From Octopus sinensis (lineage: Eukaryota), in contig NC_043002.1 in the NCBI RefSeq assembly GCF_006345805.1, forward strand, positions 35,402,001 to 35,466,000: DNA of 64,000 nt. The letters run 5' to 3'. Made by a program: the position numbers and the translations under genes. Positions 1 through 64,000 of the stretch are shown here, one piece after another. The notes beneath the pieces are model-generated. The model did no database searches, was not told where the DNA came from, and saw only the letters and a program-made list of their open reading frames with translations. Positions within the stretch are counted from its first letter, which is position 1. Each line of letters starts with the position of its first letter.

Positions 1-287
1 CTATATTTTTAAATCGAATTAATTTTAATATTGATTTAAAGATATAGTCACGAAACGCGGGTAGTCAATTTATTGCTTATTTTATTTAGTGATTTTTAGA
101 TTAATATTTATTATAATATATTAAAATTTTTTCTATATGATTTAATATAGATAATATCTTTCACTATCAATTAAATTACTAAATAGAGGTTATTTCTCTT
201 AATTATATACATATATATTGTGAAATTGGATTTAGTATTGCTAAATTGAATTTTTCCCTGTAAGTTTGGAATTTTATATTCCCTACT
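1..287 (+). mobile_element. Fragment of an AT-rich Penelope-like terminal repeat, cut by the window start
   Basis: Reverse-complement similarity to 34223-34550 (CCCTGTAAGTTTGGA..TATA.TCCCTA). Contains CTATA...TATAGTCAC-GAAAC-GCGG-GTA, the 3' half of a hammerhead-like motif. Confidence 0.5.
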
Positions 288-765
288 ATTATTTATAATT
301 ATAAATAAATAAATAAATAAGTGTGTGTATCATTTCTAAATCTCTCAGAGAGAGTTATGCAGTAACAGCACGATAAAGTGATGTGTTGTTGCCAACTTAA
401 TTTGGCAGTCCCAGGAAAGGGAAGAATGCTACTGCTATTTAACCACAAGAAACACCGTTTCTAGTTGGCTACGTGACACAAGCGTTCTGTGTTTTCAAAC
501 AGGGGAGATAAGCACCTCCACTCAACAAAGCTAGCATTCAGAGACTAGTTTCAAGGTAATTGCTCTTCATTAGTCTGGAGTAGCTTGGCCTTGCTAGATG
601 TCATACACACACACACACACACACACACACATATTAGGAAATTAGAGGTTATGGCCGGTCAGAGAGTGACCATTGGTGTGAACCTATAAAGCACTTAGCA
701 ATATAGGCGATTTATCAAACTCAAATGACTTTTAAAAAATACATTACTACTCTAATGCTTTAGAG

Positions 766-960
766 CAGGGGTTCTCAAACATTTTTATCTATGGACCCCT
801 TTAATTACTAATTTGTTCTGGTGGACCTCCAGAGCCATTCGATGTTTAAAAAAACTAGTTTTATAGGTACTTGTTTCAAAATTCCTATTTAGTTTTCAAC
901 ACATTAACATGTATAGGTTGAACTATGTAAAACATTAGGGAAAGGAACCTGGCTGTTTCT
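766..960 (+). mobile_element. hAT (Charlie-like) DNA transposon left end
   Basis: Starts CAGGGGTTCTCAAAC, preceded by CTTTAGAG (NTCTAGAN-like site). No matching right TIR found. Confidence 0.4.
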
Positions 961-1129
961 TTATACGAAAAAGAGAACAAAATTTTGGAAATTTATGATT
1001 TTCTTTTTCCCTCCCGCCACCCCTCACTACCCCAGTTCGGACCGGTTTTGACCAATTTAAAAAAAATTTCACAATGCACTTTACCCGCGAGAAAAACGTT
1101 TTCGGTGAAGAGAAAAAAATTTGTTAAAT

Positions 1130-1690
1130 GTGTGATTTCAGGGAGATCTGGCTGTTGTCTCTAGCACACCCCAAGACCTCACTCGGTTTTTCTCAATCTC
1201 ACGTCTATTGATGTTTTTCAATATTTTTCTCCCCATAAACATTATATTGGAATGATAATGCCAAAGTAACACACGCGTAATCCATTGCTGGGACAAAGAA
1301 AAAAAATGGTAATTTAAATTTTTACTCGCACCCCAACCGAGTGAGTGTATGTGTGTAAGAAAATTTAATTTCAAACAGATAATTAAGCTATCAAAATAAA
1401 TCATCTTTTGCATACCTTTTATTAAAATCACTCTGTATAAATCCCAGCAATAATGTTTTCAGGCTCTCCAATATCAATATTTTAGAGTTATATAAATAGA
1501 AACAATCGGGACCAGGGAGTAGGGCTAAAAGAATCACACATTTTAAGATTTTCCTTTTTTATATAGCATAAATGTGTTTATGGAGGAAAATAGGGAAAAA
1601 CATCAATACATATTTGAGTGAGGAAAAAAAAAAAGGCGAGTGGTCTTGCGGTGTGCTAGAAACAACAGCCAAATCTCCATTAAATCACAC
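1130..1690. repeat. Unclassified repeat with ~115-bp internal inverted arms (1130-1242 / 1575-1690)
   Basis: GTGTGATTT..GGAGAT.TGGCTGTTGT.TCTAGCACACC.CAAGACC recurs in reverse complement. The two opposite-strand ORFs both contain GVLETTA(R/K)SP. Confidence 0.75.
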
Positions 1691-3755
1691 TTTTTCCTTG
1701 TTCTCTTCCGAAAAATTTTGCCTAACAAATTTCTGTGTAATCGTGATCTATGCCGTTTGAAAGGTATTCTTATAAAATTTCATTAAAAAATACCTATTTT
1801 CCTGAAAGTTATGAGAGGTAAAAAATGTCGGGTAGTCTGAATTTTCCGAAACTGCTCTCCTCAACCCTTTAGAAAAATTTTTTCCAACAAGTCTTTACAT
1901 AAACTCACTCTTCAGGATCTAAGCGATTATTTGTTGGAGGCAACAAAATAAGCGGAGGTGTGGGTATACATATATATATATATATCAAATAGGATAAGTT
2001 CCAGACTGTCTGGCTAATTTTTTTTATAAATTTAAATTTATTTAATTTAATGAACATAGTGAAAATAATAGATTCTAATACATTCTCCTATTTAACTCAA
2101 CTCCCGGTTTTTCTAGAAGATTTTTAATTGGTTAACTGCTCTCGAGTGCGTATGCTACGTGTGTAAAAGGAAGCGAAAAGATGAAATAAACGAGGGAAAA
2201 AAATAGTCGAAGTAGAGCTCTTACGATTTTAGTATTAGGCATACTGCATATTACCTGGAAGAGTTAGTCAATGAGCAGCTCTTGTCTCTCGTACGTATAA
2301 TTTTCGTTTTTCTCTAAATAGCAATACCTATTTTTAAAATATTCTTTTATTTTCATAAATCATTATTACTTTATATGTTTTTTCAAATAATTTTTCATCT
2401 CAAAAATCATGTTTTTCTCGTTGTTAGCAGATTCGCTGACAATGTTATTCGAATTATCGCTAAGGACAAAAAAGTCATATTTTAGATGTTCGTCCATTGA
2501 ATAGATAACTCACCTAACTAGTGATCGAATTTCATTTCTCTATCATTCTAATTTTATTTATTATCATTTTTTTAAACTTCTTTCCATAACACATATAATA
2601 TTTTATGAGTATATATGCCAGTACTCAACCTTCGGGGAATCATATTTTAAGAATTTGTAAGCATAAGCAAAAAGCGCACATGTCCTTATCTGCGTACGTG
2701 CTATTGAGATTATTCGATAAATTATCGACATATGTTGCTTATGTGGATGGTGTATGCCAGTTGTAGCAACGAAGATTTTTAAAATTAAGAAAAATAAGAA
2801 CTATCATTGCTGTTTGGCTCTCTTTATGAAAATATTAATAACTAAATAGGCATAGTCCATGGGGTTACTTGTGTTAGTTTGTCGCAGATTAAACATGAAT
2901 AGAATAACCTTGCTGTTGCGTAGGTCATTTTACCATAATATTGTATTAAGAGATATCGAATTCTTTTCTTTTCCTTTTGCAAGACACCATTTATTAATCT
3001 GAATTATGCAGCTAATCTGACATCAACGTTTGTCGGAAAAACGAAAGGACACGACACGTGCTAATCCCGTTACCAATTATTCAGTTTATTATTACTAGCC
3101 GGTATTCTAGATCAGTGTCTACTATTTGGGGTCCACTAGTTTAAGCACCCATATAACCCCTCATAACATTTTATCTTTTTTTGGAATTTTCAGAAAATGT
3201 CGACGAATTTGTGTTCTACACCTGGGAATTCATACTATTATGCAAAAAAAAAAAAATCAAGTATTTTTGTGTATAGTTTAAGGGCTATTTAGATGTTATT
3301 TTTAGTGCATCTCACGACCACCTGGTACCTTCTTTGTCACTGGTGTATTGATGTTTTTCAATATCTTTCTCAAAACCATGACTTTCAAACATCTGTCGGT
3401 GCTCACGAAGAAGAGTGGACCCGCGCTAGTCATTCAGAAAGTGAAAATAGAAAAAAAATTTAAAATTGAAATAAAATGTATTTCAAAAGATGTTTTAGAA
3501 TGTTCTGAAAACAGTCATCCCCGGTTTTCCCATATTTTCTTCTCCACAGAAACTCATCTAAATGGGATTCAATCATATTTGTATTTGTACTACGATTCTA
3601 CTCTTAAATCTGTATTTATATAATTCAACACTTTCCTTTTAGAAATGAATATGCAGCACCAAATCTCTGAATGTATGACAAAATATCATAGAACATTTCA
3701 AATAACAGTAAATCGAATTATAACGAAATGATTAACATTTTATGGTACTATTTAA

Positions 3756-3974
3756 GAAGAGTGGTCCTGGTGCGCGCACTCGCGTACTATCGCATCCGCG
3801 CAAGTTAGTCGTGACTAGTCTAGCCTACAACGACTTCCTAGCAAAGTAAATAAAACACAAAATAATTTTTTTTCACAAAGTAAATAATTTTTTTGAAAAC
3901 AAAGCACGAAGTAAGGATCGACTAGTCACGACAAGCTAGCGCGGATGTGCGAGTGCGCGCACCGGGACCACTCT
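3756..3974. mobile_element. ~220-bp MITE with ~60-bp TIRs (possibly Kolobok-type)
   Basis: GAGTGGTCC(T/C)GGTGCGCGCACTCGC...CATCCGCGC.AG.T.GTCGTGACTAGTC at both ends, inverted. TTAA on the left, TTTA on the right, purine-purine termini. Confidence 0.75.
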
Positions 3975-4317
3975 CTTTACTCTTTTACTTGTTTCAGTCG
4001 TTTGAATGCAAATCGACCCCAGGACTTATTCTTTGTAAACCTAGTACTTATTCTATCGGTCCCTTTTGCCGAACTGCTAAGTTATGGAGAAGGTAAACAC
4101 ACCAGCATCGGTTATCAAGCGATGTTGGGGGACAAACACATATACATATATACGATGGGCTTCTTTCAGTTTCCGTCTACCACATCCACTCACAAGGCTT
4201 TGGTCGGCCCGAGGCTATAGTAGAAGACACTTGCCCAAGGTGCCACGCAGCGAGACTGAACACGGAACTATGTGGTTGGTAAGCAAACTACTTCCACACA
4301 GCCACTCCTGCGCCTCT
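3975..4317 (-). mobile_element. tRNA-derived SINE (major octopus-type family)
   Basis: Reverse-complement head GGCGCAGGAGTGGCTGTGTGG...GTTCAGTC with A/B boxes, central CA/TA tract and (AAAGAGT)n tail. Same family recurs at least five more times in the window. Confidence 0.9.
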
Positions 4318-4734
4318 TAAATATTACCCATTTTATTTTCATTTTCTTAACGACTAGCATGGGTCCACTATTCATGAGTACCCACACTTTCCCATCGTGC
4401 ATTCAAAAAACTCTCTTGACATTTCTGCATTTCCTGCATGCAAAATAAGTTTTTTTTTGAGGGATGGGCGTTATCACTAATTTTTGTGGTGATCTTTGCC
4501 GCCTCGTAACTACTTTCATTATGTTTGGCGGGCCGTTATTCTCTTTAAAAAATTTTTTTTTAATATAAGACCCTCTGCACCACAAAACTTGTTTGGTTGA
4601 GGAAGGCACGACAACTTTTGTGCATTAAAATACAGGCAATCCTCCGGTATTAGTAGACGATGTCATTCACTCTCTTTTTCTACTTCGCCTCTTTATGCCA
4701 TCAGGGGATATTGTATGGGTGAATATCGTTTACT

Positions 4735-5100
4735 AATACCGAATGTATTGAGAGAAAAGTTGGGCATAAGAGGAATCAAATGTAGCATGCAAGAGAGAAG
4801 ACTTCATTGGTTTGGATATGTGATGTGTACGAATGAGGATAGCTGCATAAAGAAGTGCTGATCACTGAAAGTGGATGGTACTTGCGGAAGAGGGAAACCC
4901 AAGAAGATGTGGGGTGAAGTGTTAAGGACCAGTCTCTGGATGTTGGGTCTCACAGAAAATGACAATGGAGATGTCTGGTGATATGAAATTCCTGTCGGTA
5001 TGGTCATGTGATGCATATGAGTGAGGACAGCTGCAAGATGTTGAGTTTTGTAGAGATGACAAAGGACTGAGGCAACTGGTGATATGCTGTACTTGCAAAC
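4735..5100 (+). mobile_element. Degenerate 3' end of an RTE LINE ORF
   Basis: Encodes remnants of ERRLHWFG.V...EDSCIKKC...G.CGRG.PKKMW, similar to the RTE C-terminus seen at 36150-36300. Confidence 0.65.
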
Positions 5101-5289
5101 ATTTACCCAGCAAAGTAAAATCCATGTCCATGATATGTTTGACAGGCCACTGTGTATTGAGGCTCTATTTTTTTTATTTTATTGTTCATAGAAAAGCAAA
5201 ATCCAGTTCTCGTATTTACATAGAGAGATATTAGTTTCAAAAACAAGTTGAGTTAGTCAGGAGTATTTGAACAAATGTCTTGAAGTGGA

Positions 5290-5978
5290 TTTCCAGCATA
5301 CGTGATTACTTAACCACACAAGTCAGATGGCTTTCAAAAGATCAGGTGCTATGTCACATACATGATAGCATGAACAAGTCTATGAATGAATTTTGGGTTT
5401 CTAAGCTGGGATATCTGACAGAAATATTTGTTCAACAAGCATATAACGTAGAGATGGAATCATTCTTATTTCACCAGTTAATTTTGTTAAAAAAGAAAGT
5501 TGTAATTTTGAAGAATAGTGAAAACTGGCAATTTTGAAGTTTCCCTTAATGTATAAAAGCTGCGTAAAAGAAATGATTCCTGTTGTAGTTGATCATTTGA
5601 CAAAGCTTGGAAGAATAAAACTGACTTCTATTGTTTGTTACTGAGCACAGAAGTGTATGATTGAGTTTCAAATCCTTTCATAAATATATCGTCTAATATT
5701 GATCTTAAATTACGTAAAGTGGAAGAAGCATCTATATCCAGTGATCGCATACTTAAAATCAAGAGGAATACCGCATTGTATTTTTAAAAAAATGCATTAT
5801 TAGTTTTGTTGGGATTTTCTACTTTGCATTTATTTGAATTGGGATTTTCAACTCCCCTGTAACATCAAAAATAAGAGGCATAGTTTCATTGAAGGAGAAA
5901 TGAGGATCTACTTAGCACAAATATGTTTAAACATTGATAATGTTGCAAAAAAATATGACTCATGTTTCCAACTGATAA
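5290..5978 (+). pseudogene. hAT-Charlie-type transposase remnant
   Basis: TQVRWLSKDQVL, EFWVSKLGYLTEIF and the C-terminal RHSFIEGEMRIYLAQICLNIDNVAKK resemble Charlie/ZBED5-type motifs (EVRWLSRGKVL; WL.KLAYL.DIF). Frame is broken. Confidence 0.7.
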
Positions 5979-5992
5979 CTTGCTTAATATAC

Positions 5993-6415
5993 TTACTCTC
6001 TTTTACTCTTTTACTTGTTACAGTCATTTGACTGCAGTCATCCTGGAGCACTGCCTTTAGTCGAGCAAATCGACCCCGGGACTTATTCTTTGTAAGCCCA
6101 GTACTTATTCTATCGGTCTCTTTTGCCGAACCACTAAGTGACAGGGACGTAAACACACCAGCATTGGTTGTCAAGCAATGCTAGGGGGACAAACACAGAC
6201 ACAGACACACAAACATATACACACACACTTATATATATATACATATATACGACAGGCTTCTTTCAGTTTCCGTCTACCAAATCCACTCCCAAGGCATTGG
6301 TCGGCCCGGGGCTATAGCAGAAGACACTTGCCCAAGATGCCACGCAGTGTGACTGAACTCGGAACCATGTGGTTGGTTAGCAAGCTACTTACCACACAGC
6401 CATTCTTGCGCCTAC
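5993..6415 (-). mobile_element. Full-length tRNA-derived SINE
   Basis: Same head, core and tail as 3975-4317. Confidence 0.9.
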
Positions 6416-8384
6416 TTCAGCATTTTCAAATACATTCTTGTTTTATGCTGTGTTAATGTTTACAAATTCTTTTGGTTATTGTTTCTGAATGTATATACAA
6501 AATGTGCTGCAGTATTTATATTTAAGTGCACTGTGAAGAATAAGTTTAATGGAAAACTATGTCATTGGTTGTCAGTAAATCATTGCTATTTTGTTTGTCT
6601 AACAGTCTGTCAGTTCTTAGTTGCCTCTCCACTGTCCATTCTTAAAAAAGAAAAAACACTGCTAACAGGAGTATTTACATTACAGAATAGTTTAGATTTT
6701 TTTTTTATGTTTGTTTGATAGATAGTTTACAAGCACAGCTGTGTTTTGTTTTGGGTTTGGTCCTATTTGCATTGCATGATGGGCAAGCATCTTCCTTATT
6801 CTCAGGTTGAACTATGTTTTGCAAGTAAAATTTGGTAGACAATAACTCTGAGAGCTTGTCAAGTACATTGTGTTTCTGTGTATCAGAAGAGGTGATTAAA
6901 AGAGCTGGCAATAGGAAAGGCACTGATAAAAACTATCAAACTCTTGCCAGCATGGACAAGATCTTTGTAAAAGGGTCATTCATGTACTATTTGATTCCAA
7001 TTCTCCTTCTAAACATGTTTGGGCTGTTTGTTCAAATGACTGGGAGATTATTACCTCATTTTGGAAGCAAGTAGAGGTTAGCAACAGGAAGGGCGTCTGG
7101 CTATAGAAAACCCTGTCCCAACATGTTCTCATCTGACCCATGCAAGCATGGAAAAATAGATGTTTAAACAATGATGACATGTGCAATTTCTGTTGGTGTT
7201 TGTCTTGTCCCTATATATGCTTTAATATGTGACGTGATTTAAAAAATAATTCTCTTTGTTTTTGTCCTGTAATTTAGCAATAATTGCAATACCTCTTAAT
7301 TTTCTTCAGTCTAGATACTGAAAAGTTACTTTTAAAGGTGGTGAGCTGGCAGAATTGTTTGTCTCAGTTGTATTTCATCTGTCTTCTATGTTCTTAGTTC
7401 AAATTCTTTTGTGGTTGATGCCAAAATTTGAAATCAATATTTAGAAATTGATGGCAAATGAAGTTAATTAAAAATGCTTTTCTTTTTTTTATCATTTTCT
7501 AAACACAGGTGCAAGCACAAGTATGGTGCTTAAGAAGCTCATTGAAAAAGCACCAAACTGAAGTAACTACTGGTGTCAATATGATTGACCAAAACTCTGA
7601 AAGGCAGAGTACTCCAGCATATGCCAATGATAGAAACCACTGAAAGTATAACTTATAAAAGGTATGTTAGCCATATTTTTAGAAAAAAGTTTATTTTATT
7701 TTGTATTGGAGGGCCTCGGATTAGCAGAGTTTTTAAAACGTTGGATAAAGTACATAGAAATATTTACTTTACATTTTGGGTTTAAATCAATCATACCAAA
7801 GTGAACTTTACCTTTCTTGCTCGGTACAAAGTACCAGTCAAGTGTATCAACTACCCCTTCCCTTCAAATAGTGACCTTGCACAAATGTTAGAAATCAATA
7901 TTACTCTCAAGTTGGTGACTGATGTGCCTTTAATGTTTATATTTTGAATTCAAGCTATTGAAGTTTCTATGTAGCCTTTTGAACTGCTGGAAATAGCAGC
8001 CAAATTTTCTTCCACTCACATCTTATCTTATAAAGGAAGGACTTACTTAGTGTTGAGAGAAAAACTGAATGACCAGCTGCATGTTGAGAATAAACGAAGC
8101 TATTCAGAATTTTAAATAAATAGCATTGAAAAATTACTTTGATTCAAGCTGGTTTGTAAATATTTACTGTGAATATCATTAGATGTTTACAAGCTTACTA
8201 GATTTTGTAGTTGACACTTCTATAATTCAAAGAATTATGGAGCTCTATGCAATGGTTCTAGATTCTTTGTGCTTGGTAAACTTACAGAAGTAGTATACTC
8301 TCATGTATTTGTTAGTTTTCTGCCTAGTATGATATTCATATTTTCACCATTAGCTGATTTTAGAATTTTTAGTTGAATAAACTG

Positions 8385-8697
8385 ATCCTAGGACTTATTC
8401 TTTGTAAGCCTGGTTCTTATTCTATTAGTCATTTTTGCCGAACTGCTAAGTTACAGGGACATAAGCACACCGACACCAGTTGTCAAACCAGTGGTGGAGG
8501 GACAAACATACACACACACACACACACACACACATGATGGTCTTCTTTCAGTTTCTGTCTACCAAATCCACTTACAAGGCTTTGGTTGGCCTGAGGCTAT
8601 AGTAGAAGACACGTGCCCAAGGTGCTACACAGTAAGACTGAACCTGGGACCATTTGGTTGGTAAGCAAGCTTCTTACTACACAGCCACTCCTGCACC
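8385..8697 (-). mobile_element. tRNA-derived SINE, 3'-truncated; head-to-head with another SINE head at 8715-8835 (+)
   Basis: Family core CCAAATCCACT.ACAAGGCTTTGG and B-box. Confidence 0.8.
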
Positions 8698-9079
8698 TTA
8701 CCACACAATCACTTCTAGGCATGGCTGTGTGAAGCTTGCTTTACAACCACATGGTTTCTTGTTCAGTTCCACTGCAGGGCAACCAACGCCTTGTGAGTGA
8801 ATTTGGTAGATGGAAACTGTGTGTGTGTGTGTGTCCATGTCCAGTTTTCTTCAGGGTAACTAAGTAGTTACATGATACTGGAGGTCATAGATTTCTCTTG
8901 GGTCTTGGTGGACATGAACTGCTTTCTCCTCATCATGAAAGAGTCCACCATCTCACCACTTTGAGCTGCTTGGAAATGACTTTTATTAACCACTGGGGTT
9001 GTCATTGATGATGTCCTCAGCTGTGCTGACAACTTATGACCATGGACCACCATCTCACCAACTTATGACCTTGGACTGT

Positions 9080-9188
9080 CCCTCTAGAGATCTTCAGCTC
9101 TTTCCTGACCCTGAACATAAAGGACTTGACTCTTTCCCCTCTAGAGATCTCCAGCTCTTTCCTGACCCTGAATATAAAAGACTTGACT
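9080..9188. repeat. 57-bp tandem duplication (about 1.9 copies)
   Basis: CCCTCTAGAGATCT(T/C)CAGCTCTTTCCTGACCCTGAA(C/T)ATAAA(G/A)GACTTGACT starts at 9080 and 9137. Confidence 0.95.
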
Positions 9189-9870
9189 ATGTTCAAGAAG
9201 CTGGTAATCTTCAGTTTGTTGTGGTTGATTTACCTTTTCCTTTCCTATGTTAGATTGGAATCTGCCATGTTGATGTTGATAAATCTGAAAGAGGAGAAAG
9301 TAAAAAAAAATTGGTACATACCAAGTAACATATTAATGTGTTTTCCATTTTTAGCTTGCTAAAGTTCTTTACAAATAACCCACACACTCTTTTTTCTTTT
9401 GTTCTTTTGAACTCCACCATTTTGAAACTTTTTGTTTTCAATTTTTGTATGCAATAATCATTAAAGAGAGTTCATTAAATTCACAGTAACTAGGACACAC
9501 AGTGCATATAATTTGAATTATAAATGTAAAGTAATCTAAAAAAATATCGCATAACAAAATAGAATTAATTAAAATATTGTTTCTGTTAATTGTTATATTT
9601 GTCTGTCAAATACATATGCAGCCTTTTTCTTTTAAACATTTATAGATTCATATTTATACATATTTTTAAATATGCATTCCTTCATATATTCTTTTTATTA
9701 ATAACAATAATCTGTTCTCTTTCATTTCAAGTATTTAATTTAAACAAAAGTCTAGGTTAACATGTAATTCTCCTATAACATTCTTATTGACAAGTAAGTT
9801 AGTTTTTTGACCTGAACTTGTGAATTGGCACATATTTTGACAAGCATTTCTGCCAGTGGAGTTCACCTAA

Positions 9871-9979
9871 ATGTATGCAATATATAGTGTTGAAAGAATA
9901 ATAATATTTAGTTTAGTTACTTCCATTCAAATTTGTTGGTGTTTCAGTTTTTGTTTTTTTGTATCTCTTCATTTTGTTG
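9871..9979 (+). CDS. PXYLP1: Putative first coding exon (signal anchor) of the PXYLP1-like gene
   Basis: ATG then hydrophobic MYAIYSVERIIIFSLVTSIQICWCFSFCFFVSLHFV, ending at a strong phase-1 donor G|GTATGT. Phase matches the acceptor at 13920, and total CDS is 1497 nt, in frame. Confidence 0.5.
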
Positions 9980-10107
9980 GTATGTTTGAAATAAATGCCA
10001 TTAATAATGTGGCATTGTCAGTCAACAATTCAACTTTTGTTTTAATTTGTATGAATTTGTACACTGGAGTCTTGCAATTTTTACTCTTTTCGTACACCCC
10101 CCCCCCC

Positions 10108-10365
10108 AAAAAAAAACAGTCTGATCTGGCGGTGTTTCTACAGCTGGACGCCCTTCCTGACGCCAACCACTCCGTGAATGTAGTGGGTGTTTTTTACGTG
10201 CCACCTGCACAGGTGCCAGACGAGGCTGGCAAAAGGCCACGATTGGATGGTGCTTTTTACGTGCCACTGGCACGGGGGCCAGACGATGCTGGCAACGGCC
10301 ACAATCGGATGTTGCTTTTTACGTGCCACCGGCACGGAGGCCAGTCGGGGCCACATTCTAGTAGT
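10108..10365 (-). mobile_element. RTE LINE 3'-UTR fragment
   Basis: TTTCTACAGCTGGACGCCCTTCCTGACGCCAACCACTCC plus ~57-bp GTGCCAC repeats, matching the UTR attached to the RTE at 35453-36892. Confidence 0.85.
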
Positions 10366-10744
10366 TGATCTCTCTGATGGTTGCCAAGTCATGATCTGAT
10401 GCAATATATAATAATCATCATTTAATGTCCAGCTTCCATACTGGCATGGGTTAGATGGTTTGACAGGATCCAGTCAGTCAGAAGGCTGTGTCAAGTTCCA
10501 GTACTTGCTTCGGCATAATTTCTATGGCTAGATGCTCTTCTTAAGACCATGCATTGGTCTAGCTGTGTTTGCTTTTCAATCATATGCTTTTGGGTTTGGT
10601 CCTGCTATGCAGCACTTTAAGCAAGTCTCCTGCTATAACTTTGGGCAAACAAAAGCCTAGTAAATGGGTTTGCTTAATGAAAACTGAAAGAAGCTTGTCA
10701 TATATATACGTATGTATGTGTGTGTGTTTGTTTGCATTTACACT

Positions 10745-11830
10745 TCCCTGATGAGTTTGTGTGAAGGAGTAAAGAAGAGAGTTAGAGTTGGATCAGAGCT
10801 GTTGGAGGAGTTAGCAGTGAAAGTTGGTGCACATCAGGGATCTGTGTTGTCACCGTTGTTGTTGGCAATAGTGATTGATGTGGTGATGGAGAGTGCTAGA
10901 GAGGGATTGATAATGGGGATACTGTTTGCAGATGACCTTGTTCTGATGAGTGAGATGATGGAGGGATTGAAGGAGAAGTTTCAGAAATGGAAGGAGGTGT
11001 TTGAAAGAAAGGGTTTGAAGGTAAACCATGGGACGATAAAGGTGATGGTGAGCGGGGTAGAAGGAGAAGTGTTAGTAAGGTAGATCCATGTGGTGTGTGT
11101 GGGAGGAAAGTAATGGAAAATGTGGGAAATAGATTCATGGTAGATTTAGAAAAATGACGGTGATCCTAAGACTGGCAAGAGTTTTCATTTGAGTTTAAGA
11201 TGTGAGAAAGGAGCTGGAGGGCTGGTGGAACTGGTGAGAGGGTTTTGTTATTTGGGAGATAGGGTGGATGTGAAGCAGCTGTGACAGCAAAAGTGAGACT
11301 TGGCTGGGTTAAGTTCAGGGAATGTGGAGCATTATTATATGGAAAAAGGTTCGCCTTGAAGATGAAAGGAAGGATTTATTGGTGCTGCGTGAGATTTGCA
11401 CTGCTGTATGGGAGTGAGACCTGGTGTCTGAGGGGAAGTGAAATGGCAATTTTGAGAAGGACTGAGAGAGCAATGTGTGGTGTGAAACTATTGGATAAAA
11501 GGAGGGCTGAGGACTTGATAGGAATGCTGGGGTTGGGGGAATTGGTGGAACAGCTGGCAAGGGCAAATGGAGTGCGGTGGTATGGACATGTATTGAGGAG
11601 GGATGAGGATCATGTTCTGAGGAGAGTGCTTGAGTTTAAGGTGAATGGACCATGAAAGTGAGGTTGATCAAAGAAAACATGTAGGAGGAGATTGGAAGGA
11701 TTGGCTTGAGGAGGAAGGACACCCAAAACCAGATGAGATGGCGAGATGGTGTGAGAGCGGTTGTTGTAAGAGTGAGGTAGATCTGGCCACCCCTGTTAAC
11801 GGGGACAAACCCAGATTTAAAATATTGGAC
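10745..11830 (+). mobile_element. Degenerate, 5'-truncated RTE-clade LINE (second family)
   Basis: VGAHQGSVLSPLL, LFADDLVL, LYGSETW, VRWYGHVLRR; frameshifts and stops. Confidence 0.9.
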
Positions 11831-12412
11831 ATTGATCAATTTTAGTCAAAGCTACAACTTTAAATCTGTCCAGAGTTATTTCTTCAATTTTCCCCATTGA
11901 TAACGGCTAAAGAGCTAGAAATGCAGTATCTGGGAATCTGAAAGGCTGCAGCACTGGACAGATATGATATTTTTACGTCTTTACTATAAGAGAGAATTTT
12001 TCTCCAAGAAAATGGCAGTGAATTTGCCTTTAGGTTAGTTAAAATATGTTTGTGACATTTCGACTTCTAAAGTTAACTTTAAAAAAAAATTTTTTGACAG
12101 TTTTCAATGTTATTAGGAATAATTTAATTGAACATTTTTTTTTCTATAAATTTCAGAATAGATGTATTCTGCTGTGTATACCATTCTTTTGGAAATGTTT
12201 AAGCATGTTTTCTATGGTACATAGACTTTACATCCTTGTTTGTATATTACTGATGCGTAAGTATATTTTTGTGGTAGTTCTTTTGTAAATTTTTTCTAAT
12301 TTAAAATATCTTGTTTATGAAAATGGTGAGGAAACACATGGACTGAAAGATTTTAGGAATTAAAATGAATAGTTTCAGCCCTAACCTAACAGTATTTATG
12401 ATGTACTTTTAA

Positions 12413-13369
12413 CCCTTTCGTTACCAAACCGCCCGAAAAAAATTTTGGTTAATGTGACCAAACCGCCCAAACCCGCCCGTATTTACCTATTCGTATTTAA
12501 ATGAGAATATCAGAGCAAATCTCTTTAGTACATTCGTGAAAATACGTATTATACTTTGTAAACAGTTCATCTACAGTTTTGTACAACAATCAAAGTGTAA
12601 TTTTAATTCCGGGAATTTTGGGGAATTTTTTTCCGAAATTTGTTCCTATTGCGTTTTCAAGCACGTGGTATTTGATAATGAATCTGATGTTTCATTTTCC
12701 GAAAGTGAAAACAGTGAATCCGAGAGCTCCGACAGCGATAAAGAAAATGAATTGGCACCTGAATGGAGTGAAAATTTAAAAACTGTTTCTTTCGGTGGTT
12801 TTTCTGAAGAAACTGGACCAAGCCACAGACTTTCCCAGGGGAGTAAAGCCTTAGACTATTTCTTTTTACTTTTTCGAATGAGCCTATTTGAAATCATTAC
12901 GGCGGAAACGAACCATTACGCTAAATTTAAACAAAGTGAAAGAAAGGATAGTTAGTGGTTTCCCACAACCTTAAATGAAATTAAGACTATTTTGCCATAA
13001 ATATTATTATGGGTATCAGAAAGTTACCCAGAATAACAAATTCTATCGTAAAATTTTGTTGTATACCCAATTGAATATTAGCTAATAACCCATTTTCTAT
13101 AGCGATGTTTGAACAAAATATTAATAATTTTATATTTTGTTGAATTTACCTGTATCTACCTGCAATTAGAGTCACTTTGTGACAAAAATTATAGTATAGA
13201 ATTAGTTGAGAACATTTCATTAAATTATCTTCCAAAAATCAGATTAATATATTGATAAATAAAAAAGTTATAGTTGTTTAATGAAACCAGACTAAATTTA
13301 TGATTATGTTAGAAATTAATTGAAACACATAAGGGGTGTATTTTGGTCAGAAATATAGTAACGAAAGGG
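12413..13369 (+). mobile_element. Non-autonomous piggyBac element (internal deletion derivative)
   Basis: TTAA TSDs at 12409-12412 and 13370-13373; 12-bp TIR CCCTTTCGTTAC / GTAACGAAAGGG. Transposase N-terminal remnant with acidic tract, ALDYFFLLFRMSLFEIITAETNHYA, WFPTTLNEIK and IMGIRKLPRI. Confidence 0.92.
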
Positions 13370-13920
13370 TTAATCTTAGCTTCCATTTATATTCTCTTTG
13401 TTTATTTGTAGAGACTTGTATGTTTGGATGGGATTTTATAAACTATTTACATGTTGAATGAATGGGTATTTTCTAGACATTGACATTGAAAGCACAGTTA
13501 CCATGTAAGTTTAACTGTGTGTGGATATCAATAATAGCATGGCACTTGATTTTGAGGTTTTTCACTGTAAAAATTACACGATATAAATAACTTTTTAGCT
13601 TTTGTATCATTTACACAATGAAAGCATCTGAATTGGGCTACCAAGCCATTTAAACCAAAAGTCTCCAAGTAAAATCTTTGTTAGGTTCATGATATACAAA
13701 ATAAGTAATTATATGTTCCAAAACAAGTCAATTATAAAGTGTTTTTCTACATAACAGAAATCAATAACTTTCTCAAAGTGAGACGCATGTTTGTGCATTT
13801 TTGTTTGTGACAGATGGGAGAGTGAAGAGGCAATAAAGTTAGTTTTTCACTATTCATACAAAATATAAATTTTCACTTAATTGTTTTCACATATGGAACC
13901 TTATGTTAATTATATTTCAG

Positions 13921-14127
13921 AACTTTTTATTAGTTATGAATTATTTTTAAAATCTTCAAGTAAAAAACTGCCTATAGATCAGTCCCAAAATTTTCAAGTA
14001 AAACACCGTCAAAAGAGAAGTTTGTCATCATCTGAGAAACAAACACCATATAGAACGCTCCTTCAGCATCCAAGAGTGATTAAAGCATGTGAAGGGTTTT
14101 GTGCAGCATCATCACAAAAATACAAAG
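13921..14127 (+). CDS. PXYLP1: Putative stem-region exon of the PXYLP1-like gene
   Basis: Acceptor TTATATTTCAG at 13920; open frame LFISYELFLKSS...RVIKACEGFCAASSQKYK(G). Ends at a phase-1 AAG|GCAAGT donor that joins in frame to 15794. Confidence 0.7.
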
Positions 14128-14269
14128 GCAAGTTTTATTTTCTCTAAAATTTCTGTTTACTAAAATGAAGTCAAACTATGTATGGCACTATTCATTTGCA
14201 CAATGGTTGGAATTTCATGGTTTGATATAATTACTAGGGTAACATGTACATGTATTTATGTATATGTAA

Positions 14270-14640
14270 GTATCATCGTCATCATTGATTCCATTATTGT
14301 ATGAGTTGGATAGATTTTTGTGAGCAGGTTTTCTATGGCTGATACCCTTCTTGTCACCAGCCCCTACTTGTTTTTCATTGAAGTAATATTTCCCCATAGC
14401 AAGACATGTCTTTGCAGAATATTGGAAATGAATAATATTCATTTATAACAATCACACACTGTCAAGGAAGGGAACCACAAACATATATTATGATGGGCTT
14501 TGAATTTTATTTACCAAATTCATTCAAGGCTTGGCTAGTAGAAAGTCTATGACACAAGACACTTGCTCAAGGTGCCACACAACAGGTCTGAACCTGAAAG
14601 TTAGGAAGCAAAGGTCTTAACTTCACAATATACCTGCACT
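14270..14640 (-). mobile_element. Degenerate SINE with RTE-type tail
   Basis: GACACTTGCTCAAGGTGCCAC core, B-box remnant and GATACCCTTCTTGTCACCAGCCC tail. Confidence 0.6.
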
Positions 14641-15793
14641 GTATGTGAGGGTTCCTCTGTATGTGTGTCTTGAGCAATTAGATTATAGGATTGACTCTGA
14701 TCCCACCCCACTACATACAGGGGTTTGGGGATTAGGGTTTGGTCAAGAAGTAACTAATTTTAGCATCACATTTAGGCTTCACCCAATTTTCACCCATTAA
14801 TATACTCCTAAACTTCCCCTAACGGGTTTAATCTAAGTTATTTCTGCCAACTCCTTTTATAATGCTATTTCTACTAAATAGCGGTTAACATCTAACCTCT
14901 AACCCCTGTAACATTGACCAAACCATTAAACCCACCACATAACAAGCTATTTCCCCCCAGTATAATGGAAACACAATGTAAACTGCAACCGTAGAAATTC
15001 TTCCTAAATGTGACTTTATTCATGTACTTACCACAGGATGGAATACCATGGATTATATTAACACCTTAATTGAAGTCCTTATCTTACCTTTCCTTACTAT
15101 GTTTATCACATTATTTTATTTTATTTTACTCTACTTTATTTTTTTAACTAACTTTCACACATGTTAGTTCCCTAACATTTGGACCCTCTGAAGAAGCTTA
15201 GGGGCACACCCATTATCCAAGCCCTGTCCAATGTCTGTCCATCCCTGTATATCACTGATGTGAAGAAAACTTGGAGGTTTTTGTTGCCTTATGGTAGAAA
15301 CGGCTGTAAGGGATTAGTGCCTGTACATTCATATATTATTATTCATTTGTTTCTATATATGTGCCCCCCCCCCCCAATCCACTCCTAATTCTTTAGCCAG
15401 GGCTCATACTGGAAGACACTTGTCCAAAGTCCCATGCAGTGTAACTAAACCCAGAACCATGTGGTTAGAAAGCAACTTCTTACCACTTGGCTATGCCTGT
15501 ACCTATACAGCTGTTCCTTAAGTAGGTTGTTAGGTCTGTGTTTGTTTAGAACTATAATTATTAATTCAATTAATTTCATATGAAATTCACATTAAAAATT
15601 ATTAGTTGTTACTATTCTAGAATAATTTTCAATATGGAATTAAAAATGTTTTTTCATTTTATATATATATATATAAAAACAGTAAATTGTTTTTCAAAAT
15701 TTATATAAATTTTAATTTATTGTGAAATTGAACAAAACTCTGCTATTCATATTTATCTTTTCAGTGTTTGATTTATTTTTCATTCAAATATAG

Positions 15794-16974
15794 GTAATTT
15801 CAACAGGCTTTTTTCTGGCTACAAACTTGTTCAAGTTCATACTTTCTTCAGTTCTGGACAAACTCTACCAGAAGAATTACCTGCACTCAGATCACCAATG
15901 ATTACCTGTATGATAACAAATCTCTTATCAAATAATCCTAAAGTAAGGTTATTTGAAGAGAGTATTTCTTTATACAAGAAGCTTCAAAAAAGACCCAGTA
16001 GTTTAAAAATATTCCCACCAACATCTAGAAAACCTGTTTGCTTTTTAGGAGACCTTACACCTTTTGGAATCCTTCAACAAATTGAGCATGGTGAATTTTT
16101 GAGAGAAGTTTATAGTCATAGGCTGAAGAATACATCTCCTGAAAAGTTGTTTACCATACAGACCATTCCAGAAAAACTTCAGTACCAAAATTCTCTTGCT
16201 TTTGCAGTTGGCTTTCTTACACAGAAACAATTTAGTCGTATACATGTTGGTAAATCTCTTCCAGATTTTGCTTCTAGGTCCATGAATAAACATCTTAATT
16301 GTCCTAAATTAAATATGCATTCTTCACAAGTTGAAAATGCTATAAATTCTGGTCAGTTTATCTTTAAAGAAGCTCATCCATCCACCAAACGTTTAGTTAG
16401 CCTTTTTAATTCTACAGATATTATTAAATCTTCTTCATTGGAAATTCTTCAGTCTACTTTATCTTACTTGTGCAATAAAATCTCTCCTGTTTGTCATAAG
16501 GATAAACCTTGCATAAGAATTACACCCAAGGGGTTAACAGAAACTGTCAGAATGACTGACAGCTACTTCAAAAATCTCATTGTAAACCCCCTGTTTACCG
16601 AAATTTCAAAGTTGTCTACATTTCCAGCTTTGCAGGGAATTATGGAAAGTATCCACAATAGTAAAATATTTTTCCATACATATTCCTCCAAGCTTTCTTT
16701 TCTATTGTATTTGCTTCGAACTCTGGGGCTCACAATTACTGAAAGGCCTGTGTCAGTCAGTCATTTCATTTTTGAAGTTTATGCTAATAGTGAAGGCTCA
16801 AAATTTTTCCGTATCCTTTTTAATGGTGAAGACTTAACAAATAAAGTGCTCTCTTGTAAGAATACTGCAGCTTCATTCTCAAATCTCTGTCCGCTAAGCA
16901 TTTTAAATAATTTTATTACTCATGGAATATTTGAACAATTTAAAAGTCCAACCTACACAGGAGCATGTGAGTAG
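15794..16974 (+). CDS. PXYLP1: Large terminal exon of a 2-phosphoxylose phosphatase 1-like protein (histidine phosphatase branch 2) lacking catalytic motifs
   Basis: Acceptor TAG at 15791-15793; frame is open upstream of the listed ATG (GNFNRLFSGYKLVQVHTFFSSGQTLP). CFLGDLTPFGILQQIEHGEFLREVY, RILFNGEDLT..VLSC and LCPL..L..F...IF....YTGAC are collinear with PXYLP1 as recalled (CEMGELTQTGVVQHLQNGQLLRDIY; RILYNGVDVT; MCPLENL...YYDAC). Confidence 0.9.
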
Positions 16975-17798
16975 AATCTTAGCCATTACTTATGACTTTT
17001 TTTTTTACATTTCTCAGAGGATGTGTTTTCTGAACTTGTCCTGTTTGGCATAAAAGATCCGTCTTTTTGATGACAGTGGTGGGCACATCATATGATGTAC
17101 CTTTCTTTTTCAGGTGTTTCAATCAAACTTCTGACAGCAGGTTACTGAGACCTATCCATGCATTGTCACTCTTTTATAATTCTCTAGGGTGCAAAAAAAA
17201 AAAATATATAGAACTAAGCCCTCTGCTCCATTGTTTCCTTTTTTCAAATCCAACCCAGATGCAATGCTTTACCTGTTGCTTACAAGAAATGAGTGATACC
17301 AATTTCTCAACCTGTATTTAATCTATCTCCCCTATCCAGGTTATACTCTGTTTAAATTTCTATCCAAAAAGGTAGTGTTTGTGCAATCATAGACTACCCA
17401 TCTCTATCACTCGCTTCTCTTGCTTAGATTTCAGCAATAATGACTTACCATTGTTTGCTATCACATCCAATAATTCCCACTCTTAGGTACTACCCTTTGT
17501 TCCTCCCTAATGTTTCTCAACTGTGCATTACCTACATGAATCTTAGATGCCACACAGCAAAGCTGTACTGATTCCTTGACAGCATCCCACCAGTGGGGCC
17601 ATGTCAATTTTGTCGTTATCAGCAGCAAAAAAAGGGTACAAGCACTAATCATATAAACCCCACCCCCCACCCCCAAAAGGAAGGAAATATGAGTAGCTGT
17701 CAACTAGAGTTCTGATACTTTAAATGTTAGGCCTCACTAACAATGAATAGTTAGAACCAATTACTAACAACTGGCCTTCTCTTCAAGGCCAGTCTTTA

Positions 17799-18340
17799 GT
17801 AAGGAGAATACAGGAGGCGGTCGAAAAAGCCAACTTCTATATATGGCTGAAGCGGGAAGACCGAAAATGGCTTGAAAATCATAACATGCCAGCAGGAAAT
17901 AACATCATTAGGTGAGACACGCTGACACTGAATCAACTTCGCTGACTGACAGGTGACGATCATTTAGAGAATGCGCTGGCTAAAACTACGCGCCTTCACT
18001 TGTCAGTTAAGGTGAGACAGTGTCACATGACAACTTGCTGGGGCTGCCTGCTGGAGCCTAGCGGCAGGTATTTAAAGGGAAAAGTTTGACAAGTCAGTCA
18101 GTCACCGGCTGACACTCGCTGACGATACATCAAAGAGGCCAGGGAACAGAAGAAAGAAGACATGCACCCAACACCAGAGCTGAAGACACCTCCGAAAGGG
18201 GGGGGGGGGCCCGCCACGTCAAAACGGTAGAGGGGTAGGGGCCGAAACCGGACGTGGTTCCTCCTGATGATGTCTTGAGCTAACTGGATCCTATGAAGCG
18301 GTTGTGGTAGCAGACCACGAAACACGGTTGTAATTCCTGG
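17799..18340 (+). mobile_element. 3' remnant of an RLE-type non-LTR retrotransposon (HERO-like) with GC-rich 3' region
   Basis: VRRIQEAVEKANFYIWLKREDRKWLEN resembles the HERO/R2-group C-terminus (AAE.AS.WIWLKR...W). Followed by CCGAAAC...CTGATGATG. Confidence 0.45.
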
Positions 18341-18344
18341 TGAT

Positions 18345-18700
18345 AGTCTTCAAAGCTCAAGGGAGCCACAATGGAGTATTCCTCCCACATCTAGGATGGT
18401 GCTACTCCTATACACACAGACATCTTACACTGCACCCAGAGAAAAACCACCTCTCATAGACACATTCTAGCCTCTGGCCCATAGGCACGTTGTTGCTTCT
18501 CTTCTTTTTAGCTACTATTATGGTCTCTGTTCCTCAGAGCTGATTGACCTTATGCCACCTACTCTAAGGCACTAGTCTCTCCTTTCATCACTCATGTTGT
18601 GTCCAACTGCCCAAGTTACATACATTAAGTCTGCCTACTCCTTCCTTCCTATCTTTGCTCATGTCCTTCTCAAAAGTGCAATGGTTCCAGGATGACATTA
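18345..18700 (+). mobile_element. Degenerate CR1/Jockey-group LINE 3' fragment
   Basis: Remnants of KAQ...MEYSSHI.DGA, L.HR.VVASL and YYYGLCSSEL. Confidence 0.55.
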
Positions 18701-19416
18701 ATGGCATCGGTCTCGCTGCTGTCAGAAGGACTGCTAAAATCATGGACACTTTTATCTTCTTTCAGTCGTAACAGTTAAAATATTTTTTTTAATATGTTAT
18801 TTAATGACAACTTCTGAAACACATCTAAAAAGTTTTTGCACTATGAAATCTATAACAGTTTCTATTGTTTATAATTTGGCAGCACTTAAAACTTTTCAAG
18901 TTACAGCTTCAGTAAAGAATCTTGACCAGAAATAAATATAACTACTCTTTTCTAACTAAAAGTATACTTTTCATGAGAAAGGAATACTTTTAGCAAAAGA
19001 TTGTGGACAGTTTAGCCCAACTGTATCTTTTGATAAACCCTACTTCATTTTGTCTTGTTTTAGACTAATATACCTAGGAAGTGAAAGAGCTTCACTTGAT
19101 CTTTCATTTCTTGTTTGATATTTATCATTTTTTTAAACTTTAAGAACACCCTCAAAAAGTTCTCAATTTATTTACCCAAATTAGTTTGATTTTATTTATT
19201 TAAAAACTATTTATTGGTAGCATTGCCTGCATGTTATTTTTATTATTTCTTTGTTTATGTCCATTATATGCAACTGAAGCATTTAATTATTCAATTTGTG
19301 ATAAACTTGAAAAAATTCATCCCCGGTGTAAGAAAAAAATTATACATTTCCTCAGACAGATAGACAGACAGGCAAATCTTATTCAGTTTCTCTATCTTGA
19401 AACCTAAAATATTTGG

Positions 19417-19447
<31 letters not shown>

Positions 19448-22084
19448 TTACTTCATGCTTTATTTTAACTAGTTTTATTCAGATAATTTTATCTTTTGAT
19501 GAAAAAAAAAAAGTAATTAAATTAAAAATAGTAAGATGTTAAAGTGCAGATGAACAGATGTAATATGTATGAATTTAGCTAATAAAACTGGAATAAGTGT
19601 GTGTAGGTCTAGTGGTTGTAAAACAATATATTCAGGATAATAGAATTCTAACATTTGATTCTTTGTTCAGTTATTTGTCACATTGCTTCTAATTTTCAGA
19701 GTGCCATATACAGTAGCAGTTAGTCCCTAACCACTAAGCTGACTTCTCAAATTGAGTTTTGATTTTAAATTGTAATCATTTTTGTGTTATTTGTACTGCT
19801 CTAGAAAAAAGCATATATGTCAGTCTCATTTTCTTTGTATCTTTTCAATTCGAGATCTTGTGCCTATGACATAAATATTCACAAAATATCAGTTGTCAAA
19901 CAGCATCAAGAGGTAAGATCACTAAATTTAGTGAAAAATTTTAGATGCATCGTTGTTGTCAAAATCATTCTTTTACATCTGTTTTCCATATTACCATAAT
20001 TTTGACAAGTTGTTATAGTCTGAGTTACCGAGTCGGTACTTATTCAATTATTGTCCTCTTTGACAGGTTGGAAGACCAAATTCTTATTTGTACATTCCAC
20101 TTTTGGCATGGTTTCTTTGACTGGGTGCCCTTAGCACCAACTTCAGTGTGTACTGGGTGCATTCTATTGTAAAATAAACGTTAAAGAAGTTCATATCCTT
20201 GGTCAGATTAAGGACCTTCTCAACCCTATGTTGCTTTTGTTTATTTGTCAACTATTACTATTTGTATTCTATCTTTCATGTGGACTAGCATTGCTACCTG
20301 TTCTTACTATGGTTACTATGCTTTTAGAGTGCATACTCTAAAAGCCACTGCAAATTATGTCACCTTAGTAACAAAAGCTTTCAACTGCTTCTAGGGAAAT
20401 GTTCAGGTATAATAAATTTTACTTGTGCTCTTAGTGCTTACTGTGCCTGTATATCTTGCACAAATGAAATGAACTTTCTGTTAGCCTATCTGTGATCTCA
20501 CTATACCTTTTGTATGTCCATAGCTTACACTAGATGCATTAACGAATTTCTATCTACTTGTTTTCTGCATATTGAACTTAGATAATTTCCTGATGGTTGC
20601 ATGACCCCATTTTTATTATTTCTATATATAAGCCTATAATCTTTGCTTACTTTACTGTAAGAGCTTCTGATTATTTCAGTTACATTTAGAGACTTTTCTT
20701 TGAAGCTCTAAAGTGCTAATATTTAATTACCTTTCCTAATTAATAGCATTCTAGTTCCAAAAGAAAACATACAGCAATGTTTATACTTACTTATGGTAAA
20801 TATTAAAAATATAAAGTTTGCTTTATTTGACTTAGATATCCTATTATTAAATTTATTTTAAAATTATAGTTTTTTTCTTTACGTCAGTGTTCTACTTTTC
20901 TAAAATATTTTCATGACTAATTATGTTACATATTCATTTGTCTGTCTGTCATCTAATTTGGGATTGTATATAAAATAAGATCACATACAGAGTGTATTAG
21001 CATGTATATATAATGCATACACAGGTTTGTGTATTAATTTATGTCTATTATATGCAGTTATGACAGTTTAATTTATACATACACATAACTCGCATACAAG
21101 TGAGTTAAATACATTGGATGATTGTTATTCATGCTTCTTTTATACAATTAAGAAATAATAAAATAAATGTTGGTGTGTAAAAATTTATCACTGAATGTGT
21201 TCATCTGTGCAGGATTGGAGAAATCTTTGATATTTTGGCAGTAACAAGTTGGGCAAAATACCTTGTATTTAGATCTCATGTTGATTAAAATACTGTTAAA
21301 TTTTAGTGAGCCTTGTCAGTAAAATCACACCAGCAATTGAATAACCATACTACCTCCCTATAAATTTGGCCACTTATTGAAGTATGGATCCTCAGCTTTT
21401 CAACTTTTTCAGTAATCCTTTAATAAATAAAAAACAAATCACTTCAGCATTTTAGTGTTCTGAACATCAGATTTATAATCTACAAAAAAAAAAAAAAATA
21501 AATAAATAAACTAATTTCTTTCATTTTTGAATACACATTACTTGAATTATTTTGGAATCGAATACAGCTGTGTTACAAAATTTTAATCTTTATCCATGTA
21601 ATTAAAAGCATTGGATTGAGATTAGTTTTTATTAATGAACTTTTATCTTTCTTTAAAAATAAAAAATAATAATAAAAACCTGGTATTCAAAACAAAATCT
21701 GAAGACTTGTTTTTGAGAAAGGGGTTATGTGGCTAAATTTGTAGTTTGTGTCAAAGAAATAATAATTATTATTGTCAATGATGAAAGTGAAACGGTAGTA
21801 TTGGACGTTGGTACGTGGTTCCTTTTTTTTTTTTTTAACCTTCTCTAGGAATAATAAAATATGTTCAGTGAATATAAATTGATAGCACAAATCTAAATTA
21901 GTTTTGTGTTGGTACAGCTGTGGATTCCTAATGAACACTGTCTCTACATGTGTTGTCAGAAACTTGCAATAAAAACATGGTCTTGCTACTATGCTGAATA
22001 AAGCATTAGCTAGCTCAATTTTCACGTTACTGGGTTGTTTAAAGATTTCTCCTTTTCTGTTCAGATGTTTAGTCAGTATCTCTT

Positions 22085-22121
22085 GATACAGCTGACCACA
22101 GCCAGTGAGCTGAGCAGCATC
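22085..22121 (+). promoter_or_regulatory. IRE-like RNA hairpin 1
   Basis: GCUG-ACCA-CAGC-[CAGUGA]-GCUG-AG-CAGC; member of a five-copy family. Confidence 0.4.
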
Positions 22122-22396
22122 TGTGATACTTTATAATATATCATTGTAATAATCTTTTTTATACAGACACATTATGAAAAAAATTTCTGTGCATGTTATG
22201 TTGGATTTTTTCTTTTTTGGATTCAAACAGGCACAAAAACAACATCACACATTCATATTTCATTACATTTTCATATATTTATTGTTTTTTTTTTTTGATA
22301 ACAATGTATTATTTTTTATATATTATTTTTATTTTATCATTTTTTCCCCCTTTTGATTAAAGAGGGATTAGATGCCCCCTTATATACTAATGGCTA

Positions 22397-22429
22397 TCCT
22401 TGTGTCAACCAGTGTTTTGTTGAACAGGA
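22397..22429 (+). promoter_or_regulatory. IRE-like RNA hairpin 2 (enlarged loop)
   Basis: UCCUUG-UG-UCAAC-[CAGUGUUUU]-GUUGA-A-CAGGA. Confidence 0.35.
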
Positions 22430-23419
22430 AACATCAAGAATTCTATTGCATTAATACTCTTATTTTCTCTGCTATAAATAATATTTTCAGATAGGTTTAG
22501 AGGATAATTTTGAGAACAATAACTGAGAAGATTAACTTGTTTTTGTTTATTTGTTATTACGGATTTTTTTTTTTTTTTTTACTGAAAAATTTATACTTTA
22601 GATCAGTAGAATCTCATTAAAAAAATTGTAGAATCTCAATTAATTCCTATTACACAAAAAAAAAACTTACAAAAAATATAAATCTGATGTTTTCTGAAGC
22701 AAAAAATTTGTTTTATTACTTCCAGGTTTGCTGGAAGTAATTTAACTATATTAATCACAATTTGAAATATAAGAAAAATAAGCCTAAAATAACATTAAAA
22801 TAATAATACCTATAATAGCAGCAGCTTTAGTAAGTCTTCAATACATTTTTTTCTTTAACTAACAATCAGCAACTAATTTTAAAAGTTTTTAAAGTAGACC
22901 ATTTGTTTTTGCTAAGGGAAAAGTGTTACAGGAGAATGTTTAACATAATAAATACTAATACAAAAGGACCTATGTATGTAATATAAGGGGTTGGAAGATT
23001 TTGTTCAACTGAGATTGTAGATATCCCTGCCCTTCTTTAAATTTATACAAGCAATGGAAATATCTTTAGTGTGGTCGGCTGACAGCAAGTTTTGGACAAT
23101 ATAAATAATGGAGATTAGAGAGGATTTGGTCTCTTGTGAACACAATTAGCTATGTTTTTATTTGTAAGCCACAAATATTTTATTTGCCTCATTCAAATTA
23201 TTACATATCATATTCTATTAGAAGAAAAGAAAAGTACATAAATATAGTCGGCAACTTAGTGTTTGGTTATATTATAAATAGAATATTCAAAAAATTAGTT
23301 ACTTGAATTCAAATATCCAAATTTTTTTCTCTTGGTTTTAGTTGCAGCTATACTACATGTTGATATCTACTAGGTGATGGTTGGATGCATAACAGTCCAT
23401 CCTATGTAATGTTTATTGA

Positions 23420-24232
23420 GTACTCTCTTTTACTTGGTTCAGTCATTTGACTGCGGCCATGCTGGAGCACCGCCTTTAGTCGAGCAAATCGACCCTGGGG
23501 CTTATTCTTTGTAAGCCCAGTACTTATTCTATCGGTCTCCTTTGCCGAACCGTTAAGTGACGGGAACGTAAACACACCAGCATCAGTTGTCAAGCAATGC
23601 TAGGACAAACACACACACACACATACATATATATATATGAATGGAAATTGCAGCTGAGTTACCAGTGCCGGTGGCATGTAAGAGCACCATCCGAATGTGG
23701 CCGTTGCCAGCGCCACTCTGACTGGCCTCGTGCCGGTGGCACGTAAAAAGCACCATCCGTTCGTGGCCGTTGCCAGCCTCGCCTGGCCCCCGTGCCGGTG
23801 GCACATAAAAAGCACCATCCGATCGTGGCCATTTGCCAGACTTGTCTGGCACCTGTGCCGGTGGCACGTAAAAAGCACCCACTACACTCATGGAGTGGTT
23901 GGCGTTAGGAAGGGCATCCAGCCGTAGAAACATTGCCAGATCAAACTGGGCCTGGTGCAGCCTTCTGGCTTCCCAGACCCCAGTTGAATCGTCCAACCCA
24001 TGCTAGCATGGAAAGCGGACGCTAAACGATGATGATGATGATGATATACATACATACATACATATAAACGACAGGCTTCTTTCAGTTTCCGTCTACCAAA
24101 TCCATTCACAAGGTATTGGTCGGCCCGGGGCTATAGCAGAAGACACTTGCCCAAGATGCCACGCAGTGGGACTGAACCCGGAACCATGTGGTTGGTTAGC
24201 AAGCTACTTACCACACAGCCACTCCTGCACCT
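23420..24232 (-). mobile_element. tRNA-SINE split by an RTE 3'-UTR insertion
   Basis: SINE tail half at 23420-23625 and head half at 24046-24232 flank the insertion, which sits in the SINE's central CA/TA tract. Confidence 0.9.
23640..24045 (+). mobile_element. 5'-truncated RTE LINE (3' UTR only)
   Basis: GGTGGCAC repeat units, CCATGCTAGCATGG palindrome and (GAT)n tail. Confidence 0.9.
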
Positions 24233-25613
24233 ATTGAGTACAGACTACCATCACCAAATGAATATCTCAGTGGACACTGATTAATTCCATTTACAGTTAT
24301 AAATTTAGTTTAAGAGTGAAGTGAAATTTATCTCAAATTCCCACTGTAAATCAAGCAGATCATTAATATGTTAATGAATCCTAGATAACTATAATGAAAG
24401 GAAAGAATTAACAGATATTATTAGCAATAAAGCACAATCAAATTCAAAGACCTAATCTTTAATGATGTGATGAATAAAAGAAGAAGGGAAAAAATATTGC
24501 TAATTATTCAGTTCCTCAACTGTTTTCAATATTGTGTTACAGTTAGATTTACTGAACTAGCAAGACTTCAGCATTTTTCTTTAGACGATGTCTACAGATT
24601 TGATCAGTTCTGAAAAATAAGATAGCTTTTTCTTAATAATTTGTCTAATTTAGTCTCCTCTCATTAAAAATGCTGGTTATTTCAGTTATGAATGTTGTGC
24701 GCGTGCACACACACACTATTATTATATATATATATGTAATATACACACACAATATTCATCCATCACAATATTACTGTAAGTAATGTCAAATTTATGGGTA
24801 TTCATTTAGAGACATTATAGTAGCTTTAAACTTTTTATTGAGACTAAAAGAATCATGTGACTGCTTGTCATTTAATTATAACTATGTAACTTAATTATAC
24901 ATTATAACTAAGAATAAAAAATAAAAAAACCTATGAAGGCCTGAAAGATAATTCTTGCTTGATAAAAAAAATTAAATTAAAGCTGTATGTGGCTTATTTT
25001 AAAGTGAAGAATAATAAACTTTGCAAGAGAATGTAGGTAACTAATCTGTTTGTAAAACATTGTCATTTGTATTTCTTTCACTGAGATTCAAATTCACCTA
25101 GTTAGATTCCCTAAATAATGAATATTGTATATAAAAGCTACTTATTATTGGTTCTTTTATAATGGTGGTTTCAACTACTTGATCCACTCTTATGGGTGCT
25201 CAGTTCTCTCTTCAATTCTCATTTTCAACTCACCTTTAGGATTATGTCCCAAATTTATTGTAATTACAACATCATAGATTCACTTATCTACATGAATGTT
25301 TCTACTCTAATTTAAAAGGTCATCTCGTGTTTTTCAGATCTGATCTACCTTTTGGTAAATGTAACGAGATGGTTTGGGGGAAGTGGGTTTTCACTTGGCT
25401 TGTAACACATTGAACTTCTAAATATCTTCAGATAATAGTTTGTCACTATCTGTTTATCCACTGTGTGGCTCTTTCCAGTTTTCTAAATATCCTTGCAACA
25501 TAAAATCTTGTATTGTTACTTATGCACTACTGCTGCTGCTATTATTCATTATTGATGTTATTTCTTCATAAGATCTCTATTGATAGAAGTGACCAGTTGC
25601 CATCTAGGGAAGG

Positions 25614-25650
25614 GGGTTCTGTCCTCAGCCAGTGATGTTGAGCAGAACTC
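25614..25650 (+). promoter_or_regulatory. IRE-like RNA hairpin 3
   Basis: GGGUUCUG-UC-CUCAGC-[CAGUGAU]-GUUGAG-CAGAACUC; 14 bp with G.U pairs that only work on the + strand. Confidence 0.45.
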
Positions 25651-26589
25651 ACTAGCTGTCTATTTTTTATATGCTGGCTTTCCCCAAGGAATTTTATTTT
25701 TTCGTATATATTTCTAAATCTAATGTGATATTATTATCAGTGTTATTTTCAATAACCTGCAATATTGAAATGTTTACTAATATGATACAGAAATGTATTA
25801 AAAAAAATTTTTTTTAACATCTGCTAAAATAATATTTACCAAAATATATAGAAGTGGCTCATGAGCTAATATTTCGTAAAATCTGTGTGTTTGGCCTGTC
25901 TGCTTGTAGGTTTATCATTGTTCATTTGATAGCATAGTTTTTGCTTCAAACCTTACTCCATTTTCTTATGTTTTGTTTAGTCTACTTTCATTATTATTAG
26001 TGGCGGATTGGGAGAATGCTTAATGTCAGAAAAGTGCTTTGCAGTATATGCTATACATTCTGAGTTCAAATTCCACTGATGTCAACTTAACTCTTTCAGA
26101 GTTAATAAAATATAGTACCAGTCATATTCTGCCGTTGATGGTATTCACTATTCCTGCTCTCAAAATTGCTGGTTTATACCTCAATTAGAAATCTTTTTTT
26201 TTTTTATATTCATCCACTGATCTATATATTTATTCATAAATAAATGCATGTATAATTTTTGGAAATGATGAATCTCGAAGCAAATAAAGCTATAAATAAT
26301 AGTGTGTAAATATTGGGTTAAAAAAACAGAATTGGATGAAAACAAAATGTCAAAGGCTCTCTGTGGGACTTGATCCCACATCTGTAAACATGACTGGAAT
26401 TCAACCATTGACAGTTTCTTGATCCATTTTAGAAACTTAGCAATGAGAATTGTTTGTTGTTGACATCAAAAGAATTTAGAACCTTCGAGAATGTGAAACA
26501 TGTTTATTTATAAATAGATACAAGTATAGCTATTCATAGATAGGGATATCTATGTATATAGGTATGTGTAATATCTCTCATATATATAT

Positions 26590-27760
26590 GTCAAACACAC
26601 ATACACAGAGTGTGTGTTGTTGGTTTGCCAGGTGGCTGCATATAATCTCAATGCCCTTGGTGTTAAAACACCTGATAGCAGGTCATAGCCAAGTGAGACA
26701 ACTTGCATCAACTTTTTTCACAGCGACAAACATTGATGTTTCATCATTATTGTGACTTGTTAATGCCATGTACCAAGCAAGAGATCTGCAGTGAGCTGTC
26801 TAACTGGCTATGACTATATGCTAAATGGTTTAAGAACCATCTGCTGGCATATCCCAACATGTCATGCCATGGACAAACAGAGAACAGGAATTAGAAGTAG
26901 CTTGAGGTACATAAAATTGAACACACACAAGGTGTGTATGTTAGTTTGTTGGGCAGCTTTTTTTTTTTTAAGTGTAAGAATATTTGTAATCTCAATGCCC
27001 TTCTTGTAAAAACACCTGAAAGCTAAGTAAGACAACTCTCATCAAATCTGGGGTTTTTTCACAGTGAAAGGCATCGATGTTTTGCCATTGTGATTTGTCA
27101 ATGCCATGTACTGAGCAAGAGGTCTGCTGTGAGCTAACTGGCTATGATTATATGCTAAATGTTGTCATAGCTGGTTAGACAGCTCACAGCAGACCTTGAT
27201 GGGTACACAGCTTTAACAAGTCACAACAATGATGAAACTTTGCTGTCTGTCACTGCGAAAAAGAAAAAAAGGATCTGATGTGAGATGTTTCACTTGGCTA
27301 TGGCCTGCTTTCAGGTGCTTTTATGCCAAGGGTGTTGAGATTATATTCCTTACACTTAAAAGAACACAGCTGCCCGACAAACTAACAACACCCACACCTT
27401 GTGTATATCTGTTTGACTGTTTATATACATTCAGCTGCTTCTAGTTTATATTTTAATTTTTTTTTCTGACATGACATGTTGGGACATGCCAGTTAGACAG
27501 CTCACAGCAGACGTCTTGCTCAATACAGAACAATGACAAAACATCAATGTCTGTTGCTGCGGAAAAAGGGATCCGGTGACAGTTGTCTCACTTGGCTATG
27601 ACCTGCTTTCAGATGTTTTTACACCAAGGGCATTGAGATTATATTCTCTTATGCCTAAAAAAAAAAATGCAGCTGCCCAACAAACTAACAACGCACACAC
27701 CTCTTATATGTGTGTTTGACTTTGTTTATATACTTCAAGCTACTTGTAATTCGTATTTGA
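26590..27760. repeat. Imperfect ~1.2-kb palindrome made of four ~300-340-bp units (two tandem units per arm)
   Basis: TAATCTCAATGCCC at 26643 and 26987; its reverse complement GGG(C/T)(A/G)TTGAGATTA at 27330 and 27628; centre loop 27148-27164. Confidence 0.9.
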
Positions 27761-28401
27761 ATATATATATATAAAGCTGTAAAATACTGATCTTCAATAA
27801 AAATGCCAGAAAAGTAAATTAGTTGAATTCTAGTGTAATTCAAGATATGTGAAATAATAATTAGTTATCACATTTTAAAAACATCTAGTCCTAATAGGGA
27901 ATGGTAATTTAAAAATTTCTTATAAAACAAAAACCTTGAGATATTATATACTTACAATATAGAAATCTACTCTGACATTTGTTATTAAGCTTATGTAAAT
28001 CTGATGCTTGTAGTTAAAATTACTGTTTAAAGATTTTTCATTAATTTTATGTGAATTTTTTGTGTTGAACTTATTTTTCCTGCTTACCTCTTGGTAAAAG
28101 TGTTTATAAAATGTTCATTGACTTTTGAAGTTTGACTAATTACACCGTTTTCATTTTGATTTTGAAATTTTTCTTTTCCGTTGAGATAACTTAGGAATGT
28201 ACACATTCTTTCGTTGTGTAATTTTATATAGATTCTTTGTGTTTTGGTTTTTTTCGTGTCTTTTAGATTCAAAACAATTTTAGCAAATTTGATGCAATGT
28301 GTTTGAATTTCATTTCTAATTGCTAAAATTTTTACATGTTAATTTTTTTTAAATTTCACTTTTAAAATTATTTTCCAGGATAAATTCCTGTTTTATTATG
28401 G

Positions 28402-28432
28402 CATGTGCGTCAACCAGTGAGTTGAGCAGATG
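28402..28432 (+). promoter_or_regulatory. IRE-like RNA hairpin 4
   Basis: CAU-GU-GC-G-UCAAC-[CAGUGA]-GUUGA-GC-AG-AUG; perfect 5-bp upper stem and hexaloop, but the bulge is G rather than C. Confidence 0.45.
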
Positions 28433-29713
28433 ACAATTTTTCTGTTATCTTGGTAACATCATATTATCCAGTGACCAACACTATTTAGTTTTCATTCATT
28501 AACAACTTAATTTCTCCTTGAAATGTTTTTTAATGATTGATATAAACATTGTGAGGAAAATGTATTATTTTATTTTCATATATTTATTTTTGAAACCTTT
28601 ATTTATTTTGTTATAAACTTAAATGTTCTTAGATGCCCCCCTTTTATTTAGATGCTATAGAGTTTTTACTTTTAAGTAAATCTTATTTTTTCAAAGCATT
28701 TTATATGAAAAAGAGACCCATAAACTAACTGGATTGTAAAGACATCACTTGGTGGCTTAGTCACCGAATAACCAACTCTAGACAGATCAGGATGGCAACT
28801 CAATAGAAGCTTATGTTAGTCTATTTGGCAAATACTAGACAACTCCAAGGATAATTAGGTTTTATTAGGCATCACTATACAAGCCAAAGTAGTGATGAAT
28901 TGCTATAGAGTTGTACAATACCGTACGAGTGAGTGAGAGATTTATCATATTAAAAAAAATCATTGAAGTTAATTTCTTAGAGATGCCATCCACATGAAAA
29001 ACAATAGTTAATTTAGTGTTAGATATGTATAATGTATCATGCATTAAAATCCTAATTGGAAATATTTATGCAGTGGTGGTTTTGTGGAATAATACAACTG
29101 GAATATTGTTACATATATGTGACAATAAGTAAGCTGTGAAATCTATGCTCTGTTTTGGAAGTCTTACAAAGATTAATATATGACAAGAGCTAAGTCTATT
29201 TTGGCAAACACCAGAAACAACTTCAAACTTTTATGAAGGGCTACAAGCCATAGCTGCTTGTCAGGCACTCCATTTGATTTAACCCAGTTCATCTCTGTAT
29301 AAATATTCCTTTAAAAAAAATTCTATCTGTTATTAGGACATTTTTCCACTTGAGATTTTTATCTTAGTTTAGAGTTCTTTAAGTATTCTATACATAGATT
29401 AAATATCAGCAGCTTATAAAGTGCTAAATAGCAAGAATAACACAACGAACCTGATAGAGAAAATAAGCATCTATTTAGTATATTATTGATTATAAATACA
29501 AACCTATTTACCTCATACAGGTTTTATATTCTATTAGGAAATGCAAAATGAAAAATAAATAGTGGGGGAATGGTATGCATAAGACAATTTAATTAAATCA
29601 ACTCATTTAATGTGGTTTGAAAGTTTCTGCAATCTCCAGTATGGTTATTGAAAAAATTTTAAGAATATTTAAGTTACTGTTGGTCATTGGGATAAATAAA
29701 CGCCATTATAAAC

Positions 29714-29751
29714 GGGTTTCTGTCCTCAGCCAGGGAAGTTGAACAGAGCTC
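29714..29751 (+). promoter_or_regulatory. IRE-like RNA hairpin 5
   Basis: GGGUUUCUG-UC-C-UCAGC-[CAGGGAA]-GUUGA-A-CAGAGCUC; closest relative of hairpin 3. Confidence 0.4.
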
Positions 29752-30184
29752 ATTATTTGATCTGATTTTATTCAGAATAAATTATAAAGAAAGAGATATA
29801 CAGAAAATCATATATTTTGATACAGAATTTTATCCCAAATTGTTATGTATTTATTTTCATCCCAATTTTGTCTTTACTTTAAAAATAAAGTGATAAGAAA
29901 AAAAAATTTTGTTTTGTTTTAAGTATTTGGAATCCAAGAGATTTAACTGAAATCTATTTTCAAAGATAATTTCTGTCATCATGCATTCATTTTAACATTC
30001 ACTTTATTTTGCTTGCATGGGTCTAACAGAATTCCTCGTGGCAGATTTTTCTCTGGCCAGGTCTTCCAGCCATAGCTCTCATCTGTTTCTACAGAAGATT
30101 GGAAATGACGCTATTTGTATGACTGACTCATTTACAACTACTGCATGATGTGAAGGCAAGGTGATACATACACACACACACATA

Positions 30185-30999
30185 CAATGTCTGATCAGTA
30201 AGTATCCAGACTGTTACCATAGTAATGCAGAGTGAAGCTGCTTGGAAAAAATTCATCTTGAACTCTGCCATGCATGCACACTAAGTTTTAACATTCTAAC
30301 TCACTTCACTGTTTACAGGAATGTGTATAGCATGTGGTTGCTGCATTAACCATGACAGAAAGTTGAACAGGGAAGCTGCATCAAATTTTGCCAAAAGCTT
30401 AGAGATACTAACTCAGAGGCCTATGCAAAGTTGCAGAAAGTGTATGAGCCCGAAAAATGTCGATATTGACAACTATTCTGGGATATCTGTAACCAGCAGA
30501 ACTGAGAAAAACATTTCAGATATGCAAGCAGCTGTAAAGAGAAATTTTCAAATCACCGTGTATGAATTATCAGAGTATGTGTAGATTAGTTACGGTTCAG
30601 TTCTGTACATTATCACTGGAGATTTGGGTATGAGACACATGCCTGGCAAGTTTATGCCAAAACTGCTTTTAGCTGACCAAAAACACAATCGGGTTTCAGT
30701 TGCATAAGATCTGGATTGTGTTGAGAATGATGTAAACTCTGTAGGCTTCAGAGCAGGTATCACCAACATTTTGGCAAAGTTTGACGCAGATTGTCAGTCA
30801 TGGTCAATGTGACGATCACATGCTACATATTTTCATTTCAAGCATAACTGCAAACAGTGGAAGTGAGCTAGAATGTTGAAACTTACTGTGTATGCACAGT
30901 AGAGTTAATGAATGGTCAATCTGTGCCAAGTGGCTTCATTCTGCATGCTTTAGCTTCATCACTATGGCAGCAGTCTGGAAGATTATCCATCATCCCACG
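30185..30999 (+). mobile_element. Non-autonomous mariner derivative with long inverted arms
   Basis: TA-flanked. The 5' part encodes a decayed mariner HTH (SCIKFCQKLRD...GKFMPKLLLADQK); the 3' part is an inverted copy of the 5' end. Same internal junction as 57216-58090. Confidence 0.8.
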
Positions 31000-31018
31000 T
31001 ATATACAGTATATAAATA

Positions 31019-33765
31019 CATCCACACCTCCCACACTCTCAGGGTGGGCACCCTCAACGTTGGCACATTGAAAGGTAGGTCTGGCGAGATAGTCGAGATG
31101 CTTGAACGGAGACGTGTTGATGTATGTTGTATGCAAGAAATAAGGTGGAGAGGAGGATCTGCTAGGGTCCTCACAGGCAAGGAACACAGGTACAAGATTT
31201 TCTGGGCAGGGAACACTGACGGGGTTGGTGGCGTGGGTATACTTATCGCTGAGAAATGGATAGATAGAGTAATTGAGGTAATCAGAGTAAGTGACAGAAT
31301 ACTTAAGATTAGAATAGTGCTTCATAATAGATTAGCAACCATTATATCGGCCTATGCCCCTCAGCCAGGGCTACCCGATGGACAGAAAGACAGTTTCTAT
31401 GACACCCTACTGCAGACCACCTCATCGACGAACGACAGGGACCTTCTCTTTGTGGCTGGTGATTTCAATGGGCATGTTGGACGACATGCTGGGGGCTTCC
31501 ATGGCGTACATGGAGGCTACGGTTATGGTTCCCGCAACGAGGAGGGAACCAGGCTGCTGGAGTTCTGCGATGCGAATAGTCTTATGGTCTGCAACACTAA
31601 CTTCAGGAAACCAACAAGCCACCTGGTCACCTACCGATCGGGCCGGCATACTAGCCAAATCGACTACATCCTTGCCAGAAAAAGGGAAAGATGGCTGCTT
31701 AAAAATGCCAAAACCTTCCCAGGCGAAGAATGCACCCCACAACATAGACTGGTAGTTAGTGACTTTAGGATCAGGACTAAGAGGGCGACTAGAAGACGAC
31801 CAACACGGAGAAGAAGGGTCTGGGAGCTTAAAGCCCCTGCGAATGGACAGAGATTTAGAGATATGTTACTTGAAGCCTTTGACGAAGTGGAAGGGGGTAT
31901 AGCTACACATGGGGTAGAAGACAACTGGACGTTTCTGAGGGACAACCTGCTGAAAGCCGCTGACCAGATCTGTGGCTGGTGCAAAGTCCCCTTAAGACCC
32001 AAAATAACGTGGTGGTGGAACAATATTGTTGACAGGGCTATTAGACAAAAGAAACAGGCTTGGAAGGCCTGGAAGAACGGTGGTAGCAGGGAAGGGTATC
32101 AGACTGCCAGAAGGGAAGCTAGGAGACAGGTCTATCTAGCCAGAGGGGAAGCAGATAAGAGAAAATTTGCCAATGTCCTGCGCCGTGAGGATGAAAGACT
32201 TGAGGTATTTCGTGTTGCAAGACAGTGTGTGAGAGAGAATCGTGATGTGGTAGGAGAGAAATGTGTTCGCATGGAGGATGGTTCACTTGCGCTAAATGAG
32301 GATGCAAAGAGAGAAGCTTGGAGACGCCACTATGAAAGGTTACTGAATGAGGAAAATGAATGGGATAAAGAGAGTCTGCCGAATGTTGACTCTACAGAGG
32401 GACCAGCTATCCGAGTTGATAGTTCCGTGGTAGCTAAGGCAATTAGAAGCATGAAGACAGGGAAAGCCCCAGGCCCATCAGGAATTACTGCAGAGATGCT
32501 CAAAATATCTGGCAGTGTCGGCTATAACCTAGTCACCCGTATAGTCAACCAGGTGATACACGAAGGAGTCATACCCAATGACTGGTGCAGCAGCATACTA
32601 GTCAACTGCTACAAAGGTAAAGGTGATGCCCTAGATACAAATAATTACAGAGGTATCAAGCTGTTGGATCAAGTAATGAAGGTTACGGAGAGGGTCATAG
32701 CCCAACTAATTAGAGAGAGAGTTAGTTTAGATGAGATGCAGTTTGGGTTCGTGCCAGGGAAAAGTACCACTGATGCTATATTCCTGGTAAGGCAGCTGCA
32801 GGAGAAATACCTAGCCAAAGATAAGCCCCTGTACCTGGCTTTCGTTGACATGGAGAAAGCTTTTGATAGGGTCCCCCGATCCCTTATCTGGTGGTCAATG
32901 AGGAAACTAGGGATAGATGAATGGCTGGTGAGGACTGTGCAAGCCATGTACAGAGATGCCGTAAGTAAGGTTAGGGTTGGCAACATGTACACAGAAGAAT
33001 TCAAAGTAGAGGTTGGGGTCCACCAGGGTTCAGTACTCAGCCCCCTCCTATTTATCATAGTACTCCAGGCAATTACGGAGGAATTCAAGACAGGCTGTCC
33101 CTGGGAGCTCCTCTACGCTGACGACCTTGCTCTTATTGCTGAGTCACTATCAGAACTGGAGGAGAAGTTCCAGGTGTGGAAGGAGGGTTTAGAATCAAGG
33201 GGCCTTAGAGTCAACCTAGCTAAAACCAAAGTACTAATAAGTAGAAAGGTAGACAATCCACAAATATCTTCAGGAAGATGGCCCTGCTCGATCTGTAGAA
33301 AAGGTGTAGGTAGAAACTCTATAAGATGTACCCAGTGTAAGCTATGGACACATAAGAGGTGCAGCAATGTCAAAGGTAGGCTAACTGGGAAGATAGTTTT
33401 TGTATGTGGCAGATGCTCGGGAGCATTAACCTCCGAAAATCTGCAGAAAACAACTTCCGTCACTTTCCAGGGGGAAAAACTAGAAGTAGTTGATAGCTTC
33501 CGTTATCTAGGTGACCAAGTCAGTAGTGGGGGTGGGTGCGCTGAAAGTGTAACTGCTAGAATAAGAATAGCCTGGGCAAAGTTTAGGGAGCTCTTACCTC
33601 TGCTGGTGACTAAAGGCCTCTCGCTCAGAGTAAAAGGCAGACTGTATGATGCGTGTGTACGAACAGCCATGCTACATGGCAGCGAAACATGGGCTGTGAC
33701 TGCTGAGGACATGCGTAAGCTCGTGAGGAATGAAGCCAGTATGCTCCGATGGATGTGTAATGTCA
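31019..33765 (+). mobile_element. Young RTE-clade LINE: uninterrupted ORF with APE endonuclease, RT and Cys/His finger; both ends missing
   Basis: GTLNVGTLKG, QEIRW, GDFNGHVG, QIDYIL (EN); QFGFVPGKST, FVDMEKAFDRV, HQGSVLSP, LLYADDL (RT). Homology stops at TGTAATGTCA, 33765; the last ~35 codons of the listed ORF are flanking DNA. Confidence 0.97.
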
Positions 33766-34222
33766 AACTACTAATGGACAAATATAAAATACAGAAAGAT
33801 AAAAATAAAATATGTGTCCGACTAAAAAGATTTTATCAGATGATTAAAATCTTAAAAAAAATTTTTTTTTAATATTTGAAAAAGTCTTTAACTTCCATCA
33901 TACAAGTACGTCCAAAAGTTCATAAGTAAGCAGACTTCCCAAGGTCAAATTCATATATATATATATAGGTATGTCGCATTTTGTATTTTATATATATATG
34001 TATATGTGTTTCAATGTGAGTTAGATGTTGAGCGTGACCAAATAAGGGATAGTACCTATCCAATATACTGCTGGCAGTGTACCCAAATATTCATATGCAA
34101 GTGCTAGTTATTGCGTGGCAATCTCACAATTGAGTGTTATATATGGGCAGGGGTAAAAAGTGGTTTACCCTTGATTTATAAGCAAATATCCTCTCCACTT
34201 TCTCATTTGCTGTATATATATT

Positions 34223-34790
34223 AGGGAGTATAACTCCAAACTTACAGGGAAAAATTCATTTTAGTAATAAATCAAATTTCACAATTTAAATATATAATAT
34301 ATAAATTAGAGAAAAAACCACTATTATGCAATTCAATGATAGACATAAACCAAATCATAAATGAAAAATAAAATATATTTTTATAAAACATATAACTAGA
34401 TCACAAAAAGTATAAAAATGAAAAATCAATATATAATAAGTAAAAAAAACTACGTGTTTCATGGCTATACTTAAATTCGAATTACAGTTAGATTTAAATT
34501 TAATCGAAAATCAATTCAATTTAAAATTATAGTCACTCTTCAGGTTAACAATAATAGTTAAATAAGCAAATAGAGTTAAACAATATTTATTAAAAAATAA
34601 AATAATGATCTTTCTTATAGAAGAAACTCCATTAGCTAAATTTGAAACTTAAAACATTAGGATCAATTGCCTACAATACATTTATTATGTTAAATATTTA
34701 TGGTAAAAAATAGATTAAATAAATAGAAAAATGTATTTATCTGTGAAGATATAATTTAGCTTAATAAAAAATATTAATTAATATTAGAGT
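34223..34790 (-). mobile_element. AT-rich Penelope-like terminal repeat fragment with hammerhead-like motif
   Basis: Same family as 1-287. Minus strand reads CTGAAGA-GTGACTATA...TATAGCCAT-GAAAC-AC-GTA. Confidence 0.55.
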
Positions 34791-34973
34791 ATAACTAGGG
34801 TAAAGATATTCTAGTTTATTCATCATCATCATCATCATTTAGCGTCCGCTTTCCATGCTAGCATGGGTGAACTGTCCAACCCATGCTAGCATGGAAAGCG
34901 GACGCTAAATGGTGATAATGATGATGAATAAACTAGAATATCTTTAACCTAGTTACACTCTAATATTTAATTA
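34775..34973. repeat. ~95-bp-arm inverted duplication around a 10-nt spacer
   Basis: 34775-34868 versus 34879-34973; arms include an RTE tail and adjacent non-RTE DNA. Confidence 0.95.
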
Positions 34974-35452
34974 CCAAACTATTTTACAAAACAACCACTC
35001 TTAATATATTTAATTCACATATAGTCATTATAAAATAATAAATATAAAATAAGTATCTAAGTTCTAATCAACAAATATAGTAATTAAAAATCCATATTTT
35101 TTCTATCAATAAACATATAAACAATAAATAAATTAGTCCATTATTGCTTACATAAATATTATACATATCTTTGGAAAATATTTATGAAATAAAAAATAAC
35201 AATTGAAAAATTCCAAAGTAAAAATGTATAACTTATCTTTATAAAATACTTATTATTACTATTATTATTAAATGTACCAATACTAGAAATATAATAGGAA
35301 CTTTTAGTTAGATTAAAACATTTTTATGATCTAGATCCCAAAGTGACTAACTAATATTTTAAAATTTACGTTCAGATATAATAACTAAATAAATGTACAT
35401 ATCTAAATTATCATTAACAAATAAAAAAAATTATAAATTCATATTTAACAAT

Positions 35453-36892
35453 GAATTCAAGACAGGATGCCCCTGGGAGCTCCCCTATGCTGACGACCTT
35501 GTTCTAATTGCTGAGTCACTATCAGATCTAGAAGAGAAGATTCAGGTGTGGAAACAAGGATTAGAATCAACCTAGCTAAAACCAAAGTTCTAATAAGTAG
35601 GAAGGCAGGCAAACCACAAATCCCTTCAGGTAGATGGCCCTGCTCGATCTGTAGAAAAGGTGTAGGTAGAAACTATAAGATGTACCCAGTGTAAGCTATG
35701 GATATATAAGAGGTGCAGCAATATCAAAAGAAGGCTAACTGAGAAGATAGTTTTTCTATGTGGTAGATGCTCAGTAGCAATAAACTCTGAAAAATGTGCA
35801 GAGAACAACTTACACCACATTCTAAGGAGAAAAACTAGAAGTAGTTGATAGCTTCCGTTACCTAGGTGACCAAGTCAGTAGCGGGGAAGGTGCAATGAAA
35901 TAACCTGGGCAAAGTTCAGAGAGCTCTTACCTCTGCTGGTGACAAAGGGCCTCTCGCTCAGAGTAAAAGGTAGACTGTATGACGCTTGTGTATGAACAGC
36001 CATGCTACATGGCAGTGAAACATGGGCCATGGCTGCTGAAGACATGCATAAGCTAGCAAGGAATGAAGCTAGTATGCTCTGATGGATGTGTAATGTCAGT
36101 GTACTTACTCGACAAAGTCTAAGTATCTTGAGAGAAAAGATGGACCTAAGAAGCATCAGATGTGGTGTGCAAGAGAGACGACTGCACTGGTATGGTTATG
36201 TGGCAAGAATGGATGAGGATAGCTGTGTGAAAAAGTGCCACACCCTAGTGGTTGAGGGAACCCATGGAACTGGGATGAGGTGGTGAAGCATGGCCTTTGA
36301 ACATTAGGCCTCACTGAGGCAATGACTAGTGACTGAAACCTTTGGAAATATGCTGTGCTTGAGAAGACCTGGCAAGCCAGGTGAGATCATAACCTCGTGG
36401 CCTATGCCAGGAGTGTAACCAGCCCATTTATGTGTACCTTTCCTTCATTGGACACCAAACTCTGCTTGCGAAGACCTGTTGAGGCAAGTGAAATCGAAAT
36501 CAAATTTGATGACTGGCATCCGTGCTAGTGGAGCCCTAAGAGCACCATCTGAGCCTGATCGTTGCCAGAGCAGCTAACTGGCTTCAGTGCCAGTGGTACA
36601 TAAAAAGCATAATCATTTCCAGCATTGCCGTTCTGGCACTTGTACCGGTGGCATGTGAAAAACAACATTTGAGTGTGGCTGTTGCCAGTACCGCCTGACT
36701 GGTACCCGTGCCAGGGACATGTAAAAGCACCCACTACACTCTCAGAGTGGTTGGCGTTAGGAAGGGCATCCAGCTGTAGAAACTCGGCCAGATCAAGATT
36801 GGAGCCTGGTGCAGCCATCTGGTTCGCCAGCCCTCCGTCAAATCGTCCAACCCATGCTAGCATGGAAAGCGGATGTTAAATGATGATGATGA
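35453..36892 (+). mobile_element. 5'-truncated, internally deleted RTE LINE with complete 3' UTR
   Basis: EFKTGCPWELPYADDL through ERRLHWYGYV, then the UTR repeats, CCATGCTAGCATGG and (GAT)n. Confidence 0.95.
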
Positions 36893-37249
36893 TGATATAC
36901 ATATATATATATATATATGTACATATACATATATACACACACATATATATATACATATGTATATATATATATGTATATATCTATATGTTTATATACATAT
37001 ATGTATGTATATATTTATGTATATTTTATTTTTTTTTATTTTTTACTTGTTTCAGTCATTAGACTGTGGTCATGCTGGGGCACCACCTTAATGGGGCACC
37101 ACCTTAATATATATATGGATAGATAAATATAAGTATATATTGTTACAAATTTGGGTTTATAATATTATAAATGATACTATTTACATAGGATTAGTAAAGC
37201 GTAAAATAGTAAATGTCCTGATAACCTGGAATACTTATTATTTCCTAAG

Positions 37250-37888
37250 TTTTATTCCCAACTTTTGTCATCGTTAACAACCTTCGAAAGAAGGTCCGGA
37301 TCAACTTCCAACTGTTCTTTCAGTTCACCACATGCATTCAGTCGTGCCTGCTTTTGATCTTCCGTGAAGAACAAATTTTGCTGCAACTCTTTTCATTCGC
37401 GTTTCCTCACCCAAAAATTCATTGGTTGGAGCTTCCAGGGCACACCATTCATATCAGCATGTTCATCAATGAATTTTCATATTTTCATTTAGTAGGTCAA
37501 TGAGTGCCCTGTATGAGGTTGGTCTTCAAATGACAAGTGGCCATTCATAAAGTGTGAAAACCACTCATAAACTAGTGTTTTGCTGATGGTAGTGTCCTTG
37601 TAAGTTGTTCAAAGCATGACAACTGTTTCAGCTGTCATTTTTCCCAGCAGAAAACAGAATTTCATGGAATCACACTATTACTTCATTTCAGCCATTGCAA
37701 AAGTTGATGAACAGCAGAGAAGCACAGTAAAATAAAGAGACAATTACATGGCAGTACAACTTCACTTGATGTTGCTGGTTGGCAGATTGATGCCTGAGGG
37801 TCACATCAAGTGGCTTCTAGTGGCAGAAGTCTGAACTACAACGGGCTTGTTCCACAGAAAACGTTTCTGGCCACTTTTGGTACCACCT

Positions 37889-37891
<3 letters not shown>
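37250..37891 (-). mobile_element. mariner 5' remnant
   Basis: Minus-strand TIR TACAAGGTGGTACCAAAAGT; MKFCFLLGK..AETVVML, YEWFSHF, TEDQKQARLNACGELKEQLEVDPDLLSKV with stops. Confidence 0.8.
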
Positions 37892-37924
<33 letters not shown>

Positions 37925-37927
<3 letters not shown>

Positions 37928-38856
37928 GCAGACAGAAACAAAATGCAACTGAATGAGGGAAAATTTGAGCTGATGCATTTTGGAAGAAATTCCTCACTAA
38001 AACAACCATACTCTCTTCCTTCAGGGGAACCGCTCACAGCCTCTAACAATATCAGAGACCTGGGTGTAATTGTTGATGACGATCTCAGTTGGAGTGCACA
38101 CATCAACAAGAAGGTCGATACAGCTCGTAGGATGAGTTCCTGGATCTTAAGAACTTTCCGGTCCAGAGAACAAGGAGTCATCATACCACTTTTTTCATCC
38201 TTTGTACGGCCACACCTTGAATACTGCTGCCCACTGTGGTCTCCTCACACAAGACAAAACATCTCCAGAATTGAGTCACCCCAGAGGGCTCTCACTAAAC
38301 AAATTGAAGGCATGGCTGCTCTCGATTATTGGGATCGCCTTAAAGCCTTGAAACTTTACTCCCTCCAGCGTCGCCGTGAGCGGTACATCATTTGTACGAT
38401 GTGGAAAATATACCGCCAACTTTGCCCAAACGACCTAAACATTAGCTTCAAGGTTCATCCGAGACTTGGACCACGGGCTATACGTCCCCTGCCAAATTCA
38501 AGATCACAACATACATGTACACTGCAACATAATTTCTTTTCCTCAACAGGCCCTGCCCTATTTAACATTGTCCCGAGGGAGATCAAAGAGGAAAAGGATC
38601 CCATCAACTTCAAACAGAGTCTGGATAGATTCCTTCAAAGAATACCAGATAAGCCACCCATAATTGGATACAACTCACCCAACAAGAACTCACTACTTGA
38701 ACAAAACTGGATACAACTCACCCAACAAGAACTCACTACTTGAACAAAACTTGACTTAAACAGGATTCGAATAATCCTATCAGGTGGTGCTATTAAGTTA
38801 GACATGGCCTGGACCAATCTCTGGTCGAAACATATCTAAGTTTTATCTAAGTTTTA
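37925..38856 (+). mobile_element. 5'-truncated CR1-clade LINE with open C-terminal ORF
   Basis: WADRNKMQLN..KF, RDLGVIVD, FVRPHLEYCCPLWSP, LYSLQRRRERY; tail (TATCTAAGTTT)n; perfect 43-bp tandem duplication at 38665-38750. Confidence 0.92.
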
Positions 38857-39224
38857 TATATATTCTCCTATGAACTCTCTACATTTAGTAGCCTTCCATA
38901 GTGGCACTTCCTGGCCTCTTTCTTTACAGAATCACTAACTGCAAATGAACCATCATCCATGAGCAGAACAATGGTGAACTTCCTTTCTGCTTCTCCCCTA
39001 GCTAAATTTATCTGTCACGTAGCTACCTGATATAGTTTCTGTTACCACCACTCTTCCAATAATATATGTACATATATATACACACAGAAGCAGAAAGGAA
39101 GTTCACCATTGTTCTGCTCATGGATGGTGGTTCATTTGCAGTTAGTGATTCTGCAAAGAAAGAGGCCTGGAAGTGTCACTATGGAAGGCTACTAAATGTA
39201 GAGAGTTCATAGGAGAATATATAT
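38857..39224. repeat. ~138-bp inverted repeat (RTE-derived) with ~90-bp spacer
   Basis: 38857-38994 versus 39086-39224; four mismatches by eye. Confidence 0.95.
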
Positions 39225-41408
39225 ATATATATATATAAGAAAGTTTGCCTAATGTGGACCCCAACAGTGGGGCCATCTATCTGAATCAACACTGGCCTGA
39301 TACATAAAGCAATTAAATATATGAATGCAGGGAAAGTCTTCTCCATTACTGAGATGCTTAAAATACCCAGCTGAATGGGGTATGGTCTAGTCACCCATAT
39401 AGTTAATCAGGTTGTCCACAAAGAAGTCATACCCAATGAGTAGTATAACAACATAATAATCAACTGCTACAAAGGCATAATGCCATAGAAATAATTACAG
39501 AGGCTGAACCTAATCATGAAAGTCAGATAGTATCATAGCTCAACTATTTAGGAATAGAGTTATTCCAGATGAGATGCGTTTTGGCTTTGTGTCAGGAAGA
39601 AGCACTACTGATGTCATCTTTTTGGTGAGGCAACTGCAAGAGAAGTTTATAGCCAAAAATAAACCTCTGTGCATGGCCTTTGTTGACATGGAGGAAGCCT
39701 TTGACAGAGTATCCTTCTCCTTATCTGGTGGTCAATGTGAGACTAGGGATAGATGAGTACCTGTTGAGAGATGTACAAGGATGTTCTTGTTCATCATAGT
39801 CCTCCAGGCTGTAACAGGAATTTTAGACTGGTTGCTCTTGAGAGCTTCTCTATGCTGAAGACCTTGTTCTTATGACTGAATCACTACCAGAACTAGAGAA
39901 GAAATTTCAGGTGTGGAATCAAGATCTGGAACCAGAGCCTTAAAGTTAATTTAGCAAAGAACAAAGTTGTAGTAAGTAGAAAAATAGACAAATCACTCAT
40001 CTCTTCAGGGAGATGGCCCTGCTTGGTATATAGAAAAAAGTATTGGTAGAAACTCCATATGGTGTATCCAGAGTAAGCTATGAACACATTAGATCTGCAG
40101 TGGTATCACAGGAAGGTTAACAGAGAAAGTAGTTTTTTTTTTTTTGTGGCAGATGTGCAGGTACAATAAACACTAAGAATGTACAGAGAATAGACTCCCT
40201 CAAATGTCAAGGGGTGTCCTTAGCTGTAGTTGATAGTTTCTGTTATGTAGGTAACCAAGTTAGTGGTGGAGGAGGAAGTTCTGAAAGCATAGTTGCTAGA
40301 ATAAGAGTAGTCTGGTCAAAGTTCAGAGAGCTACTACCTTTGTAGGTAGCAAAGGGCCTCTCACTCAAAGTGAAAGGCAGATTGTATGATGCCTGTGTAT
40401 GAACAGTTATGCTACATGGCAGTGAAACATAGGCTGTGACTACAGAGGACTTGTGAAAGCTTGAAAGAAATGAATTCAGCATGCTAGTGTGCATATACCA
40501 CTGAGTGTAAATGATTTAAGAGAAAACTGGTTATAAGAAGCATCAGTTGTATTGTGCAAGAGAGTTTAGAGATAAGGATAACTGCATAAAGAAGTGCTGA
40601 TTTCTAATTGTGGAGGTAATCTGTTGAATGGGGTAGACCCCAGGAAGACATGGGACAAAGTGGTGAAAAATGATCTTCAGATGTTGAACTTCACAGAGGA
40701 GATGACAAGGGTCTGAAGCAAACAATTTGTTGTGCTTGAGAAGACATGTCAAGCTAAGTAAAATCATGGCCATTCATACATACAGACATGTCCTTTTTGG
40801 CCATACTCCTACCTCCCCTGGCACACACACATAATTTGGTCCTCTGGCAAAACACCTTCACCACCCACTAGATCCCCACTCTCCCTCACACACCTCTACA
40901 TATCCACATATATCCACCTCCCAGCCACTCCAATTCCTCTCATCATCACTTGCTATCTCTATCTCCCTTCACACTCTTATGGAATATCTCCTCTATTTCC
41001 TCTATACTACTTATATCCCCCTCCACTGTTCCCTGTGAGAAGGCCCTCTCTCCTACTCTGACTTTTCTCTATCTTTCTCTCTAACTCTCTCCTTCCTTGT
41101 CCAGCTGGGGTAACCAAAGTATCTCCTCTGTAGTAAGACAGCTATCCCTGTCCCTCTATCATACTCCAGCCTCTTGCCTAGCACATGGCCACTTCTCTTG
41201 GTTCCTCTCCCTCTCTCTCTCTCAGCTGATTGGTCCTTGTCTTGCAAGCTACTTGACCACTATGCGAATGCTAGTGTCAGTGGTTGACATTAGGAAACTA
41301 TGCCAAAAGAGACAACTGGAGCCTAGTCAAGCCCTCTGGTTTGTCAGCACTTGTCAAACAGTTTAACCCACGCCAACATGGAAAATAGATGTTAAGTGAT
41401 GATGATGA
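39086..41408 (+). mobile_element. Degenerate RTE LINE of a related subfamily
   Basis: MRFGFVSGRSTTDVIFLVRQLQEKFIAKNKPL, LLYAEDL, pyrimidine-rich UTR, ends CCAACATGGAAAATAGATGTTAAG(TGA)n. Confidence 0.85.
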
Positions 41409-43314
41409 CACACTCAAGATAAAATACTTAATACACAGCGCTTTCTCTGTTTCTCTCTCTGCTTAGTTTTATAGTAGTGAGTAGTGTCTTGTTTTGGCAT
41501 GGTCATTTACAGGTGAGTGGAATTGACCATTTGAGAGTTAAGCATCTTGACCAGCCGTAGAATATAGTGATGATGAAGTGATATGAACTATTGCTCCAGA
41601 TGGTAATCCAACGTCTCTAAACTAGGCCAGTCACTTTGTTTTCCTTTTTAGGGAAAAGATAAAAAAGAATGTTATATTTGGGGGTGGTCATATTTTGCCA
41701 ATTAAACACATGCACTATATATTTGGTCTTCATTTCAGCTTTATTATTATTATTATTATAGTTTCTTTGTCAAAGTTCTTTTGTCAAAGTTCTTTTGTCA
41801 CAGATCCTGTGACCCAAGACAAATACATAAACATAATAAAAAGTAAAGTTTTATAAAAATCTAATTTTTTTTGCCATCTGTTTAACAAAATGTCATAAGA
41901 TATGACCTACACAAATATTCAGATTTGGTAGGTGAAGTAGGTGTCTGTCTGAAATTACATATCAATTGATTGCTCTCATTTTTTTCTTTTAAAAGAATAT
42001 TGACATAAAGAAGATTCTTAAATTTCACAGTTTACTTTGATTTACAGCTGGATAAGGACCATTCCAGTGTTCATCTGTAATAAAAAAAAAACACAATTCA
42101 TTAAAAAAAGAAACAATTACATATAGGAATTTTTTGACTACTAGGCTTACTTTTATTTTATGTATTTTATGTCTACTTCTATAATACTCTGCTACACTAA
42201 AGCTACTAGCTCCTATCTAAACTCACCTCAACATAATTTTCCTCTTCTTGTCACTTTATTTTATCGTATATTCCCTATTGCACAAACATTTTTACTCCAA
42301 TCTCCTTAAACTTTGCCTTCTCAGTTCACAGTTAAAATTTATGTAGTTATGTGCAGACTCTACCTTTTAAATTAAAATATATACATTCCATTTTTCTGTC
42401 ATTCACTTCTCACCTGGGTATCAGCAACAAAATCTCCCATTTCGACTTTCTATATGGCTCCTTGAACTTCAACAACTCTTCAATCACATCCTCTTCCTGC
42501 AGCAAAACTAAATATCTCACTTCACCCCTCTCTGAAATCATCATCCTACTATTCTTAGCTCTCCCATAACTACACTGACATGATGCCAGAAGAGAATTTG
42601 AATATTTCAACCCTAAACCATCTGTATCAACTAGTCTCATTCCTACATGTATCTCTGACTAACACACACACCAAACATCCACTTTCACATCTCCAAATCT
42701 AGTTTTTATCAAGCAAATCACTCTGCATCTATCACATTGTCCAACAATTGGCTCATGTATATTCACCAAATATCTATGTACTACATGATATCTACTTCCT
42801 AGACCTTATGCTACTTCAAGCCAGCAGAATGTAACTTTGCCAGTTCCATGCTATCCCTGGCAGCACATGTGCTTCATCCCTAAACTATCAAAAACAGCTA
42901 AGTAGGTAAGTGAAATAATCCTCTTAAGCATATCTTTCCACATCCCATACAATCAAAACTCATAGCTTTAAGTCCTCCAAGTGGTTCAGTTATAACTTCA
43001 CTATAGTAGTTTAGATAACGATTATAGCCTACAGTACTTAAGGAAAATCTATAACACAGGGTGGTTTTTACTCAGTATTGCAACTCCTGCAAGACCAGAT
43101 GTGAAATGTCAAAGATAACTCTGTGTTTCACAGCCTGCTAATTATCTTGCCTTCCAAACTGTGGCTAATCTTTCGGTTCCTTATCAAAAGTTTCTACCAG
43201 TCTGCCAACTGATGCCTCTTCTGCTCAATTTTTCTTTCAAAACATTTACACTTTGTTGTACATGTACACTGACACTGATAGTGTGGCTCTTTCAAATATA
43301 GCCAATAAACACAA

Positions 43315-44090
43315 TGCCTTTTGCATCTCAAAAAACTGAGACCATCACCTTTCCTGCAAATGAAACAACCTTAGCCTTCTTTGGAGCAGATGAGGAAGGT
43401 GTTTATGTTACATGGATTGTCTCTTTGTCTCTGGCTCAAAGTGATGAACCCAACACTCATCTTGCAAGGAAACCAGCTGGATCTGCCTCAGACAATGCCA
43501 GTTTCCCTGTGATGTGATCAGCCTTGTGTACTTTTGATCAGTTATCAGATGTGGCACCCACTGAGCAGAAACCTTCATCAGGTCATGGTCATTGTGTACA
43601 ATATTCTCAACTCTCTCATGGGACATGCTAATAGCATTGGCTATTTGATTTATAGTCAATCACCTATCATTCATCACCATGTGGTGAACATAATCAATGT
43701 TTTCTCTGCTGATGGCTGTTGCAGGACGTCCAGACCTAGGCGTCATCAAGGCTCATCCTTCCCTTCTCAAATTCAGCTACCCACTTTTGCACTGTTGATA
43801 AAGCTAGAGCATCATCCCCTAATGTAGCATCCATGTCAATATGAATGTCCTTGGGGGCTAAATCCATTTTCTGCAGGTACTTGATAACACCATGATGCCA
43901 AATTTTGTCAATTTTCAAGAGAAGTCATTACTAGTTATTTTTGAAGTCTTCTTTGAACAGTCATATGTCAGTTTACCTGGAAAGAAACAATACAGTTATT
44001 AATAAGAAGAGTTGAAATTAATGCATGCAGAATTTCACAGTTCTAGCATCCTTCATATTCAGCCTATGAACTTTTCAGCCCACCCTCATG
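43315..44090 (-). mobile_element. mariner 5' half, decayed
   Basis: TIR-like TTCAGCCTATGAACTTTTCAGCCCACCCTC at 44058-44090; VIKYLQK, TVQKWVAEF, KVSAQWVPHL, DECWVHHFEPETKRQSM, PKKAKV..AGKVMVSVF. Confidence 0.88.
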
Positions 44091-46549
44091 CTACCTCTAA
44101 GGATCTTCTTGGACATTTGAGGAAATATATTTCCTGCACATTCTTAGTATTTATTATACTTGCACATCTTCTACACACACAGAGACTACTTTCTCTATTA
44201 ACCTCCCTATGATTCCACTGCACCTCTTATGTGTTCATAGCTTGCACTGGGTATATCAAATGGAATTTCTACCTACACTAGGACTATTCACATTGGATCT
44301 CCACCACTCTGTCTGAAAAGTGTTCACCCCTATCAAAATACTTAGTCAAGTAGCTTTTGCTCAGTTGCATAATGAGGTCAAAGTGGTAATCGTCCTGGTG
44401 TTTAAAACATTTCAGATGATAATCTTTTGAAGTGCATGACCATAATATAATACAGACACAATAGAGATTGACGTCAAATTTACTTAGCAATCATCTGCAT
44501 ATCTGTGTTGCTTGAAAAGTATTTAATTATGCATGCCCACACTATACTACTTCTCAAGTAAAACTGACACAGGACATGATTAAACTCCAAAGAGAATGCT
44601 GGCATGGTAAAAAAATGTTACAAATAACCCACACACATGCGCACGCACACACACACACACACCACACACACACACACATTGACATGATAATATGCTCCAA
44701 GCTGATGTTGTAAAGGCCAAATGTCAACAGAAAATGTTAAAACAATGAAGGATATGAGGATGGAAGGCAGAATCAGGGAAATTGAGATGTATATTAAGGC
44801 CATGTGGACAGATGTGTCTAGGTTGAAGATTAGTTGTCTTTTTGTGTGTATGTATATCCCATTAGGATCAAAATGTTAGAGAACACCACAAGGAGGTGGT
44901 CAGAGGAATGGCTACCAGTGTTGAGCTAAAGGCTCAAAGCTTGGGCATTATTACTAACATCTAGCATCAGCTATGTGTTTACAGTATGATTATAATATCA
45001 TGTGTTGTTTTCACATACATTCTGCATAATACAGTTCACAATTAGCATACAAGCAGTTCTACTAATTTACTGTCATATTTTGATTATTTTGGATTTGTTT
45101 TTGTTAGTAAAGTATTATATATTTTTGCATAAGTCCATGTATATCTACTGCTCTGTCATTGTTGTGTATACAGTAAATGTATTCACTATATATATTCTAT
45201 ATACTATACTGCAGTATAAGTAATTCTTCCAGTTAACACACATATTTACTGTCCTATTTCCATATTTTCAACCTCTCTTTATATTTTATCTTGACCCACT
45301 ACGTTAGTCTGCTTTTCTTTCTCTTCTCTAAAATTTTCTTTTTTTTTTAAATATTCCTAGCATTCCTCATAGTCCCTTGCTTACTTTCCTTACATCCTCT
45401 TTCTCTCCTGCTTCTTTGGCTTTGCGTATAAGTCTGTTTAATCTCCTTTTGCTCCTATGTCCTTTCACTTTATTTGGCTCTCTCTGATCCTCCCATTTCA
45501 ATTGATCTGTCTCTTACTACAATAGCCTTGAGCCAACTGAAGACTAGCAACTGAGAAATAAGAAAATATAATAAAAATATTCAAGGTGAAAGATATATGT
45601 GTATTTCAATGATGGATGAGTTGACAAAGCCAAGGTAAAAGATAATGTCAGTTAGCAGTTACATAGGTAAAGTTTCAAGGAGAATCCCTGGCAAAGGATA
45701 ATGGAAATTACTAGTTCCAGCTTTTAATAAAAAGTGAATCAGATTTGAGTTGGAAGGCCTTGGAAGAATATATCATAGTGTGTGGGAGAGACAGGGAAAT
45801 TAGTCTGTATAAATAAATGGAATACTCAATGCCACGGCAGTATACTTAGAGTAATTCGGGATAAACTCCATGCAAAAGACCTAGATTACTCTACCATTCC
45901 CAAGGCATGGGAAGTGTCATCTTCCAGTTTCTTTCCTCCAACTTAGAAAAGCATAGTCAGAGCAGATCTATTCAATCTCACTAGTCTTGTTACTCTCATC
46001 CACCTTTTGATAAACACACTAGATGATAGTACCACCCTTTCTACCTTCACCTTCCTCTTCAAATGATATTTGAAGAAACTGATGACAGCTTGGCCAGATA
46101 GGAAAGTGTTTGTCTTCAAACCTTTCAAATGAATCCATCACACAGCCTCTTTTGTCAAAACCTAGTGGTTGCTAAAAGAAGGTGGCATGTTAATCTTCTC
46201 TATACACTTGGCGGACAGCTGGAGTTGTCTTACATGAGACAGTAACTAATGAATGATTGCATGCAGGATGGTTTCATCCCACTGCAAACATCTCAGACAG
46301 GTTCAGCTTTTGGCACTTCCATGCCTGAAAAGCTTGTCTTGAATAGGCAATGACTGTAGCACTGCCATGCCAAAGATTTTTGAAAATTGTCCATAATCTT
46401 TGACATGAAGTCCTCCTGAAGAGACCACTCAGACTGCTCTCATCGATACTCAGAATCAATCCTAGGCCATTGTTGCTCATACCCTCAACTAGCCCTGTGG
46501 AAGTAAATGACAGGAATAATATCTAATTATGTGTATAGCTTCATAGAAA

Positions 46550-47575
46550 TGAATAACAAACTGCCAGTGGAATGGAAGGAATGTAGGAGGAAAAGCTGAG
46601 AGACAAAGGATTAACCTCAGATAGACAGAATGTTGTTGAGCAACTGCAAGAAAAGACATACTAATCTGGATATGGTGTGGATTGTTCCTAGATTTTAGAC
46701 AGTTTTGAGTTGTTACAGGTACCTGATAACATTTTAAATTTTATCAAGAGATCAATGGAGAATTGGACTATAGAGTTAACATCATGTGGAAAATTTTTAG
46801 TGAGGGTTATCATCAGCGGAGGCATATTTCAGGGAGGTAGTCTGTTGCCATTGCTGTTTGTGATTTGTATGATACCCGTCATGCAGATATTATAGAAAGT
46901 AACATTGGAATACATCTTGAAAAATGGAGAAAAGTTTAAATCACCTGTTATATATAGATGACTTAAAGATCTTCAGTAAGAGTGAGCATGAAATAAATGG
47001 TCTGGTTTCAACGCTACAGATATTCAGTAAGGATATCAAGATGGAGTTTGGGATTAAAAAGTATGGTACACTTATCATAAAAAAAAAAGGCAAAGTAGTG
47101 TCATCTGATGGTGTAGAAGTGCCCAACAGCAAGAGAGTCAAGGATATTGAGATTGATGGATATAAGTATTGGGTATTTTGGAGTATGACAAAATCAAGGA
47201 GAGCAAGATGAAAGAAAGTTTTAGGAAAACCAAATTATGAAGAGTAGACTCAATGGAAAGAACAAGACCAGGGATGTTTCTTTAATACAATATGGTGCAG
47301 GTGCTGTTAGGTGAACAATGAACGAGCTTGAGGAAATGGATAGAAAAACCAGGAAAGTGATGACAACGAACAAGGAACTGCACTCTAAAAATGACATCGA
47401 CAGATTGTATGTGCCTAGATACCAGGAAGAAAGAGACCTCATAGGATACAAGCCCTGTGTTGTCAATGAGGAAAACAGTCTGGAATGCTATGTCAAACAA
47501 CAGACTGAACTCTTTGTCACTGTTAGAAATAACAACAGAATACCTACAGAAAATATGATACACCCACGAACCTAG
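46550..47575 (+). mobile_element. Degenerate R4/Dong-clade non-LTR retrotransposon RT fragment
   Basis: GIFQGGSLLPLLF, NHLLYIDDLKIF, MEFGIKK, EMDRKTRKVMT...LHSKNDIDRLYVPR. Confidence 0.85.
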
Positions 47576-47957
47576 TAATAATTTTATTTTTGGTTTATTT
47601 ATTCCCAATAAACATTACACTTTTCACTAATATTTCAAGATTTAATATTATTTTTTTATTATTTGCTTCAAAAGCTAACACCATTACAACTTCATGAACC
47701 TTCAATCTCCCACCACTACTTACCTTATAACATACACTATTGCAAGAGCTATCATCTGAGAACTTCATTATCTTTTAAAACCCTCCTTATCACCCTTTAG
47801 CAACTCCTCCTCTTCTGGCTATCTAACAATCCTAGTCCACACCCATGGTCAAAAATACGAGGCTAATTGGCATTTATACATATGATATTCCTCATTCCTT
47901 ATCACTAAACTTTCCTTCCTTACTCACTTAATTTTCCCTATCCTTCTATATATATAT

Positions 47958-48330
<373 letters not shown>

Positions 48331-48763
48331 AATGTGTTATTGTATGTGTGTGTATTTGGTAAAGCGTTAATTGGTTCATAAAACAATTAGTTATTCCTTT
48401 CTCATCCCTTTACTTATATATATATATATATATGTCATCATGTGTATGTTTTTGTGTGTGTGTTTATACACATACCCCCTCAATCCTTATGTCAAACATA
48501 CCCTCACTACACAGACTAGTCTCTACCCACTCACATACATTTTCCACTTTATCACTCCTTCACACTATAATATATATACTTCCAGTGTCCTCTTACTCAA
48601 GTCTGACTCACTTTCTTTTCAAAGACGGATGTAATAACTTCTGTTACCCTTTGCCAGGGATTGCCTAGGCAAAGATATTGAAAATATCAATGGAATTTCT
48701 GAAAATACATGTTACCACAACTTTTACAAGGGGATCCAAAATTAGTTAAATTCAAAGTGAATT

Positions 48764-48801
<38 letters not shown>

Positions 48802-48806
<5 letters not shown>

Positions 48807-49813
48807 TATTATAAAAGGCAGATTTTATCTGCCTCCCTTTGGGAGTTATACAAATCTACAATATAGGATTTCTTCAATTACAATTTACCTAGCATTTTTA
48901 AGAGTACAATGCATCGCGTCATGCCAGGTCCAGTTTTTAAAATTTAAACTCCAATTAAGCAAAATTTACAGAAAACTCACATTCTGGTGTGTGTGTCAAA
49001 TGCTTTTCTTAGTCTGGTTTACACCACACGCAAACGCACACACACACAAAGGGAGCGAATTGTTTCACTGACGCTATCACCCTTCTCCTCCTTTGTCTTT
49101 GCAAGTTTGCAGCTATTAAAGTGAAAACAGTGAATCCGACAGCGATAAAGAAAACGAATTGGTACCTGAATGGAGTGAAAATTTAAAAACTGTTTCTTTC
49201 GGTGAGTTTTCTGAAGAAACTGGACCAAGCCACAGACTTTCCCAGAAGAGTAAAGCCTTAGACTATTTCTATTTACTTTTTCGAATGAGCCTATTTGAAA
49301 TCATTACGCTAAACGTAAACAAACCGAAAGAAAGGATAGTTTGTTATTTCCCACAACCTTAAATGAAATTAAGGCCTATTTTGCCATAAATATTATTATG
49401 GGTATCAGAAAGTTACCCAGAATAACAAATTCTATTGTAAAATTTTGTTGTATACCCAATTGAATATTAGCTAATAACCCATTTTCTATAGCGATGTTTG
49501 AACAAAATTTTAATAATTTTACAGAAAGTTACCCAGAATAACAAACGAGCCCTTCTGGGTATTAGCGCGCGTCTACGATTTTAAAAAAAATTACCATCAT
49601 ATTTTTCCATTTTAATGCATTTTTTTCGCTTTTATATAAGGGAAGTAACTCTCTAAAAATATCTACGATGTGTCAACGATTTAAAGAAAAATTTACCTTA
49701 ATTTTTTTTCAATTTTTAATGCATTTTTTTGCTATTTTTTGGCTATAACTCTCTAAAAATGCTTATATAGTTATTTCCCTTACAACCCGAGCAACGCCGG
49801 GCGATACTGCTAG
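48802..49813 (+). mobile_element. Non-autonomous Helitron containing a captured piggyBac fragment
   Basis: A|TC 5' end (TCTCTTATTATAAAAGG); 3' hairpin CCCGAGCAACGCCGGG (49786-49801), 8 nt, then CTAG|T. Internal 49118-49520 matches 12702-13132. Confidence 0.88.
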
Positions 49814-49825
49814 TATATATATATA

Positions 49826-49985
49826 GGAGTGGCCTTGTGGTAAGTAGCTTGCTTACCAGCCACACAGTTCCGGGTCCAATCCCACTGCATGGCACCTTAG
49901 GCAAGTGTCTTCTACTATAGCCTTGGGCTGATCAAAGCCTTGTGAGTGAATTTGGTAGACAGAAACTGAAAGAAGCCTGTTGTGT
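49826..49985 (+). mobile_element. tRNA-SINE 5' half
   Basis: GGAGTGGCCTTGTGGTAAGTAGCTTGC...GAAAGAAGCCTGT. Confidence 0.85.
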
Positions 49986-50088
49986 GTATATATATATATA
50001 TATACACACATGCATGTATATGTATATATATATTATATATATATTATATATATATATATTCACACACACACATGCATATTTATGTGTG

Positions 50089-50124
<36 letters not shown>

Positions 50125-50125
50125 T

Positions 50126-50181
<56 letters not shown>

Positions 50182-50204
50182 ACACACACACATACACATG
50201 CATC

Positions 50205-51460
50205 ATCATCATCATCATCATTGTTTAACATCCGCTTTCCATGCTAGCATGGGTTAGACGATTTTGACTGAGGGCTAGCGAACCAGATGGCTGCACCAGG
50301 CACCAATCTTGATCTGGCAGAGTTTCTACAGCTGGATGCCCTTCCTAATGCCAACCACTCCAAGAGTGTAGTGGGTGCTTTTTATGTGCTACTGGCATGG
50401 GGGCCAGTCAGCCGGTACTGGCAACGACCTCACTCAAATCTTTTTATACATGCCACCGGCACAGGTGCCAGTAAGGTGATGCTGGTAACGATCACACTCG
50501 AATGGTGCCTTTTACGTGTCACTGGCATGGAAGCTAGTTAGCCGCTCTGGCAATGATCACGTTCGGATGGCGCTCTTAGCACCCTACTATCACGGGCACA
50601 AGTGCCAGTAAGACGATGCTGGTAATGATCCCACGCGAATGGTGCCCTTTATGTGCCACTGGCACAGAAGCCGGTTAGCCGCTCTGTCAACGATCACACT
50701 CGTGTGGTGCTCTTTGCACCCCGCTAGCGTGGATGCCAGTCATCGAATTGATTTTGATTTTGATTTCACTTGCCTCAACAGGTCTTCGCAAGCATAGTTT
50801 AGTGACCAAAGAAGGAAAAGGTATGCATAAGCGGGCTGGTTACACTCCTGGCATAGGCCACAGGTTATGGTCTCATTTGGCTTGCCGGGTCTTCTCAAGC
50901 ACAGCATATTTCCAAAAGTCTCAGTCACTAGTCATTTCCTTGGTGAGGCCTAATGTTCAAAGACTGTGCTCCACCACTTCATCCCAGGTCTTCCTGGGTC
51001 TACCTCTTCCACAGGTTCCCTCAACTGCTAGGGTGTGGCACTTTTTCACACAGCTATCCTCATCATTCTCACCACATGACCATACCAGCACAGTTATCTG
51101 CTTCCCCTCTGGCTAAATAAACCTGCCTCCTAGCTTCCCTTCTGGTGGTCTGATACACTTCCCTGCTACCACCGTTCTTCCAGACCTTCCAAGCCTGTTT
51201 CTTTTGTCTAATAGCCCTGTCAACAACATTGTTCCACCACCACGTCATTTTGGGTCGAGAGGGTACTTTGCACCATCCACAGATCTGGTTGGTGGCCCTT
51301 AGCAGGTTGTCCTGTAGGAACCTCCAGTTGTCTTCTACAACATGTGAAGCTTTATCCCCTTCTATTTCATCAAAGGCTTCAAGTAATATATCTCTAAATC
51401 TTTGTCCATTTCCAGGATCTTTAAGTCTCCAGACCCTTCTTCTTGCTGGTGGTCTTCTGG
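50205..51460 (-). mobile_element. RTE LINE with 3' UTR and a large internal deletion
   Basis: (CAT)n tail and UTR at 50205-50940, ORF end to ~51090, then a jump to the EN-RT linker region (PSRPKMTWWWNNVVDRAIRQKKQAW). Confidence 0.9.
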
Positions 51461-51837
51461 GCTATAATTGTAATCTAAACCTTTTAATATGTATCTCTAC
51501 AAAGTTTCATTGAAAAAAATATATATTTTGCAATAAGTTATGAGGAAGCAAAGCCAAGATGGGAAGCACCAATCTGCTAAATAGAATACATCAGAGATCT
51601 AAACTAAGGACTACTACTTGTAATAATATTAAATATTTGGAATTATGTTAATTTAGTCATGAAAAAAATTCCATAAGCTCATTTCTTAATCATTTGAACA
51701 TGAATTTCAGCTTATTCAAGTTACAGCATACTTACACATGCCCTGTCACCAACTATTTCATCATAACTTTCAGAAAAATGGATGTTTTTTTTAATGAACT
51801 ATACTTCAACTGGTATAAATATATGTATATATATATA

Positions 51838-52410
51838 TCATCATCATCATTATCGTCATTGTTTAACGTCTGTTTTCCATGCTAGCATGGGTTGGATGGT
51901 CTGACTAAGGTCTGGAGAGCCAGCGGCTGCACCAGGCTCCAATCTGATCTGCCAATGTTTCTACAGCTGGATGCTCTTCCTAATGCCAATCCCTTCGAGA
52001 CTGTAGTGGGTTCTTTTTACATGCCACTGGCACAAGAGCCAGTCAGGCAGGCTTGGCATCGATCACATTCAGATAATGCTTTTTACGTGCCATTGGCTTG
52101 GGAGCCAGTCAGCGGGTACTGGCATCAGCCACACTTTGATGATGCTTTTTACATACCACCAGCATGGGAGCCAGTCAGGCCACATTCGGATGATGCATTT
52201 TACGTGCCACTAGAATGGGAGCCAGTCAGGGGGCCCAGGCATCAATCACATTTGGGTAGTGCTTTTTATGTGCCACTGGCACAGGAGGCATTGGCCACGT
52301 TCGGATGGTGCTTTTTACATGCCACCAGCATGGGAGCCAGTCAAGAGACACTGGCCACAGCTATGATTTAGGTTTTACTTGATTCAACAGGTCTTCTCAA
52401 GCATATCATA
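51838..52410 (-). mobile_element. RTE 3'-UTR copy with about six repeat units
   Basis: (CAT)n, CCATGCTAGCATGG and repeated TTTTACGTGCCA...GGAGCCAGTCAG. Confidence 0.88.
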
Positions 52411-52874
52411 TCGCCCGATATGATATATATGTGTATATATATATATATATATATACACACACATACATACATATATAATATATATATGTATATACATATA
52501 TATATATATATTGATTGACGATTGCTTCATCTTGGCAGATGATAGCTGTCCCATCAACACACACACCACACCCATCACACAGCACAATCACTCTGTTCAT
52601 GTGCCCTTAGATGACATTTAAGGCCAGATTCTGACTGACAGGGTTTAAAACACAAGTGACAGATGTTATTCAAGCTTCTTCTATATCTTTGCCCTTTGGA
52701 ATCTGATTCTGAAGGAATGTTTTTGTGAACTAGCATATGTCTTTTAAGTTCAGATATTGTCTTACAAGTTTTTTGACATATGGCAAAGGGACAGATGATG
52801 TCTGGGCATTACGATTTTCATGTGACTTCATATGATTCACGTATCCTGCTTTTGCCAACACATATAACACAAAT

Positions 52875-52998
52875 CTAATATTCACCATTGATTACGGCAC
52901 CAATTGTTCCTTTGCGATAGGCCCTTTTAAGTTCAGACTGAACTTAAAGGGCCTGTCGCAAAGGAACGACTAGAACTGCAATCAGCAGTGAACATTGG
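52875..52998. repeat. 124-bp palindrome with a near-perfect 30-bp inner stem
   Basis: GTTCCTTTGCGATAGGCCCTTTTAAGTTCAG-A-CTGAACTTAAAGGGCCTGTCGCAAAGGAAC (52906-52967); outer arms are more diverged. Confidence 0.95.
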
Positions 52999-53181
52999 AT
53001 ATATATCATATGTATGTATGTGTATATAAATATACCCATACATACCAGAATGGACATAGCCAATCTGAAAGAAGCGGCCCAGGATAGAACTGACTGGAGG
53101 ACACTGATCTAACGAGTAACCGAGAGTTGACTTCGACTGAGTGGATAGATAGATAGATGTATATATGTCTTCTGTCTGTCC

Positions 53182-53215
<34 letters not shown>

Positions 53216-53264
53216 ATGTATCTATGTATGTGTGTGTGTGTGTGGTGTGTGTGTGTGTGTGTGT

Positions 53265-53560
53265 GAAGGCACATGGCTTAGTGGTGAATGTGTTGCACTC
53301 ATGACTGCAAGATCGTGGGTTTGATTCCCAGACTGGGTGTTGCATTGTGTTCTTGCGCAAAGCACTTCATTTCATGTTGCTCTGTGATGATTTCGACAAC
53401 CGACATGTGGCACCCATTGCACCTGTATAGGTAATGTCGATCTGATGGAGGGAGTGAGCTTATGTCTACGCAAACATTTGATCACTATAAACAAATTATC
53501 TGTGTAGTTGTTCGGTGAGAAATTGTTGAACCCTCATACATCATCTAACAATGGGAGAGT
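53265..53560 (+). mobile_element. tRNA-derived SINE (different family)
   Basis: GGCACATGGCTTAGTGGT A-box, GTTTGATTCCC B-box, TGTGTTCTTGCGCAAAGCACTT core. Confidence 0.75.
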
Positions 53561-55149
53561 CCATCATATATATATATGGTACCAGCCATTCTTCACACTC
53601 TCCTGTCTCAGAAAGCACTTTCTCTTTGTCCATCTATGTGCGGTCATTTCAAAAATGTAACTATATGTGAACTGTTGGCAATTTTTTCCTCCATCCTTTT
53701 CTTTTGGACTTTTCCTATGTCTTCTGTTTCCGAAGAAGAGCTATGCTTGACACGTAAAACAAATATTCTTTCCTTCTCTGAGCATCTTATTAATGCTGTG
53801 TTGTTGTTTTTTCTTGTCTTTTTCTCGTTTTTTTTTTTAATGAACTATATATATATATATATAGTCAATGTATTGTATAGTCTTCAGCTTTAGAGTCTGA
53901 CAAACTATCCATGTGCTAGGCCCTTTATGAATGTGAAACCATTAGTCACTTTATGACTGGACATAGATTAATTGCTTATAAATATATACATACATACATA
54001 CACATTTATATATATATATATTCAAGAACAAACAGAAAAACAGGATAAACAGCAAAGGTTAATTGGTTGCACCCAGTGAACATATTAGGCAGACACTCAG
54101 TAAAAGCTTTTGATGGAAGAATTGGGAATGAAAATATGATGTTTTGAGCATGACTCTTTGTCAGATAGAGGAAGAAAGCCTAGGGATGAAGAAATGGAGG
54201 AAAGAACTGGTATCATCAGGAAAAGCATGTGTCATGATGTGCCTAAAAAAAAACTGACCAGAAGTTGGAAATAGAAAATGTGGTTTTTGAAGACAAAGGC
54301 GTGCATAATAGGCTTCTGTGTGTGTGTGTGTGTGTGTGCGCGCGTGCGTGTGTGGTACTTGTGTATGTAGAGTGTATATAATTATATATCTTCTTATATA
54401 AACATGTACAGAATGTATATGTTAGTTTATGTATAACATGTTTGTGCATTAGGGATTGTTGTAAGAGAGCTCTTTTGTCTATGCCATGATTATATGTAAG
54501 CACTTCCACGCATGTATGTGTATGTGCAGCAGCTATGTATGTTGTATGTCTATGTGTAGGTGTGTGTAAGCTATGCATGTGAGAGTGTAAAAGATAAGTG
54601 GATAGAGAAAAGGATGGGGAAAAGAGAGGAAAGGAGAATGAGATCTGTGAGAAAAAACGGAAGTTGGAAGCTGTTACAAGAAAGTTGTGTGCACACAGTG
54701 AAAGAAAAGAGGTCCTGAAGAAATGCAGGTAAATAACTCAGCAATCTATGAACCTGAGTAACAAAATGACTGTTGAATGGTGTAGTAATCTATATGGGTT
54801 AGAAATCTTGTAACTTGTATAAACTATAAGTTACTTAGCAACTGATGGGTTTGTATAGTATTCACAGAGTATAACAATAACCAAACAAAGAATCAAGAGT
54901 TATATTCATATGTAACTTTATTTGCTTACATAAGGCTTTCAAAAGGCTTGGATACAGTATCCACATTATACAATGGTTTGTAAACATAATTGACAAATTA
55001 ATCAATTAACCAAACTTTTCTCATCAGAGCTCAAAAGTTGGTCTTTGTCTCTATAACATTATTTAAGCCTTTTGAAACATATGTAAGCGAATAAAGTTTC
55101 ATAAGAATATAACTCTTCACTCTTTGCCTGATTACATTCTCGGTCTTGG

Positions 55150-56400
55150 GGGAGTTTTACCAACAGTTCTTGAGAGGGGCCATGGGAACGAGAACGGGCC
55201 CCAATTATGCAAACCTGTTTGTTGGCTACGTTGAGGCACAAACATTTTCAAAATTCACTGGCCCCACTCCTGGACTATACAGTCATTATATTGATGACTG
55301 TATCGTGCAACCTCGCTCTCCCATGAACAACTAGACTCCTTCATCAGGCACAACCTTAGGATCTCTTTAACTGCACCCCCAATATTAAGAGCATTCTAGT
55401 TAGCATCCCTAGACCTTGAGCAGAGGCAGAATGCTCATGCAGGGACCACAACAGATGCACAGTGAGGGGCCACTGCAAAACCAAGGGAGTCATCTATGAA
55501 GCTGAGGTACTGGCCGACTCTAATAGCAGCAGCATCATTAGCAGCTCCTGCAATGGCTACTACAGTAACAGGGATGGTAGTACCATTAATAGCAGCAGCA
55601 GAGATACAAACAGAGCCACTGATAACAACAATAACAACATAAACGTCAGCAATGGCAGTATCCCTAATGGAAATAGTTGCAAGGTCAGCGCCAGTGATAT
55701 CTATAACAGCAGTGACAGCACCTCTATTAACAACGATGACAGTAACAAAAACACCAGCATTACCAACATCAATGGTAATGGCACTAACACCTTGGCCACC
55801 TCCAACGATGCCAGTACCAACAACAGAAGTAGCAGCAATGCCAACATTAATGCCAACACCTAGCCACAGAGGTACATTGGCTGCTCCAGGAACACGTTCA
55901 AACAACTTCTCTCCAACCACAGATCCTCCTTCAGGATATCAGAAAGGAGATGCATTATGTCATCAGCCAGCTATGTATGGCAGCTGAAAGACGATGGGAT
56001 TCCATATACAATATCATGGAGAACCCTTGAAAATCCAGGCCCCTGCATAAACAAGACCAAGTGTTGTAAACTATGCATTGTGGAATGGGTAAGGATTCTA
56101 AAGGACTCCCTCAACCTGCAAAACATCCTTAACTCCAGAACAGGGGTTTTTGGATCATGCTTGCATTTCAGGAAATTCTTACTGGCCTATTGGAACCCAC
56201 AGGATAACAGGGTCACTGGTAATTGATAGCCAGAGGAAAACAATCTCCTGTCGTTGACATTGAGTAGCAAGGTCATTTCCTCCTCCATATTCTAGAGAGG
56301 CCACTTGCTAGAGTGGTCTTAAGCCAACAGATTTTGGGATCAGATGATATGACATGAAGCTAAGTGCTTTATGGACGTGAGGTAATGTCATAAACCAGCC
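55150..56400 (+). mobile_element. Internally deleted Penelope-like element (RT fragment plus GIY-YIG endonuclease)
   Basis: GAMGTRTGPNYANLFVGYVE and HYIDD (Penelope RT); HCKTKGVIYEAEV ... RYIGCSRNTFK ... YVWQLK..GIPYTISW ... CKLC ... ILNSR...CLH.RKF (GIY-YIG). Confidence 0.9.
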
Positions 56401-56722
56401 TATTCTAACTTTTATATTATATACTGCTCTATAAATAAGGGTGTGCTTCTTTTTCAGATTTATGTTCTACCGACAATATGAGGTCTGATTAATAAGTATC
56501 CAGACCATACACACACACACACACACACACACATATTTATGCATGTGTGCACTCATGCAAACATGGTAAATTATATCTCTACAGCCCACTCACTATAGCT
56601 TTATGTAATATGTAGAGATAACTATACATATAAAAAGATCAAATTAAATGTAGCAACCAGCAATATTAGAATAAGATGTATAACTTAGAATGATGATGTA
56701 TACACACACACATACAGAAATA

Positions 56723-56814
<92 letters not shown>

Positions 56815-56832
56815 CACACATACACATGCACA

Positions 56833-57097
56833 TATTAGTGGTAATGACTGGGTGTATCCAGTACAATCAGTAGACCATAATAAGTTTCCATGACCAAAAG
56901 CATTAGCTGTGTCTAATTCAGGTTCTAAGTTAACAAACTGCTGCAGATGGTTGTATGATAGTACAATAAGAAACCAATTATCATTTATACTACTGTTAAC
57001 ATCGTTTGAAGATTTGTATTGATGCAAAAACCTCATTAGTCCCTCCTTATAGTTTTGAGCAATTGAACTAAAGATATTTGTCTATCAATATATACAA
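56833..57097. repeat. ~265-bp block duplicated at 63565-63830 (direct orientation)
   Basis: About 7 differences in the first ~155 bp and about 15 in the next ~100 bp, counted by eye. Confidence 0.95.
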
Positions 57098-57215
57098 TTT
57101 AATATGTACGCATGAATGCATGCATACAGAAGTATATGCTTGTGTGAAAATATATGTGGGTGTGTATGTATATCCATATGTACACATACACACACATACA
57201 TATATATATATATAT

Positions 57216-58090
57216 ATGGTCTGATGAATAAGTATCTGAACAGTTGTTGTCATAATAAACCCCGCAGAGTGAAACTGCTCAGCAAAAATTGACTTTGAAC
57301 TCTGCTGTGCATGCACACTAGGTTTAATGCTGTAGGTAAATTCCGCCGTTTACAGCAGGGATTGGAAGGAAGGTGTGTAGCATGTGATTGTCACACTGAC
57401 CATGACAGTGGAAGTTGTTATGGCGATACCTGCTCAGAGGCCAATGCAAAGTTGTAGAAAGTGTAAGGAGAGAAGGGTATGAGCTATACAAGTGGTTTAG
57501 ACATTTCCAACATGGCCAAAAATTGTTGATATTGATGAATGCTCTGGGAGAACCGTAGCCAGCAGAACTGAGAAAAACATTGTAGATGTGCGTGCAGCTG
57601 AGAGGGAAAAGTGTCAAATCGCCATCCATAAGTTATCAGAGGAGGTGCAGATTAGTTAAGGTTGAGTCCAGACTGTTTTCACAGATTTCGGTATCAGATG
57701 CATGTCTGCCAAGTTTGTGCTAAAACTGCTTTCAGCTGACCAAAATGACACTTGAGTTTCAGTTACATAAGATCGCTTTGATTGTGTCAAGAACACTGAA
57801 AACTTTTTGAAAACTTTGCATAGTCCTCTGAGCAGGTATTGCCAAGCTTTTGACAAAATTTGATGCAGATTCTCTGCTCGACTTTCTCTGTCATGGTCAA
57901 TGCGATGATCACATGCTACACACCTTCCTTCCAAGCACTGCTGTCAATAGCAGAAGTGAGCTGGAACATTAAAACTTAGTGTGCATGCACAGCAGAGTTG
58001 AAGGTCAATCTGTGCCAAGCGGCTTTCACTCAGTGTGCTTTAGCTTTGTTACTATGGCAACAATCCAGATACTTATTGATCAGACCACTT
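57216..58090 (+). mobile_element. Second copy of the long-arm mariner derivative
   Basis: GGTCTGATGAATAAGTATC / GATACTTATTGATCAGACC ends; decayed HTH and SAKFVLKLLSADQ; same junction as 30185-30999. Confidence 0.85.
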
Positions 58091-58317
58091 ATATATATAG
58101 TTACACATACACACCCACATATATTTTCACACAATTACATACTTATGCATGTGTGCACTCATGCATACATGATAAATTATATCTCCACAGCCCATTCATT
58201 ATAGCTTTATGTAATATGTAGATGTAACTATACATATAAAAAAAACAAATCAAATGTAGCAACCAGCAATATTAGAATAGAAGAGATATTATATAAGATA
58301 TAATAAATATATAGATA

Positions 58318-58725
58318 TTTGATAAGTAGCTTGCTTACCAACCACATGGTTCTGGATTCAGTCCCACCGCGGGACACTTTGGGCAAGTGTTTTCTACTAT
58401 AGCCTCGGGCCAATGAAAGCCTTGTGAGTGGATTTGGTAGATGGAAACTGAAAGAAGCCTGTCGTATATATGTATATATACACATCTGTATGTTTGTGTA
58501 TACGTTTGTGTGCCTGTGTTTGTCCTCCCCAGTATCACTTGACAACCGATGCTGGTATGTTTATGTCCCCATAACTTAGCAGTTCAGCAAAAGAGACCGA
58601 TAGAATAAGTACTGGGCTTACAGAGAATAAGTTCTGGGGTCGATTTGCTCAACTAAAGGTAGTGCTCCAGCATAGCTGCAGTCAAATGACTGAAACAATT
58701 AAAAGAGTAAAAGAATAAAAAGAAT
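58318..58725 (+). mobile_element. Near full-length tRNA-SINE
   Basis: Family head, core and AAAAGAGTAAAAGA tail. Confidence 0.9.
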
Positions 58726-58924
58726 ACATACATACATACATACATACATACATACATACACACATACACACATACACACATACATACATACATACATACA
58801 TACATACATTCATACATATATTCACTATGTTCGCAGATAATGGTGAACAGGTCACGGTCTCAAAGTAACGAAAATATTTTGTGGCTTATAAACACTTTCC
58901 ATGGTGCAATTGTTTATATATATA

Positions 58925-58956
<32 letters not shown>

Positions 58957-59009
58957 ATATATATATATATTAGATAAATAGATAGAGAGACACACATATA
59001 TTCTATCTA

Positions 59010-59058
<49 letters not shown>

Positions 59059-59084
59059 ATATATATAAGACCTGTTCAGGCATT

Positions 59085-59445
59085 GAAATTGAAATCGATC
59101 AAAAAATCAATGGAAATTGTAGTTGTGATACCAGTGCCGGTGGCACGTAAAAAGCACCATCCGAATGTGGCCGTTGCCAGCGCTGCTTTGATTGGCTTCC
59201 GTGCCGATGGCATGTAAAAAGTACCAACCAATCATGGCTGTTGCCAGCCTCACCTGGCACCTGTGCCGGTGGCATGTAAAAAGCACCCACTACACTAACG
59301 GAGTGGTTGGCGTTAGGAAGGGCATCCAGCTGTAGAAACACTGCCAGATCAGACTGGAGCTGCAGCCTCCTGGCTTTCCAGACCCCAGTCGAACCGTCCA
59401 ACCCATGCTAGCATGGAAAACGGACGTTAAACGATGATGATGATA
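59085..59445 (+). mobile_element. RTE 3'-UTR-only copy
   Basis: UTR repeats, terminal palindrome and (GAT)n. Confidence 0.88.
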
Positions 59446-59744
59446 TTAGATGTATATACACACATATATATTTGCACACACACACACACACATATATGCA
59501 TATATATTCACATATATTCACACACATATGTACATATAAATCAAGAGAGAGCAGTTAAAGAGGCTTAGGTTACAAAAAATATTAAGTCGAATCCTGAAGC
59601 TTTGCCAAAAAAATGGCTCCCACACTGTAAACACAATGATGATAAGTGAAATACTGAACAAACAGTTCAAAAGTGTTTTCATTATCCCTTCAGGACACAG
59701 GTAAGTGAACAAAAAAAAGGAGTTCTTTGCCACTATGCCTGTTA

Positions 59745-60600
59745 CCAGTAATAATTGATTACATTGGCATCAAAGTAGATGTAATACTGGCCATAAATGA
59801 GGTAGATGAAAACTCAGCTGCTGGCCCTGATGGATTCCCGGCATTCCTTCTCAAATCATGCAAAGGAGCCCTTATGAAATCACTGCAGCTTCTTTTTCGG
59901 AGCTTCCTTGCAAGTGGTAAGCTCCCAGGCAAATTGAAAAAGGGACTAATATATCCTATCCATAAAGGAGGAAGCAGAGCAGATGCTAAAAATTTATAGG
60001 CCTATGTCGCTGATCTCACACACCTGACAAAGCTCTTACTATGACTGGGTGTTAAAGTAGCTACTCAACAACTCAAATATAGTCATGTTATACCTTGACT
60101 TTGCAATACCCTTTGATAATGTTGGAAAACTTGAAGAGTTACTACATGTCTTTTTTTAAAAGACAGAAGTCAGGCAGTGATGGCCAATGGAACTACCTTT
60201 AAAGAAACATAGTGTTCCACAGGACACTGTCTTAGGGCCACTGCTATTCATAGTGGCCATATCAGACATGCCCTTAGTTGCTCAGATAGTCACCCTTGTT
60301 AGCTATGCAGACAGTTCAAAAGTCTCTCAGAAGATACAGAACCCTGGAGATATTGCACACCTGCAATAGTAGTTGGATGCAATATACAAGTTGGCTGAGG
60401 ATAATGATATACAGTTTAACTATGGAAAATTCTAAGCCTTGCACTACCAGCACACAAAGCTGAATAAAATGCAGACAGGATACACTGGCCTAGGAGAGAT
60501 TGCAATCCCTGAATCAAAATCAGTGGATGACTTGGACATTGACAGTAGTAATGAAACATCTTTCCAGGTACATATTAAGTTGGCAATACAATGCAGGCAG
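59745..60600 (+). mobile_element. Degenerate CR1-clade RT fragment
   Basis: SAAGPDGFPAFLLK, PIHKGGSR, VPQDTVLGPLLF, SYADSSKV. Confidence 0.85.
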
Positions 60601-60607
60601 CTTTATC

Positions 60608-60666
<59 letters not shown>

Positions 60667-61246
60667 CAGCATTGTTTTATAGTAGGTAGATGTAATACTA
60701 CATGATAAGGCTTCCCCTATCCCATTAGCATTGGTCTGCTTAATAGCAAACAACCTCTTGTTTGAAGTATCTTCTTACTGAACCAAATGGTTTTGCTTCT
60801 AATAAATTTTGATTTATGACTATGCCACTTAAATTGTCTATCTTCTTTACCCCACCCCAAACTGATACTACCCTCTGTCTTCACTCAGATTTGATAAACT
60901 AGTCTATAAAATTAAAACCGACCCCCACCCCCATTAAATCGGAATAATAGAAATAATCAGCGAAAAGCAGTGTCTTTTTTTGAGAAAATTTCAGTTACAA
61001 CTATGATGTTGTTGGTAAAACATGTTCTTTGTCTATCTCCTTATCCTCTTGGAGATTTTGGATAAAATTATACTAATATGTCCTTCAAATTTGATTAAAT
61101 TCTATGTTTTTTAGTGCAGCTGAAGATTGCTCTACATTTTAAATTGATGTGATGTTTACATTGTTCAATTAAATGGAGTCGCATGAAACTATCGTACTGC
61201 ATTACCTCTGGATATCCTTGTTACTTATTTTGAGTATATATATATA

Positions 61247-62183
61247 TCATCATCATCATCATCATCGTTTAGCGTCCGCTTTCCATGCTGGCATGGGTTG
61301 GACGGTGCAACTGGGGTCTTGGAAGCCAGAAGGCTGCACCAGTCCCAGTCTGATCTGGCAATGTTTCTACAGCTGGATGCCCTTCCTAACGCCAACCACT
61401 CCATGAGTGTAGTGGGTGCTTTTTACGTGCCAGACGAGGCTGGCAAACGGCCACGGTCGGATGGTGCTTTTTACGTGCCACCGGCATGGAGGCCAGGCAA
61501 GGCTGGCAATGGCCACGATCGGATGGTGCTTTTTACATGCCACCGGCACGGAAGCCAGTCGGGGCGGCGCTGGCAATGGCTACGTTCGGATGGTTCTCTT
61601 ATGTGCCACCGATACTAGTATCACAGCTACAATTTCCATTCATGTTGATCGATTTTGATTTTTGATTTTTTGATTTTTTGATTTTCACTTGCCTCAACAG
61701 GTCTTCACAAGTAGGGTTTTGTGTCCCAAGAAGGAAACGTATGCATAAGTGAACTGAGGCCATGGGATATGGTCTCACTTGTCCTGCTGGGTCTTGTCAC
61801 ACACAGCATACTTCCAAAGGTCTCGGTCTCTAGTCATTTCCTCGGTGAGACCTAAAGTTCGAAAGTCATGCTTCCCCACCTCATCCCAGGTTTTCCTGGG
61901 TCTGCCTCTTGCACAGGTTCCCTCAACAGCTAGGGTGTGGCACTTTTTCACGCAACTATCTTCATCCATTCTCGCCAAATGGCCATACCAGCGCAAATGT
62001 CTCTCTTGCACACCGCAACTGATGCTTCTTAGGTCCAACTTCTCTCTCAAGGTACTTACACTCTGTCGAGTATGAACACTGACATTACACATCCATTGGA
62101 GCATACTGGCTTCATTTCTTGCGAGCTTACGCATATCCTCAGCAGTCACGGCCCATGTTTCACTGCCATGTAGCATGGCTGTT

Positions 62184-62187
<4 letters not shown>
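61247..62187 (-). mobile_element. 5'-truncated RTE LINE with open C-terminal ORF and 3' UTR
   Basis: TAMLHGSETWAVTAEDMRKL...RWYGHLARMDED...GRPRKTW; (CAT)n at 61247. Confidence 0.95.
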
Positions 62188-62262
<75 letters not shown>

Positions 62263-62269
62263 TATATAT

Positions 62270-62570
62270 CACGTGACTGACCAGGCTATCAGATGTTGCT
62301 ACACATCGCTGGTCACAATGCGCTTCGCATTGTTTTAGCCTTCAAATGACGCCACCCCGCTGGCTAAGCGAGCAGTCCAACAGAAGAAAGAGTGAGAGAA
62401 GGTTGTGACGAAAGAGAACAGCAGGGATTGCCACCATCCCCCTGCTGGAGCCTCGTGGAGCTTTAGGTATTTTCGCTCAATAAACACTCACAATGCCTGG
62501 TCTGGGAATTGAAACCGCGATCCTATGACTGCGAGTCCGCTGCCCTAACCACTAGGCCATTGCGCCTCCA
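62270..62570 (-). mobile_element. tRNA-derived SINE (third family)
   Basis: Reverse-complement head GGCGCAATGGCCTAGTGGTTAGGGCAGCGGACTCGCAGTC...GGTTTCAATTCCC. Confidence 0.85.
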
Positions 62571-62596
62571 CATACACACATATGTATGTATGTATG

Positions 62597-62669
<73 letters not shown>

Positions 62670-62689
62670 ATCTTGTGGTACCAGTGCCT

Positions 62690-63546
<857 letters not shown>

Positions 63547-63564
63547 CACACATACACGTAAGAC

Positions 63565-63830
63565 ACTAGTGGTAATGACTGGGAGTATCCAGTACAGTCA
63601 GTAGACCATAATAAGTTTCCATGACCAAAAGCATTAGCTGTGTCTAATTCAGGTTCTGAATTAGCAAACTGCTGCAGATGGTTGTATGATAGTACAATAA
63701 GAAACCAATTATTATTTGTACTACCATTAAAATAGTCTGAAGATTTGTATTAGTGCAAAAACTTCATTAGCCTCACCTTATGGTTTTGAACAATTGAACA
63801 AAAGATATCTGTCTATCAATATATAAATAA
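63565..63830. repeat. Partner of the 56833-57097 block
   Basis: Direct alignment by eye. Confidence 0.95.
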
Positions 63831-63872
63831 ATAAATAAATATATAAATAAATAAATATATATATATATATAC

Positions 63873-63936
<64 letters not shown>

Positions 63937-64000
63937 ACACACACACATAGGTGTAGATGTGGTTGTGTGATAAGAAGTTTGCCTTCCAACCATATGGTTG

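What the first reader, a model, noticed from the sequence alone, without database searches (positions are those of the whole stretch)
15794..16974. Intact PXYLP1-like gene with all catalytic residues replaced: candidate Golgi pseudophosphatase
Seen: extending the ORF upstream gives YKLVQVHTFF-SSGQTLP, a later QTIPEK-L-QYQNSLAFAVGFL and YS-SKL-SFLLYLLRTLGL. Established: branch-2 histidine phosphatases need RHGxRxP (phospho-His), a further Arg and the HD motif. In PXYLP1 as I recall it these read FKLVSVHVFI-RHGDRYP, TTGKS-R-TLQSGLALLYGFL and YSA-HD-VTLSPVLSALGL. The alignments are gap-free, giving RH..R to SS..T, R to L and HD to KL, while the ~390-codon exon has no stops and keeps the family cysteines and C-terminus. 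Inference: a folded, catalytically dead PXYLP1 kept under selection. PXYLP1 dephosphorylates xylose in the glycosaminoglycan linker and associates with GlcAT-I, so a dead version could act as a scaffold, glycan binder or regulator of proteoglycan synthesis. I am not aware of a description of this in cephalopods.
Basis: partly seen in the sequence, partly recalled or inferred. Interest (0 to 1): 0.8.

Follow-up and report, generated by a model that had tools for sequence, protein, structure and literature searches.

The report
Dead PXYLP1-like phosphatase gene, mollusc-wide
This octopus gene encodes a well-folded copy of the Golgi sugar-phosphatase PXYLP1 in which every catalytic residue has been replaced; it is real, kept by selection, and belongs to an apparently undescribed family of such 'dead' copies that sits beside the working enzyme in clams, snails and cephalopods.

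Summary
Window 15794-16974 (+) is the last coding exon of a three-exon gene, 100% identical to Octopus sinensis XP_036359722.1 ('2-phosphoxylose phosphatase 1-like', 479 aa, not 498). It aligns without gaps to true PXYLP1, and all six catalytic or phosphate-binding residues are replaced: RHGDRxP becomes SSGQTLP, Arg becomes Leu215, and HD becomes Lys386-Leu387.

The protein still looks functional:
- An AlphaFold model is confident (pLDDT 87) and matches histidine acid phosphatases.
- The family cysteines are kept.
- dN/dS is 0.35 between Octopus species and 0.14-0.27 among decapod-like relatives, whose copies are spliced transcripts.

An intact PXYLP1 exists separately in cephalopods (the octopod Argonauta hians and a cuttlefish-containing cluster).

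The main correction is scope. The dead form is not cephalopod-specific. At least 33 representative sequences with the same three losses form one clade (NJ bootstrap 90). Every named member is a bivalve, gastropod or cephalopod, and each of those lineages also has an intact paralogue. In Patella the two genes lie 118 kb apart.

I read it as an ancient molluscan pseudoenzyme of the secretory pathway. Its function is untested; a non-catalytic binding or regulatory role is my inference. I found no paper describing it. Novelty: new variant of a known kind. Interest is moderate.

The parts
12205..12256 (+). Coding exon 1. It holds the start codon and MFSMVHRLYILVCILLM, the first part of the N-terminal hydrophobic helix (residues about 2-29), a signal-anchor of type II membrane-protein style.
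   Evidence: tblastn of P0007/P0001. The sequence shows ATG at 12205 and donor ATGC|GTAAGT. The AlphaFold model has helix 2-29. Kyte-Doolittle maximum is 2.1 at residue 8.
13921..14127 (+). Coding exon 2. It covers the rest of the anchor, a disordered stem and the start of the folded domain (conserved Cys74/Cys78). It ends at a GC-AG donor (AAAG|GCAAGT).
   Evidence: tblastn and sequence. The GC donor is identical in O. sinensis, O. vulgaris and O. bimaculoides. pLDDT is below 50 for residues 31-57.
14007..14018 (+). Codons for R47-Q-K-R50, followed by S-L. This is a dibasic, furin-type motif in the disordered stem and a possible shedding site.
   Evidence: The motif is RQKRSL in O. sinensis, CQKRSL in O. 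vulgaris and HQKRSL in O. bimaculoides, and RSKRSL in four decapod-like sequences. The Patella dead copy has RVKRSN. Cleavage is not tested.
15794..16974 (+). Coding exon 3, the finding itself. It encodes residues 87-479 plus the stop codon, which is almost the whole histidine-acid-phosphatase-like domain.
   Evidence: Open frame. 100% identity to XP_036359722.1 over 393 aa. Homologous to the large last exon of intact PXYLP1 in Argonauta. 95.6% nucleotide identity to O. bimaculoides, against 88-93% in the flanks and introns.
15850..15870 (+). Codons AGT TCT GGA CAA ACT CTA CCA, giving S106 S107 G108 Q109 T110 L111 P112. They sit on the RHGDRxP signature: the nucleophile His becomes Ser and both Arg are lost.
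   Evidence: In 95 intact relatives R and H are 100% conserved at these columns. In the dead clade they are S/T and mostly P.
16177..16179 (+). Codon for L215, sitting on the invariant phosphate-binding Arg of the ...SRTYQS... motif.
   Evidence: Arg is 100% conserved in intact relatives; the dead clade has A/S/L/V/E.
16690..16695 (+). Codons for K386 L387, sitting on the HD motif (His plus the proton-donor Asp).
   Evidence: His is 100% conserved in intact relatives; the dead clade has D/K/E.

Best explanation
**What it is.** The locus is the Octopus member of an old molluscan paralogue family of the Golgi enzyme PXYLP1 (2-phosphoxylose phosphatase). It arose by DNA-level, probably local, gene duplication before bivalves, gastropods and cephalopods diverged.

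**What changed.** In the common ancestor of the family all residues that bind and transfer phosphate were lost: both Arg and the nucleophile His of RHGxRxP, the downstream Arg, and the His and Asp of the HD motif. The protein therefore cannot carry out the phospho-histidine chemistry of its family.

**What was kept.** It retains the N-terminal signal-anchor, the luminal disulfide-bonded histidine-acid-phosphatase fold and N-glycosylation sequons. It has stayed under purifying selection, though evolving about five times faster than the active paralogue.

**Most likely mechanism (inferred, not shown).** It acts in the secretory pathway as a non-catalytic binding protein. The former active-site cleft or another retained surface binds a partner: either the protein partners known for PXYLP1 (the linker glucuronyltransferase B3GAT3/GlcAT-I, or CSGALNACT1) or an unphosphorylated glycan. 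In that way it would tune glycosaminoglycan chain initiation rather than dephosphorylate xylose. A conserved dibasic site in the disordered stem suggests the domain may be released as a soluble form.

**Confidence by step.**
- Real, expressed, selected gene: about 0.95.
- Inactive as a histidine phosphatase: about 0.85.
- Acts on the glycosaminoglycan-linker machinery: about 0.25.
For: **Identity and structure of the gene**
- 100% match to an annotated O. sinensis protein, with three coding exons.
- It has the same three-coding-exon layout, with a large last exon, as intact PXYLP1 in Argonauta.

**Catalytic loss**
- HMMER, MAFFT and hhalign agree on the register.
- R, H, R and H are 100% conserved in 95 intact relatives and absent from 33 dead ones.

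**Fold**
- AlphaFold2 gives pLDDT 87.3 and pTM 0.83.
- The top Foldseek PDB matches are ACP6 (4job, E 9.5e-14), prostatic acid phosphatase, bacterial histidine acid phosphatases and phytases.
- Eight cysteines are shared with intact PXYLP1.

**Selection**
- Nei-Gojobori dN/dS is 0.35 (bootstrap 95% interval 0.21-0.68) for O. sinensis vs O. bimaculoides, and 0.14-0.27 among decapod-like sequences.
- The exon is more conserved than its flanks.

**Expression**
- P0002 and P0003 are full spliced ORFs on 1.8-4.2 kb RNA-seq-type contigs. P0003 is indexed in 31 blocks of the collection.
- A genomic relative has a roughly 4 kb intron at the octopus intron-2 position.

**Family**
- 33 of 35 triple-dead representatives form one bipartition (NJ bootstrap 90/100), and the internal topology follows gastropods, bivalves and cephalopods.
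- Named members come from Potamilus, Mactra, Mercenaria, Ylistrum, Mya, Dreissena, Haliotis, Patella, Littorina, Aplysia, Physella and Octopus.
- The same genera have intact copies.
- The Patella caerulea pair is 118 kb apart on one strand; the Littorina pair is 1.9 Mb apart on one chromosome.

**Intact cephalopod paralogue**
- P0183 (Argonauta) and P0031 (whose cluster includes Sepia pharaonis PXYLP1) carry RHGDRTP, SRTYQS and SGHDVT.

**Pathway background**
- PXYLP1 partners with B3GAT3 and CSGALNACT1, and its dosage controls glycosaminoglycan output (PMC11625870; PMC12110425).
Against: - No biochemical test exists, so catalytic death is inferred from sequence. Enzymes thought dead have sometimes proved active through other residues.
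- Localisation is inferred only from an N-terminal hydrophobic helix and homology.
- The family evolves fast. Octopus vs decapod-like sequences are 43-47% identical, against 81-86% for the intact paralogue; dN is 0.42-0.44 against 0.09; mean column identity across molluscs is 24%. That fits poorly with binding a slowly evolving Golgi enzyme partner, and fits better with a lineage-variable or extracellular ligand.
- I saw no direct expression evidence for the Octopus gene itself. There are only gene models in three genomes, and transcripts in other cephalopods.
- The intact paralogue was shown in an octopod (Argonauta), but I could not confirm it by name in O. sinensis.
- NJ could not place the dead clade relative to the intact sequences, because of long-branch effects. 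The timing of the duplication before the three classes split is therefore a lower bound only.
Confidence: 0.6

Rival explanations
1. It is a secreted or shed binding protein whose role has nothing to do with the glycosaminoglycan linker. The duplicate kept only the stable fold and was recruited to bind some other ligand outside the Golgi, for example in extracellular matrix, mucus, or immune or reproductive fluids.
For: - It evolves fast relative to the intact paralogue (dN 0.42-0.44 vs 0.09).
- Identity across molluscs is low (24% mean column identity).
- A conserved dibasic RxKR|SL motif lies in a disordered stem just after the membrane anchor in all cephalopod copies and in Patella. Cleavage there would free the domain.
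- Dreissena has extra copies.
- All phosphate-binding residues are gone, so the ancestral ligand cannot be bound in the ancestral way.
Against: - There is no evidence of secretion.
- The dibasic motif is imperfect in O. vulgaris and O. bimaculoides, which keep KR but lack the P4 Arg. Most non-cephalopod members lack it.
- A full-text search joining 'phosphoxylose phosphatase' with mollusc, oyster, octopus, shell-matrix and mantle terms listed no paper containing 'phosphoxylose phosphatase' among its top results.
Confidence: 0.28
2. It is still an enzyme. The cleft has been rebuilt around other residues and carries out different chemistry, or it retains weak phosphatase activity by a non-canonical route.
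For: - The cleft-lining motif xPG[QH] and YQS..AF.HG are conserved within the dead clade.
- A few positions are gained clade-wide: Pro at the former His, two Lys, one Phe.
- Purifying selection acts on the whole domain.
Against: - The replacements at the six catalytic columns are not conserved as any one chemistry across the clade. The HD columns read D/K/E plus varied residues; the Arg column reads A/S/L/V/E. A new active site should be conserved.
- Octopus itself differs from most members (SS rather than SP; KL rather than DE/KY).
- No nucleophile candidate is invariant.
Confidence: 0.08
3. It is a decaying pseudogene or an annotation or assembly artefact.
For: - The Pfam score is below threshold.
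- The catalytic residues are lost.
- Intron 2 has a non-canonical GC donor.
Against: - The frame is open in three Octopus genomes and in four decapod-like sequences.
- dN/dS is 0.14-0.35 with confidence intervals below 1.
- Spliced transcripts exist in relatives.
- The fold prediction is confident.
- The clade has persisted across three mollusc classes.
- The GC donor is conserved, and GC-AG is a known minor intron class.
Confidence: 0.02

Closest known systems
PXYLP1 (2-phosphoxylose phosphatase 1, formerly ACPL2), the Golgi type II histidine acid phosphatase of the glycosaminoglycan linker pathway
   Same: - Clear homology over about 415 columns (hhalign probability 100%, E 4.7e-64).
- Same N-terminal anchor plus stem plus luminal domain layout.
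- Same conserved cysteines and C-terminal ...Y..AC motif.
- Same exon layout, with one large last exon.
- Linked to the intact gene in Patella and Littorina.
   Different: - Only 20-24% identity to intact PXYLP1.
- All six catalytic or phosphate-binding residues are replaced.
- It forms a separate clade and coexists with an intact PXYLP1 in the same lineages.
- It evolves about five times faster.
- It is a paralogue, not the orthologue.
Solved branch-2 histidine acid phosphatases: human ACP6 (4job), prostatic acid phosphatase (2hpa, 1nd5), bacterial histidine acid phosphatases and phytases
   Same: Predicted fold: Foldseek probability 1.00, E 1e-13 to 1e-10, TM-score about 0.65 normalised to the target.
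   Different: - 10-17% identity.
- The sequence search of PDB finds nothing.
- It has extra helical insertions and an N-terminal anchor.
- It has no catalytic residues.
Pseudophosphatases in general (STYX, MK-STYX, myotubularin-related proteins, inactive D2 domains of receptor tyrosine phosphatases, PHLPP2)
   Same: The concept is the same: a conserved phosphatase fold with a mutated catalytic motif, retained by selection and acting by binding or regulation (reviews and papers listed).
   Different: - Those belong to the cysteine-based PTP/DUSP or the metal-dependent PPM/PPP families and are cytoplasmic signalling proteins.
- This one is a luminal or secretory branch-2 histidine phosphatase.
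- Seven papers contain both 'histidine phosphatase' and 'pseudophosphatase', and none of the six listed concerns PXYLP1.
FAM20A, the secretory-pathway pseudokinase paralogue that activates FAM20C; FAM20B of the same family is the xylose kinase opposing PXYLP1 (from my own knowledge of the literature, not tested here)
   Same: It is a precedent for a Golgi or secretory pseudoenzyme paralogue that regulates its active relative by complex formation, in a neighbouring branch of the same pathway.
   Different: - Different fold and different chemistry.
- FAM20A keeps nucleotide binding, whereas this protein has lost its phosphate-binding residues.
- No interaction with active PXYLP1 has been shown.

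Membership tests
Histidine phosphatase superfamily, branch 2 (Pfam His_Phos_2, PF00328) | Sequence match to the family profile above the curated threshold | tested here: not met
   The octopus exon scores 19.3 bits (E 8e-4) against a cut-off of 23.6. The Patella dead copy scores 31.7 bits and intact Argonauta PXYLP1 119 bits. Homology is nevertheless secure by profile search and hhalign.
Histidine phosphatase superfamily, branch 2 | The alpha/beta core plus helical cap fold of histidine acid phosphatases | tested here: met
   AlphaFold2 model with pLDDT 87.3 and pTM 0.83. The 50 Foldseek PDB matches listed are all histidine acid phosphatases, phytases or related branch-2 enzymes, the best at E 9.5e-14. 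This rests on a predicted structure, not a solved one.
Histidine phosphatase superfamily, branch 2 (as an enzyme) | RHGxRxP motif with the nucleophile His and two phosphate-binding Arg | tested here: not met
   The motif reads S106 S107 G108 Q109 T110 L111 P112. Only the Gly and Pro survive.
Histidine phosphatase superfamily, branch 2 (as an enzyme) | Downstream phosphate-binding Arg (PXYLP1 ...SRTxQS...) | tested here: not met
   Leu215 occupies the column, which is 100% Arg in 95 intact relatives.
Histidine phosphatase superfamily, branch 2 (as an enzyme) | HD motif (His plus the proton-donor Asp) | tested here: not met
   Lys386-Leu387 occupy the columns, and the His column is 100% His in intact relatives.
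PXYLP1 orthologue group | Groups with PXYLP1 of other animals as the single orthologue of its genome | tested here: not met
   It falls in a separate clade of dead sequences (bootstrap 90). A distinct intact PXYLP1 exists in cephalopods (P0183 from Argonauta; P0031, whose cluster includes Sepia). It is a PXYLP1-derived paralogue.
PXYLP1 orthologue group | Type II membrane topology with a luminal catalytic domain, and Golgi localisation | tested here: inconclusive
   There is an N-terminal hydrophobic helix at residues 2-29 followed by a disordered stem, two N-x-S/T sequons, and conserved cysteines. All of this is consistent with that topology. Localisation cannot be tested with these tools.
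PXYLP1 orthologue group | Dephosphorylates 2-O-phosphoxylose of the linker; binds GlcAT-I | not testable with these tools
   This needs enzyme assays and pull-downs. The background comes from PMC11625870 and PMC12110425.
Pseudoenzyme (pseudophosphatase), working definition | Homologous to an enzyme family, lacks its essential catalytic residues, yet is conserved under purifying selection and expressed | tested here: met
   - Homology.
- Loss of residues.
- dN/dS 0.14-0.35.
- Transcripts in decapod-like relatives.
- Expression of the Octopus gene itself and actual lack of activity were not tested.

The most novel reading that the evidence does not exclude
Molluscs carry a dedicated, very old (pre-dating the bivalve/gastropod/cephalopod split) pseudoenzyme partner of the glycosaminoglycan-linker machinery. 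This dead PXYLP1 copy would compete with, or act allosterically on, active PXYLP1, GlcAT-I or CSGALNACT1. It would thereby set how long xylose stays phosphorylated, and so how many chains, and of which type, are made. That would be a regulatory layer of proteoglycan synthesis with no known counterpart in vertebrates, analogous to FAM20A acting on FAM20C.
Probability: 0.2. Interest if true: 0.7.

Novelty: new variant of a known kind. Interest (0 to 1): 0.5.

Why it matters
PXYLP1 and the kinase FAM20B form the phosphorylation switch that decides whether a proteoglycan linker is extended or capped. How cells tune that switch is an open point in glycosaminoglycan biology.

A conserved, catalytically stripped copy of the phosphatase, present next to the working enzyme in three mollusc classes, is a natural candidate regulator and is directly testable.

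It would also add a luminal branch-2 histidine phosphatase to the catalogue of pseudophosphatases. In the papers I retrieved, that catalogue concerns cytoplasmic PTP/DUSP and metal-dependent families.

There is a practical consequence. Automated names such as '2-phosphoxylose phosphatase 1(-like)' on these mollusc proteins assign an activity they almost certainly lack. Pathway reconstructions in molluscs should count only the intact paralogue.

If the function turns out to be unrelated to proteoglycans, the finding is an ordinary, though old, case of a duplicated enzyme fold reused as a binding module.

Tried and rejected
- **PDB sequence search.** Searching with the exon gave only chance-level hits (ephrin receptor kinases, E about 0.7). 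This was uninformative; the fold search was needed.
- **Word-indexed search with the 31-sequence dead-clade profile.** Only the 8,000 candidates sharing most words were scored, and it returned six proteins. It added Littorina but wasted a capped search. I inferred taxonomic breadth from cluster look-ups instead. So 'molluscs only' rests on 12 named genera among 33 representatives. The unnamed members (Logan and ENA) could include other phyla.
- **Intact paralogue in the window.** tblastn with intact cephalopod, limpet and chiton PXYLP1 finds only the dead exon, at 23-24% identity. The intact gene is not in these 64 kb.
- **Dead gene near the intact gene in Argonauta.** It is not within the 104 kb locus fetched around the intact gene.
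- **Placing the dead clade.** NJ attaches it to fast-evolving arthropod and tunicate sequences, a long-branch artefact. I draw no conclusion about whether the duplication is mollusc-specific or older.
- **Identifying the species behind P0002, P0003 and P0004.** A literature search for the run accessions found nothing. I call them 'decapod-like' only because they form the sister group of Octopus and are about 45% identical to it.
- **Pseudogene or artefact reading.** Rejected on dN/dS, the conserved open frame, transcripts and the fold.
- **RNA editing restoring the catalytic residues.** AGT TCT (Ser-Ser, 15850-15855) has one A; A-to-I editing gives GGT (Gly), and no editing path leads to Arg-His.
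- **Model coordinates.** They were not available to scripts, so I could not measure the geometry or charge of the vestigial pocket.
Full report
**1. What is at the coordinates**

Window 15794-16974 (+) is a single open exon. A polypyrimidine tract and acceptor (...ttcaaatatag|GT) end at 15793, and the frame then stays open for 392 codons plus a split first codon up to the TAG at 16972-16974. In DNA of about 34% G+C roughly 7% of random codons are stops, so an open run of this length is not a chance event (my arithmetic, of order 1e-13). It is the second-longest ORF in the whole window, after a retrotransposon ORF.

The exon is 100% identical over 393 residues to XP_036359722.1, '2-phosphoxylose phosphatase 1-like [Octopus sinensis]' (P0007). 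It is 99.7% identical to the O. vulgaris protein CAI9724621.1 and 93% to the O. bimaculoides protein XP_052824878.1. The window is therefore from O. sinensis or something indistinguishable from it.

It is encoded by three exons:
- 12205-12256
- 13921-14127, whose donor is a GC-AG type (AAAG|GCAAGT) conserved in all three Octopus genomes
- 15794-16974

.

**2. Are the catalytic residues really gone?**

A primate PXYLP1 retrieved here (P0234) reads FKLVSVHVFIRHGDRYP, TTGKSRTLQSGLALLYGFL and YSAHDVTLSPVLSALGL.

Three independent alignments put the octopus residues on the same columns without gaps:
- HMMER alignment of 162 proteins to a cephalopod profile
- MAFFT of ten dead and intact sequences
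- hhalign of a 31-sequence dead-clade profile against a 20-sequence intact PXYLP1 profile (probability 100%, E 4.7e-64, 415 aligned columns)

| Catalytic element in PXYLP1 | Octopus residues | Window coordinates |
|---|---|---|
| RHGDRxP | S106 S107 G108 Q109 T110 L111 P112 | 15850-15870 |
| Arg of SRTxQS | L215 | 16177-16179 |
| HD | K386 L387 | 16690-16695 |

Among 95 intact relatives the two motif residues R and H, the downstream R and the HD histidine are each 100% conserved. No alternative RHG or HD exists elsewhere in the protein.

**3. Is it still a protein that matters?**

*Fold.* An AlphaFold2 model built on the dead-clade alignment is confident (mean pLDDT 87.3, pTM 0.83). It has a long N-terminal helix (residues 2-29), a disordered stem (31-57) and a compact domain. 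Foldseek against the PDB returns 93 matches at E of 0.001 or better. All 50 matches listed are branch-2 histidine phosphatases: ACP6 (4job, E 9.5e-14), prostatic acid phosphatase, bacterial acid phosphatases, phytases and glucose-1-phosphatase. Eight cysteines, the fold-core glycines and the C-terminal Y..AC are shared with intact PXYLP1. Two N-x-S/T sequons are present.

*Selection.* Nei-Gojobori estimates on the large exon:

| Comparison | dS | dN | dN/dS (bootstrap 95% interval) |
|---|---|---|---|
| O. sinensis vs O. bimaculoides | 0.088 | 0.031 | 0.35 (0.21-0.68) |
| Three decapod-like orthologues, pairwise | – | – | 0.14-0.27 (upper bounds 0.38 or lower) |

At the DNA level the exon is 95.6% identical to O. 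bimaculoides, while the introns and flanks are 88-93% identical.

*Expression.* The two full-length relatives P0002 (499 aa) and P0003 (494 aa) lie as uninterrupted ORFs on 1.8-4.2 kb contigs assembled from sequencing runs, and P0003 is indexed in 31 blocks of the collection. A genomic relative (L001) has about 4 kb of intron exactly where octopus intron 2 lies. The short contigs are therefore spliced mRNAs. For Octopus itself I have only gene models from three genomes.

**4. Is there an intact paralogue?**

Yes, in cephalopods. P0031 (547 aa) belongs to a 90% cluster that includes 'PXYLP1 [Sepia/Acanthosepion pharaonis]'. P0183 is '2-phosphoxylose phosphatase 1-like [Argonauta hians]', from an octopod. 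Both carry RHGDRTP, SRTYQS and SGHDVT, and P0183 scores 119 bits on Pfam His_Phos_2.

The intact gene is not in this window. It has the same layout of three coding exons with a roughly 410-codon last exon, so the dead gene arose by DNA duplication, not retroposition.

Across the octopod/decapod split, dN over the large last exon is 0.091 for the intact gene (86% amino-acid identity). For the dead gene it is 0.42-0.44 (43-47% identity). The dead copy evolves about five times faster, yet is clearly constrained.

I could not confirm by name that O. sinensis has the intact copy. The Argonauta protein's 90% cluster has nine members, which I could no longer list.

**5. The main surprise: it is not a cephalopod peculiarity**

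A profile search of 1.84 billion representative proteins found 368 relatives. The best non-cephalopod hits (E 7e-59 to about 1e-30) all lack the same three motifs. They typically read [ST]PG[QH] for RHGD, a small or aliphatic residue for the Arg, and D/E/K plus a varied residue for HD. Intact PXYLP1 sequences begin only at E 5e-34.

In a neighbour-joining tree of 132 hits, 33 of the 35 triple-dead sequences form one bipartition (bootstrap 90/100). Inside it gastropod, bivalve and cephalopod sequences form separate groups, and the cephalopod group has 100/100 support.

Every member with a public name is a mollusc:
- Bivalves: Potamilus, Mactra, Mercenaria, Ylistrum, Mya, Dreissena (two copies)
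- Gastropods: Haliotis, Patella, Littorina, Aplysia, Physella
- Cephalopods: Octopus

The same genera also have an intact PXYLP1.

In Patella caerulea the intact and dead genes lie 118 kb apart on the same strand of one chromosome. In Littorina saxatilis they are 1.9 Mb apart on one chromosome. This fits an ancient local duplication.

The catalytic loss therefore happened once, before these three classes diverged. NJ could not place the clade relative to non-mollusc PXYLP1 because of long-branch attraction, and 21 of the 33 representatives are unnamed. I cannot say whether the family is older than, or wider than, conchiferan molluscs.

**6. How it most likely works**

*Shown here:*
- a real, selected gene
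- a histidine-acid-phosphatase fold (predicted)
- no residue left that could bind phosphate or form the phospho-histidine intermediate
- an N-terminal signal-anchor
- an intact paralogue in the lineage

*Established background.* PXYLP1 removes the 2-O-phosphate that FAM20B puts on linker xylose. It works in complex with B3GAT3 (GlcAT-I) and also with CSGALNACT1, and its dosage changes glycosaminoglycan output (PMC11625870; PMC12110425).

*Inference.* The dead copy is a luminal or secreted pseudoenzyme that acts by binding. Since both Arg of the RHGxRxP motif, the downstream Arg and both His are gone, a phosphate-dependent 'substrate trap' is unlikely. Protein-protein competition or scaffolding, or binding of an unphosphorylated glycan, is more plausible. 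I put about 0.25 on a role in the linker pathway.

The fast evolution of the family argues for a serious rival: a shed or secreted binding protein with an unrelated ligand (0.28). So does a conserved dibasic motif in the disordered stem of the cephalopod copies. It reads RQKR|SL at 14007-14018 and RSKR|SL in decapod-like sequences; Patella also has RVKR.

A rebuilt active site is unlikely, because the replacement residues are not conserved as any one chemistry across the clade. The pseudogene reading is excluded.

**7. Comparison with what is known**

It works like a pseudophosphatase. It is not a member of the PXYLP1 orthologue group, and as an enzyme it fails all three defining motifs of branch-2 histidine phosphatases. 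It belongs to that superfamily by descent and fold.

The pseudophosphatases in the papers I retrieved are cytoplasmic PTP/DUSP, myotubularin or metal-dependent enzymes. Full-text searches found no description of a dead PXYLP1 or ACPL2, and none of the six listed papers containing both 'histidine phosphatase' and 'pseudophosphatase' concerns PXYLP1. The library is incomplete, so absence is not proof.

The nearest conceptual precedent, from my own knowledge, is FAM20A. It is a secretory-pathway pseudokinase that regulates its active paralogue.

**8. Verdict**

The scope changes from 'a cephalopod oddity' to 'an ancient molluscan pseudo-PXYLP1 family'.

The genes are already in databases under automated names that imply an activity they almost certainly lack. 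The pseudoenzyme status and the family appear undescribed.

- Novelty: new variant of a known kind.
- Interest: 0.5. This is a clean, testable pseudoenzyme in a pathway with an open regulatory question, but its function is unknown and pseudoenzyme paralogues are a common evolutionary outcome.

Noticed in passing
window 14128-14133 (donor of intron 2); L009 and L010 at the same site: Intron 2 of the gene uses a GC-AG donor (AAAG|GCAAGT). The donor is identical in O. sinensis, O. vulgaris and O. bimaculoides. The decapod-like genomic contig L001 has a canonical GT donor at the homologous junction.
   Followed up: partly
window 14007-14018 (residues 47-50): A dibasic furin-type motif, RQKR followed by SL, lies in the stem that the model predicts as disordered. 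The K-R-S-L part is conserved in all cephalopod copies, and Patella has RVKRSN. It may be a shedding site that would release a soluble domain.
   Followed up: partly
window 31044-33872 (+): An uninterrupted 942-aa ORF of a non-LTR retrotransposon. It has an Exo_endo_phos endonuclease (E 6e-9), RVT_1 reverse transcriptase (E 8e-32) and a weak PHD/C1-like zinc finger. It looks like a possibly intact LINE copy. The ORF at 61775-62272 (-) shares a near-identical peptide with its C-terminal part (TAMLHGSETWAVTAEDMRKL). Another long ORF at 37847-38743 (+) has no Pfam match.
   Followed up: partly
window 10186-10351, 23661-23879, 50454-50721, 52013-52178, 61429-61558, 63076-63274: A family of short tandem arrays with units of about 62-66 bp (137 bp at 50454), containing GGTGCTTTTTACGTGCCACCGGCAC... 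It occurs in both orientations and accounts for the G+C-rich, GC-skewed stretch around 10-12 kb. It is probably a dispersed octopus repeat element.
   Followed up: no
window about 15945 and 22050-22133 (+): The O. vulgaris annotation has a second, 159-aa product (CAI9724620.1, P0006). It leaves exon 3 at an internal donor and ends in a short exon about 6 kb downstream. This would give a truncated protein lacking almost the whole domain. It could be real alternative splicing or a model artefact.
   Followed up: no
related proteins P0040 (Mercenaria mercenaria) and P0060: These otherwise intact PXYLP1 sequences read HHGD instead of RHGD: the first Arg of the catalytic motif is replaced while His, the downstream Arg and HD are kept. 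This may be a partially altered active site in a bivalve 'live' copy.
   Followed up: no
L012/L013 (Patella caerulea JAZGQO010000010.1, 50.86 and 50.99 Mb); L014/L015 (Littorina saxatilis CM074568.1, 43.05 and 41.16 Mb): The intact and dead paralogues are linked in two gastropods: 118 kb apart on the same strand in Patella, and 1.9 Mb apart on opposite strands in Littorina. In the bivalves Mercenaria, Mya and Dreissena they sit on different chromosome-scale contigs. Dreissena has two dead copies.
   Followed up: partly
related protein P0141 (417 aa, unnamed): This sequence lies outside the main dead clade but has SGKKS..FLYLL at the HD site, resembling the cephalopod SGKYSFLLYLL. It could be a divergent cephalopod-type paralogue or a convergent loss.
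   Followed up: no
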